From assembly GCA_016929755.1 (NCBI GenBank), contig JAFGIF010000146.1:1-44699 (forward strand): a stretch of 44,699 nt of DNA, in the 5' to 3' direction. The notes below the pieces were generated by a model. It had not been told where the DNA came from. It was given only the letters and a program-made list of their open reading frames with translations, and did no database searches. This document shows positions 1 to 44,699 of the stretch, one piece after another; position 1 is the first letter of the stretch; every line of letters begins with the position of its first letter. The translations under genes and the position numbers were made by a program. This DNA comes from Deltaproteobacteria bacterium. Its GTDB lineage: Bacteria > Desulfobacterota > Desulfomonilia > UBA1062.

Positions 1-708
1 GGCAGCCTTTATTGCATAATAGTCAAACCCCGTATCGAATATCGTTGCTTCCCGGCCCAGCTTGTCTTTGGAGTGGGCATCCGAGTTTGATACCAGGTGA
101 TATCCGTCAAGAGACGAGACCCGCCAATTCATGGGCGGGTCTGACGAAAGCCCTGTTTCGACTGCGAAAATATGGGATGCCAGGTCGAGATAGCACCCTT
201 CAATCGAATCAAAGCCCGACTTTGATCCCAGGGCTGAAAACCAGGGGGTCCAGATATGAGCCGGAATAAGAAAGGCTTCATCATGTGCACCCAGAACAAT
301 TTCCAGAAGATCCCTGGAGTTTATGCCGAGAATAGGTCTGCCGTCGGAGATAATATTACCGATTGCGGCCAAATCCTTGGCAATAGCATGCACGGACTCA
401 AAATCAGGGGCAACCAAGAGATGATGAACTTTTCTCACCTTGTCGTCCTGCTTATAAATAGTGCTGATTTCAGATGTGAGAACGAACCGTGAGGAAAATT
501 TGCCATCCTTTAGCCGATAGAGACCGGGTTCTGCCGGAACAAGGTTTTCTTCGAGCTCTCCAAGCCAGGCAGGATGGGTGAAATCCCCCGTGCCCACTAT
601 GTGCAAACCCTTTTGCAGTGCACCGGAGGCCAGTTCAAAAATAGTGAGATTCTTGCTTGTAGCCCTCGAGTATCGGGAGTGGACGTGGAAATCTGTGAGA
701 AACTTCAT
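1..708 (-). CDS. PHP-domain endonuclease Q-family protein (possibly the N-terminus of a PHP-UvrD fusion), 3' end outside the window
   Basis: Not in the ORF track because it has no stop inside the window. Manual translation from the ATG at 708 gives MKFLTDFHVHSRYSRATSKNL...GTGDFTHPAW...VRKVHHLL...IPAHIWTPWFS...VETGLSSDPPMNWR...SNSDAHS...LGREAT, open to base 1. These are the PHP metal-binding motifs of the EndoQ/TIGR00375 family. Confidence 0.9.
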   Translation of the reverse strand, partial: MKFLTDFHVHSRYSRATSKNLTIFELASGALQKGLHIVGTGDFTHPAWLGELEENLVPAEPGLYRLKDGKFSSRFVLTSEISTIYKQDDKVRKVHHLLVAPDFESVHAIAKDLAAIGNIISDGRPILGINSRDLLEIVLGAHDEAFLIPAHIWTPWFSALGSKSGFDSIEGCYLDLASHIFAVETGLSSDPPMNWRVSSLDGYHLVSNSDAHSKDKLGREATIFDTGFDYYAIKAA

Positions 709-790
709 GATATCATTATCTTCACCATTAAATCATCATTACATATGACATCTTGTCCTCTTCACACCATTCTGATATTTTACACCCGAG

Positions 791-2428
791 ATGAACGTGA
801 AAAAGCTGATAGCTACAGTTATTGTTACCTGTCTCCTATTAGCATGCTCCCCTGATAATAACAAGGAACATATGACCGGCGGGGCTGTAAATGATAGCCC
901 GGTATACGGTGATGTGCTCGTCGAATCCTCGATCGGAGACGCCTCCAATCTGATTCCGATGCTTGCCTCGGACAGTGCATCCCATGACGTGGCGGGATAT
1001 ATCTATAATGGGCTTGTAAAATATGATAAAGATTACAACATCATAAGCGATCTGGCCGATTCATGGGACATCGAAAATGGGGGCAAACTGCTCAGATTTC
1101 ATCTCAAAAAAAATGTACTATGGCATGATGGCAGGCCTTTCACAGCCCACGATGTGATGTTCACCTATCAAACCATCATCGATCCGAAAACCCCCACGGC
1201 TTATGCCGGGAAATACAAACTGGTAAAGTCCGCCTCTCTGATAGACGACTACACCATTGAATTTGAATACGATAAACCCTTTGCTCCATCGCTGATCAGT
1301 TGGGGTTCGCTGCAGATACTTCCCAAACATCTTCTCGAAGGGCAGAATCTCGTTTCGTCCCCTCTTACAAGGTCGCCTGTGGGAACCGGCCCTTTCAAAT
1401 TCAAGAGCTGGCAGTCAGGTTCCAGAATCGTACTCGAGGCCAATGAGCGCTATTTTAACGGCAGACCCTACATTTCGGGTCTGGCCTACCGGATTATTCC
1501 CGACCAGACAACCCAGTTCCTGGAACTCAAGGCCGGCAACATAGACACCATGGGGCTTTCTCCGTTGCAGTTCCTGCGTCAGACCGACTCTCAGCACTTC
1601 CAGGCCATGTACAAAAAATACAAGTACCTGGCCAATGCTTACACCTATCTTGGGTTCAATCTGCAACGCTCTCCGTTTGATAACATCAACATCCGCCGGG
1701 CCATTTCCCATGCGATTGACAAACAGGAGATCATCAAGGGGGTTCTTTTAGGCCTGGGTGAAGAAGCTACCGGACCCTACAAACCCGGTACCCAGTGGTA
1801 TAATCCCGACGTCGAACGATTTGACTATGATCCGCAAAAAGCGCGCAATCTTTTGAATAAAGAGGGCTACAAAGACTCTAACGGAGATGGAATTCTGGAT
1901 CGCAACGGCAAACCCTTTGAATTTACTATTATTACCAATCAGGGCAACCCCTTGCGCGAGAAAACCGCCCAGATCATTCAGCAACGCCTCAAGACCACGG
2001 GGATCAAAGTCAATATCCGCATCATTGAATGGACTGTCTTCCTCAAAGAATATGTTGACAAGGCCAATTTCGATGCCGTAATTCTGGGCTGGAATATCCT
2101 GCAGGACCCTGATCTGCACACGGTCTGGCATTCGAGCAATGCTACCAAAGGCGGCCTCAACTTTATCAGCTATAAAAATGCGCAAGTCGACGAACTGCTT
2201 GAAAAAGGAAGATACTCTTTTGACGATAAGGTACGCAAGCAATGCTATGACAACTTCCAGAAAATTCTGTCCCATGAACAACCCTATGTGTTTCTATATG
2301 TACCATACAGTCTTCCGGTAGTAAGCTCCAGATTTAAAGGCATCGTGCCGGCCCCTGCCGGTATAAGCTATAATCTTGAAGACTGGTACGTGCCCAAAGG
2401 CCTGCATAAATATCAGGTTGTCCCATAG
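791..2428 (+). CDS. Peptide/nickel ABC transporter substrate-binding lipoprotein (family 5, DppA/AppA-like)
   Basis: 545 aa with lipobox LLLAC and the family-5 motifs LADSW, WHDGRPFTAHDV, PVGTGPF and IRRAISHAID. Confidence 0.93.
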   Translation: MNVKKLIATVIVTCLLLACSPDNNKEHMTGGAVNDSPVYGDVLVESSIGDASNLIPMLASDSASHDVAGYIYNGLVKYDKDYNIISDLADSWDIENGGKLLRFHLKKNVLWHDGRPFTAHDVMFTYQTIIDPKTPTAYAGKYKLVKSASLIDDYTIEFEYDKPFAPSLISWGSLQILPKHLLEGQNLVSSPLTRSPVGTGPFKFKSWQSGSRIVLEANERYFNGRPYISGLAYRIIPDQTTQFLELKAGNIDTMGLSPLQFLRQTDSQHFQAMYKKYKYLANAYTYLGFNLQRSPFDNINIRRAISHAIDKQEIIKGVLLGLGEEATGPYKPGTQWYNPDVERFDYDPQKARNLLNKEGYKDSNGDGILDRNGKPFEFTIITNQGNPLREKTAQIIQQRLKTTGIKVNIRIIEWTVFLKEYVDKANFDAVILGWNILQDPDLHTVWHSSNATKGGLNFISYKNAQVDELLEKGRYSFDDKVRKQCYDNFQKILSHEQPYVFLYVPYSLPVVSSRFKGIVPAPAGISYNLEDWYVPKGLHKYQVVP

Positions 2429-2435
2429 GTAGAAT

Positions 2436-3410
2436 ATGCTGAAATATCTGGCTAAACGCTTTTTGCTGCTGCTCCCGACATTTATCGGCATCACGATCGT
2501 TTGTTTTTTGGTGATTCACCTGGCTCCCGGTGAACCCACGGCGCTGCAGACCGAGCTCAATCCGAATATCACGCCGCAGGCTATCGGACAACTGCGCACA
2601 CATTACGGGTTGGATAAACCACTGACGCTCCAGTATGCGTTGTGGATGAAGAACCTTATCAAGCTCGATTTCGGCAACTCCATATCTTCCGACGAAAGAC
2701 CAGTATGGGAAAAAATCAAAGAACGTATGCCGATCACCATCTACATCAATATAGCTGCTATGGTTATCATCTTCCTGGTTGCCATACCACTGGGTTTGAT
2801 ATCCGCGGTTCGCCGGGGCAGCGCAGTAGACCGTTCGATAACGGTCTTTGTTTTCATAGGTTTTTCCATACCCGGCTTCTGGCTGGCCCTGATCTGCATG
2901 GACCTGCTCGGAGTACGCCTGGGCTGGCTGCCGATTTCGGGCATCCATTCCCCGGGCTACGAACACTTGAGCTTTATCGGTAACATCTGGGATCTCTCGC
3001 GGCATCTGACACTGCCGGTGATTATCTCGGCCTTCGGCTCTCTGGCCGGGCTGAGCCGTTACATGCGCTCAAGCATGCTGGAGATCATCCGCCAGGATTA
3101 TATCCTGACTGCACGGGCCAAAGGGCTGTCGGAAAGAACCGTGATCTACAAGCACGCCCTCAGAAATGCCCTGCTGCCCGTGATCACGATCCTGGGACTT
3201 TCCATCCCGGGACTGATCGGCGGCAGCGTTATCTTCGAGAGCATCTTTTCCATTCCGGGTCTGGGCAAGCTCTTTTATGATGCAATCATGATGCGGGATT
3301 ATAATATGATTATGGGCAGTCTGACTATCGGCGCCGTGCTGACTTTGCTGGGCAACATGATTGCCGATATAACCTACAGCATCGCTGATCCGCGCATACG
3401 GGTGGGCTGA
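2436..3410 (+). CDS. Peptide ABC transporter permease (DppB/OppB-like)
   Basis: HLAPGEP, EAA loop [23 protein letters not shown] and C-terminal DPRI. Confidence 0.93.
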
Positions 3411-3411
3411 C

Positions 3412-4239
3412 ATGGGATTCTGGTCGCGTTTTTTCAGAGACAAACTGGCAGTAACCGGCCTGATAATGGTAGCAATATTTTTTATACTCTCAATCGGGGC
3501 AGGGCTTATCGCGCCGTATGATCCCAACCTGATCGATGTGAACAACATCCTGGAATCACCCTCAATCGCCCACCTTTTCGGCACCGACGAACTGGGCCGG
3601 GATGTATTTACCCGTATGCTCTACGGAGCCGGCATCTCGCTGAAGGTCGGGTTTGTGGCAGTCGGGATCGCGGTACTGATCGGGGTAGTGCTGGGTGCTG
3701 TTTCAGGCTATTACGGCGGCTGGGTAGATATCCTCATCATGCGTTTGGTTGACATCATGCTGTGTTTTCCATCGTTTTTCCTGATTCTGGCGGTCATCGC
3801 CTTTTTAGAACCCAGTATTTTCAACATCATGGCTGTCATCGGGCTGACATCATGGATGGGGATTACCCGGCTGGTGCGGGCCGAATTTCTGACCCTCAAA
3901 GAGAGGGATTACGTGCTGGCCGAAAAAACCATCGGAGCAGGCAGTCTGCGGATCATTTTTATCCACATTCTGCCCAATGCCTTGGCCCCGGTCCTGGTGG
4001 CAGCCACCCTGGGAATTGCCTCTGCGGTCCTGACCGAATCAGCCCTGTCATTCCTTGGCATCGGGGTGCAGCCACCAACACCCAGCTGGGGCAATATCCT
4101 CACCCAGGGGAAAAGCGTGCTGGGTGTTGCCTGGTGGTTGTCGTTCTTTCCGGGAATGGCAATCCTGTTGACCGTTCTGGGTTACAACCTGCTGGGTGAA
4201 GGAATCCGGGATGCCATCGATCCAAGGCTCAGGGGGTAG
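3412..4239 (+). CDS. Peptide ABC transporter permease (DppC/OppC-like)
   Basis: HLFGTDELGRDVFTR, HILPN, ESALSFLGIG, PSWG and GEGIRDAIDPR. Confidence 0.93.
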   Translation: MGFWSRFFRDKLAVTGLIMVAIFFILSIGAGLIAPYDPNLIDVNNILESPSIAHLFGTDELGRDVFTRMLYGAGISLKVGFVAVGIAVLIGVVLGAVSGYYGGWVDILIMRLVDIMLCFPSFFLILAVIAFLEPSIFNIMAVIGLTSWMGITRLVRAEFLTLKERDYVLAEKTIGAGSLRIIFIHILPNALAPVLVAATLGIASAVLTESALSFLGIGVQPPTPSWGNILTQGKSVLGVAWWLSFFPGMAILLTVLGYNLLGEGIRDAIDPRLRG

Positions 4240-4336
4240 GCGAATGAAAAATTATGAATTAAGAATGGAAAAATACAAGAAACAAACCCTTCATTCATGA
4301 TTGAAAAACCCTTCTGCCTTGGGCCCTTGGCCCTGT

Positions 4337-6214
4337 TTACATCAACTTTTCCTGATCGATGATAATTTTATGTTTTTCATGCACCTGATTTCTGAAGGTC
4401 TCAAAAAGTATCTCTTTTTTCTGTGTCAGCAGTTCTTTTTTGAGCGAGTCAGCAAGTTCCTGGCTGAGGTCTTCAAGGGGTGCATTTTTCTTTTCTTTGA
4501 GCCAGATAACATAAATGTCTTTTTTGATTGTATACACTTTGGGTGAGGTTAAATTATCAAGATCTTTTTTAACTTGCTCAGCATTACCGAGCTTGGGTAG
4601 CGCCCAGACAGAACGCTGGAATTCACCGGTAGACTCGGGCTTGTATGGCTGTAGTTGACTGCTGTCCAACGATGCAAGCTCACTAGCCTTTCCAAGAGCC
4701 GCCTCATTTAATTTGTTCTGCTTTAGATCAGAGATAAGCGCCTCTTTGACCTTGGCCAGCTCAGGGATCGTCGCAGAGATTCGGTCCGTTACCTGGAAAA
4801 GAAGATAGCCATTATCAATATCTACCACATCACCGATCTCACCTTGGGGATACTTGAATGCTTCCTGGGTAATGGTTCTGCCCTTGGGTAGTTTGACAGG
4901 TTCATTCTCGGCAAACGGTCCTATTTCAAGAACCTTAAACCCACGTGCCTCGGCAAAAGCATTCAGATCAACATCAGGTAGCTCGTAGACTTCAATAAAG
5001 GCTGCGTTGGCCTCGTCATAGGCTCTGTCCTTGGCTATCCTCTGCTTCAATGTCTCGATCACCGCAGAAGATACATCTTCAAATGGTTTAAGCTTGGCAT
5101 CTGTTTTGTCATCAAGTTTAAAGATGTGGAACCCGAATCTGCTGCGCACAGGTCCCTTGATCTCGCCGGGTTGCATGCCAAGCAGTATATTGCCCATCCC
5201 GTCTGTCAGGCCATTGAGGTCTTCGCTACTCAGCGTTCCCAGATCTCCCCCCTTAGCCGCGCTGCCAGGATCCTGTGAATATTTCTTGGCCAGTTCGGCA
5301 AAATCCTTACCTGACTGGGCTTCTTCCAAAATTTTATTTGTGTCAAGCTCCTTCCGGGCTATCTCTTTCTCATCTGCCTTCGGGTCCACGAGAGTCAATA
5401 TATGACGCACCTTAAGGCGGGCCGGGATCGTATAAACGCTTTTGTGGTTATCATAGTACTCCTGAGCCTCTTCAGGGGTTACTGTAATGTCATTCATATA
5501 CGCCTTCGTCTCGAAGGTAATATAGGCAATGGATGTCTTGGGTGGTTCCTTATAGGCTTCTTTATGTGCTTCATAATATGCTTGCAGCTCGTTTTCATCT
5601 ACCTGGATATCCTGCTCTTGCTCATCAGGATTGACACGAATGAAATACAGATCATAACTGTCGTACTTATCCCGATAGGCGGCCTGCAACTCCTGCTGAG
5701 ATACATATACAGAGTCAGTAAGCAGTTTATATAGTTTCTCTCTAAGTATAGTGTTGCGCTGTTGATCTTCAAATCCCTGTGGTGTCAGATTGTAGTAGTC
5801 CAGAACCCGTCGATAACTCTCAAGATCGAAGCTGCCGTCGCGCACAAAGGCGGGGTATTGCTGGATCGCATCCTGCAATTCCTGATCGGTGACAATAACC
5901 CCCAAATTTGCGGCCTCGTTCTCCATTATGTACTGATCAATCATTTCATCCAGAACCCTCTGTTTAAGGTTAAGGCTTTTGAGAACTTCATCATTAAACA
6001 TATCGCCGTAGCGCTCGCGGTAGGCGCTTAGCGCATCTTGATATGCCTTGGAAAACTGCTGGCTGGAAATAATGTAGTTGTCCACCTTGGCGACCTTGTT
6101 CGCTTCGCGCGCCCAGTAAGTGCTTCCACCCCAGAATACGAAAACAATAATAATCAGACCAAAAATGAATTTTGTGATCCAGCTTTTGGAATGCCTGCGC
6201 ATGTATGTAAGCAT
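4337..6214 (-). CDS. ppiD: Periplasmic chaperone/peptidyl-prolyl isomerase PpiD
   Basis: 625 aa with an N-terminal TM anchor, a SurA_N-like region and the rotamase motifs VRHIL, FAELAKKYSQDPGSAAKGGDLG and SRFGFHIFK. Confidence 0.88.
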   Translation of the reverse strand: MLTYMRRHSKSWITKFIFGLIIIVFVFWGGSTYWAREANKVAKVDNYIISSQQFSKAYQDALSAYRERYGDMFNDEVLKSLNLKQRVLDEMIDQYIMENEAANLGVIVTDQELQDAIQQYPAFVRDGSFDLESYRRVLDYYNLTPQGFEDQQRNTILREKLYKLLTDSVYVSQQELQAAYRDKYDSYDLYFIRVNPDEQEQDIQVDENELQAYYEAHKEAYKEPPKTSIAYITFETKAYMNDITVTPEEAQEYYDNHKSVYTIPARLKVRHILTLVDPKADEKEIARKELDTNKILEEAQSGKDFAELAKKYSQDPGSAAKGGDLGTLSSEDLNGLTDGMGNILLGMQPGEIKGPVRSRFGFHIFKLDDKTDAKLKPFEDVSSAVIETLKQRIAKDRAYDEANAAFIEVYELPDVDLNAFAEARGFKVLEIGPFAENEPVKLPKGRTITQEAFKYPQGEIGDVVDIDNGYLLFQVTDRISATIPELAKVKEALISDLKQNKLNEAALGKASELASLDSSQLQPYKPESTGEFQRSVWALPKLGNAEQVKKDLDNLTSPKVYTIKKDIYVIWLKEKKNAPLEDLSQELADSLKKELLTQKKEILFETFRNQVHEKHKIIIDQEKLM

Positions 6215-6257
6215 TAGGTACTCACTCCCTTTTTCTCACTAGTATATGATTGAAGGA

Positions 6258-6286
6258 ACCATAGATGAATAGGACAATTTTTGCAA
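6258..6286 (-). promoter_or_regulatory. Putative sigma70 promoter of ppiD
   Basis: Minus strand reads TTGCAA-N17-TATGGT, ending about 45 bp upstream of the start codon. Confidence 0.4.
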
Positions 6287-6374
6287 GACTGAGGTTATGG
6301 GTCGAAAAACTCCGGCATGAACCGCAATGACAAGAATTATTACAATATATGTTTTGATCAACATAACATAGAAG

Positions 6375-6403
6375 TTGACATCTCTATTGTATATCCTTAG
6401 TAT
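6375..6403 (+). promoter_or_regulatory. Putative sigma70 promoter of wtpABC
   Basis: TTGACA-N17-TAGTAT. The SD GAGGAGG precedes the ATG at 6506. Confidence 0.65.
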
Positions 6404-6505
6404 CCATAACTTGCTGAAAAATCAGACGTGGGAATCAGTGGATGTTGACGTGGACGCAAAACATTTTACCCTATATAACAAAATCATAATTGAGGAGGAT
6501 CACTG

Positions 6506-7498
6506 ATGAATAGATACTCTCTTCGTTTCATGGAACTGGCCGCAATGATGGTTTTGTGTGCCTTGTTACTGCTGCTGCCGTCCTTGGGCCAGGCAGAACC
6601 CAAGGGGACCCTTACCATGTTTCATGCCGGAAGTCTGTCCGTGCCGTTTGCGGCCATGGAAAAAGCGTTTGAAGCCACTTATCCTGCTGTCGATCTGCAA
6701 CGCGAGGCCAGCGGAAGCCAGAAGGCCGCCCGCAAGATATCCGACCTGCACAAACCCTGCGACATCATGGCCTCAGCCGACTACACGGTGATCGACAAAT
6801 TATTAATTCCGGATTATGCATCCTGGAATATCCGCTTTGCGACCAATCAACTCGTACTGTGTTACACCGAAAAGAGCAAATACGCCGGTGAAATCAACGC
6901 CGTCAACTGGTATAAATTTTTGCAAAAACAGGGCGTTGTCTGGGGACACTCGGACCCCAATCTCGATCCTTGCGGCTACCGCTCACTGATGGTGATGCAG
7001 CTGGCCGAAAGGTACTACAAGATCGACGCCCTTTATGAGAGCCTGCTGGCCAACCGGCCCAAGGAAAACATCCGTCCCAAATCCGTAGAGCTGATTTCTC
7101 TGTTGCAGACCGGTAACATGGACTATGCTTGGGAATATCTTTCCGTAGCGGTTCAGCACGAATTGAAATACATCACCCTTCCTGACCAGATCAACCTTGG
7201 CAACTACGAATATGATGACTTCTACGCCAATGCAATCGTAAAGGTCACCGGTAAAAAACCCGGCGAATTCATGGAAATGAAGGGGCAATCTGTAACCTAT
7301 GGCGTTACCCTGGTTAAAGACACACCAAATCAGGAGGCTGCTATTGCCTTTCTGCGCTATATGCTCGACCCTAATGGTGGCCTGAAGATTCTCAAGGAAA
7401 TGGGACAGCCGCCCTTCATCCCCTGCAGGGTTCCTTCTGAAGAGATGAAATCCATCTTGCCCGCTGAAATCAAGGGGCTTGTGGAAGTCAAAAATTAA
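6506..7498 (+). CDS. wtpA: Tungstate/molybdate ABC transporter substrate-binding protein WtpA
   Basis: Signal peptide, then [33 protein letters not shown] and RPKSVEL, which are WtpA-type motifs. Confidence 0.88.
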
Positions 7499-7513
7499 TT
7501 CCAGAGAAGCCTG

Positions 7514-8305
7514 ATGACCAAGAGGGAGCCTTTTTTCTGGATCACGGTATCGTGCGGCATTATTGTGCTTGCCTTTATTCTGCTGCCGCTGATCGAAATG
7601 TTGAGTGCTCCGTCGGCTGTAATGCTCAAAGAAACCCTTAAAGACAAAGATGTCGTGCGGTCGATCTGGCTGAGTATGTACACCGCCTTGGCGGCCGCAT
7701 GTATTTCCTTCGTGTTCGGGACACCGCTGGCCTATGTACTGGCTCGCACCAACTTCCACGGCAAACGTCTGGTGGAAAGCATCATCGATCTGCCGATTGT
7801 GATCCCGCATCCCGTCGTGGGTATCGCCATCTTAAGCGTGGCCGGCAAAAACCACTGGCTCGGGCAAATCATGAGCGAGCTGGGGGTACGCATCATGGGC
7901 AGTGTGACCGGCATCATTACCGTTCTGACCTTTGTGGGGATTCCTTTCTATATCAATGCTGCAAAAGACGGCTTCGAAGGCATCTCCCCCAGGCTGGAAA
8001 ACGTGGCTCGTAGCCTTGGGGCACCGATGTTTAGCACCTTTTTCCGTATAACGTTTCCGCTGGCGTGGCGCAGTATGCTGGTTGGTTTGATTATGTGCTG
8101 CGCTCGTGCCATCAGTGAATTCGGTGCCGTTGTCATCGTGGCCTACCATCCCATGATCGCCCCGGTCATGATCTATGAACGTTTCGAAAGCTACGGATTA
8201 AAATACTCCCAACCGGTAGCGGTTTGGCTGGTGCTGGTATGCTTAAGCCTGTTTCTGATCCTTAGAATTCTGGCCTTGCCCAAGAAAAACAGGAACCATG
8301 ATTGA
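7514..8305 (+). CDS. wtpB: Tungstate ABC transporter permease WtpB
   Basis: IIDLPIVIPHPVVGI, EAA-like LENVARSLGA and ARAISEFGAV; follows wtpA. Confidence 0.87.
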   Translation: MTKREPFFWITVSCGIIVLAFILLPLIEMLSAPSAVMLKETLKDKDVVRSIWLSMYTALAAACISFVFGTPLAYVLARTNFHGKRLVESIIDLPIVIPHPVVGIAILSVAGKNHWLGQIMSELGVRIMGSVTGIITVLTFVGIPFYINAAKDGFEGISPRLENVARSLGAPMFSTFFRITFPLAWRSMLVGLIMCCARAISEFGAVVIVAYHPMIAPVMIYERFESYGLKYSQPVAVWLVLVCLSLFLILRILALPKKNRNHD

Positions 8306-9335
8306 ATTACACAATATCAATGTCCGTCTGGGCCAATTCAGACTCAAAAATATCGACCTCAATATAGATTCCAACGACTTCTTCGTACTCATGGGGCCCA
8401 CCGGCGCAGGCAAGACCGTACTTCTGGAGGCAATTGCCGGGTTGGTGCCGCTTGAATACGGCAGGATAACAATCGCCGGCCGCGATGTCACGGGTACGGC
8501 TCCTGAAAAACGCGGCGTAAGCATCATGTACCAGGATTATGCCCTTTTTCCACACTTGACAATCTCCCAAAACATTTCCTTTGGCGTGCGGTACCATGCA
8601 AAGGCGAAAAGTGAATCAGGCTCTAGATTTGAACGACTGGTACGGGAGTTGAATATCGGCCACCTCCTCAAGCGCTATCCTGAAACCTTGAGCGGCGGCG
8701 AGCTGCAGCGGGCAGCACTGGCCAGGGCTCTCATGGTCGAACCGCAGGTCATCCTGCTTGATGAACCGCTTTCGGCCCTTGACCCGGGGTTCCGAGAAGA
8801 AATCCGGCTGCTCTTGAAAAATCTGCATGAATCTTCAGGCATGACGTTCTTCATGGTAACCCACGATTTTGCCGAGACCCTGTCGCTGGCAACCACGGCG
8901 GCAGTCATGAATAACGGCATCATCGAACAGGCCGGCAACGTACAGGAAATATTTCAAAAGCCCTGCTCCACTTTCGTGGCCGATTTCGTGGGCATGAAAA
9001 ACATTCTCCCAGCCATATTCAACAAACATACTTCGAGAATCGGATCCCTTACAGTCGAGATGGCGACGATACCTGTTGACACCGGCGGATTCATCGCCAT
9101 CAGACCCGAAGATATCGTAATCAGCACGCACAAGCCGGCTTCAAGCATGTGCAATTCATTCTACGGCGTGGTCAGCGCCATCATCGACCAGGGCTTTTCG
9201 TATGAGGTTCATGTACAGGTGGAGGATATTACCTTTAAATCACTGATCACCAAGGGGTCTCTGATTGACCTCGGCATCCGCGAGGGTCTGGTAGTGCATC
9301 TGTCCTTCAAGGCCACAGCGATTCATTGTTTCTGA
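8298..9335 (+). CDS. wtpC: Tungstate ABC transporter ATPase with C-terminal TOBE domain
   Basis: Walker A GPTGAGKT, signature LSGGE, Walker B LLDEP and the TOBE-like tail SMCNSFYGVV...SLITKGSLIDLGI. Confidence 0.87.
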   Translation: MIELHNINVRLGQFRLKNIDLNIDSNDFFVLMGPTGAGKTVLLEAIAGLVPLEYGRITIAGRDVTGTAPEKRGVSIMYQDYALFPHLTISQNISFGVRYHAKAKSESGSRFERLVRELNIGHLLKRYPETLSGGELQRAALARALMVEPQVILLDEPLSALDPGFREEIRLLLKNLHESSGMTFFMVTHDFAETLSLATTAAVMNNGIIEQAGNVQEIFQKPCSTFVADFVGMKNILPAIFNKHTSRIGSLTVEMATIPVDTGGFIAIRPEDIVISTHKPASSMCNSFYGVVSAIIDQGFSYEVHVQVEDITFKSLITKGSLIDLGIREGLVVHLSFKATAIHCF

Positions 9336-9474
9336 TTCTCGTAAAAACCGACCACTTAATCACCCTATTGCCGGAAAATTCATAAATCGAACCCTTTTGT
9401 AATTGTAATATGTCTGCAAAAGGAAAGACTACGTATTCCTGGGTCAACTCGAATTAATTATAATTTAAAAAAAC

Positions 9475-9502
9475 TAAAGATTTATAATAAATAAATCGAT
9501 GA
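9475..9502 (+). promoter_or_regulatory. Possible sigma28 (FliA) promoter of cheY
   Basis: TAAA-N16-ATCGATGA against the consensus TAAA-N15/16-GCCGATAA, 26 bp upstream of the ATG. The AT-rich context weakens the -35 match. Confidence 0.4.
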
Positions 9503-9528
9503 CATAGGTATGATAGCTGGAGGCAACA

Positions 9529-9912
9529 ATGGCTATAGATAAGAGTATGAAAGTGCTGGTTATCGATGACTTCTCAACCATGCGCAGGATCACAAAGAGC
9601 ATTCTCAAACAATTGGGGTTTACCAATATCATCGAGGCGGATGACGGAAAGTCCGGTTTGCAAATCCTTAAGACAGATGCGATCGGCATCATTATTGCCG
9701 ACTTGAACATGCCGGAAATGAACGGGCTTGAACTGTTAAAGACAATCAGGGCAGATGATACATTGAAAGATCTTCCTTTTCTGATAGTCACGACCGTGGC
9801 TCAACAGGAAAATATTTCTGAAGCCTTAGCCTGCAGCATGAAAGACTATATTGTAAAACCTTTTACGGTCGAGAACCTGAAGCAGAAAATCGATCAGGCT
9901 TTCGATAGGTAG
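9529..9912 (+). CDS. cheY: Chemotaxis response regulator CheY (orphan)
   Basis: MKVLVIDDFSTMRRI, phosphoacceptor in ADLNMPEMNGLELL, and YIVKPFT; SD GGAGG. Confidence 0.88.
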   Translation: MAIDKSMKVLVIDDFSTMRRITKSILKQLGFTNIIEADDGKSGLQILKTDAIGIIIADLNMPEMNGLELLKTIRADDTLKDLPFLIVTTVAQQENISEALACSMKDYIVKPFTVENLKQKIDQAFDR

Positions 9913-9971
9913 AATACCATACAGGCACTATAAGATATTTAGTATTTCACACGGCACATAAAGGTATTTCC

Positions 9972-10445
9972 CTATTCTTCCCACATTCCCAAACCCTTGG
10001 CCCTGGCCTGCTTCTCGTAGGTGATAAAAAGCTCCTTGAAAGGGAAATCATAATAACGGTAGGCCCTGGCCCAGCCATCCTTGATTATACGCCCGTTTAT
10101 CAGGGTGTCATCGAGATAAATAAATGCCAGGGTTCGGCCATATTTATCATATGGCTGTTCACCAACCACAATTCTCACTTTTTTCCCCAAGAGCATCTTT
10201 GTCAGGTAGCTTTTACTCTCGACCCCATAAGACTCGGCTTGCCTGTAAGGCGATTCTACTTCAGGTGCATCAACCCCTATCAGACGGATTTTCGTGCCAT
10301 CTCGGATCTCTATCGTATCCGCATCATAGACCTTGACCACCTCTTGTAGATCAAGCGATCCGGCCGTATGAAACAGGCCTATCACGACGATGACGATAAT
10401 CGCGATGAGCGGCCAGCGGATATATTTTTTCGTCAATCCCATCAC
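9972..10445 (-). CDS. Thermonuclease (SNase-like) with N-terminal membrane anchor or signal
   Basis: VYDADTI, KIRLIGVDAPE, DKYGRTLAF and ARAKGLGMW. Confidence 0.9.
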   Translation of the reverse strand: MMGLTKKYIRWPLIAIIVIVVIGLFHTAGSLDLQEVVKVYDADTIEIRDGTKIRLIGVDAPEVESPYRQAESYGVESKSYLTKMLLGKKVRIVVGEQPYDKYGRTLAFIYLDDTLINGRIIKDGWARAYRYYDFPFKELFITYEKQARAKGLGMWEE

Positions 10446-11581
10446 CTCATATTTTCTTCGGACATAGCAAAAAGATCAAGGCCTTTCAGAACTGTATGAG
10501 CATATTGTTTATTATGGGTTACCGGCGCTGCATGCGTACCTGGCAAGAATTGAAGCGTGCACCGGGTTCCTGCCTGGAAGGCCCCGGGGAAATATTTGTG
10601 CCAGAATGCATTTACTTCGGCTGGCGCCGGTTGCAACAAATCAGCCACACCGCTCTGAGCAGGGTCCATGCAGGTGTCATCACGCGCGAAAACCACCACG
10701 ATATTTCTCAACCGTGAAAGAGGGAAGTTTTGATCATCACAGTACAGGGTGCAATCTTGGATATCTTTGCAGAGCCGGGAACACTTACCCGGCTGCAAAT
10801 GGACAAGGGCCGAAGGTACGGAACGGGCAAAATCGCCCACAATCCCCTTGGTGAGGCCCCAGCCTGATCGCAGAACATCTCCCGTATACCCGGTAAAACC
10901 AAGCTTTGATATTCTCAAGGATTCTCCGAGAAAATTAAGAAGCAATCCCGCCTCTGACCATCTCTCAAATCCGGCGGGACATACCTGGGCAAGACCCAGA
11001 GTTGCATCCGGATATGCGTAGCAGAAACGCCTAGCCAGAATCGCACCATGCGACCAGCCGACAGCGACAAGCTGGGTGCTGATCGAGCCAGGACCTTCTG
11101 ATATTTCTAAGCCTTGTATCTTGACTGATATATCACAAAGTGGAGCATAACCTTCAATGCGAATGCCGCTTTGGGCGAAAATATATCTGATCATTGCCAT
11201 CAGGACCACTTCCTTGCCCCGGTCCCCTCTCCAGTTCGGATCACTGCCATATGGAGTATCGCATACCGGCACAATAACGATTCCGGATTTGCTCTTAAGC
11301 GCCAGTTCGGATGAAAACTTATGGGCATCAGCGGGCCGTTGCCCATGCCCGCTGAAAAAAACGATCGCCGGACCATTCAGACCGCCACGGATTTCATCAG
11401 CGGTCAGTTCCTGTTCACTGCGGGTATCAGTGAAAACATAATATCCGTTAAGCCTCTCACAGTTGAAATTTATCGCAATTTTTCCGGTTAAAACCTTCTC
11501 GGGAACATGGCGCTGGGAAGCCTCTAAGCCGGTCACCACGAGTACGACCCCCAGAATACCCAAGGCAATACATTTGATCAT
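10442..11581 (-). CDS. Exported alpha/beta-hydrolase-fold protein
   Basis: Probable start is the ATG at 11581 (SD GGGAG), followed by signal peptide MIKCIALGILGVVLVVTGLEA. Nucleophile elbow GWSHG, with candidate Asp (ARDD) and His (GTH). Confidence 0.7.
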   Translation of the reverse strand: MIKCIALGILGVVLVVTGLEASQRHVPEKVLTGKIAINFNCERLNGYYVFTDTRSEQELTADEIRGGLNGPAIVFFSGHGQRPADAHKFSSELALKSKSGIVIVPVCDTPYGSDPNWRGDRGKEVVLMAMIRYIFAQSGIRIEGYAPLCDISVKIQGLEISEGPGSISTQLVAVGWSHGAILARRFCYAYPDATLGLAQVCPAGFERWSEAGLLLNFLGESLRISKLGFTGYTGDVLRSGWGLTKGIVGDFARSVPSALVHLQPGKCSRLCKDIQDCTLYCDDQNFPLSRLRNIVVVFARDDTCMDPAQSGVADLLQPAPAEVNAFWHKYFPGAFQAGTRCTLQFLPGTHAAPVTHNKQYAHTVLKGLDLFAMSEENMR

Positions 11582-11623
11582 GCTTATCTCCCTATAAATC
11601 ATCCATTCAAAAGTTAAAATTCG

Positions 11624-11653
11624 ATTATATCCAATCTGCCCGGGAGTTAACAA
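11624..11653 (-). promoter_or_regulatory. Putative sigma70 promoter of the hydrolase-nuclease pair
   Basis: Minus strand reads TTGTTA-N18-TATAAT, about 40 bp upstream of the ATG at 11581. Confidence 0.45.
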
Positions 11654-11770
11654 CCCTATTATTAGGGTTCAATCAGCTCCACTCTTGGATTCGATTTCAA
11701 ATCCGACGTGTGAGACACCGAGGGCCTACGTTGGTTTAAGGCATGAGGTGAACCAGGGTATATTATAATC

Positions 11771-11798
11771 AAAAAAGGGGGCAAACAACTCTGCCCCC
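11771..11798 (-). terminator. Intrinsic terminator after the thiolase-DUF35 operon
   Basis: 7-bp stem GGGGGCA/TGCCCCC with an 8-nt loop, followed by T6 on the minus strand. Confidence 0.75.
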
Positions 11799-11876
11799 AC
11801 AACTAAAATATTATTTCATATGCAAATCTTTTTTTCGCCTGATCAATTGTTATAGATTATCGGCTTAAACATTTTA

Positions 11877-12467
11877 TTAAAAGCCGAATCCTTCAGGCAG
11901 TTCACTTTCCGGTGTTCCGGCCGGCACCCACGAGAGATCAAGGATGGTGTAGGTCGGGCTCGATTTCTTGAAGATCGGCACCACTTTCATACCGATATCC
12001 GGCTCTCCGATAGAAAGATAACTCATCAGAATCGTTGCAACACCATCAAATTCAATGTTTATAAACTTAATGGGTTTATCAAGAATGGTGAATGCTCCGG
12101 ACCTGTTACAGACCATGAAGGTGTGAATCGTCGCGGTATTCTTGGCCAGATCGGTCATATCAATCACGGTATTCTTCCCGAGACATTCCATGCAATGAAT
12201 CCGGAAAGGCTGATAAATGGTCCCCCGGGATTCACAATCCGGATTATCACACCTGGTGGCCATCAACTTTCCCTGACATAACGATTTAAAGAAAACCGCC
12301 TCGCCGCCGTATGAGTGAATATAGGTCATATCGCGCGGATTGGTAACGCCCATAAGCTGCCAACTGTCATCAGCATTGCGTATAGGCTGATTCGGAGTCA
12401 AGTGATGGAAATCGCCCTTTATTTTATACTGATTATTTTTTACAAATACCTGCCCAAACATACTCAT
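11877..12467 (-). CDS. DUF35-family Zn-ribbon/OB-fold protein (thiolase partner)
   Basis: FFKSLCQGKLMATRCDNPDC...HCMEC Zn ribbon and the OB-fold tail IGMKVVPIF; lies directly downstream of the thiolase-like gene. Confidence 0.85.
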   Translation of the reverse strand: MSMFGQVFVKNNQYKIKGDFHHLTPNQPIRNADDSWQLMGVTNPRDMTYIHSYGGEAVFFKSLCQGKLMATRCDNPDCESRGTIYQPFRIHCMECLGKNTVIDMTDLAKNTATIHTFMVCNRSGAFTILDKPIKFINIEFDGVATILMSYLSIGEPDIGMKVVPIFKKSSPTYTILDLSWVPAGTPESELPEGFGF

Positions 12468-12485
12468 TATGCACCTCCTTCTCTC

Positions 12486-13922
12486 TTAAACATCCTGCTT
12501 GAGTAAATGATCCGGATCCATGAGAATTGTGGATGTGACATGGGATCCAACACCGGCATGCGAAATTGCCAGAGCCCTTTTGGCACCCTTGACCTGCAGA
12601 TCGGTCCAATCCGCGGGTTTTTCACGGTCGAAGCTCTTCCATCTTTTTTCATCACCATGGATTTCAGCCCACCGATTCCAGAGATGAGTCGCTATCTCAA
12701 AGACCTGCATAATTCCGGTTGCTCCAACCGCGTGCATGCATCCGATCAGACCGCCTGAAAGATTGGAGGGCAACCTTCCGCTTTGTCCGGTATGCGGATT
12801 GGTATGGTAACAGTCTCCTGATTCGACGAAGTCCCTACCCTCGCCATATGGCCTGAGGCCGATATCTTCATAGGTCTGTACGTCAGAAATGGTAAAGGCA
12901 TCGTGCAATTCAATTACATCCAGATCTTCCATGGGGTCGGTGATTCCGGCCATGCGGTAACCATACCAGCAAGCCATGCGGGCAGCCAGAAAACCGGTGA
13001 ATCCGGGATACCTGTCTCCGCCCGGGAATCTCTCTCCCAAATCCTTGTACAGATCTGCTGTTTCATTGGGCAGCAATGGAATTTCCATATCGCGCCGGTC
13101 GGCAGGCCGCAGGGTATGCGATCCGGCAGCCACCCAGACCCTCAGTGGTTTATTCTTTGTATTTCTGGTAAGCTTCATGGCAGTGGCTTCATCACAGATT
13201 ATGCAGCAGGCAGCCCCGACACTCATCAGGCAGCAGTCAAGGGCACGCAACGGGAAGGCAACTACGGGTGATTCCAGAACATCATCAACCGTTATATTCA
13301 TCGACCCGTGAGCATATGGGTTCATACGGGCATATCCACGGTGTTTGACGGCAATCTCGGCCAGTGTTTTCCGAAAAGAATCCTCTTCCTTGCCAAAAAC
13401 CTTCCAATACTTCTGGGCCATGACCGCATAATAACCGGTATAGATATGGCCCAACGGAGTCTCCCAGTCCTTGTCCGCGGCACACGAGATCAGGAAATTG
13501 CCTTCGTCGGTGGGCACCTCATCCATCCGCTCCCAACCCATGGCCAGGGCACAGTCCGAGTATCCCGAAGCGACCGCCTTGACAGCCTCCCAGATTGTCG
13601 ATCCACCGGTGGCCCCTCCTGTTTTGACACCGATGGTACCCAGCGGATCAAGACCTAGGCGGTCATGGATTACGGCCTCTCCAAGCAGCTGGTCGCCGAA
13701 ATGATCGGCAAAATGACCATAGTAAGCTGTGTGAATATAACTTTTCAACTCTGCCGGGGTCATATCGATCAACTCCGCCGCCTGGGTCAAGGCATCAATA
13801 CACAATTCTTCGGTCCGCTTGCCGGGAAATGCACGGTCGAACTTAGACTGTCCGGCCGTCACCAGATACACCGGTTTCATCATTTTCGGAATCTTGAGTT
13901 GTTCTTCACTGAATTTAATCAT
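12486..13922 (-). CDS. Thiolase-fold protein (SCP2/SCP-x-like), atypical active site
   Basis: AVKAVASG, ALAMGWERM, IELHDAF, YEDIGL and NLSGGLIGCMHAVGATG. Confidence 0.85.
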   Translation of the reverse strand: MIKFSEEQLKIPKMMKPVYLVTAGQSKFDRAFPGKRTEELCIDALTQAAELIDMTPAELKSYIHTAYYGHFADHFGDQLLGEAVIHDRLGLDPLGTIGVKTGGATGGSTIWEAVKAVASGYSDCALAMGWERMDEVPTDEGNFLISCAADKDWETPLGHIYTGYYAVMAQKYWKVFGKEEDSFRKTLAEIAVKHRGYARMNPYAHGSMNITVDDVLESPVVAFPLRALDCCLMSVGAACCIICDEATAMKLTRNTKNKPLRVWVAAGSHTLRPADRRDMEIPLLPNETADLYKDLGERFPGGDRYPGFTGFLAARMACWYGYRMAGITDPMEDLDVIELHDAFTISDVQTYEDIGLRPYGEGRDFVESGDCYHTNPHTGQSGRLPSNLSGGLIGCMHAVGATGIMQVFEIATHLWNRWAEIHGDEKRWKSFDREKPADWTDLQVKGAKRALAISHAGVGSHVTSTILMDPDHLLKQDV

Positions 13923-13974
13923 ACATCCACCTCTCTACATTAATTTTTTATAAAAAACATTTCACTGGCTTATT

Positions 13975-14517
13975 TTATAAGGTTCCCACCCAGAACACGA
14001 CTGCCGGTCCCCGCGATTTATTGCTGATCATCTGCTTATCAGGTAAAGACCAGTACTGAACCGAATCACCGGTTTGCAGGCTAAAAGTTTTTTCTCCATG
14101 TACAAGCTCCACAGTGCCTTTCAGAACGCACAAGGTTTCCTGGGAATTTTTGATATTCTTTCTGCCCGGTATTTGGCTACCCGGCCTGAGCACGATGATG
14201 GAGCTGTCAATGACCCTTCTGTTTTCCGGTGCAAAAAACCTACGGGTAACAAAACCCGTATGAGGAAGCTCCCAATCCGACCATTCCGATTTACGTATTA
14301 CTACCAGTTTTTCCTGGTTTTGAGCCTGTTTTATAACATCGCCGGCCTCGATCCCGATGGCATTGCATATATTCACCAGCTTCTCTACCGAAGGAGAATT
14401 GACATCGTTTTCAACCTGGGACAGAAATCCCTCCGAGATGCCGGCTTTTTCGGCAACAGCCTTCAAGGTGAGCTTACGACTTTTTCTCTCTTTTCTAAGA
14501 ACCGAACCCAAATTCAT
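13975..14517 (-). CDS. XRE-family HTH plus cupin transcriptional regulator
   Basis: LTLKAVAEKAGISEGFLSQVENDVNSPS HTH and the C-terminal cupin VLKGTVEL...LQTGDSV. Confidence 0.9.
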   Translation of the reverse strand: MNLGSVLRKERKSRKLTLKAVAEKAGISEGFLSQVENDVNSPSVEKLVNICNAIGIEAGDVIKQAQNQEKLVVIRKSEWSDWELPHTGFVTRRFFAPENRRVIDSSIIVLRPGSQIPGRKNIKNSQETLCVLKGTVELVHGEKTFSLQTGDSVQYWSLPDKQMISNKSRGPAVVFWVGTL

Positions 14518-14578
14518 AATTATCCAAATAAAGTTAATTTTTAGTATTAGTTAATTTGTATCATAATATAATTTTTTG

Positions 14579-14597
14579 TGTCAATTAATTATTGACA
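14579..14597. promoter_or_regulatory. Palindrome in the divergent regulator/dehydrogenase intergenic region (candidate operator or back-to-back -35 boxes)
   Basis: TGTCAAT-TAATT-ATTGACA. Confidence 0.5.
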
Positions 14598-14793
14598 TTT
14601 GTATATATTTTTGTTGATATGTGAATCAATCTTATATGTTGTTGTGAAATCATTCTATGTTTTATGGATTATATGGAGAAGATTATCGCTAGACATGTAA
14701 CACCAGCCATTAAATGGCCAGACGGTGGATGCCTGATAAAAATGGTGATGCAACCATAATTGAAATTCTATTAAATGAACAAAGGAGTTTATC

Positions 14794-15957
14794 ATGACAG
14801 AACTTACCAATGAGGAAAAATTGCTTGCTGAAACCATGTATAAGTGGGCGCTTAACGAAATTGCGCCAATTCAGGAAGAGATCGACGAACAAGACAAACT
14901 GCCTGCTGATTTCTTTACCAAACTGGGCCAATTGGGCATGCTGGGCATCACCATCGATGAAGAATACGGGGGCTCCGGACAGGGCATCATGATGCAGGCC
15001 CTGGCCGTCGAGCAGCTCAGCCGCATTTCACCTGCCCTGGGCATGACATACGGTGCCCATTCAAACTTATGCGCCAATAACATCCATAAAAACGGCAACA
15101 AAGCACAGAAGAGTACGTATCTGCCACCGATGTGCACCGGAGAACATATCGGAGCGCTGTGCCTGACCGAGCCCAATGCCGGGTCGGACGCTCTGGGCGG
15201 AATGTCGACCAGGGCCCGTAAAGACGGCAACCGCTACATCATGAACGGAACAAAGATGTTCATCACCAACGGTAGTGTTGCCGATACCCTGCTGGTTTAT
15301 GCCAAAACCGCCCCGGAGCTTGGAGCACATGGCATCAGTGCCTTTATCGTTGAATCTCGATGGCCCGGAGTTACGGTATCCAAAAAACTCAAAAAATGCG
15401 GCATGCGGGGATCGCCGACTTCGGAACTCAGCTTTGAAGACGTCGAGGTTCCTGCCGATAACCTGGTGTATGAAGAGAACATGGGTGTGCATGTGGTTAC
15501 TTCCGGCCTGGCCTATGAACGCATCGTACTGTCCGGTGGATCGCTGGGTATGGCTGAACAGGCCCTTGAATACTCCATTAAATATGCCAAGGAACGCGAG
15601 CAGTTCGGCAGACCCATCAAGGATTTCCAGATGATCCAGCAAAAACTGGCCGATATGTACTGCCAGACAGAGGCATCAAGAGGATTGGTGTATAAAGCTG
15701 CACGATTCGCCGACAGCCCACAGGGCAAACGCGGCGGCAAAGGAACAGAACTCGACAAACTTGCAGCCGCCGCCATTCTCTTTGCCGCCGAATCAGCCAC
15801 CAGGGTCTGTAGCGATGGTATCCAGATTCACGGCGGTTACGGGTACTGTCTCGAATATCCGATCCAGAAACTGTGGAGAGATGCCAAACTATATGAAATA
15901 GGAGCGGGAACTTCCGAAATTCGGCGTATGATCATCGCCCGGGAACTTTGTCGTTGA
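14794..15957 (+). CDS. Acyl-CoA dehydrogenase, isovaleryl-CoA dehydrogenase-like
   Basis: YGAHSNLC, LTEPNAGSD, NGTKMFITNG, GLAYER (IVD-type catalytic Glu position) and AKLYEIGAGTSEIRR. Confidence 0.88.
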   Translation: MTELTNEEKLLAETMYKWALNEIAPIQEEIDEQDKLPADFFTKLGQLGMLGITIDEEYGGSGQGIMMQALAVEQLSRISPALGMTYGAHSNLCANNIHKNGNKAQKSTYLPPMCTGEHIGALCLTEPNAGSDALGGMSTRARKDGNRYIMNGTKMFITNGSVADTLLVYAKTAPELGAHGISAFIVESRWPGVTVSKKLKKCGMRGSPTSELSFEDVEVPADNLVYEENMGVHVVTSGLAYERIVLSGGSLGMAEQALEYSIKYAKEREQFGRPIKDFQMIQQKLADMYCQTEASRGLVYKAARFADSPQGKRGGKGTELDKLAAAAILFAAESATRVCSDGIQIHGGYGYCLEYPIQKLWRDAKLYEIGAGTSEIRRMIIARELCR

Positions 15958-15963
15958 GGCTGA

Positions 15964-16656
15964 TTAATCCTTGCATAAGGTTCCCTTGTCAATATCTATG
16001 ATCGTATGGCCTCCGGGAAATGTCTTGGTGACATACTCCTGGAGGTTTTCTATTTTCCGAATAACATTGCTAATATTACGGGCCTCGCTCAGCACCTGCT
16101 GCGCCATTTCTCTGATCTTCTCATCCCGAGTTGTTTTCTGGATTTCATTAGCCTGGCCCATCAATACAGTCAATGGCTGAGAAACCTCATGCGCGGTGGT
16201 GCTTGCCATCTGGGTAATAATTTCAAGTTGCTTGATTTTTTCCTGTTTTTCGATCAGTCCCAGAAAATCAAAGGCCTTTTTAACAGTCAACGTTAAAAGA
16301 TCCGGACTGAAAGGCTTGATTACATAGTCATAGGCACCGAGTCTGAGGGCCTCGATCGCATTGTCGATAGTGACATACCCGGTGATTACAACGACCAGAC
16401 TTTGCAGTTTGCGTTTATGGATATAATCAATGATTCCAAATCCATCAATATCAGGCATTCTCAAATCCGTAATCACAACCGGAAAGAACTCCTCTGTCAG
16501 AATGCGGATCCCCTTCTCGCCGCCGATAGCCTTGACAACATCGATGCCTTGTTCAGCTAGAATATCCTCCACCAGGCAGCAAACACCTTCATCATCATCT
16601 ATGACCAGGACTTTCTTGAGTTTAGTGTATTGCATGTTGAAAAGCATATTGATCAC
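15964..16656 (-). CDS. Response regulator: receiver domain plus HisKA-like H-box, no ATPase domain
   Basis: VLVIDDD, TDLRMP, ITGY and YVIKPF, then TTAHEVSQPL, then a stop about 70 aa later. Confidence 0.8.
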   Translation of the reverse strand: MINMLFNMQYTKLKKVLVIDDDEGVCCLVEDILAEQGIDVVKAIGGEKGIRILTEEFFPVVITDLRMPDIDGFGIIDYIHKRKLQSLVVVITGYVTIDNAIEALRLGAYDYVIKPFSPDLLTLTVKKAFDFLGLIEKQEKIKQLEIITQMASTTAHEVSQPLTVLMGQANEIQKTTRDEKIREMAQQVLSEARNISNVIRKIENLQEYVTKTFPGGHTIIDIDKGTLCKD

Positions 16657-16774
16657 TAATAATTGAGTAAAGACAGATAATCAAGAACAAGAATACTTAT
16701 CAACCTATCTACAATATATTTTTAAATGGACTAGATATCGGGAACGACCCGTCAATCAATACCGTCCAAGAGGG

Positions 16775-16963
16775 CTAATTATCATTCTTAGTCAGACTCA
16801 TATTGCCCAGATAGGTGTGAACCAGAGCTACCATGGGTGTTAGGATTGGATCATAGTTGTCTTTGTATTTTACCACGAAGCGTTCGCCTGCAAAATATAT
16901 TACCACCGGCCTGACATCATCCCACTTTTCAATGCCTGTCTGTCTAAATTCATTCATCGTCAT
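16775..16963 (-). CDS. Small hypothetical protein (about 62 aa)
   Basis: 3' part of ORF 16775..17197, starting MTMNEFRQ, with a sigma28-like promoter directly upstream. Confidence 0.5.
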   Translation of the reverse strand: MTMNEFRQTGIEKWDDVRPVVIYFAGERFVVKYKDNYDPILTPMVALVHTYLGNMSLTKNDN

Positions 16964-16996
16964 CGCTGTAACCTGCTTTAATTTATCTAAAGTATT

Positions 16997-17023
16997 ATAT
17001 CGGCTGTTTTGCAAATCTCTTAA
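16997..17023 (-). promoter_or_regulatory. Putative sigma28 promoter
   Basis: Minus strand reads TTAA-N15-GCCGATAT, 33 bp upstream of the ATG at 16963. Confidence 0.55.
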
Positions 17024-17232
17024 ATTACAAAAGACAAATAAAATTGTAATACCGAATGGTCCTTTAAGAAATATTACAAAACATACCGGAGGCTTATGAT
17101 GCATGAGAGTGATACAACAAGCGATCATCTGAAATCTAATACAATTGACCAAGGCACTCAGATTATGTCTGCTTGCTGATAACGAGTATGAAACCACAAT
17201 TCAGGATTTACACTCACTTCCTCAAGCGTCGC

Positions 17233-19800
17233 TTAAGAGTCTTGCGGGAATTCCTCTTTGATCTTGTTTTTCAATGTGTAGAGCAAATTCAGGGCATCGA
17301 TAGGTTTCATGCTTTCCAGGTCAAGCCCCATTATCTCCCTGATAATGAAATTGCCATTGGATTCAAACAGGCTGCTCTGAACCGGGAGAACTTCTTGTAT
17401 GCCGGGAACTGATTTCCCCTTGCGGCGAATACCGGACAGGACATTTTTGGCGTTTGCAATCACATCGTCCGGAATGCCGGCCAGCCGGGCTACATGAATA
17501 CCATAACTTTCCCCGATAGCACCCCGTTTGAGTTCTCTCAAGAATACAACATCATGTCCATTATCATCAACGGCCATGTGAAAATTCTTGATATTTTTAT
17601 GCCTGCGGGCCAGATCGGCAAGTTCATGATAGTGGGTGGCAAAAAACGTCCTGGTCTTGTGTTTATCAAGATATTCCGCCACTGCCCAGGCCAGGGACAT
17701 TCCATCGTAGGTTGATGTCCCTCTGCCGATCTCATCCAGGATCACAAGGCTCTGTTCAGTGGCATTATGAAGGATATCTGCTGTTTCGCTCATCTCCACC
17801 AGGAATGTGCTCTGACCGGCAGAGAGATTGTCTAAAGCGCCCACTCTGGTAAATATCCGGTCAACCAGGCCAAGTTTGGCTTTACCGGCAGGCACAAAAC
17901 AGCCGATCTGAGCCATAATTGCAATCAGGGCGATCTGCCGCATGTATGTCGATTTACCAGCCATGTTGGGGCCGGTTATGAGATGCAGCGTGTCCCGTTT
18001 GCCGTCGAACCTGCAATCATTAGGTACAAATTCCCCCACCTTTAACACCTGTTCGACCACAGGATGCCGGGCTGCCTTCAATTCAATTGTCCTGTCCTGT
18101 GTAATTAAGGGACGGGTGTATGACTTTTGCAGGGCAACCCAGGCAAAACATCCCAGCACATCAAGCGTTGCAAGGGCCTCGATCGTGCCCTTAAGATTGG
18201 GAATCTGTTCTATCACAAAAGCTCTCAATTCGCTGAAGATCCGTGTTTCTATTTGATTGATAGCCTCCTGGGCGCCAAGCAGTTTTGCCTCATACTCCTT
18301 GAGTTCAGGAGTAATAAACCGTTCTGCATTGATGAGGGTCTGCTTGCGTATGTAATTCTCCGGCACTTTGTCAGCATATGACTTGGTCACCTCGATATAA
18401 TAACCAAAGACCTTGTTGTAGCCTATTTTCAATGAGGCGATTTTGGTCCTCTGCTTTTCCTGGGCTTCCAGTGAAGCAATCCACTTTCTGGAATCACTCC
18501 TGATTGAACGCAATTCATCCAGCTCCGCATCGATGCCCACAGTAATAACATTCCCGTCAGACAGTTTTGCCGGTGGTTCAGACACAATGGTAGCCTTGAT
18601 TCTTTCCGATATATGTTCCTGAAATACCATCTGATGCATAAGATTGATCAACATCGTTGAAGTTACATCGAAAAGCAGTTTCTGAATCCTGGGAACCTGA
18701 TCAAGGCCAGCGGCAAGTGCTATGAAATCCCTGGGGGATGCTCTATTTGCCGAAACCCTTCCCAGAATGCGTTCCATATCCGGGATATCGCTCAAAAAAT
18801 CCCTCAATCCATTGAGGATGTCGACTCTCGGAACAAAATCACCCACCGCATCCAGACGAGCGTCGATCTCGATCACATCCATAAGGGGAAAGGCCAGCCA
18901 ATCCGACAGTTTTCTGGCACCCATCGAGGTAGTGGTAGCATTGATCATGTGGAATAAGGTATCGCTGTTATTTCTTGCGATGGATTCAAAAAGTTCGAGG
19001 TTACGCTTGGTGTTGGCACCCAGGATCATGTACTTGCCCGGATTATAATAGCGAAGCCCCGTGATGTGGGCCAGAATTCCCTTCTGCGTCTCTTTCACAT
19101 ATTCCAGGATCATACCCGCAGATACCAGTGCTGCAGCATGCTCCTGAAGCCCCAGGCCTTCCACACCGAGCGTCTTGAAGTGAGATCTAACAACCGCTTT
19201 TGCCGTTCTTTCGTCCATCGGCAGATCCATTGAAGTCACATACAGGCCTTCCGGAACAATATCGGGCTGCATTGTCAATACCTCACTGGGCGATATCCGG
19301 TTGACCTCGCTGATAAAATCCTGATGGGACCTCACCTCGGTCACACGGAAATCACCGGTAGATATATCCAGAAAAGCGACACCATACGAACTGGATCTGC
19401 AGTGCGAATATACAGCCATCAGGTAATTGGATTTTTGACTGTCCAACTGATTGTCTTCAACAATCAGTCCCGGGGTGATCACCTGAACTACCTCGCGCGG
19501 CATCAGACCATGGACAGCATCAGATGCACTTCCCTGCTCGCAAACGGCAACTTTTTTACCTTCACGGATCAGCTTTGCAATGTAGGGTGAGGCGCTGTGG
19601 TAGGGCAAACCGCACATGGGTACAGGATTTTCTTTGGCCTTGTCTCTTGTGGTAAGCGCAAGCCCCAGAATTTTCGAGGCAACCAGGGCGTCTTCAAAAA
19701 ACATCTCGTAGAAATCCCCCATGCGATAAAACAGAATAACATCCCGGTAGTTTTTTTTGATCTGAAGATACTGTTGCATCATGGGTGTGAGCTTACTCAT
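17233..19800 (-). CDS. mutS: DNA mismatch repair protein MutS
   Basis: LTPMMQQY, RMGDFYEMF, TGPNMAGKST, STFLVEM, ILDEIGRGTST and SYGIHVARLAG. Probable start is the ATG at 19800. Confidence 0.97.
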   Translation of the reverse strand: MSKLTPMMQQYLQIKKNYRDVILFYRMGDFYEMFFEDALVASKILGLALTTRDKAKENPVPMCGLPYHSASPYIAKLIREGKKVAVCEQGSASDAVHGLMPREVVQVITPGLIVEDNQLDSQKSNYLMAVYSHCRSSSYGVAFLDISTGDFRVTEVRSHQDFISEVNRISPSEVLTMQPDIVPEGLYVTSMDLPMDERTAKAVVRSHFKTLGVEGLGLQEHAAALVSAGMILEYVKETQKGILAHITGLRYYNPGKYMILGANTKRNLELFESIARNNSDTLFHMINATTTSMGARKLSDWLAFPLMDVIEIDARLDAVGDFVPRVDILNGLRDFLSDIPDMERILGRVSANRASPRDFIALAAGLDQVPRIQKLLFDVTSTMLINLMHQMVFQEHISERIKATIVSEPPAKLSDGNVITVGIDAELDELRSIRSDSRKWIASLEAQEKQRTKIASLKIGYNKVFGYYIEVTKSYADKVPENYIRKQTLINAERFITPELKEYEAKLLGAQEAINQIETRIFSELRAFVIEQIPNLKGTIEALATLDVLGCFAWVALQKSYTRPLITQDRTIELKAARHPVVEQVLKVGEFVPNDCRFDGKRDTLHLITGPNMAGKSTYMRQIALIAIMAQIGCFVPAGKAKLGLVDRIFTRVGALDNLSAGQSTFLVEMSETADILHNATEQSLVILDEIGRGTSTYDGMSLAWAVAEYLDKHKTRTFFATHYHELADLARRHKNIKNFHMAVDDNGHDVVFLRELKRGAIGESYGIHVARLAGIPDDVIANAKNVLSGIRRKGKSVPGIQEVLPVQSSLFESNGNFIIREIMGLDLESMKPIDALNLLYTLKNKIKEEFPQDS

Positions 19801-20149
19801 GAACACGCCTCTTCCTGCGCTCATCCTCTTCATGCATCTCGAGACGTGTCCTGTTTTTCAGACGTCTGGCAAACTCGGGATGATTAAAATATGGATTGAT
19901 AGTTTCAAAAAATGATTGCTTCATCCCTTTTTTGGTCTGTTCAAGATCTCGCTCGCAAACGGCCGGTTTCTCAAAGACCCTGGTCCTCCTGATGTGATCC
20001 CCGCAATAAGTAAGCAATTCATGATCTTCATCATCCAGCAACAGTATTATGCTGAATTCCAGACGCACCATATACAAGTCTCCGGAAAGATTTTTTGTCT
20101 TATCCTCCACGATCACTCTTACGCCACCGGCAAATTCATGTTCTTCCAT
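19793..20149 (-). CDS. Hypothetical protein, overlapping the mutS start
   Basis: 118 aa ORF filling the gap between fliR and mutS, with an 8-bp overlap of mutS. Confidence 0.7.
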   Translation of the reverse strand: MEEHEFAGGVRVIVEDKTKNLSGDLYMVRLEFSIILLLDDEDHELLTYCGDHIRRTRVFEKPAVCERDLEQTKKGMKQSFFETINPYFNHPEFARRLKNRTRLEMHEEDERRKRRVHE

Positions 20150-20208
20150 ATGCCTGAAGATAATATGAGGTGTACCATAAAATCAAGAGCAAGCCGTATT
20201 ATTGTGGA

Positions 20209-20991
20209 TCAAAAAATTGACAGTGCGGTTTTCATGAATTCCCATGACTGGTAAAGTGCTGCCTCGAAGAAAAATGGCATGGTCTTGATGACCACGATCA
20301 TGAAGATCAAACCCACACAGATAATAAGTGGAAAGCTCATCAGAAAAACATTCATCTGGGGGATGGCTCTGGCGGTAAGAGCAAAGGTCACCTGTAACAG
20401 CAACAACACCCCGATAATCGGAGCTACAACTTTTAATGCTATAACAAACATCGTAGCTGCATAAGTTATAAGGGCGGACAAGTAACCCTGATTCGGCAAA
20501 GAGCTCTCGATTGGCACCATTGTGAAACTTTCCACAAGGGCCTTGATCAGAAGGTGATGTCCGCCGAATGAGAGAAACAGAAGCAGAGCCACGATATAGA
20601 ACATATTAGCCGTAATGGGGGCATCGGCTCCGGTCATAGGATCGACCACATTGGCGATTGCAAACCCCATCTGAAATCCGGCGAGTTGCCCGGCAATCTG
20701 GAATCCGGCGAAAATAAGACTCACCGCCAGACCGAGACAGAGCCCGATCAAAAGCTCGTGCAGCATAAGCACCAGCAAAAAAAGCACACTAATATCAGAC
20801 ATGGCCACTGTAAGGGGTGGGATAACGGGCATCAGTACCAGGCTTAAAAAAAAGGCGATCAAGGCTGTGATACTGCGTGGTATAATTTCGGCGCTGAACA
20901 CCGGCACCGAGGTAAAGATAATTCCCACCCGGATAAAGATAAACACAAACGTGATAAAATCCGGCCAGGCAATATTCAGAAGTTCTTTCAT
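20209..20991 (-). CDS. fliR: Flagellar export gate protein FliR
   Basis: AGQLAGFQMGFAIANVVDP, GGHHLLI and RAIPQMNVF. Confidence 0.95.
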   Translation of the reverse strand: MKELLNIAWPDFITFVFIFIRVGIIFTSVPVFSAEIIPRSITALIAFFLSLVLMPVIPPLTVAMSDISVLFLLVLMLHELLIGLCLGLAVSLIFAGFQIAGQLAGFQMGFAIANVVDPMTGADAPITANMFYIVALLLFLSFGGHHLLIKALVESFTMVPIESSLPNQGYLSALITYAATMFVIALKVVAPIIGVLLLLQVTFALTARAIPQMNVFLMSFPLIICVGLIFMIVVIKTMPFFFEAALYQSWEFMKTALSIF

Positions 20992-21257
20992 CGTATTAGC
21001 TGGGGAATTGTACTGTAAAGATTAATGGTGAATGTAGTAAGTTTTTCAATAAGCCATGGGAATGAGACCAGTAACGCGAGGAGCACCACGACAATTTTAG
21101 GCACAAAGGTCAGCGTCATTTCCTGGATCTGGGTAACAGCGGAAAAAACACTCACCGTCAGACCTACGATGAGCCCCAGAATCAGCATGGGAGATCCGAT
21201 GAGAAGGGCCAGCATGATTGTTTCTGACATGAGAGATGTAATAGTTTCAGGCGTCAT
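20988..21257 (-). CDS. fliQ: Flagellar export gate protein FliQ
   Basis: AVTQIQEMTLTFVPK. Confidence 0.95.
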   Translation of the reverse strand: MTPETITSLMSETIMLALLIGSPMLILGLIVGLTVSVFSAVTQIQEMTLTFVPKIVVVLLALLVSFPWLIEKLTTFTINLYSTIPQLIR

Positions 21258-22015
21258 GTCAAAAACCCCTTGATTATAGATCCCATCAACAAATTCCAGC
21301 CATCGACCAAGACAAACAGCATAATCTTAAAGGGCAACGATATCATAATGGGCGGCAACATCATCATGCCCATAGAAAGCAGTATTGATGCCACCACCAT
21401 ATCGATTATCAAAAATGGTATAAACAGAATGAATCCGATCTGAAACGCGGTTTTTAATTCACTTATCATAAATGCAGGAATCAGAGCCCTGGTGGGGACA
21501 TCTTCTTTGTTTTGCGGTTTTTTATGGTCGATAATACTTATAAATAATGCCAGATCCTTTTCTCTGGTCTGCTTGAACATGAATTCTCGTAAGGGTTCCT
21601 CGGCGTTTTCTAATGCCTGTTCAAACGAAATGTAGCCGTTGCGGTATGGAGTCAATGCATTCTCCGTGACCTGGTCGATGGTCGGAGTCATGATAAAGAA
21701 AGTCAGAAAAATTGCCAGTCCGGTCAAAACCTGCATGGGCGGCATTTGCTGTGTTCCCAATGCCTGGCGCAGAAATCCCATGACTACGATAATCCTGGTA
21801 AACGAAGTGACCATGATCATAATCGATGGAGCCAGAGCCAGAATGGTCAGAATAAACAATACCTGAAGTGCTCCCACCACCTCTTCAGGGTTACCGGCTT
21901 CATGGATGCCGAGATTGATATCGGGTATGGTTATCCCTTGGGCAAACAGAGTGCATGGTGCAACAGTGCTAAAGATCACAACAAAAAAGAGCAGTAATAT
22001 ATGTCTTAATTTCAT
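21254..22015 (-). CDS. fliP: Flagellar export gate protein FliP
   Basis: TSFTRIIVV, LGTQQMPP, ISELKTAFQIGF and GMMMLPP. Probable start is the ATG at 22015 (ATGA overlap with fliO), giving a signal peptide. Confidence 0.95.
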   Translation of the reverse strand: MKLRHILLLFFVVIFSTVAPCTLFAQGITIPDINLGIHEAGNPEEVVGALQVLFILTILALAPSIMIMVTSFTRIIVVMGFLRQALGTQQMPPMQVLTGLAIFLTFFIMTPTIDQVTENALTPYRNGYISFEQALENAEEPLREFMFKQTREKDLALFISIIDHKKPQNKEDVPTRALIPAFMISELKTAFQIGFILFIPFLIIDMVVASILLSMGMMMLPPIMISLPFKIMLFVLVDGWNLLMGSIIKGFLT

Positions 22016-22389
22016 ATCTTGCTGGAGTCTCCATCGAGACCGGTATTCTTGAGCGTCTGCTCGAAATTTCCTTCTCCCAGGTCTTTGACAAGCGAGACAC
22101 TGTTGGATGTGACTCCCAGCAGTAGAATCGAACTGCCAACCTTGACAAGGGCCAGGGTGGCTTTTGTGCTCAGTGCGACCTGCCCCAGAATATCGAGCCC
22201 CAGAGATTTTCTTACCCTGGCCACCGGTCCGTAGCGCTTGAGCGCCCATGCCCCGGCAAACAAAACCACGATGATAATCAAAAGGATTGAAAATGCTTTC
22301 AGGCCGACTCCGGCGAGCGGTTCTTCAACTGCAAAAAGCGGTTGAACAAAGACAATCAGATACACGCCAATGACGCATAATATCCGCAT
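22012..22389 (-). CDS. fliO: Flagellar biosynthesis protein FliO
   Basis: Lies between fliN and fliP; TM helix followed by LALVKVGSSILLLGVT. Confidence 0.85.
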   Translation of the reverse strand: MRILCVIGVYLIVFVQPLFAVEEPLAGVGLKAFSILLIIIVVLFAGAWALKRYGPVARVRKSLGLDILGQVALSTKATLALVKVGSSILLLGVTSNSVSLVKDLGEGNFEQTLKNTGLDGDSSKI

Positions 22390-22940
22390 TATTGCAACCT
22401 CTTGACTCTCTCCAAAGGACTCACGATATCGGTAAGCCTGATGCCGAACTTTTCCCCAACCACCACCACTTCACCCCGGGCTATCAATTTGTGGTTCACC
22501 AAGATATCCAGAGGCTCTCCTGCCTGTTTGTTCAGCTCGATTACTGAACCCTGACCAAGCTTTAACAGATCATTGATGAGCATTCGGGTACTACCCATCT
22601 CCACCGTAAGTTCAAGCGGAATATCCATGATAAAGTCAAGACTCCTTTTCGAATGTTCAGCATCATCCCCGGTCAGGTTGGAGAAATGTGGTTTGGCTAC
22701 ACCGAAATCATCATGCATTGAAATCTCCTCTTGCAAATTCTGTTCTGATATATCATCGGATCCAAGCTCGCGGGATGGATGCTGCGTCAACTGTTCCCGA
22801 TCAACATTTGCAGAATTCTCATCTGCCATGAAATCATCCAAATCTTCCTTGGAAAAAAGCTCACCCATTGTGTTCTCGCCAATGTCTGCTACATGCCCAA
22901 TAGCTTCTCTTTCCATGGTTTGTTTTTCCTCTTCAGTCAT
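22389..22940 (-). CDS. fliN: Flagellar motor switch protein FliN
   Basis: MDIPLELTVEMG, GSVIELNKQAGEPLDILVN and GEVVVVGEKFGIR. Confidence 0.95.
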   Translation of the reverse strand: MTEEEKQTMEREAIGHVADIGENTMGELFSKEDLDDFMADENSANVDREQLTQHPSRELGSDDISEQNLQEEISMHDDFGVAKPHFSNLTGDDAEHSKRSLDFIMDIPLELTVEMGSTRMLINDLLKLGQGSVIELNKQAGEPLDILVNHKLIARGEVVVVGEKFGIRLTDIVSPLERVKRLQ

Positions 22941-22950
22941 ATTCCCCTCC

Positions 22951-23943
22951 TTAGTGGTCCTGAGTTTCCAATGCCTTGGCGATTTCTACCGCCAGATTAT
23001 CCTTGGACCTTCCTGGTTTTCCGAAAAACTTCGGCAGTCCCTGAACCTTTATCTGCAAAACATCATTGACATATGTATCGAGCACAAGCACATCCCCGGG
23101 TTTCAAAGAAGAAAGTTCACGGGGGGATAAACTGGTGTTACCGAGATCTATGGTCAAATCCACAGCAACATTCATCAGTTCACGCTTAAAACGGTTGAGC
23201 CAGATATCATCGATTTTTACTTTTTCATTCGAAGAAAAGCTGGCATAGAGTCTGTCCCGAATCGGGTCGATAAGCATATAGGGAATGCAAACCATAATGT
23301 TTCCGCTTATATCATCCATGTCCACATCAAACTGCATGACAATAAGTACATCATCATTCGGGATTATACCGGCGAACTGGGGATTCATTTCACTTCTAAC
23401 ATATGAAAAATTAAGTTCATATACCGGCTTCCAGGCATTCTCCAATTCCTTGATCGCGGCGTCCACCACCTTGGTCAGCATGCGTTGTTCAATCGAGGTA
23501 AACTCCCGGCCTTCGATCTTCATTCCGCCGTAACCTCGGCCGCCGAAAAAACAATCGACCAAGGCAAACACCAGTTTGGTCTCCAAAACCACCAGGGCAT
23601 TTCCCCGTAGAGGTTCTATATTGATAATATGTATACTTGTGGGAACTGCCAGCGATCTCATAAAGTTGCCAAACTTAAGGCTGTCCAGCGAGATCGGCGT
23701 AACATCCACAATGCGTCTGAGCATATTTGACAGGGTATTTCTGAAAAACCGTGAAAATCGATCATTAATCGCATCCAGAGATGGCATGCGCCCACGAATT
23801 ACCTTATCCTGGGTGAAAAAATCATAAAGCTGCGATTCTCCACTTTCTCTTTCAACAGGAATGGCTGTTTCTGTCTCGATTTCTCCTGCCACAACGCCCT
23901 TTAACAGCGCATCAACTTCTTCCTGGCTTAAAATCTGACCCAT
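22951..23943 (-). CDS. fliM: Flagellar motor switch protein FliM
   Basis: CheY-binding motif ILSQEEVDALL, plus FFGG, REFTSIE and RSEMNPQF. Confidence 0.95.
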   Translation of the reverse strand: MGQILSQEEVDALLKGVVAGEIETETAIPVERESGESQLYDFFTQDKVIRGRMPSLDAINDRFSRFFRNTLSNMLRRIVDVTPISLDSLKFGNFMRSLAVPTSIHIINIEPLRGNALVVLETKLVFALVDCFFGGRGYGGMKIEGREFTSIEQRMLTKVVDAAIKELENAWKPVYELNFSYVRSEMNPQFAGIIPNDDVLIVMQFDVDMDDISGNIMVCIPYMLIDPIRDRLYASFSSNEKVKIDDIWLNRFKRELMNVAVDLTIDLGNTSLSPRELSSLKPGDVLVLDTYVNDVLQIKVQGLPKFFGKPGRSKDNLAVEIAKALETQDH

Positions 23944-23952
23944 AAAATCTCC

Positions 23953-24501
23953 TTACTGAACGACAAATTCGGTAAAATAAACTCTGTTGATCTGCCCGGT
24001 GCTCAAATACCTGTTGATCCCGCTGACGACACTGTGTTTCAAGGTTCGTTTCCCGTCAATTGTGGCCACATCATCAAATGATTTGCTGGAGAGCATAAGG
24101 ATAATTTCATCCCGGATCTGGGGCATCTTTTCGTCAATTTCAGCGACAAGCGAATCCTTACTCATCTCCAACTGCATTACCACCTTTAAATAGCGGGCAC
24201 CCTTATCATCCGTGAGGTTTACAATGAAAGAATCCAATTGCATGGTCGGGCCCATAGGATCGGAGAACTGCCCCCCCATACTCTTCGAGGAAACTTTTGC
24301 CTGAGCTTGTTTTGGGGCCAATGATTTCCGGGCTGTTATCTCATCTGCATTTTCTATACTTTTCGGCATAAAAATGACAAAATAGCCGGCAACTGCCGTG
24401 CCTGCCAGAATAAACAGAATCAAAACAATAAAAATAAACTTAAGAGATGATCTCTTCTTTTTTGGAGTTTCTTCTTTTAATTCTTCAATGTTCTCAGACA
24501 T
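23953..24501 (-). CDS. fliL: Flagellar basal body-associated protein FliL
   Basis: N-terminal TM, FIVNL, RYLKV, PQIRD and VYFTEFVVQ. Confidence 0.93.
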   Translation of the reverse strand: MSENIEELKEETPKKKRSSLKFIFIVLILFILAGTAVAGYFVIFMPKSIENADEITARKSLAPKQAQAKVSSKSMGGQFSDPMGPTMQLDSFIVNLTDDKGARYLKVVMQLEMSKDSLVAEIDEKMPQIRDEIILMLSSKSFDDVATIDGKRTLKHSVVSGINRYLSTGQINRVYFTEFVVQ

Positions 24502-24510
24502 TAAGACCTC

Positions 24511-25230
24511 CTACATCCGATATTTTAGCAGCACGATTTCTACCCGCCTGTTTTTTGCCATATCCTCTTCGACCGAATTGCCGGCTACGGGCCTTGTTGA
24601 TCCATAACCGGCTATACCGAAGCGTATCGGTGACATCCCGGCGCTATAAATAAAATAATTCAGAACACGCTCGGCTCTCTTGAGAGACAATGTTCGATTG
24701 ACTTCTTGGCTGCCCATTGCGTCTGTATGCCCATCAATAGAAATAAAGGAATCGGTTTCTTTCAGAGTATTTGCTATAGAATACAGCACCGGCAGCGCAT
24801 CGTTTTTTAGCCTGTCCGAACCACTGTCAAACAGAATATCACTACTTACCTTGATAACAAATCCTCTGGAAGACTCTCGAACCTCAATCGGATTTATCCC
24901 ATTCCCGGATATTCCTCTCAACTCTTCCTCCTCAAGCGCATGCAGCAAGTGTCCGTTTAATGTCGCAGCATCGAGGGTTTTGTTTTCCGGTATCGGATCG
25001 GGCAGGGTCAGAAGTTCTGCTCCGCCTTGTTGGTCTGAAAATTCAAGCGGCCCTAATGCATCATTGAAAAATCCGAAAACCTCCCGAAATGCCTTTTCAT
25101 CCATGGATGACATGGAAATCAGGAGCACAAAAAAAGTGATCAAAAGCGTAACCATGTCGGAAAAAGTGGTCATCCAGCCGTCGGTTTTAGGAATATCAAT
25201 ATATAGAGGGCTTTTATTATTCCTGCTCAT
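24511..25230 (-). CDS. motB: Flagellar stator B subunit, canonical (Asp present)
   Basis: WMTTFSDMVTLLITFFVLL and an OmpA-like domain (DGHTD, LSLKRA, NRRVEI). Confidence 0.9.
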   Translation of the reverse strand: MSRNNKSPLYIDIPKTDGWMTTFSDMVTLLITFFVLLISMSSMDEKAFREVFGFFNDALGPLEFSDQQGGAELLTLPDPIPENKTLDAATLNGHLLHALEEEELRGISGNGINPIEVRESSRGFVIKVSSDILFDSGSDRLKNDALPVLYSIANTLKETDSFISIDGHTDAMGSQEVNRTLSLKRAERVLNYFIYSAGMSPIRFGIAGYGSTRPVAGNSVEEDMAKNRRVEIVLLKYRM

Positions 25231-26021
25231 TACTGCTCACCCATTCTGAATTTGAAGCCTTTGTATTGGAAAGTTCTTATCGGTTCTGTTGGTTGCTCCA
25301 TCAGCATTTTATTGTGTGGAGTGTCACCGGGCAAGTCTCCGACAACCGCAATTTCAACCCTTCTGTTCAAACGCCTGCCGTACTCGGTTGCATTTGAACT
25401 GATCGGCTCATGTGAACTCAAACCATATGCCGCCATGCGTTCATCCGGGATTCCCTTAGCTCGAAAATAATTAAGCACAGCCAGGGCTCTGGCTGAAGAA
25501 AGAGCCCAATTTGAGAAGAACGGAGGCTCCTCCACGGGAATTGAATCGGTATGCCCGGCAATTATGATATGATTGTCGATACGGTTAAAAATAGAAGCCA
25601 GCTCATCCAAGACCACATAAGCCTCTGCTTTGAAAGCGTCTGTTTCCTGTTCAAAAAGCACATTCGATTTTAAGGTGATAATAGTACCCTGTTTCCCCTC
25701 AGATACACCGAATCCGCTTGTACTGACGGTATTCTTCAGGACAGTCCGTATCTGGTTTAAATCAACCGTATCCGGGGTAACAGGACTCGGTTTACCCGGC
25801 ATATTCATTTTTTCCTCGGCATTGTATGGGCTGTGGCCACCGGGAAGAATCCCGAAGCTCCCCAGCAGGGAATTAAATGCCAAGCGTTGCTTGCGAAAAT
25901 CTTGAACTCCAACGGTGCTCAGGACAATAAAAAAGGTAAGCAGAATCAACATAAGCGAGGTAAACAACATGGCCGTTAAATCTCTTTTCGGCTGGACATG
26001 AACCTTTCTTATACGTACCAT
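25230..26021 (-). CDS. motB: Flagellar stator B-like subunit, atypical (Asp replaced by Ser)
   Basis: LFTSLMLILLTFFIVL and an OmpA-like domain (AGHTD, NWALSSARA, NRRVEI). Confidence 0.85.
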   Translation of the reverse strand: MVRIRKVHVQPKRDLTAMLFTSLMLILLTFFIVLSTVGVQDFRKQRLAFNSLLGSFGILPGGHSPYNAEEKMNMPGKPSPVTPDTVDLNQIRTVLKNTVSTSGFGVSEGKQGTIITLKSNVLFEQETDAFKAEAYVVLDELASIFNRIDNHIIIAGHTDSIPVEEPPFFSNWALSSARALAVLNYFRAKGIPDERMAAYGLSSHEPISSNATEYGRRLNRRVEIAVVGDLPGDTPHNKMLMEQPTEPIRTFQYKGFKFRMGEQ

Positions 26022-26023
26022 TC

Positions 26024-26800
26024 CTATTCACCCGACAGCCCGGCGGCGATTGTCCTGAGTTGCGGTGACAAATACGCATGGAGCTTGCGCTCCACGATTC
26101 GCGGATTATCCCCGGCTGATATTGACATGATCCCCTCAATAATCATTCCCTTCTCCAGGGCCTCTTCACTGGAACGTGCGCCAAGCTTACCCGCCATCGG
26201 CATTGCGATCATGTTTGCCAGGATTGAGCCATAGAATGTAGTCAGAAGAGCGACGGCCATCGCGGGACCTATTGAGGATGGATCAGACATGGATTGAAGC
26301 ATCTGCACCAATCCAATCAAAGTTCCGGCCATTCCCATTGCCGGGGCGAATGATCCGATAGAGTTCAGAATATCGGCACCCCGTTTATGACGTTGAGCAA
26401 TATGTTCTATCTCTGTTTCAAGAATGTCTCTGATTGCCTGAGGCTCTAAACCGTCAATAACCAGCTCCAAGCCCTGCTTGAAAAAGGGATCATTCAGTTC
26501 GTTTACGGCGCTTTCCAGGGCAAGTATGCCTTCTCGCCTGGCCCTAGTGGCAAAATCTACAAAGGTGGGAATCAATCCATTCGTATCATGTTTCTGGACA
26601 AAAAAAACATTCTTTATGACTCCTGCCACACCCAACACATCCCGGAGGGGATAATTGATAAAAATAATTCCAAAGGTGCCTCCCAGAACGATCATGAGAC
26701 TTGGCGTATTGATGAAAAGGGATAGGGGACCACCCGACATTATCCCCATAAAGATCATACCAAAGGCGAACACAACACCGATAATCGTTGCGAGATCCAT
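26024..26800 (-). CDS. motA: Flagellar stator A subunit (MotA/PomA-like)
   Basis: MDLATIIG, ARREGILALE, APAMGMAGTLIGLV and IGPAMAVALLTTFYG. Confidence 0.93.
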   Translation of the reverse strand: MDLATIIGVVFAFGMIFMGIMSGGPLSLFINTPSLMIVLGGTFGIIFINYPLRDVLGVAGVIKNVFFVQKHDTNGLIPTFVDFATRARREGILALESAVNELNDPFFKQGLELVIDGLEPQAIRDILETEIEHIAQRHKRGADILNSIGSFAPAMGMAGTLIGLVQMLQSMSDPSSIGPAMAVALLTTFYGSILANMIAMPMAGKLGARSSEEALEKGMIIEGIMSISAGDNPRIVERKLHAYLSPQLRTIAAGLSGE

Positions 26801-26834
26801 ACACACCCCTCACTTTATTCTTGAGGATCAAGGA

Positions 26835-26850
26835 AGCAAGGGATGTGCCA
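26835..26850 (-). promoter_or_regulatory. sigma54 promoter of the motA-fliR operon
   Basis: Minus strand reads TGGCAC-atccc-TTGCT, an exact -24/-12 consensus 35 bp upstream of motA. Confidence 0.85.
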
Positions 26851-26926
26851 TACCATCAAGATAATGAATTTAGACTGTATTTGTACAAATCGACAGGGAA
26901 TACTCTGCTAAATCATGACTGGAGAG

Positions 26927-26940
26927 GTCATAAAATTGAC
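26927..26940. promoter_or_regulatory. Candidate enhancer (bEBP upstream activating sequence), FleQ-box-like
   Basis: GTCA-TAAAAT-TGAC palindrome about 80-90 bp upstream of the -24 element. Confidence 0.55.
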
Positions 26941-26945
26941 ACTTT

Positions 26946-26981
26946 CAGGCAGTGATTCGCCATAAGGCCAATCACTGCCTG
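26946..26981 (-). terminator. Stem-loop directly after flgE (terminator or mRNA stabiliser)
   Basis: 12-bp perfect inverted repeat CAGGCAGTGATT/AATCACTGCCTG with no U-tract on the coding strand. Confidence 0.55.
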
Positions 26982-26991
26982 TCCGGAATTC

Positions 26992-28509
26992 TTAACGTTT
27001 CAGGTTTATCAGTTCCTGCAACATATCGTCGGTTGTTGTAATAACCCTCGAGTTTGCCTGAAATCCGCGCTGGGTCGTAATCATCTTGACAAATTCCGAA
27101 GCAATATCCACATTAGATTGCTCCAGTGAGTTGGGAGCTATGCTGCCCAGTCCATTTTCGCCGGGATGACCGGTGATGGCACCTCCCGAGGCCATTGTAG
27201 CTGACCACAGATTGCCACCAACCTTATTCAATGCTTGATTATTATTGAATTTTGCCAACGCAACCCGATACTGGTACAAAATCTGACCATTGGAATAATG
27301 ACCGACCATTATCCCATTTGTGTCGACCGAAACATTTTCCAGAAAGCCTGACCCATAACCATCCTGAGTCTGATAAATCGTTGATGAGGATGAAGCATAC
27401 TGGGTTGACATAAAAGCCTGCGGTTCCCAGGTAGAGCTTGGCAGCGCTGAACCACCCGCTATATCTGCCACTGTTGCCGCGGTTCCGGCCTGCCAACTTG
27501 AACTGGTTGAGCGAAGACCCATCTCAAATGTTACGACCTGATCAACTCCATCAACAAATTCGGCCGTAAACTGAGGATATCCGTCTGTTGACATAGCGGC
27601 CTGGGTCCAGTTGGCAGCGGAGGTGGGATCACCTGTACCGGCTGTATTATAAACAAAGGCTGACATGTCAGTCAGATCTCCGGTCTCCGGCGAATATGTC
27701 AGGGTGCCCCGCATGAGAATGCCCTGCTCGGGCTGACCGTTGAAATCGTTACGCAGATCGTCATCAGGATTGCAGCAGACCATATACTCCCAGGTATTGT
27801 CAAAATCAGTTATTCCATTTTCGTACTCACAGCCTGCCGCATCGCTGGCCTTATCAAAATAGATTGTAACATCGTGCGCATTACCCAATGAATCATAGAC
27901 CCTGATAGCTGTCTGATAACCGTATGAGGAATCACTGATTGTTTCTGATGCGGTAGCATCAAATGCACCGAAGAGACTGTCGGAATTGGAGCTTTGAGTT
28001 GTGTCAAGATTGGTAATAGTGGTAATGGACTCTGTTGGCTGGGGTGGTGAGGTAAAATCACTGAGAACGATATCCTGTATTGATCCAACATCATTCCCGT
28101 TACCATCAAGAGCCCAGCCCCGCACCACATAGCCTGCCGGATTGATAAAATTTCCATCCTTGTCAAACCTGAATTGTCCTGCCCGCGTATAGAACTCGCT
28201 TTGACTGCCGGAATCCCTTACAATGAAAAATCCATTGCCGCCGATCGCCAGGTCCGTTGCATTGGAAGTGCTTTCAAATGTGCCTTGCTGATAGATGGTA
28301 TCAATCGAGCTCAAAGTGGTTCCCCGCCCAATCTGGGCCGTGCCGGATGCTGTCCCCACGGATTGAGAAAGAAGATCCTGGAAGGTTGTACGGCTGGCCT
28401 TGAATCCGATGGTATTGACATTGGCAATATTATCACCGATGACGCTCATGGCATTCCCATTGGTAGTAAGACCGCTGATGCCTGAAAATAATGAACTGGA
28501 TATACTCAT
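26992..28509 (-). CDS. flgE: Flagellar hook protein FlgE
   Basis: VIGDNIANVNTIGFK, DLAIGGNGFF, YTRAGQF, VYDSLG, LEQSNVD and QRGFQANSR. Confidence 0.96.
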   Translation of the reverse strand: MSISSSLFSGISGLTTNGNAMSVIGDNIANVNTIGFKASRTTFQDLLSQSVGTASGTAQIGRGTTLSSIDTIYQQGTFESTSNATDLAIGGNGFFIVRDSGSQSEFYTRAGQFRFDKDGNFINPAGYVVRGWALDGNGNDVGSIQDIVLSDFTSPPQPTESITTITNLDTTQSSNSDSLFGAFDATASETISDSSYGYQTAIRVYDSLGNAHDVTIYFDKASDAAGCEYENGITDFDNTWEYMVCCNPDDDLRNDFNGQPEQGILMRGTLTYSPETGDLTDMSAFVYNTAGTGDPTSAANWTQAAMSTDGYPQFTAEFVDGVDQVVTFEMGLRSTSSSWQAGTAATVADIAGGSALPSSTWEPQAFMSTQYASSSSTIYQTQDGYGSGFLENVSVDTNGIMVGHYSNGQILYQYRVALAKFNNNQALNKVGGNLWSATMASGGAITGHPGENGLGSIAPNSLEQSNVDIASEFVKMITTQRGFQANSRVITTTDDMLQELINLKR

Positions 28510-28521
28510 AAATTCCTCCTT

Positions 28522-29190
28522 TTATCCTATTATCTTATCCACTTCGGATATGGTTACCTCTTTATCGCCGATGATCAGGTAGGTAATGCCGTTGTCATAC
28601 CTTACACCGGTAACCGTGCCTGTTGCATAGGTTGTTGCACCCACATTATAACCCTCCTGATCAACAGCCTCGACCTTGTAGGTGTATCTGCCGGATGCCA
28701 CGGGATGGTTTGAACTATCCGTACCGTCCCATGTACAGCGGACATCACCCTGGGCAGTGGTGCCGACATCGATGGTTTTCACCAGGCTGCCCGAATCTGT
28801 AAATATATGCACCGCCACTTCACTCGCGTCGCCTTCAAGTTCAAAGTCAATACCCACTTCATCTCCGGCATAATCAACAATATTGCCGGAGGCACTGACC
28901 TGCTTGCCGAGAAATGTTAAGGCCTGAATATTGTTGATAGAGCCCTGAAGCTGACCCAACTGCTCCATGTTGGTGCTCATGTTATCGAGAAGTTCCAGCG
29001 ACGTAAACTGGGCCAACTGAGCCGTAAATTCAGTGTTCTCAACCGGATTGAGAGGATCCTGGTACTGCAACTGGGTCACCAGCAGCTTAAAAAATTGATC
29101 CTTCCCCAGTTCATCAGCTCCGGTCGTCTCCTGTTCAGAGATAACGGGAGTTTGGTTCGCCAAAATAGAATCAATACCTACAATACTCAT
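28522..29190 (-). CDS. flgD: Flagellar hook cap protein FlgD
   Basis: LGKDQFFKLLVTQLQYQDPLNP, AQLAQF and WDG. Confidence 0.95.
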   Translation of the reverse strand: MSIVGIDSILANQTPVISEQETTGADELGKDQFFKLLVTQLQYQDPLNPVENTEFTAQLAQFTSLELLDNMSTNMEQLGQLQGSINNIQALTFLGKQVSASGNIVDYAGDEVGIDFELEGDASEVAVHIFTDSGSLVKTIDVGTTAQGDVRCTWDGTDSSNHPVASGRYTYKVEAVDQEGYNVGATTYATGTVTGVRYDNGITYLIIGDKEVTISEVDKIIG

Positions 29191-29206
29191 GTTTTCCTCC
29201 TAAGGA

Positions 29207-30778
29207 TCAGGCAAAAATATCAAGCCCGCCTATATACAATGGTTTTCTTTGCAGTTCCTCGCTGTAGACAGTAGAGCGGGCCTGCTGAAAATCATGACCC
29301 ACTTTGCCGGTTCTTTTTTGTTTTTGGTCTTCACCCTGGTTCTGCCTGTCTTGCTCATTAAGTGTATATGTATTGGCAGCCGTCCGCTCATCCGGAGAGC
29401 CAAGAAAGGTAAAATTATTAATACGAATCCCCTGCTCAGCCAGAGACTCTCGCAGGACATGGATATTCTGCTGCAGGATATCACGGGTAAGGCTCTGGTC
29501 TGTTCTGAAAGTTGCTTCAAGTGTTCCATTATGCATCTTAAGATTCACATCAACCCTGCCGAGCATCGGTGGATTGAGTTTCAATCGGAATTGTCCCTGA
29601 TTATTATTGAAGCGTACAAACATATTCCGACGCAGTTGATCCATGACGAGCTGTGTGTGTCTGTCCAAAACAGCCTGTGAATCTCCACCAAGCCTCTCAA
29701 CCAGTGTCAGAAAGGCCTCTTTGCTGAACACACCCTTGGCATCTGCCAGAGCCAGATTCGGCTGCCACAGCTTGATAATCGATTCAATATCAGCCCACTC
29801 CATATCACTCATGGCTGTCTTGAGAAACGAAAGGGCCTCTTTAATCTCAAGTGGAAGAGAACCTCTATGGTTGGCACTCAGGTAGACGGATATTCTGCGT
29901 CCGATCAAATCAAGGGCTTTGCCCCGGGCATCCTGGCTGTCTGCAAAAAACAAGTCTTCAAGCACATTTCCCTTGATGTCAAAGGTGTTCTTTAGGGTAC
30001 GTAACAGGCGATCAGTCACACCCGAGTTGCTGATTTTTGCTCCTGCCTCGGGCACTGCCTTCATGGAGTCAACAGCGATGTGGGCACCAAAGTTTTGCGT
30101 GACTCGCGCGATGATCTCACTCAAAACAGTTTTTACAGCCGGATCTTGATTCAGGCATTGTTCCACAGTAATTAGCTGAGGTTCGGAAGTTTTTGTGCCC
30201 AAAGTTTTCATCACTTCCTGGCTTATATGGTTACCGGACATATCTTGTTTCGATGGTATTAATTGCTCCTTTTCATCGCTCGATGATGCAGTTATCAGAT
30301 TATCCAAAACCTTACGACTGCTGCAGGTTTGTGAACGCAGCGTGATATTAATTGCATCTGCCAGCTTTATTTTTATATCAGCCTTGAGTGTATCATCCGA
30401 CATGATCATATTCAGGCTCTCTGAATCCAGGCCGCATTTGCTCAAAACAGATCTAAGGCCTGTATCAGAAAGGGCCTGCCCATCGCCGCTGAGCAATGAG
30501 CGGATATCAGCCGAGCTTATACCCATTCCCTTAAGTGCGTCGATAAAGCGGGATACAATCACCTGGGGCTGACTTCCAGCAAAGGACTCATTCCCGATGG
30601 AATCCGTCTCAAGAGAAATTTGCTCTGACATTTGTTCGTGGCGGTTTTTGCCTTTGGTCTGAGCAGTTTCAAGCATAGTCTCGAAATTGCCTTCATCTGT
30701 GCGATGTGAAAAAACCTTCTGCAACAGATCCACTGCTCCGGTTGCTATCCCCAAAAGTTTCACTAAGGCTACCTGCAT
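29207..30778 (-). CDS. fliK: Flagellar hook-length control protein FliK
   Basis: C-terminal LKLNPPMLGRVDVNL...LRESLAEQGI domain; lies upstream of flgD. Confidence 0.85.
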   Translation of the reverse strand: MQVALVKLLGIATGAVDLLQKVFSHRTDEGNFETMLETAQTKGKNRHEQMSEQISLETDSIGNESFAGSQPQVIVSRFIDALKGMGISSADIRSLLSGDGQALSDTGLRSVLSKCGLDSESLNMIMSDDTLKADIKIKLADAINITLRSQTCSSRKVLDNLITASSSDEKEQLIPSKQDMSGNHISQEVMKTLGTKTSEPQLITVEQCLNQDPAVKTVLSEIIARVTQNFGAHIAVDSMKAVPEAGAKISNSGVTDRLLRTLKNTFDIKGNVLEDLFFADSQDARGKALDLIGRRISVYLSANHRGSLPLEIKEALSFLKTAMSDMEWADIESIIKLWQPNLALADAKGVFSKEAFLTLVERLGGDSQAVLDRHTQLVMDQLRRNMFVRFNNNQGQFRLKLNPPMLGRVDVNLKMHNGTLEATFRTDQSLTRDILQQNIHVLRESLAEQGIRINNFTFLGSPDERTAANTYTLNEQDRQNQGEDQKQKRTGKVGHDFQQARSTVYSEELQRKPLYIGGLDIFA

Positions 30779-30811
30779 ACGTATCTCCGACTCAACATTG
30801 AAGCCCTATGG

Positions 30812-30827
30812 AGCAATGAGAATGCCA
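30812..30827 (-). promoter_or_regulatory. sigma54 promoter of fliK-flgD-flgE
   Basis: Minus strand reads TGGCAT-tctca-TTGCT, 34 bp upstream of fliK. Confidence 0.8.
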
Positions 30828-30931
30828 ACTCATGCAATACCTGGAAATCCCTGCATATCTGTGTGCCGAGGTGACTAAATACCTGGTAATATTTTCATGG
30901 GTGGGAGAAAAACTTGCCCGTATCTGCCAAA

Positions 30932-32065
30932 TTAAGAAATAGAATGGGATTGCGTCCAGGACCTGTTCATCCACTTTTTCATAAAAAGCAGGCCGAGACC
31001 CAGCAACCCTATCAAAACAAATGCTTTCCGATAGCCGAACAGAGCACTTGCCGTTCCCACGCCAAAGGACGCCATGAGCATTCCCAGATTGAATGACCAG
31101 ACAAAAAGGCTGTTGGCAACCCCTTTTTTGCCGGGTAATGAGTCTATAATAAACGCATTTATGGTCGGATACAGGTAGCCATATCCAATCCCGAATGCCA
31201 GTGACAAGCCAACCAGGAGTGTAAGAGAGTTTATGGCGCCAGCCCATAAGGGCAGAGAAAGCATGAGAAGCACCATGGCAATCCATTTGAATGATTCAGT
31301 AAGATGATCCAAGGCCTTAACAAGGACGAACCAGACTATGAGACTGCCGCATACAAAGGCAATAAAAAATGCAGAAGAGTTGCCGATGCCGACGCTGAGA
31401 AGGTAGGACGGCAGAAACATTACTGCGGTTCCGAATACGATCCCTAAAACTGCTGCGGCGATCATAAAGGGTAAAGATCGTGTAAAGGCACTGGGCGAAT
31501 CATATCCAATCCTTTTTTTTGCCGGCAGAAAAAAACCCAGGATCATGCCGAGCAAACCGAACAGCGCAGCCGAAAAGAAAAAAGGCCCGAAGCCCCAGGC
31601 ATGAATCATGTACTCGCCGAATGCCGGCCCAATGGCATGCGTAGTGATGTTTGATGCTGTCAACATGCCGAGCAGGGTGCGCCTGTTCTTACCCGTCCCA
31701 ATTTCAAACACCATGGCGCCGGTGATACCGAATGCGCAAGCAAATCCCAGTCCCTGTATAACTCTAAGGGTAAAAATTGCCGGCCCCAAATGGGTTATGT
31801 AAGCATACAGGGGCGTGGAAAAACACATCAGGGAAGCACCGATCAGGAAAAGTATCTTTTTGGAAATCTTCTCGGATAACAAACCAACCAGCGGTAATGC
31901 TACTAAAACCGAGATGCTGAAGAATCCCATGACATAGCCGATATCGGCCGGCCCCAGTCCCAGATGCACGATAAACTTGGGCAACAGCATCAATTGGGAA
32001 AAGTTAAGAAAAAAGAAGAAATTGGCAACCAGAATTATGATAAATGTATGCTTGGATTTATTCAC
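30932..32065 (-). CDS. MFS transporter
   Basis: About 12 hydrophobic segments, a motif-A-like GLLSEKISKK, RVIQGLG and IGPAFG. Start uncertain (GTG at 32065; the ORF extends to 32098). Confidence 0.85.
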   Translation of the reverse strand: MNKSKHTFIIILVANFFFFLNFSQLMLLPKFIVHLGLGPADIGYVMGFFSISVLVALPLVGLLSEKISKKILFLIGASLMCFSTPLYAYITHLGPAIFTLRVIQGLGFACAFGITGAMVFEIGTGKNRRTLLGMLTASNITTHAIGPAFGEYMIHAWGFGPFFFSAALFGLLGMILGFFLPAKKRIGYDSPSAFTRSLPFMIAAAVLGIVFGTAVMFLPSYLLSVGIGNSSAFFIAFVCGSLIVWFVLVKALDHLTESFKWIAMVLLMLSLPLWAGAINSLTLLVGLSLAFGIGYGYLYPTINAFIIDSLPGKKGVANSLFVWSFNLGMLMASFGVGTASALFGYRKAFVLIGLLGLGLLFMKKWMNRSWTQSHSIS

Positions 32066-32189
32066 CCGGAATCCTGTCGGCAAATTCAGACAGACCAAGT
32101 AGGGATTCTTATTTTATGAGGCCCGACCCGGCCGGATACAACCGGTTCTATACAGGGGCTTTGCGAAAATTCGTAATCGGAAAAAATGA

Positions 32190-33872
32190 TCAATCTTTCT
32201 GCCACAGCTCGAATCGCCCCTTTCCACTTGCTTTGGCAGTATACAGAGCGGTATCAGCCATTTTTATCAAATCGGCTTCCCGACTATTTGTACTGTTTAC
32301 CATAGCAGCCCCGATGCTAACCGTTATATTAACGACTTTGTTCTCATCGATCTTAAATGGTGTGGTGTTAACACTCTCACAAATCCTTTGTCCCACCAGA
32401 CAGGAATTTTTTGCATCGGTATTGGGAAGAATTACTGCAAATTCATCACCCCCGTAGCGGGCGACGATATCAATGTTGCGCATTTTGCCTTTAAGAACCA
32501 TTGCAACCTGTTTGAGAACGACGTCTCCTCCTTGATGGCCCCAAGTATCATTGATCTTTTTGAAATCATCAATATCCAGCATCAATAGCGAAACATATCC
32601 GTCAGTCATTCTGCGTACCCGCTCGACTTCTTCGGTAAGGCGCTCTTGAAAATAGCGGTGGTTGTAAATATCGGTCAGACCGTCTGTTATGGACCGTTGA
32701 TTCAATTTTTCATTGAGTATCTGTAATTCTTGAGTTGCTATGGTTAATTCGCTGGCTCTTGCTTCAAGGGCATCTTTGACTTCTGCCATCTCCCATAAGG
32801 TCTTTTCCGAATCGGCATTTTTGGCCAGCAGTTCTTTTTCAAGTACCTTTTTGTGGGTTATATCGGTGAAAAGCATCAACGCCCCGGCCTTACGTCTCTT
32901 GCGAGCAATGTTCCACGCTGTAAAGTCTATGTCAATGTTAGTTCCCTGTTTTGTTGTAAGCTGACACTCACGTTTCAGGATAGTTCCTTCAATATAGAGT
33001 TTTTTAAAATCGTCCCGGAGTGACTGCACCTCATGCGATGCAACAAATTTACTGAAATCACAACCAATGATCTCATCCTTGGAATATCCTGTGTGGATAC
33101 TGACAAATTCATTACAATCAAGGACCACACCTTTTCTGCTTATATACAGAATTCCAGTAGGAGATCTGTCAAATAGCTCGCGGAATCTATTCTTGAGATC
33201 TTTATGACGGGTTTCAAGTCTTTGCTGTTCGGTAACGTCGTTTATGAACAACCACACCAGACGACCACCATTGTGGTCATCCGTACAACCACCACTAACA
33301 CTAGCATATATATGCCTGCCGTCTCTTATAGAAAACAGAAGTTTTTTAATCGGCAATATATCAGGTTGATTTCCACAAACACTGTGATACCACTTGATGT
33401 ATTCAGGCCTGCTGCGGGTGGAAATCAGGCCGAGAAACTGTTTTTCTGCAAGTTCATCAAGCCTGTATCCAACAATCTCTGAAAATTTATGATTTGCAAA
33501 AATGATAAGTCCTCTGGACAATATCACACAACCGGCATCGTGATTTTTGACGATCTTTGCAAAAATATCCGTATCTATCTTATCAGAGGTGCTATGCGTG
33601 TCTACTTCTTCGCCGTTAAGGCTGAAAAGCAGCAAATCATCTAACTTAGTGCCTATGAAACTGCACTTCAGATGGTTATCCTGAGCTGAACTCAGTGTGA
33701 TCTCCTGCATGTCCCGGTGTATACTCAGGGAATCCGGGTTAGACAGGTTGACTTGATCATCAAAACCCATCCGGCGGGCCAGAGCAGGGCTTATATATTC
33801 GATCCGATCGTGCCTTAGTGCCAGCACAAAGTCAGAGATGAAACCCGAAAGTTGAGCTAGATCAAAGACCAT
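32190..33872 (-). CDS. PAS-domain diguanylate cyclase
   Basis: Two PAS-like repeats, a coiled coil, TDGLT, DIDDFKKINDTWGHQGGD, an RNID I-site and RYGGDEF. Confidence 0.92.
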   Translation of the reverse strand: MVFDLAQLSGFISDFVLALRHDRIEYISPALARRMGFDDQVNLSNPDSLSIHRDMQEITLSSAQDNHLKCSFIGTKLDDLLLFSLNGEEVDTHSTSDKIDTDIFAKIVKNHDAGCVILSRGLIIFANHKFSEIVGYRLDELAEKQFLGLISTRSRPEYIKWYHSVCGNQPDILPIKKLLFSIRDGRHIYASVSGGCTDDHNGGRLVWLFINDVTEQQRLETRHKDLKNRFRELFDRSPTGILYISRKGVVLDCNEFVSIHTGYSKDEIIGCDFSKFVASHEVQSLRDDFKKLYIEGTILKRECQLTTKQGTNIDIDFTAWNIARKRRKAGALMLFTDITHKKVLEKELLAKNADSEKTLWEMAEVKDALEARASELTIATQELQILNEKLNQRSITDGLTDIYNHRYFQERLTEEVERVRRMTDGYVSLLMLDIDDFKKINDTWGHQGGDVVLKQVAMVLKGKMRNIDIVARYGGDEFAVILPNTDAKNSCLVGQRICESVNTTPFKIDENKVVNITVSIGAAMVNSTNSREADLIKMADTALYTAKASGKGRFELWQKD

Positions 33873-34534
33873 GTGTTATTCACATCTTCTGCAATCTCCC
33901 CAGCCTGATACATGTCGTAAAGCACTTTCTCAATCTCATCAGTGGCGAACTCTACAGTCATTGATTCTTCCAGGATGCGAATGATTTCTTCTATGGTGGA
34001 GCCTCCGGTGAGCTGAAGCACCTTTTCAGTGAAAACCACAAGATCTTCATGTATGGACCAAGGGAAAAATACCCAGCGCCATTCGTCAATCACCTTGGGG
34101 CAAAAATCAGCCATGAAATGGCTGTCCGTCTTGCTCACCAACACCGCAGTACGTATATCTCCAACCCTGGTGGACAAATATTCGGCAACCTTTTCCATAG
34201 TCATGCCCTCGTCGCTGATATCATCGACAACCACAATTTTTTGTTTTGAAAGATCAACCTCCGGCAGAGGGTAAATCAGGACCGGGCTCTCAGTCAGTTG
34301 TGCATCTTTATCCCAGTGCCCCATCTGCAAAGTACAGATATATTTCTGCTGAAGATAATCGCCCAGAATCCTTGCGGGAGCAAGCCCTCCACGTGCAACA
34401 CTAATAACAACATCAGGAATGTATCCCGACGATCGCAAATCGACAAATATCTTCCATAAAAGACCTTCAACCTCCTCCCAGGAAAGCCTGATGGCTTTTG
34501 GAAAATGATTTTTGTATATGTCAGTCTGGTTCAT
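33857..34534 (-). CDS. Type I phosphoribosyltransferase (purine/xanthine-guanine PRT-like) with C-terminal extension
   Basis: VARGGLAPA, PRPP loop VVVDDISDEGMT and WVFFPW. Confidence 0.85.
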   Translation of the reverse strand: MNQTDIYKNHFPKAIRLSWEEVEGLLWKIFVDLRSSGYIPDVVISVARGGLAPARILGDYLQQKYICTLQMGHWDKDAQLTESPVLIYPLPEVDLSKQKIVVVDDISDEGMTMEKVAEYLSTRVGDIRTAVLVSKTDSHFMADFCPKVIDEWRWVFFPWSIHEDLVVFTEKVLQLTGGSTIEEIIRILEESMTVEFATDEIEKVLYDMYQAGEIAEDVNNTWSLI

Positions 34535-34568
34535 ACCCTATCCTCAAACGAAAATTACTATCATTTTA

Positions 34569-34577
34569 ATTATACCA
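34569..34577 (-). promoter_or_regulatory. Putative extended -10 promoter of the PRT-DGC pair
   Basis: Minus strand reads TGGTATAAT, 35 bp upstream of the ATG. Confidence 0.5.
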
Positions 34578-34619
34578 TTTCTTTTTGATTCACTGAAGAA
34601 ATAAAAATTTCCGCAGGAA

Positions 34620-35474
34620 TTACCTGGTATGGAGTCGCAGGCGGGGCATACTCACTGTACCGCCGAGACTGAATTTTATTCCTGTATCCGATCCGCTTTG
34701 ATTTACATTTAACAAACTCGTTATAAATTGGGGCAGCTTGGCCTCTCCTGAAAGGTTCAGTCTTGATTTAGAAATATCTTGCACTACACGGATCCGGCCC
34801 TGTACTGTACCGGATATATCTCCGGAAAGCTCCGCCTTGTCGATTACGAGCAGCCCCTTATCCATGTTGGCTTCAAATTCCAACATTTCGAAAGAGAGTT
34901 CGTTCAGGGGCAGCGTTGAGATGAAAAGCGGCATGGTCCCGTTTTTCCATACCGCTGAGACATTGCCACTTGCTCTGTACAGAGCACCGGGAGAAGTAGA
35001 GCAGGATAGATTTCCGCTAAGCACACCTTTGATGTTCGATCCCTCAGGGATGAGTTTCGAAAACCGCTCGATATTCACCTCATCAAAATTTAATACAATT
35101 TTAACAGGACCACCGCGACCTCTGATAGGTGTCGCAACCATGCCCTTGAGCCTGCCCTCATCCATCCGGGATTTGAAATCGAGTTTCAGATCACCTTCCA
35201 GAAACCCCAGAATGCTAGGTGACACTATCAGGTCTTGGGCAATGGGCTCCTGATTTATTTTAAGATTGTCAATGGCCATCCCCAACGGAAGTCGGGATTT
35301 AACATGCCCTAAAGAAACATCCAGGCCAAATGAGGTTTGCATGGCATACTCAAGCCTGTCCCTAAGCACATCATAGGGAAACAAAAGGTAAACAAACAGC
35401 AGAAAACAGACAACTGCATAAATAATAAACCCTGCCTTTGTCCAGAAAGAATAGGCTCTCCTCTCTCTATCCAT
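34620..35474 (-). CDS. gspN: Type II secretion protein GspN
   Basis: TM helix, then LFPYDVLRDRL, then a beta-rich body; last gene of the gsp run. Probable start is the ATG at 35474. Confidence 0.75.
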   Translation of the reverse strand: MDRERRAYSFWTKAGFIIYAVVCFLLFVYLLFPYDVLRDRLEYAMQTSFGLDVSLGHVKSRLPLGMAIDNLKINQEPIAQDLIVSPSILGFLEGDLKLDFKSRMDEGRLKGMVATPIRGRGGPVKIVLNFDEVNIERFSKLIPEGSNIKGVLSGNLSCSTSPGALYRASGNVSAVWKNGTMPLFISTLPLNELSFEMLEFEANMDKGLLVIDKAELSGDISGTVQGRIRVVQDISKSRLNLSGEAKLPQFITSLLNVNQSGSDTGIKFSLGGTVSMPRLRLHTR

Positions 35475-35967
35475 ACAGCACCACTTGGAAGGTGATATCC
35501 AAATTTTTGTCCCGCTCAATACGTTTGATGTTTAAGCGCTTGATCCGTAGATTAAACGGACATGAATCAATACCATATAACAGGCCAATCAAATCATCCT
35601 GATAGATACCGCGTATCTTCAGTTCCACCGATTCCTTCGATGAACCGCTCACATCACCAATTGGTTTCATATACTCAATACGCTCGTTGATACCCAGTTC
35701 TTTACCAAGCTCTTCGAGAAACCCGAACAGGGTAAAATCCTTGTCAGTTGCTACGCCCTGACTTTCTTTGGATAAATTCTGCACGGAACGTATCTTAGCG
35801 GAAAGCTCGTAGACCTGTTTCAACTGGGAATCCTGCGAGATTACAACTTCAGCCAAATCTTTTCTGTTTTCAATCAGGGGAATCAAAACCCCGGCCACAA
35901 GGATGAAGGCTGCAACGAACAGGGCTCCAAGGCCGATCAGCAGCTTTTCTCGCTTCGAAAATTTCAT
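35467..35967 (-). CDS. gspM: Type II secretion protein GspM
   Basis: SKREKLLI plus TM and a short periplasmic domain; follows gspL. Confidence 0.8.
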   Translation of the reverse strand: MKFSKREKLLIGLGALFVAAFILVAGVLIPLIENRKDLAEVVISQDSQLKQVYELSAKIRSVQNLSKESQGVATDKDFTLFGFLEELGKELGINERIEYMKPIGDVSGSSKESVELKIRGIYQDDLIGLLYGIDSCPFNLRIKRLNIKRIERDKNLDITFQVVLYG

Positions 35968-37484
35968 CCTGCACTCCCTTTCTTACAGATCAGCTTGAAT
36001 TTCACGCGCTGATCCTGTTTATCAACATTGGCGCTCACGATTTTGACATCCGTAATATATTCAAGCTCGCCAAGCTTGCCCTTTATCCGTTCCACGTTAT
36101 CGTACGATTGCGTATCTCCGGCCAAAGTAATACTGTTCTCATCAATGGTAATTATATCAAGTGTAATTTCTATATCCCGGGTAAATTTTAAACTTACATC
36201 GTGCAGAATCTGCAAAGGGGTATCCTGAGGTGTTTCAACAAATATTCCCGATTTGCTGGATAAAGCCGCTAAATGCTGCTGCATCTGTTGAACCGGTGCA
36301 ACCATGGGAGTCCCCTGGGGCATGACCGCAGTAAACTCCTTGCGGATTTTTGCCACGATTTCATCTTTGAGCTGCGATTTAAAATATACATCAAGACCAA
36401 GCCAGGCAATCCAGAGGATAATCAGGATGGCAAGGGGCTTGGCCCACGCGCGGGCATAACCCTTCAGGTTTTCCAATTTTCTGGTGTAGGCCAGATCACC
36501 TTGACGGAAGTTGATACTGTCACTGCTGTCAACCCCCCTCAAGGCCAGCGAGACCGCCATAAATGATTTCAGAATATCGTTAATGGACCCATCAGAAACA
36601 GCCTCCCTTGCCGGAGGAATCTCCACCGTAATGCCGCCTGCTCCTTCAAAACACTCAGCCAGGTCTTCGATCCGCTGGGTATATCCGGTGGGGATCAAAA
36701 CATATTCATCCTGCCTCTGGCCAACCCGTTCAAGGGCTATTAAAAGCTCACGTATCAGTGGATTCAAACGCTTCCCTGCCCTGATTCCCTGATGAAATTG
36801 CTTGTCATATGGTTGATCGTTAGAGAAATCCCCGTCGCTATCCAGGTCCGTAAGTATTCTTTTGAAACCAAAAGGGAGCGCTCCGATATGTGCCAAATGA
36901 TTTCCGTGCAAGATGGCAAAGGTGCTCTCATGCCAACCCATATACAGGATTATATAATTGGAATCGGATGCAAGATCAAAAACATTTTTTGCTCCAGCCA
37001 CCAGTGCCCCGGAGGGTGCATCAACGATTACCGGGTCCAGGCCGATATTTTTCAGTCCTGCAACAAGGTTCCTGACAGAAGATGAGCGTGCGGCAACAGC
37101 ATCGACTATCGTTAGTTCTCCTGGATTTTTCCCTGCCAGGACAAAATCCACTTCCAAGTCACTCTCGCCGAAGGGAAGCAGTGTTTCCATCTCGGCCTGT
37201 ATCGTGCCGGCTATTTTTTTACGGTCGCTAAACGGTCTCATCAACTGACGATGCATAACCTCGCTTTCAGGAAGACTTACTATGCAGGTATCCAGAGTCA
37301 TCCCCAGATCTTTGAGCACGGTTTTTACATCATCTGTGACATGGTTTAGGGCCTGACCGTTTTCGTCCAGTTCTCGTTGAAACCGCAGGAGTTTCTCTAT
37401 GGTGAATTCAGACATGGTAGCCTTGACAACACAGGCATGAATGCTCTGATTATCCCAATTAACTCCCAAAGTATAGCGTGCCAT
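35964..37484 (-). CDS. gspL: Type II secretion protein GspL (PilM/PilN-like)
   Basis: Actin-like cytoplasmic part, INFRQG motif, TM and a PilN-like tail. Confidence 0.82.
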   Translation of the reverse strand: MARYTLGVNWDNQSIHACVVKATMSEFTIEKLLRFQRELDENGQALNHVTDDVKTVLKDLGMTLDTCIVSLPESEVMHRQLMRPFSDRKKIAGTIQAEMETLLPFGESDLEVDFVLAGKNPGELTIVDAVAARSSSVRNLVAGLKNIGLDPVIVDAPSGALVAGAKNVFDLASDSNYIILYMGWHESTFAILHGNHLAHIGALPFGFKRILTDLDSDGDFSNDQPYDKQFHQGIRAGKRLNPLIRELLIALERVGQRQDEYVLIPTGYTQRIEDLAECFEGAGGITVEIPPAREAVSDGSINDILKSFMAVSLALRGVDSSDSINFRQGDLAYTRKLENLKGYARAWAKPLAILIILWIAWLGLDVYFKSQLKDEIVAKIRKEFTAVMPQGTPMVAPVQQMQQHLAALSSKSGIFVETPQDTPLQILHDVSLKFTRDIEITLDIITIDENSITLAGDTQSYDNVERIKGKLGELEYITDVKIVSANVDKQDQRVKFKLICKKGSAG

Positions 37485-37499
37485 AAAAAATCCTTAATC

Positions 37500-38510
37500 T
37501 TAATATAATTTATAATACACTATTCTGGGCCCGTTGTTAATGCGTTCCACAACGGCCCGAAGGTTTACCATAGCTCCGCTTGGCATTACACCCTTGATGT
37601 CTACCCGGAAACGGGTGCTCATCAAGGTTATTACATTGTTCTGCAACCACAAGAGTTCCTTTTCAAGATCTGAAATATTTTCCGATTCTAACACTCTGAA
37701 TCCGATATTGTCTATGAGAGCGTTAACATTCTCAGGTGTTACCGGTCGAGAATCCAGAATCGTCTGCACCACATCCTCTTCATTCAGACCTTCAGGAATA
37801 ATACTGAAAAGAACCTGCTCTGATGCAGTATTAATATTGATTTTCCCATTGGTACCGGCAGTAATATAGTTTGCAACACCCTCATATTCTTCTGTGCCAA
37901 AAAAGTATTCCGGAGCCATTCCTTTTACCAGAAGAATTTCCTCAGTTACGTCCAGCGGACCGTTTTTACAGACATACGGGTTTTCCAGGGCCTCGTAGTA
38001 TTCTGTTTCAGCCCCAAAATCTGTCTCATCATCAGGGTCGATCCAATCAATCAGGGCGTCGAGCAGATCATTCAGATCATCCGCACTTATATCAATCTCC
38101 AATTGGCCAAACAGCCTCATAAACTGAGATCTCCTGAAATCATCAGCTTTTCCATCCTCGGAGACCAGGCTGTTCAAATCAAATTTGGAACACTCGTCTA
38201 CAAGCGTTCCGGTAAAACTCGGTCCTTCCAGAAATGCAGATGCAGTCATGGCATACTCTGAGAAGTTGGCCCAATCTTCATCATATGCATCATAAGCCGG
38301 ATCATCCTGTGCCAGCAATACCAGAGCAGCCTCAACTCCTGCCCGGGAAACATACTGGGCCTGAAGTGAATCCCTGAAATTATAGGCCAGCTCGATATCA
38401 ATACCCTGATCAGTACTGAATTCAACCACCATAACGGTGAAAAGCGCCACCACAGCGATCACTAGAATCAGGACAACTCCGCTTGAATTTTTAACAAGCT
38501 TAAGCATCAT
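37500..38510 (-). CDS. gspK: Type II secretion minor pseudopilin GspK
   Basis: G/VVLILVI leader, DECSKFDLN, LIDWID, EILLVKGM and KININTA. Confidence 0.9.
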   Translation of the reverse strand: MMLKLVKNSSGVVLILVIAVVALFTVMVVEFSTDQGIDIELAYNFRDSLQAQYVSRAGVEAALVLLAQDDPAYDAYDEDWANFSEYAMTASAFLEGPSFTGTLVDECSKFDLNSLVSEDGKADDFRRSQFMRLFGQLEIDISADDLNDLLDALIDWIDPDDETDFGAETEYYEALENPYVCKNGPLDVTEEILLVKGMAPEYFFGTEEYEGVANYITAGTNGKININTASEQVLFSIIPEGLNEEDVVQTILDSRPVTPENVNALIDNIGFRVLESENISDLEKELLWLQNNVITLMSTRFRVDIKGVMPSGAMVNLRAVVERINNGPRIVYYKLY

Positions 38511-39223
38511 TGATTTTCCTGCGCCCGAGTGAGCTTTATACCTGTAAGCGGCAGGGGTGACACGCCGCTGAAACTGATGTCTTTTTCTCTCTGCCTGAAG
38601 GTCAGGGTAACCTTGACCCGTGAGGGAAGTGTAAGGCTTTCATCCAAATCCCATTCTTCGCTCTCCTGGGACCTATCATCATAATAGATGATCTCCAGCG
38701 CTACTACATCCTCGGCTATTTCCATGGCATTACCGGCTTCGGTAATACCGTAATGGGGAGTGCAATCTTCCCGTCGCATGAGGAAAAACAAGTCCTGTTT
38801 TTCCTCCATTTCCTTCAGATAATACCCCACCTCACACAAACTGCCGGTTTTCTGGCTCAATCCTATGTCACAGGTGGTGGTGAAAAAAATACTGTCAATG
38901 TTGGCCTCGTTGTTGGTCTCGTTGCGACCAACAAAACGATACAATGAAATTTCATCATCCGTCATCTCCCGTGCGTCGGCAGGAATATAGGCACAGCTGA
39001 TATCTTTGATAATACGATCCATTACTATGCGTACCATCTGATACACCTCTCGCTGGTACTTCACGGATTCAATCGCCCGATGAGACTGGTAAAACGTAGA
39101 GGTTACAATCGTAATTACAATAGCGGCTATTGCAACAGCCAGCAATATTTCCAAAAGGGTAAACCCCTTAAAATGACGAAAGGTAGGTGATGAACTGTGT
39201 TTCAAAACTGCTCTTTTCTCCAC
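38507..39223 (-). CDS. gspJ: Type II secretion minor pseudopilin GspJ
   Basis: KGFTLLEILLA prepilin motif and C-terminal LPSRVKVTL. Start uncertain (GTG at 39223 or TTG at 39205). Confidence 0.82.
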   Translation of the reverse strand: MEKRAVLKHSSSPTFRHFKGFTLLEILLAVAIAAIVITIVTSTFYQSHRAIESVKYQREVYQMVRIVMDRIIKDISCAYIPADAREMTDDEISLYRFVGRNETNNEANIDSIFFTTTCDIGLSQKTGSLCEVGYYLKEMEEKQDLFFLMRREDCTPHYGITEAGNAMEIAEDVVALEIIYYDDRSQESEEWDLDESLTLPSRVKVTLTFRQREKDISFSGVSPLPLTGIKLTRAQENQ

Positions 39224-39542
39224 CCCAGTTTATGTTCAAGGTGTATTTATAATATCCATCAAGCGGGGTGAGTTCGATGGTTTCCTTATACGTGTAGCCC
39301 TCAAAAAACCCTTCGGTATCTTTTCCAAAATCCCCCTCGTTGCTGTCTGTGCTAACCGGGTCGCCAGAGGATATCAGCTCGGCAATGTGCTCTTGTGCCA
39401 GAAGGGTTGCTGTAGTTATGAACTTTGACCTCATTGCCATGTTGATCCCCTGATTTTCCGCCTGGAGAAGCCACACAAAGGTAATGCTCAAAATTACCAG
39501 GGCAATCAGCACCTCCAGAAGCGTAAAACCTTTTTTAGCCAT
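39168..39542 (-). CDS. gspI: Type II secretion minor pseudopilin GspI
   Basis: MAKKGFTLLEVLIALVIL and ATLLAQ; size and position fit. Confidence 0.82.
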   Translation of the reverse strand: MAKKGFTLLEVLIALVILSITFVWLLQAENQGINMAMRSKFITTATLLAQEHIAELISSGDPVSTDSNEGDFGKDTEGFFEGYTYKETIELTPLDGYYKYTLNINWGGEKSSFETQFITYLSSF

Positions 39543-40041
39543 AGGAAATCTCCACAAAATGATCGTACACTCTGAAGTTACCGGAAAAAGGCTTGATTAC
39601 AAGGGTGTAGGTCTTGCCATAACCGGCCTCCAGGTAGATTATTCCCTGTTCGACTAATCCTTCCGGTGTAATACGCAGATCAAGTTCCCCCTCCTGCTTG
39701 GGAATCTGGTAAGGAGTCTTTATTTTTTTGATGATAACGCCTTCAGGAAGGGTCCTTTCCTTGAGCATTTCAGGAATGACGCCTGAGCTTTCCGGTTTCA
39801 GATAGATCCCGATCGAAGATTGGTCGATATCGAAATGTACCAGATAGGTCTTGTGCTGGGTAATTGCCCAAGACCTGGCCAATTGAATCATGGTCCCCAT
39901 ATCACGGGTCACCCGGTCCATGTTCGAGGAAAACAGCCCCCCGAAAAGCGAGGGACCGATATAGCCTAAGGTAATACTGATAATAACCAGAACAATCACC
40001 AGTTCGAGAAGCGTAAATCCTCTACCGCTGCTGTTCTTCAA
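39535..40041 (-). CDS. gspH: Type II secretion minor pseudopilin GspH
   Basis: RGFTLLELVIVL and LARSWAI; follows gspG. Confidence 0.8.
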   Translation of the reverse strand: MKNSSGRGFTLLELVIVLVIISITLGYIGPSLFGGLFSSNMDRVTRDMGTMIQLARSWAITQHKTYLVHFDIDQSSIGIYLKPESSGVIPEMLKERTLPEGVIIKKIKTPYQIPKQEGELDLRITPEGLVEQGIIYLEAGYGKTYTLVIKPFSGNFRVYDHFVEISYG

Positions 40042-40474
40042 CGTCCCAGTTCCCTATATCGGCATTCTTGCCATCCCCACCGGGCTGTCCGTCAGCCCCA
40101 TAGGAAAACAGATCAAAACTGTTGGAATTGTGTACACCGGGATAGAGATAAACAAATTCATTGCCCCAGGCATCTTTTGGTACACTACTCTTTTCCAGAT
40201 AACCTTCTTCTCGCCAATCAGAAGGAATGTTGCCCACGGTTGGTTTCGCAACAAGCGCTCTTAAGCCCTGTTCGGTAGAGGGATAATCCTGATTATCGAT
40301 ACGATAGATATTCAACGCATTTTCCAGTGCTTTTATCTGAATCATGGCCTGCGTCCGCCGGGCTTCTTCAGGCCGACCCATGATCTGAGTTCCGACATAG
40401 GTGGCAAGGATGCCCAGAATCACGATTACGATCAAGAGTTCAATAAGGGTAAATCCCTTTTCATTCATGGTCAC
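40022..40474 (-). CDS. gspG: Type II secretion major pseudopilin GspG
   Basis: GFTLIELLIVI, YPSTEQGLRAL, PKDAWG and SYGADGQPGG..NADI. Confidence 0.95.
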   Translation of the reverse strand: MTMNEKGFTLIELLIVIVILGILATYVGTQIMGRPEEARRTQAMIQIKALENALNIYRIDNQDYPSTEQGLRALVAKPTVGNIPSDWREEGYLEKSSVPKDAWGNEFVYLYPGVHNSNSFDLFSYGADGQPGGDGKNADIGNWDVEEQQR

Positions 40475-40489
40475 ACTCCTTAGTTTTTC

Positions 40490-41713
40490 CTAACGTATTA
40501 TCTGACTGATCTGCAACATGGGGAAAAGGATTGATATCACAACGAACGCGACCGAGACTCCCATAATGAGAATCATAAACGGTTCAAGCACCGAGGTGAG
40601 TCCTGCTACGCTTGTCTCAACTTCTTCTTCATAAGCATCAGCCACTCGAAGCAACATATCCTCCAGTTTCCCGCTTTTCTCGCCAACGCTGATCATATGG
40701 ATTAAAATCGGCGGAAATTCGCCGGACTTTTTCAGGGGAGCTGCAATGCTGGATCCATCCATTACCTCTGCAATCGAATCTTCTACGGCGGATTCCATCA
40801 CTTTGTTCTGTACTACCGATGCCACTATACTCAAGGATTCCAGAATCGGTACCCCGGAAGCCAGTAAAGTACCCAGCGTCCTGGCAAATCTGGCCACAGA
40901 TATCTTTTTATACACCGATCCGTACAGAGGTATCTTCATCTTGATCCGATCGAATTTCATTGAACCACTCTCGGTTCTTTTCCAGCGCACAATAGCATAT
41001 ATGATACTTATGCATGCCAGAAGAACAATCCACCAGGCTGTAATAAAAAAATCGCTCAGAGCAATCAGCATACGTGTCGGCAAGGGTAGAACCTGATTCA
41101 TACTCTCAAAAATGGTGATCACCTTCGGCACGATCGAAGTTAACAGATAGATTAGAACCACACTGCATACACAGAATAACAGAATCGGATATATCATGGC
41201 AGCAACAATCTTCGATCTCAGACGGTGCTGCCCCTCCATGAATTCTGCCAGTCTCAGAAGAACGATATCCAGGGCACCGCTCACCTCTCCCGAACGCACC
41301 ATATTCACATATAGATCCGGGAATGTTCTTTTATGCTGGGACAAGGCATCCGCAAAGGAAGATCCTTCATTTACTGAATCTCGCACCTGGGCAATTGTCT
41401 TTTTGAGCACTGTTGAATCGGTCTGCTCATACAGGGCATTGAGGGCATCCACCAGAGGTATCGCCGCTGCAATCAGGGTTGAAAGCTGCCTGGTCATGAC
41501 AGTAATATCTTCGGAGCCAATTTTTCCAAAAAGTTCCTTCAGCGATATATCCCATAACCTTGCAGTATCTGCGGCAATTTCTTCAGAGATGGACTTTACG
41601 AATATTCCCTGGGAGCGAAGCTTTAATTTGGCTTCCCGCAAGGACAATGCATCCACCATGCCCTTGGTATCCTTGCCTTTTTCTGTATACCCATTCCAGG
41701 TATATACTGCCAA
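40490..41713 (-). CDS. gspF: Type II secretion inner-membrane platform protein GspF
   Basis: TRQLSTLI, GEVSGAL, AMIYP, GEKSGKL and LEP; TTG start behind SD AAGGAGG. Confidence 0.93.
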   Translation of the reverse strand: MAVYTWNGYTEKGKDTKGMVDALSLREAKLKLRSQGIFVKSISEEIAADTARLWDISLKELFGKIGSEDITVMTRQLSTLIAAAIPLVDALNALYEQTDSTVLKKTIAQVRDSVNEGSSFADALSQHKRTFPDLYVNMVRSGEVSGALDIVLLRLAEFMEGQHRLRSKIVAAMIYPILLFCVCSVVLIYLLTSIVPKVITIFESMNQVLPLPTRMLIALSDFFITAWWIVLLACISIIYAIVRWKRTESGSMKFDRIKMKIPLYGSVYKKISVARFARTLGTLLASGVPILESLSIVASVVQNKVMESAVEDSIAEVMDGSSIAAPLKKSGEFPPILIHMISVGEKSGKLEDMLLRVADAYEEEVETSVAGLTSVLEPFMILIMGVSVAFVVISILFPMLQISQIIR

Positions 41714-41723
41714 TTACTCCTCC

Positions 41724-42671
41724 TTACTGGGTAGAATCTTCGCCGTTGTCCGGTGCAGCTTCCTCTGTGTTTCCCGATTGGTTGTCGACGTCTTCGGTAA
41801 AATGCTCTTCGTTTATACTGATGGTAATTTCCTGTTTGATCTTGGCTTTAAGTTGTTCCAGAGCATCTTCCATGCTTTCTTGTTTCAAAATCCGCTCAAT
41901 AGAACTTTTGACTTCAGAGAGTTCTTTGACTGTGGCCGGCTTTTTATCCTGAACCTGAATGATATGAAAACCGAATGAACTCTTCACCACATCGCTGATC
42001 TCATCCTTTTCCATTTCGAATGCAGCCTTTTCAAAAACCGGGTCCATCCTACCTTTGGATATCCAGCCCAGATCACCGCCCTTCTTTGCAGAAGGACACT
42101 TTGACAAAGTTTTGGCCAGTTCCGCAAAATCCTCGCCCTTTTGGATACGCCCCAGCACATCAACTGCTTCTTCTTGAGTGTCCACAAGAATATGTCGAAC
42201 TTTGATCCTGAGCGGGGTGGAAAACTTATCCGTATTATCGTTATAATACGCTGTTATCTCATCTTCTTCGACTGCGGCATTTTCAGTTACATCCGCCTCA
42301 AGCTCTTTGGCCAGTATCTGATCAATCAGATATTCGATTTTGAGCTTGACTTCAGGCTTAGCGTCTAATCCCCTTTTGCGCGCTTCCCAGGCAAGCATCT
42401 TGACATCCACCAGTCGCTCCAGAACTTCTTTTTGAACCTTGGGAGATTTATAACGTTCCCGGTACTGTTCAGGAACATTAGCAAGCAGAGCATCCAAGTC
42501 AGAGTCGAGAATCACCGCATCGCCAACTCTGGCGACAACATGCTGATCGTCAACTGCCTTAGATGTCTGAAGAGTATCTGATGCTTCCTTGGTCTTTGGG
42601 CCTTCCTGTGCTTGTGTGCAGCAGCAAAGAATGAACATCGATGCCAGCAATAGTACAACTATCTGTTTCAA
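41724..42671 (-). CDS. PpiC-type peptidyl-prolyl isomerase (PrsA/SurA-like exported foldase)
   Basis: Probable TTG start at 42671 (SD GGGAGG) with a signal peptide; VRHILV, FAELAK, GGDLGW and SSFGFHII. Confidence 0.88.
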   Translation of the reverse strand: MKQIVVLLLASMFILCCCTQAQEGPKTKEASDTLQTSKAVDDQHVVARVGDAVILDSDLDALLANVPEQYRERYKSPKVQKEVLERLVDVKMLAWEARKRGLDAKPEVKLKIEYLIDQILAKELEADVTENAAVEEDEITAYYNDNTDKFSTPLRIKVRHILVDTQEEAVDVLGRIQKGEDFAELAKTLSKCPSAKKGGDLGWISKGRMDPVFEKAAFEMEKDEISDVVKSSFGFHIIQVQDKKPATVKELSEVKSSIERILKQESMEDALEQLKAKIKQEITISINEEHFTEDVDNQSGNTEEAAPDNGEDSTQ

Positions 42672-42721
42672 AACAACCTCCCTTGAATGATTAGTCTTAG
42701 TAATATCTAGTGCTTCATGGC

Positions 42722-42750
42722 AGAATAGCACCATTGCCTGTAGCTGTCAC
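42722..42750 (-). promoter_or_regulatory. Putative sigma70 promoter of the foldase-gsp operon
   Basis: Minus strand reads GTGACA-N17-TATTCT with a TGn extension. Confidence 0.45.
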
Positions 42751-42769
42751 TAGCAATTAACCCGCATCA

Positions 42770-43414
42770 TCACACCCTCCACGAGACAATAACAAGCATT
42801 ACGCCGTTTGAAATATAGATACTGGCGGCCTCGGATATGATCCGGTTGCTTACCCCGTAGGGATTACCGATTTCCATGACTGCATCGTGAAGCTCATAGG
42901 CGAATCCTTTCATTCTGATACCATCAACTCTTTGGGTAAATGGCAGGAATGAAACGGTTCGGCCGCTCATGCCACGAAAAACATGGTTTTTTTCAAGTAA
43001 AAATATCTGCTGATTGTTGGTAATCATGTACGCCTTGAGACCAGCGAGTAATGCCATATAAAGCAGATGCACGTTTGCCAGCACATGATCGAGTCTGTCT
43101 CCCGTACCGGCCATAATCTCGATCTCTTGCGCTCCCCTGCCGATTGCCTCCCCGAGCGCTATCTGGGTGTCGGTCTGGTCTTTTTCCGGAGCAAAGCACA
43201 GCATTTCCACATTGTGTCGCGACAACTCCACAAGCACCTCTTCGGGTACGGAATCCATGTCACCCACTACAAGATGCGGAACAACGTCGGACTCTACGCA
43301 GTACAGGGCACCCTTGTCAGCGGCGATAACCATCGCGGCCTTGGATGCATGTTCTCTCAGAAGATCCTTCTGCGGCCTTTCGCCTCCGCTTACAATCAGA
43401 TACATAGCACTCAT
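42770..43414 (-). CDS. thiN: Thiamine pyrophosphokinase
   Basis: IAADKGA, VGDMDS, EKDQTD, GDRLDH and GVSN. Start uncertain (43414; the ORF extends to 43462). Confidence 0.9.
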   Translation of the reverse strand: MSAMYLIVSGGERPQKDLLREHASKAAMVIAADKGALYCVESDVVPHLVVGDMDSVPEEVLVELSRHNVEMLCFAPEKDQTDTQIALGEAIGRGAQEIEIMAGTGDRLDHVLANVHLLYMALLAGLKAYMITNNQQIFLLEKNHVFRGMSGRTVSFLPFTQRVDGIRMKGFAYELHDAVMEIGNPYGVSNRIISEAASIYISNGVMLVIVSWRV

Positions 43415-43458
43415 ATCGTCACTTAAACCGGTTAATAACCTAGGAATCAAGCCCTGCA

Positions 43459-44699
43459 TCATAATGCCAGGACAAGGACTCCTGTTAGCACAATGACTCC
43501 ACCCAAGGTTGCCAGCCAGGTCGGATAGGTCGCATTTTTAAAAAACAGAACAGGATTCCAACTTGTCTCCTGGATGATTCGTGCCTGTGGAATCTGATAG
43601 ACCAGGGGAATATCCGGAATTCCATTGGCATCAATATCCTCAAAACTTCCGGCAAATGCCAGGAATGCCTCCCACTGTTTGAGCTCCTGAATCCCTGCAG
43701 TCACGGGATCAGTGTCAACGATGGCATCGCGCAGATCATTGATCGGATCACCGTTTTTATCCTTGGGTACAATTGTCAGGATACCCCAGGTAAAATCTCC
43801 GATCAGTTTCAAAAACGTGGTATTATAGATATTCCCTCCCACCTTGTACAAGGTGGGATTGCTCTTGGAGGTATCCAGCTTTTCATAGCCTTGCTTATCA
43901 TCACCCAGGTATATATCCACTACCCGGTCAAAGATTACTCTGTTGGGATTATAACGGAATTTCAGACCGGACACCTGAAGAAAGTAATCGCTGCCTTTCA
44001 TTGGATACACACTGGTTAGGATTTCCAGGGCCTTTTTGATCTCGTGGGGATACAGATATACACTTACCAGCGGGTAGCCCGGAGTTTCATCCATCATCCC
44101 GACTCCCAGGGGAACAACCCTGAAAAGATCACACACAGCAAGCATTCCGGTCTCGCCTTTAAGAATATTGTCTCGTATGACTCCGTTGGATTCGAAGGCC
44201 ACGGCGGTTCTTTCTTTGGGATCTTCTGCAGGACCCTGCTGATATGAATCTATTGACCAGCGTATCGAATCAGCCACCAGATTGCCCAGATTGGAATCAG
44301 CCTCCTTCAGTGTAAGATCAAATCTGGTCTGGGCAATTATCTGATCAAAGGTAAAACCTTTGGAGTTAAGGATCGTGCGTGATATCAACTCTCTGGCCTC
44401 ATCAACCATTGTCTGAATATGCCTGTCGCCGACAATTGAATCATTGATTTCGATCTGCTCATAGGCTTGAAAGTGAGATGTAGTATCCTCAATGGAAAGT
44501 TTCAGAACACCCACGTAGCGCCCGTAAGCTCCTGCCTGCACAATAATAGTATCTTCCACGATCATAGGCTCGCGCAGCAGTGTATGGGTATGAGCGCTGA
44601 TGATGACATCGATGCCGTCTACATTCTTGGCGAGCCGCACATCCTCTCCTGCTTTCTTTTCGGAACTATCAAGCCCGCTGTGTGAAAGACAGATGACAA
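43459..44699 (-). CDS. Bifunctional metallophosphatase/5'-nucleotidase, 5' end outside the window
   Basis: Frame is open to the window edge (ICLSHSG); IDVIISAHTH, IVQAG, SNLGNLVADS, NGVIR, QVSGL and a C-terminal hydrophobic anchor. Confidence 0.9.
   Translation of the reverse strand, partial: VICLSHSGLDSSEKKAGEDVRLAKNVDGIDVIISAHTHTLLREPMIVEDTIIVQAGAYGRYVGVLKLSIEDTTSHFQAYEQIEINDSIVGDRHIQTMVDEARELISRTILNSKGFTFDQIIAQTRFDLTLKEADSNLGNLVADSIRWSIDSYQQGPAEDPKERTAVAFESNGVIRDNILKGETGMLAVCDLFRVVPLGVGMMDETPGYPLVSVYLYPHEIKKALEILTSVYPMKGSDYFLQVSGLKFRYNPNRVIFDRVVDIYLGDDKQGYEKLDTSKSNPTLYKVGGNIYNTTFLKLIGDFTWGILTIVPKDKNGDPINDLRDAIVDTDPVTAGIQELKQWEAFLAFAGSFEDIDANGIPDIPLVYQIPQARIIQETSWNPVLFFKNATYPTWLATLGGVIVLTGVLVLAL

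Follow-up and report, generated by a model that had tools for sequence, protein, structure and literature searches.

A conserved MotB paralogue without the ion-binding Asp lies between motA and motB in flagellar motor operons of Desulfobacterota

The window, i.e., the whole stretch of 44,699 nucleotides analysed here (contig JAFGIF010000146.1 of the deltaproteobacterial assembly GCA_016929755.1), carries a flagellar motor operon of a sulfate-reducer-type bacterium in which a second, well-conserved MotB is encoded between motA and the normal motB. The operon is read from the minus strand with near-zero spacers, in the order fliK-flgD-flgE and then motA-motB1-motB2-fliL-fliM-fliN-fliO-fliP-..-fliR. 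The relevant features are as follows.

26992..28509, minus strand: flgE (hook), the gene upstream of the promoter
26835..26850, minus strand: putative sigma54-type promoter TGGCACatcccTTGCT, a consensus match only, 35 nt before the motA ATG
26024..26800, minus strand: motA, stator A subunit of the PomA/MotP-like type, 258 aa from the ATG (Pfam MotA_ExbB, 9.9e-33)
25230..26021, minus strand: motB1, MotB paralogue lacking both the ion-binding Asp and the conserved Trp, 263 aa
25956..25958, minus strand: motB1 codon 22, TCG (Ser), aligned with Asp32 of E. coli MotB
24511..25230, minus strand: motB2, canonical stator B subunit, 239 aa (Pfam MotB_plug, 1.2e-15; OmpA, 6.7e-19)
25156..25158, minus strand: motB2 codon 25, GAC (Asp), the ion-binding residue
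23953..24501, minus strand: fliL, 9 nt past motB2 (Pfam FliL, 4.2e-25)
22951..23943, minus strand: fliM

The start of motA was taken as the ATG at 26800; the open reading frame list opens at a GTG further upstream, at 26806. MotA orthologues are 72–86% identical and share the N-terminus MD(L/F/I)A, and the comparison of MotA with NCBIfam gives 282 bits for PomA and 274 bits for MotP, both under the equivalog cut-offs. The tight packing of motA-motB1-motB2-fliL reported in the first-pass annotation of this DNA is borne out: 2 nt separate the motA stop from the motB1 start, the TAA of motB1 and the ATG of motB2 have base 25230 in common in a TAATG overlap, and fliL follows after 9 nt. For the single sigma54 promoter proposed in the same annotation, the consensus match at 26835–26850 (minus strand) is perfect, TGGCAC-N5-TTGCT. 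By itself, one promoter-like site per window is not above chance (at least two matches at no more than one mismatch in 62 of 100 shuffles), but a TGGC-N8/9-TGCW site is located 42–64 nt upstream of motA in 31/31 own-family loci and, over all loci, in 39 of 46. Two metatranscriptome runs, from the same study as the best-matching DNA run, gave no contig on the region. Read from the sequence, MotA, MotB1, and MotB2 would be produced from one sigma54-type transcript, with translation of MotB1 probably coupled to that of MotB2.

MotB1 comprises a membrane helix (residues 15–38), a plug-like helix (42–55), a GSFGILPGG motif, a disordered linker, an OmpA-like domain (88–227), and a conserved C-terminal tail; an AF2 model likewise places helices at 15–38 and 42–55. 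The protein is 31% identical to MotB2 (BLASTP, E 4e-23), and the gap-free alignment given at first reading, with Ser22 opposite Asp25 of MotB2, is correct. The ion-binding Asp is absent, being Ser22 in the window protein and Ser, Ala, or Thr in its orthologues, which excludes the outcome that orthologues mostly retain Asp. Also absent is the conserved Trp that precedes this Asp by six residues (Trp26 in E. coli), and its column is occupied by Thr, Gly, Phe, and others. Trp19 and Asp25 of MotB2 are invariant in 34/34 alignment rows, and Thr22, Phe23, and Ser24 of MotB2 vary little or not at all, whereas columns 16–22 of MotB1 vary, with Ser and Ala exchanging freely at position 22. No compensating acidic residue was found in MotA TM1–TM4 or in the MotB1 helix when the sequences were read by eye.

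The periplasmic half of the MotB1 helix matches MotB2 residue by residue (L-I-L-L-T-F-F-I-x-L-x-S-M): columns 23–37 and Asp41 of MotB1 are kept in register with columns 26–40 and Asp44 of MotB2, and in the plug region the conserved Asp41 and Lys44 line up with the MotB2 plug. Mean pairwise identity among MotB1 proteins is 57% in the helix, 65% in the GILPGG motif, 45% in the wall-binding domain, and 25% in the linker; except for the GILPGG motif, the membrane helix is the best-kept part of the protein, and on these alignments such conservation would not be expected of a plain membrane anchor. The peptidoglycan-binding domain is complete, as had been claimed, with Pfam OmpA (PF00691) matched at 2e-16 over profile positions 1–98 of 98 (60.6 bits against a gathering cut-off of 27.2), and GHTDS, SNW, R178, and NRRVE show little or no variation. 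The window MotB1 gives no Pfam MotB_plug match at E≤0.01, and a precomputed match exists for approximately half of its relatives. The wall-binding subtypes of the two proteins differ, i.e., SNWxLS in MotB1 versus a shorter Pal/MotS-like loop in MotB2, and the GxFGxLPGG motif and an FxYKGFxFxLEEQ C-terminal tail are specific to the MotB1 family.

The MotB1 family profile matches MotB, PomB, and MotS chains at 1e-44 to 1e-36. Solved stator B chains matched include 8ucs and 6ysf (1e-44), PomB, and 6ysl over profile positions 1–228, with alignment to the full-length MotB of Bacillus subtilis (6ysl, 1–228) and of Campylobacter jejuni (6ykm, 1–240), and a fold search returned the periplasmic domains of MotS, MotB, and PomB at a TM of 0.8–0.88 by target. 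As judged from these matches, MotB1 is a true MotB homologue. Like MotB, PomB, and MotS (6ykm, 6ysf, 6ysl, 8ucs, 8bri), MotB1 has a single N-terminal membrane helix, built around LL(T/A)FF, then a predicted plug-like helix and a flexible linker, and a C-terminal OmpA-like domain with GHTD...SNWxLS...NRRVE, and its gene directly follows motA. Unlike them, it is without the Asp and the Trp, has a variable cytoplasmic helix half and a motif and tail of its own, and is always accompanied by a second, canonical MotB.

Other systems resemble MotB1 in part. MotY of Vibrio and Pseudomonas has an OmpA-like wall-binding domain for stator retention and is matched by the MotB1 profile there only (2zf8, 8z5n); unlike MotB1, it is not known to have a MotB-type membrane helix or plug, or to be encoded between motA and motB. 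With its MotB-type helix, MotB1 is not a scaffold of the MotY type, which is defined by a MotY N-terminal domain and no such helix. The motA/motB1/motB2 operon of Aquifex aeolicus also combines one motA with two tandem motB genes, whose products are 23% identical in their periplasmic regions; unlike the window pair, they are 97% identical in the N-terminal and membrane regions, both carry the Asp, and they were tested as separate A/B pairs (PMC4525482). Similarly, in a review of the Myxococcus gliding motor AglR/AglQ/AglS, one MotA-like protein is found with two different MotB/TolR-like partners, and heterodimer formation by AglQ and AglS is given as an open question; unlike MotB1, both are TolR-like, keep the mid-membrane Asp, and serve no flagellum (PMC9389320). 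No description of an Asp-less MotB paralogue was found in the literature searched outside subscription journals.

The TCG codon was stated at first reading not to be a base-call slip, and this is upheld: it differs from GAY at all three positions, and the same state is found in 30/30 loci read from the own order, where MotB1 has Ser in 29 and Ala in one and MotB2 has Asp in all 30. This check of the Ser codon rests on orthologues, as contigs from two other public runs end short of codon 22. The order motA-B1-B2 is kept in all 30 loci, and an orthologue at E≤1e-30 is present in 45 of the 52 genomes of the order, including 34/34 high-quality genomes. The median dN/dS is 0.10 for MotA, 0.27 for MotB1, and 0.29 for MotB2 (149 usable of 378 pairs); MotB1 is under purifying selection as strong as that on MotB2, and relaxed selection, which the first-pass annotation had named among the outcomes that would refute its reading, is excluded.

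Across the phylum, a full-length profile cannot tell MotB1 from ordinary MotB, and a calibrated N-terminal B1 profile was used instead. Among 401 genomes, 57 reached at least 60 bits, 50 of those were read, and 41 proved Asp-less; the Asp-less copy is thus present in at least 41 of the 401 genomes, in 14 family codes, a lower bound as the N-terminal profile misses divergent Asp-less forms (30–43 bits). FliM was found in 238 of the 401. Wherever an Asp-less locus is complete on the upstream side, motA flanks it, and an Asp-bearing motB is next in all; outside the own order, motA adjoins the Asp-less copy in 20/21 and 13/13 phylum loci, the one exception being a contig end. The survey of tandem motB pairs proposed in the earlier reading therefore yields a conserved Asp-less first copy between motA and an Asp-bearing motB. 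The Asp-less copy also occurs in records labelled Nitrospirota. The best 150 of 1.84 billion proteins yielded 115 cluster representatives with lengths of 190–300 aa, which at the Asp position have Ser in 48, Ala in 25, Thr in 2, and Asp in 37, and a locus search with patterns common to ordinary MotB gave an Asp-less first copy in 5 of 80 loci (L008, L027, L031, L039, and L060). Protein-atlas names for the relatives are only the generic 'MotB/OmpA family', with uncertain taxa. In the first tree, the Asp-less proteins form one well-supported clade (SH-aLRT 96; trees were computed in quick mode), and on this evidence Asp-less MotB1 is phylum-wide, old, and probably of single origin. That MotB1 is a functionless, decaying duplicate or an assembly or base-call artefact, a reading to which the two missing residues, invariant in working MotBs, and the independent contigs ending short of the Ser codon might lend themselves, has a vanishingly small probability and is refuted by the same state in 30/30 own-order loci and in 41 read genomes of the phylum sample, by intact reading frames with a dN/dS at the MotB2 level, and by the single old clade.

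Nested within this spread is a sister group in which the first MotB copy bears Asp again. The helix of this copy is a canonical Trp/Asp helix, 59–78% identical to that of its partner, and from its sequence looks to have been copied from the partner copy. In nine sister-group loci the pair has been relocated together, in the order flgI-B1'-B2'-flgJ, with fliL directly after motA, and the pair adjoins flgH, flgI, and a flgJ-like gene. Two sister-group genomes (97% and 99% complete) encode a single MotA homologue, and in both the pair accounts for all MotB_plug genes. The Aquifex arrangement (PMC4525482) is closer to this Asp-bearing group than to the Asp-less form of the window. The lineage that appears to have regained Asp offers a built-in comparison for the Asp-less form. 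The Trp loss, the old, phylum-wide spread, and the nested lineage with Asp had been missed by the first-pass annotation.

Complex prediction for MotB2 with MotB1 gave a score of 0.83 (runs 0.83, 0.84, and 0.74) versus 0.00 for the best of three controls; a score of 0.83 was attained for 116 of 157 solved complexes and for 2 of 215 mismatched pairs, counts that apply only roughly here because the alignments were our own. At least 96% of contacts are common to the runs, with a partner pLDDT of at least 73. The predicted contacts involve the N-terminal strands, both helices, the plugs, and both wall-binding domains, and Ser22 and Asp25 point outwards in the predicted dimer. The prediction supports a MotB1:MotB2 dimer, although the score may echo solved MotB homodimers and does not separate B1:B2 from B1:B1 and B2:B2. 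The heterodimer suggested at first reading is accordingly in keeping with a controlled fold test that would accommodate homodimers too.

In the accepted stator model, two Asp residues alternate, one per 36-degree step, and in Zorya an acidic residue is likewise present on each of two axle chains. The 5:2 ion-driven rotary motors described to date (MotAB, PomAB, ExbBD, TolQR, and AglRQS) are all discussed with an acidic residue on each axle chain (PMC9389320; 10.1101/2020.05.12.089201). Our best explanation for the window, to which we give slightly less than an even chance, is that MotB1 takes up one of two B positions within the MotA5 ring and pairs with MotB2 (A5:B1:B2). MotB1 would be an old, conserved stator B paralogue born by tandem motB duplication, which appears to have selectively given up the helix half that handles ions on the cytoplasmic side (Trp and Asp) and to have kept all parts needed for the stator seat and the grip on the cell wall. 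We infer its entry into the MotA ring, its pairing with MotB2 over itself, and the manner in which the unit would turn. Such a mixed unit would have one ion-binding axle residue, not two, with ions carried by MotB2, and MotB1 would contribute a second, distinct periplasmic part, i.e., a MotB/PomB-type wall-binding domain, the GxFGxLPGG motif, and the C-terminal tail. Thermal motion, or other units acting on the shared rotor, would carry the half-step for which an Asp is missing.

The relocation of the two genes as a pair in the sister group and the tight coupling of motB1 and motB2 through the TAATG overlap support the mixed unit. By contrast, E. coli MotB Asp32 mutants are dominant-negative, and a one-Asp unit might therefore be dead. 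MotB2 is complete alone, so A5(B2)2 units should work without MotB1; moreover, the window MotB1 falls below the Pfam MotB_plug cut and the two wall-binding domains are of different subtypes, both of which count against the mixed unit. In solved stators, MotB Trp26 touches the Pro/Tyr ring of MotA and W26A abolishes motility, according to a preprint (10.1101/2020.05.12.089201). Loss of this Trp together with a varied cytoplasmic helix half fits equally well a protein that is absent from the ring.

In one of two alternatives, MotB1 would form a homodimer in its own MotA5 ring, a non-conducting A5(B1)2 beside the active A5(B2)2, as a placeholder, an idler, or a brake; we regard this as unlikely. 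These units might hold stator sites or the FliL ring, or set the number of active units that engage. The evidence for a true MotB (outer helix half, plug-like helix, and wall anchor) applies to them equally, MotB2 is complete alone, the Asp-bearing nested form would represent an additional active stator like those of Aquifex, and in Aquifex itself one MotA serves two MotBs that were tested apart as A/B1 and A/B2 (PMC4525482). However, a dead unit from the same message, with coupled translation, would compete for MotA and rotor sites in every cell, and no regulator that would make non-conducting units useful was seen in the operon. The free Ser/Ala exchange at position 22 further argues that no special locking chemistry is kept. 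The brake subunit of the first-pass annotation finds nothing specific in its favour: no PilZ, EpsE-like, or other clutch gene was found in the operon.

The loss of both Trp and Asp, which couple MotB to MotA, and the variable cytoplasmic helix half would also suit a protein outside the MotA ring, namely a membrane-anchored periplasmic accessory of the motor that binds the wall and retains stators, a reading to which we assign a low probability. In detail, and with similarly slight expectation, it might bind MotB2, FliL, or the P ring through the plug-like helix, GxFGxLPGG, or the C-terminal tail, by analogy with MotY/MotX and PflA/PflB. The periplasmic features specific to the family (GILPGG, at 65% identity, and the FxYKGFxFxLEEQ tail), the position of the sister-group pair beside flgH, flgI, and the flgJ-like gene, and the missing MotB_plug match of the window MotB1 are consistent with it. 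However, the outer helix half is in residue-by-residue register with MotB2, which is unexpected for an anchor, the sister-group helix has been swapped for a canonical one close to that of its partner (59–78% identity), an exchange that is sensible only for a protein still seated at a B position, and MotY matches the MotB1 profile over the OmpA domain only (2zf8, positions 123–227).

If the mixed A5:B1:B2 unit is true, a 5:2 rotary motor could run on one site, the undriven 36-degree half-step being left to thermal motion or to fellow units on the rotor. The ions used per turn would be halved, a thrifty gear for life on very small ion gradients, and the one lineage in which Asp later reappeared would have switched back. 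The wider claim, that a natural 5:1:1 stator, MotA5-MotB1-MotB2, with a single ion-binding Asp powers swimming in many Desulfobacterota and some Nitrospirota, is speculative and at present rather improbable. A precedent for how such a loss may persist is found in the alpha and beta subunits of F1-ATPase, where one duplicated partner of an obligate hetero-assembly loses the working residue and stays structurally essential; the proteins are unrelated, and the comparison is an analogy only. An Asp-less paralogue selected beside motA in a whole bacterial branch is a natural experiment on the two-Asp model, whether a one-site stator works, cells deliberately build non-conducting units, or a MotB has become a new motor scaffold. 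For annotation, proteins of these phyla named 'OmpA family protein' or 'MotB' should be treated as a distinct family if their genes lie between motA and motB; the family is recognized by (S/A)L..ILL(T/A)FF together with GxFGxLPGG.

The stator genes of the window belong to a core flagellar operon on the minus strand, with the order fliK-flgD-flgE-motA-motB1-motB2-fliL-fliM-fliN-fliO-fliP..fliR, and the arrangement described in the first-pass annotation, i.e., motA followed by an Asp-less MotB1, a MotB2, and fliL, is borne out in all details of coordinates, codons, and alignment.

29207-30778 (-), fliK
26024-26800 (-), motA
25230-26021 (-), motB1, the first, Asp-less copy
24511-25230 (-), motB2, the second, Asp-bearing copy

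A gap of 2 bases separates motA from motB1, and one base of TAATG is common to the motB1 stop and the motB2 start. At the position of E. coli MotB Asp32, motB1 has a Ser codon (codon 22, TCG) and motB2 an Asp codon (codon 25, GAC); sequence identity between the proteins is 31% (E 4e-23), with a gap-free alignment of the helices. A perfect TGGCAC-N5-TTGCT is located 35 nt before the motA ATG, a single match in 45 kb not being above chance; a matching site is kept 42-64 nt before motA in all 31 same-family loci and in 39 of 46 loci overall, so that the sigma54-type promoter of motA, as judged by consensus match, is conserved. A second sigma54-like site with one mismatch (TGGCATtctcaTTGCT; window 30812-30827 (-)) is found just upstream of fliK. 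Upstream of the flagellar genes are also a PAS-GGDEF diguanylate cyclase (32190-33872 (-)) and a type II secretion/type IV pilus-like block (35467-41713 (-)) comprising PilM-like, GspK-, GspG-, and GspF-like genes and pseudopilins.

Pfam assigns MotB1 a full OmpA domain only, and MotB2 both MotB_plug and OmpA. The MotB1 family profile matches the solved stator B chains of Clostridium sporogenes MotB (1e-44) and PomB (1e-38), and it matches B. subtilis MotB over positions 1-228. An AlphaFold2 model of MotB1 (mean pLDDT 70) is divided as follows.

15-38, membrane helix
42-55, second helix
56-86, disordered linker
88-227, OmpA-like domain
C-terminal hairpin, weakly predicted

The periplasmic domains of MotS, MotB, PomB, and the type VI anchor TagL can be superposed on the OmpA-like domain. 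Among MotB1 sequences, mean pairwise identity falls from 65% in the GSFGILPGG motif through 57% (helix) and 45% (wall-binding domain) to 25% (linker). In MotB1, the conservation of residues 23-37 (L-x-x-I-L-L-T-F-F-I-x-L-x-S-M) and of Asp41 matches, position for position, that of residues 26-40 and Asp44 of MotB2; Trp19, Thr22, Phe23, Ser24, and Asp25 of MotB2 are invariant or nearly so, whereas the corresponding MotB1 columns vary. Asp32 is described as the invariant protonatable residue, and Trp26 as fully conserved, contacting the MotA Pro173/Tyr217 ring and not tolerating Ala (Deme et al., preprint 10.1101/2020.05.12.089201). This column pattern and the roles of Asp32 and Trp26 indicate that the loss in MotB1 is confined to the cytoplasmic, ion-handling half of the helix, the outer half, a plug-like second helix, and the wall anchor being retained. 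By eye, no stand-in acidic residue was seen in the MotA helices or the rest of the MotB1 helix. After the wall-binding domain, a tail with FxYKGFxFxLEEQ (residues ~229-263; window 25233-25340), predicted as a weak beta hairpin and having no known counterpart, is conserved in both Asp-less and Asp-bearing first copies and is absent from MotB2.

We class MotB1 as a variant form of stator B subunit: it has the fold, domain, and gene context of such a subunit and lacks both residue features (Asp and Trp) that define a working one. Full-text searches of the journals covered found no description of an Asp-less MotB paralogue; one may have been published elsewhere. A review records only that Desulfovibrio species have three or four stator sets (PMC9039648), and another describes AglQ and AglS as both having Asp and leaves heterodimer formation open (PMC9389320).

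Protein searches returned ~54 close relatives of MotB1 (39-87% identity, nearly all 261-264 aa), named ‘OmpA family protein’ or ‘MotB’ in databases, and their alignment contains no Asp at column 22. An orthologue (E ≤ 1e-30) is present in 45 of 52 genomes of the order of the window’s genome and in all 34 high-quality ones; the order flgE-motA-motB1-motB2-fliL-fliM is found in 30 of 30 loci read, two of which end at a contig edge inside motB2. In these loci MotB2 always bears Asp (30/30) and MotB1 never does (Ser 29, Ala 1), and median pairwise dN/dS is 0.10 for MotA, 0.27 for MotB1, and 0.29 for MotB2 (Nei-Gojobori; 149 of 378 pairs usable, with dS < 2 in all three genes). Asp-retaining orthologues and relaxed selection, two of the outcomes that the first-pass annotation had set against its proposal, are thereby excluded. 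A sequencing slip or a dying gene is ruled out by the orthologue survey and the low dN/dS.

Beyond the order, 3874 of 1.84 billion cluster representatives matched in a profile search at E ≤ 1e-30. The best 150 of these include 115 proteins of 190-300 aa, whose Asp column is occupied by Ser in 48, Ala in 25, Asp in 37 (one of uncertain alignment), and Thr in 2, with a gap in the other 3. An N-terminal profile of the MotB1 family, which gives core Asp-less proteins ≥70 bits and ordinary MotB ≤50 bits, reached ≥60 bits in 57 of 401 sampled Desulfobacterota genomes; 50 of the 57 were read, and 41, from 14 family codes, have an Asp-less copy, always with motA on one side and, on the other, a motB with Asp and then fliL, barring one contig-end locus. 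With FliM present in 238 of the 401, the motA-motB1-motB2 arrangement occurs in at least about one-sixth of the flagellated genomes of this sample, a minimum figure, since divergent copies lacking Asp reach no more than 30-43 bits. They are present in records that depositors titled Desulfobacteraceae, Desulfobacterales, Nitrospirota, and Troglogloeales. One record titled ‘uncultured Bacteriovoracaceae bacterium’ (locus L008) has a flgE-motA-B1-B2-fliL-fliM locus nearly identical to that of a genome of the window’s own family, with an 85% identical MotA, and adjoins locus L090 in the tree; since locus and tree place match the own family, its taxon label looks wrong.

All 33 Asp-less proteins fall into one group (SH-aLRT 96) in a tree built from 102 MotB-type sequences, so that one change of state suffices, and the MotB2 partners from the same genomes sit beside it. 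A second type of pair, in which the first copy has Asp (YTDL or YADL) and Trp and keeps the motif, domain, and tail of the MotB1 type, was found at nine loci in five family codes.

L138, 1423-2301 (-) and 671-1408 (-), second-type pair
L140, L145, L152, L154, L155, L158, L161, and L163, further second-type pairs

These pairs are flanked by flgI and a flgJ-like gene, and motA is not next to them; in the one second-type genome whose motA locus was read (L164), motA is directly followed by fliL, and two second-type genomes (97% and 99% complete) have exactly one MotA homologue and exactly this pair as MotB_plug genes. A 129-row tree built without the Asp column nests the second type in the Asp-less group (sets of 33 and 47 rows, SH-aLRT 96 and 95); one Desulfobacterales copy (L060) falls outside that group with weak support. 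Between partners, helix identity is 59-78% in the second type (median 67%, n = 9), against a median of 30% in Asp-less pairs (n = 36), and wall-binding domains are ~29-34% identical between partners in both types. Most simply, motB would have been duplicated once long ago, Trp and Asp would have been lost once, and in one lineage the helix would later have been replaced by that of the partner, an order of events that is tentative because both trees were run in quick mode without an outgroup root. That final state much resembles Aquifex, whose two MotBs are reported to share a 97% identical N-terminal region (PMC4525482).

As to how MotB1 works, we tentatively favor a mixed dimer with MotB2 within a single MotA5 ring. 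Counted in its favor are the strictly one-to-one tandem genes with coupled translation, the joint relocation of both sister-group copies, which serve a single MotA, and the retention of the outer helix half and a plug-like helix in MotB1. A fold test of MotB2 with MotB1 also speaks for it: the test gave 0.83 against 0.00 for the best of three controls, and 116 of 157 solved complexes, as against 2 of 215 mismatched pairs, attain that mark (a rough calibration, as it relied on own alignments). Contacts coincide to ≥96% between runs, the partner pLDDT is ≥73, and the predicted contacts run along strands, helices, plugs, and wall-binding domains with Ser22 and Asp25 facing outward; the pass may stem from solved MotB homodimers and does not distinguish mixed from pure dimers. 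Such a stator unit would have one ion site, whereas in the accepted model two Asp alternate in 36-degree steps (among others, preprint 10.1101/2020.05.12.089201), and thermal motion or the rotor's other units would presumably have to carry the undriven half-step. It is unlikely that MotB1 lies out of the ring as a wall-anchored accessory; its Trp loss and family-specific periplasmic parts would fit this role, whereas its helix conservation in register with MotB2 and the later helix replacement in the sister group speak against it. Homodimers of MotB1 acting as non-conducting placeholders, idlers, or brakes appear improbable, and no result singles out a brake role.

The coupling ion may be sodium, because the window’s MotA (26024-26800 (-)) scores best against the sodium-type models PomA (282 bits) and MotP (274 bits), both below the equivalog cut-offs, and contains the motif LLTTFYG, which is typical of sodium stators. 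The same genome has a second, separate stator pair on another contig (L006; 1222-2091 (-) and 525-1229 (-)), consisting of a 289-aa MotA and a 234-aa MotB with Asp (WSMVD) away from flagellar genes, and three further MotA/ExbB-family matches.
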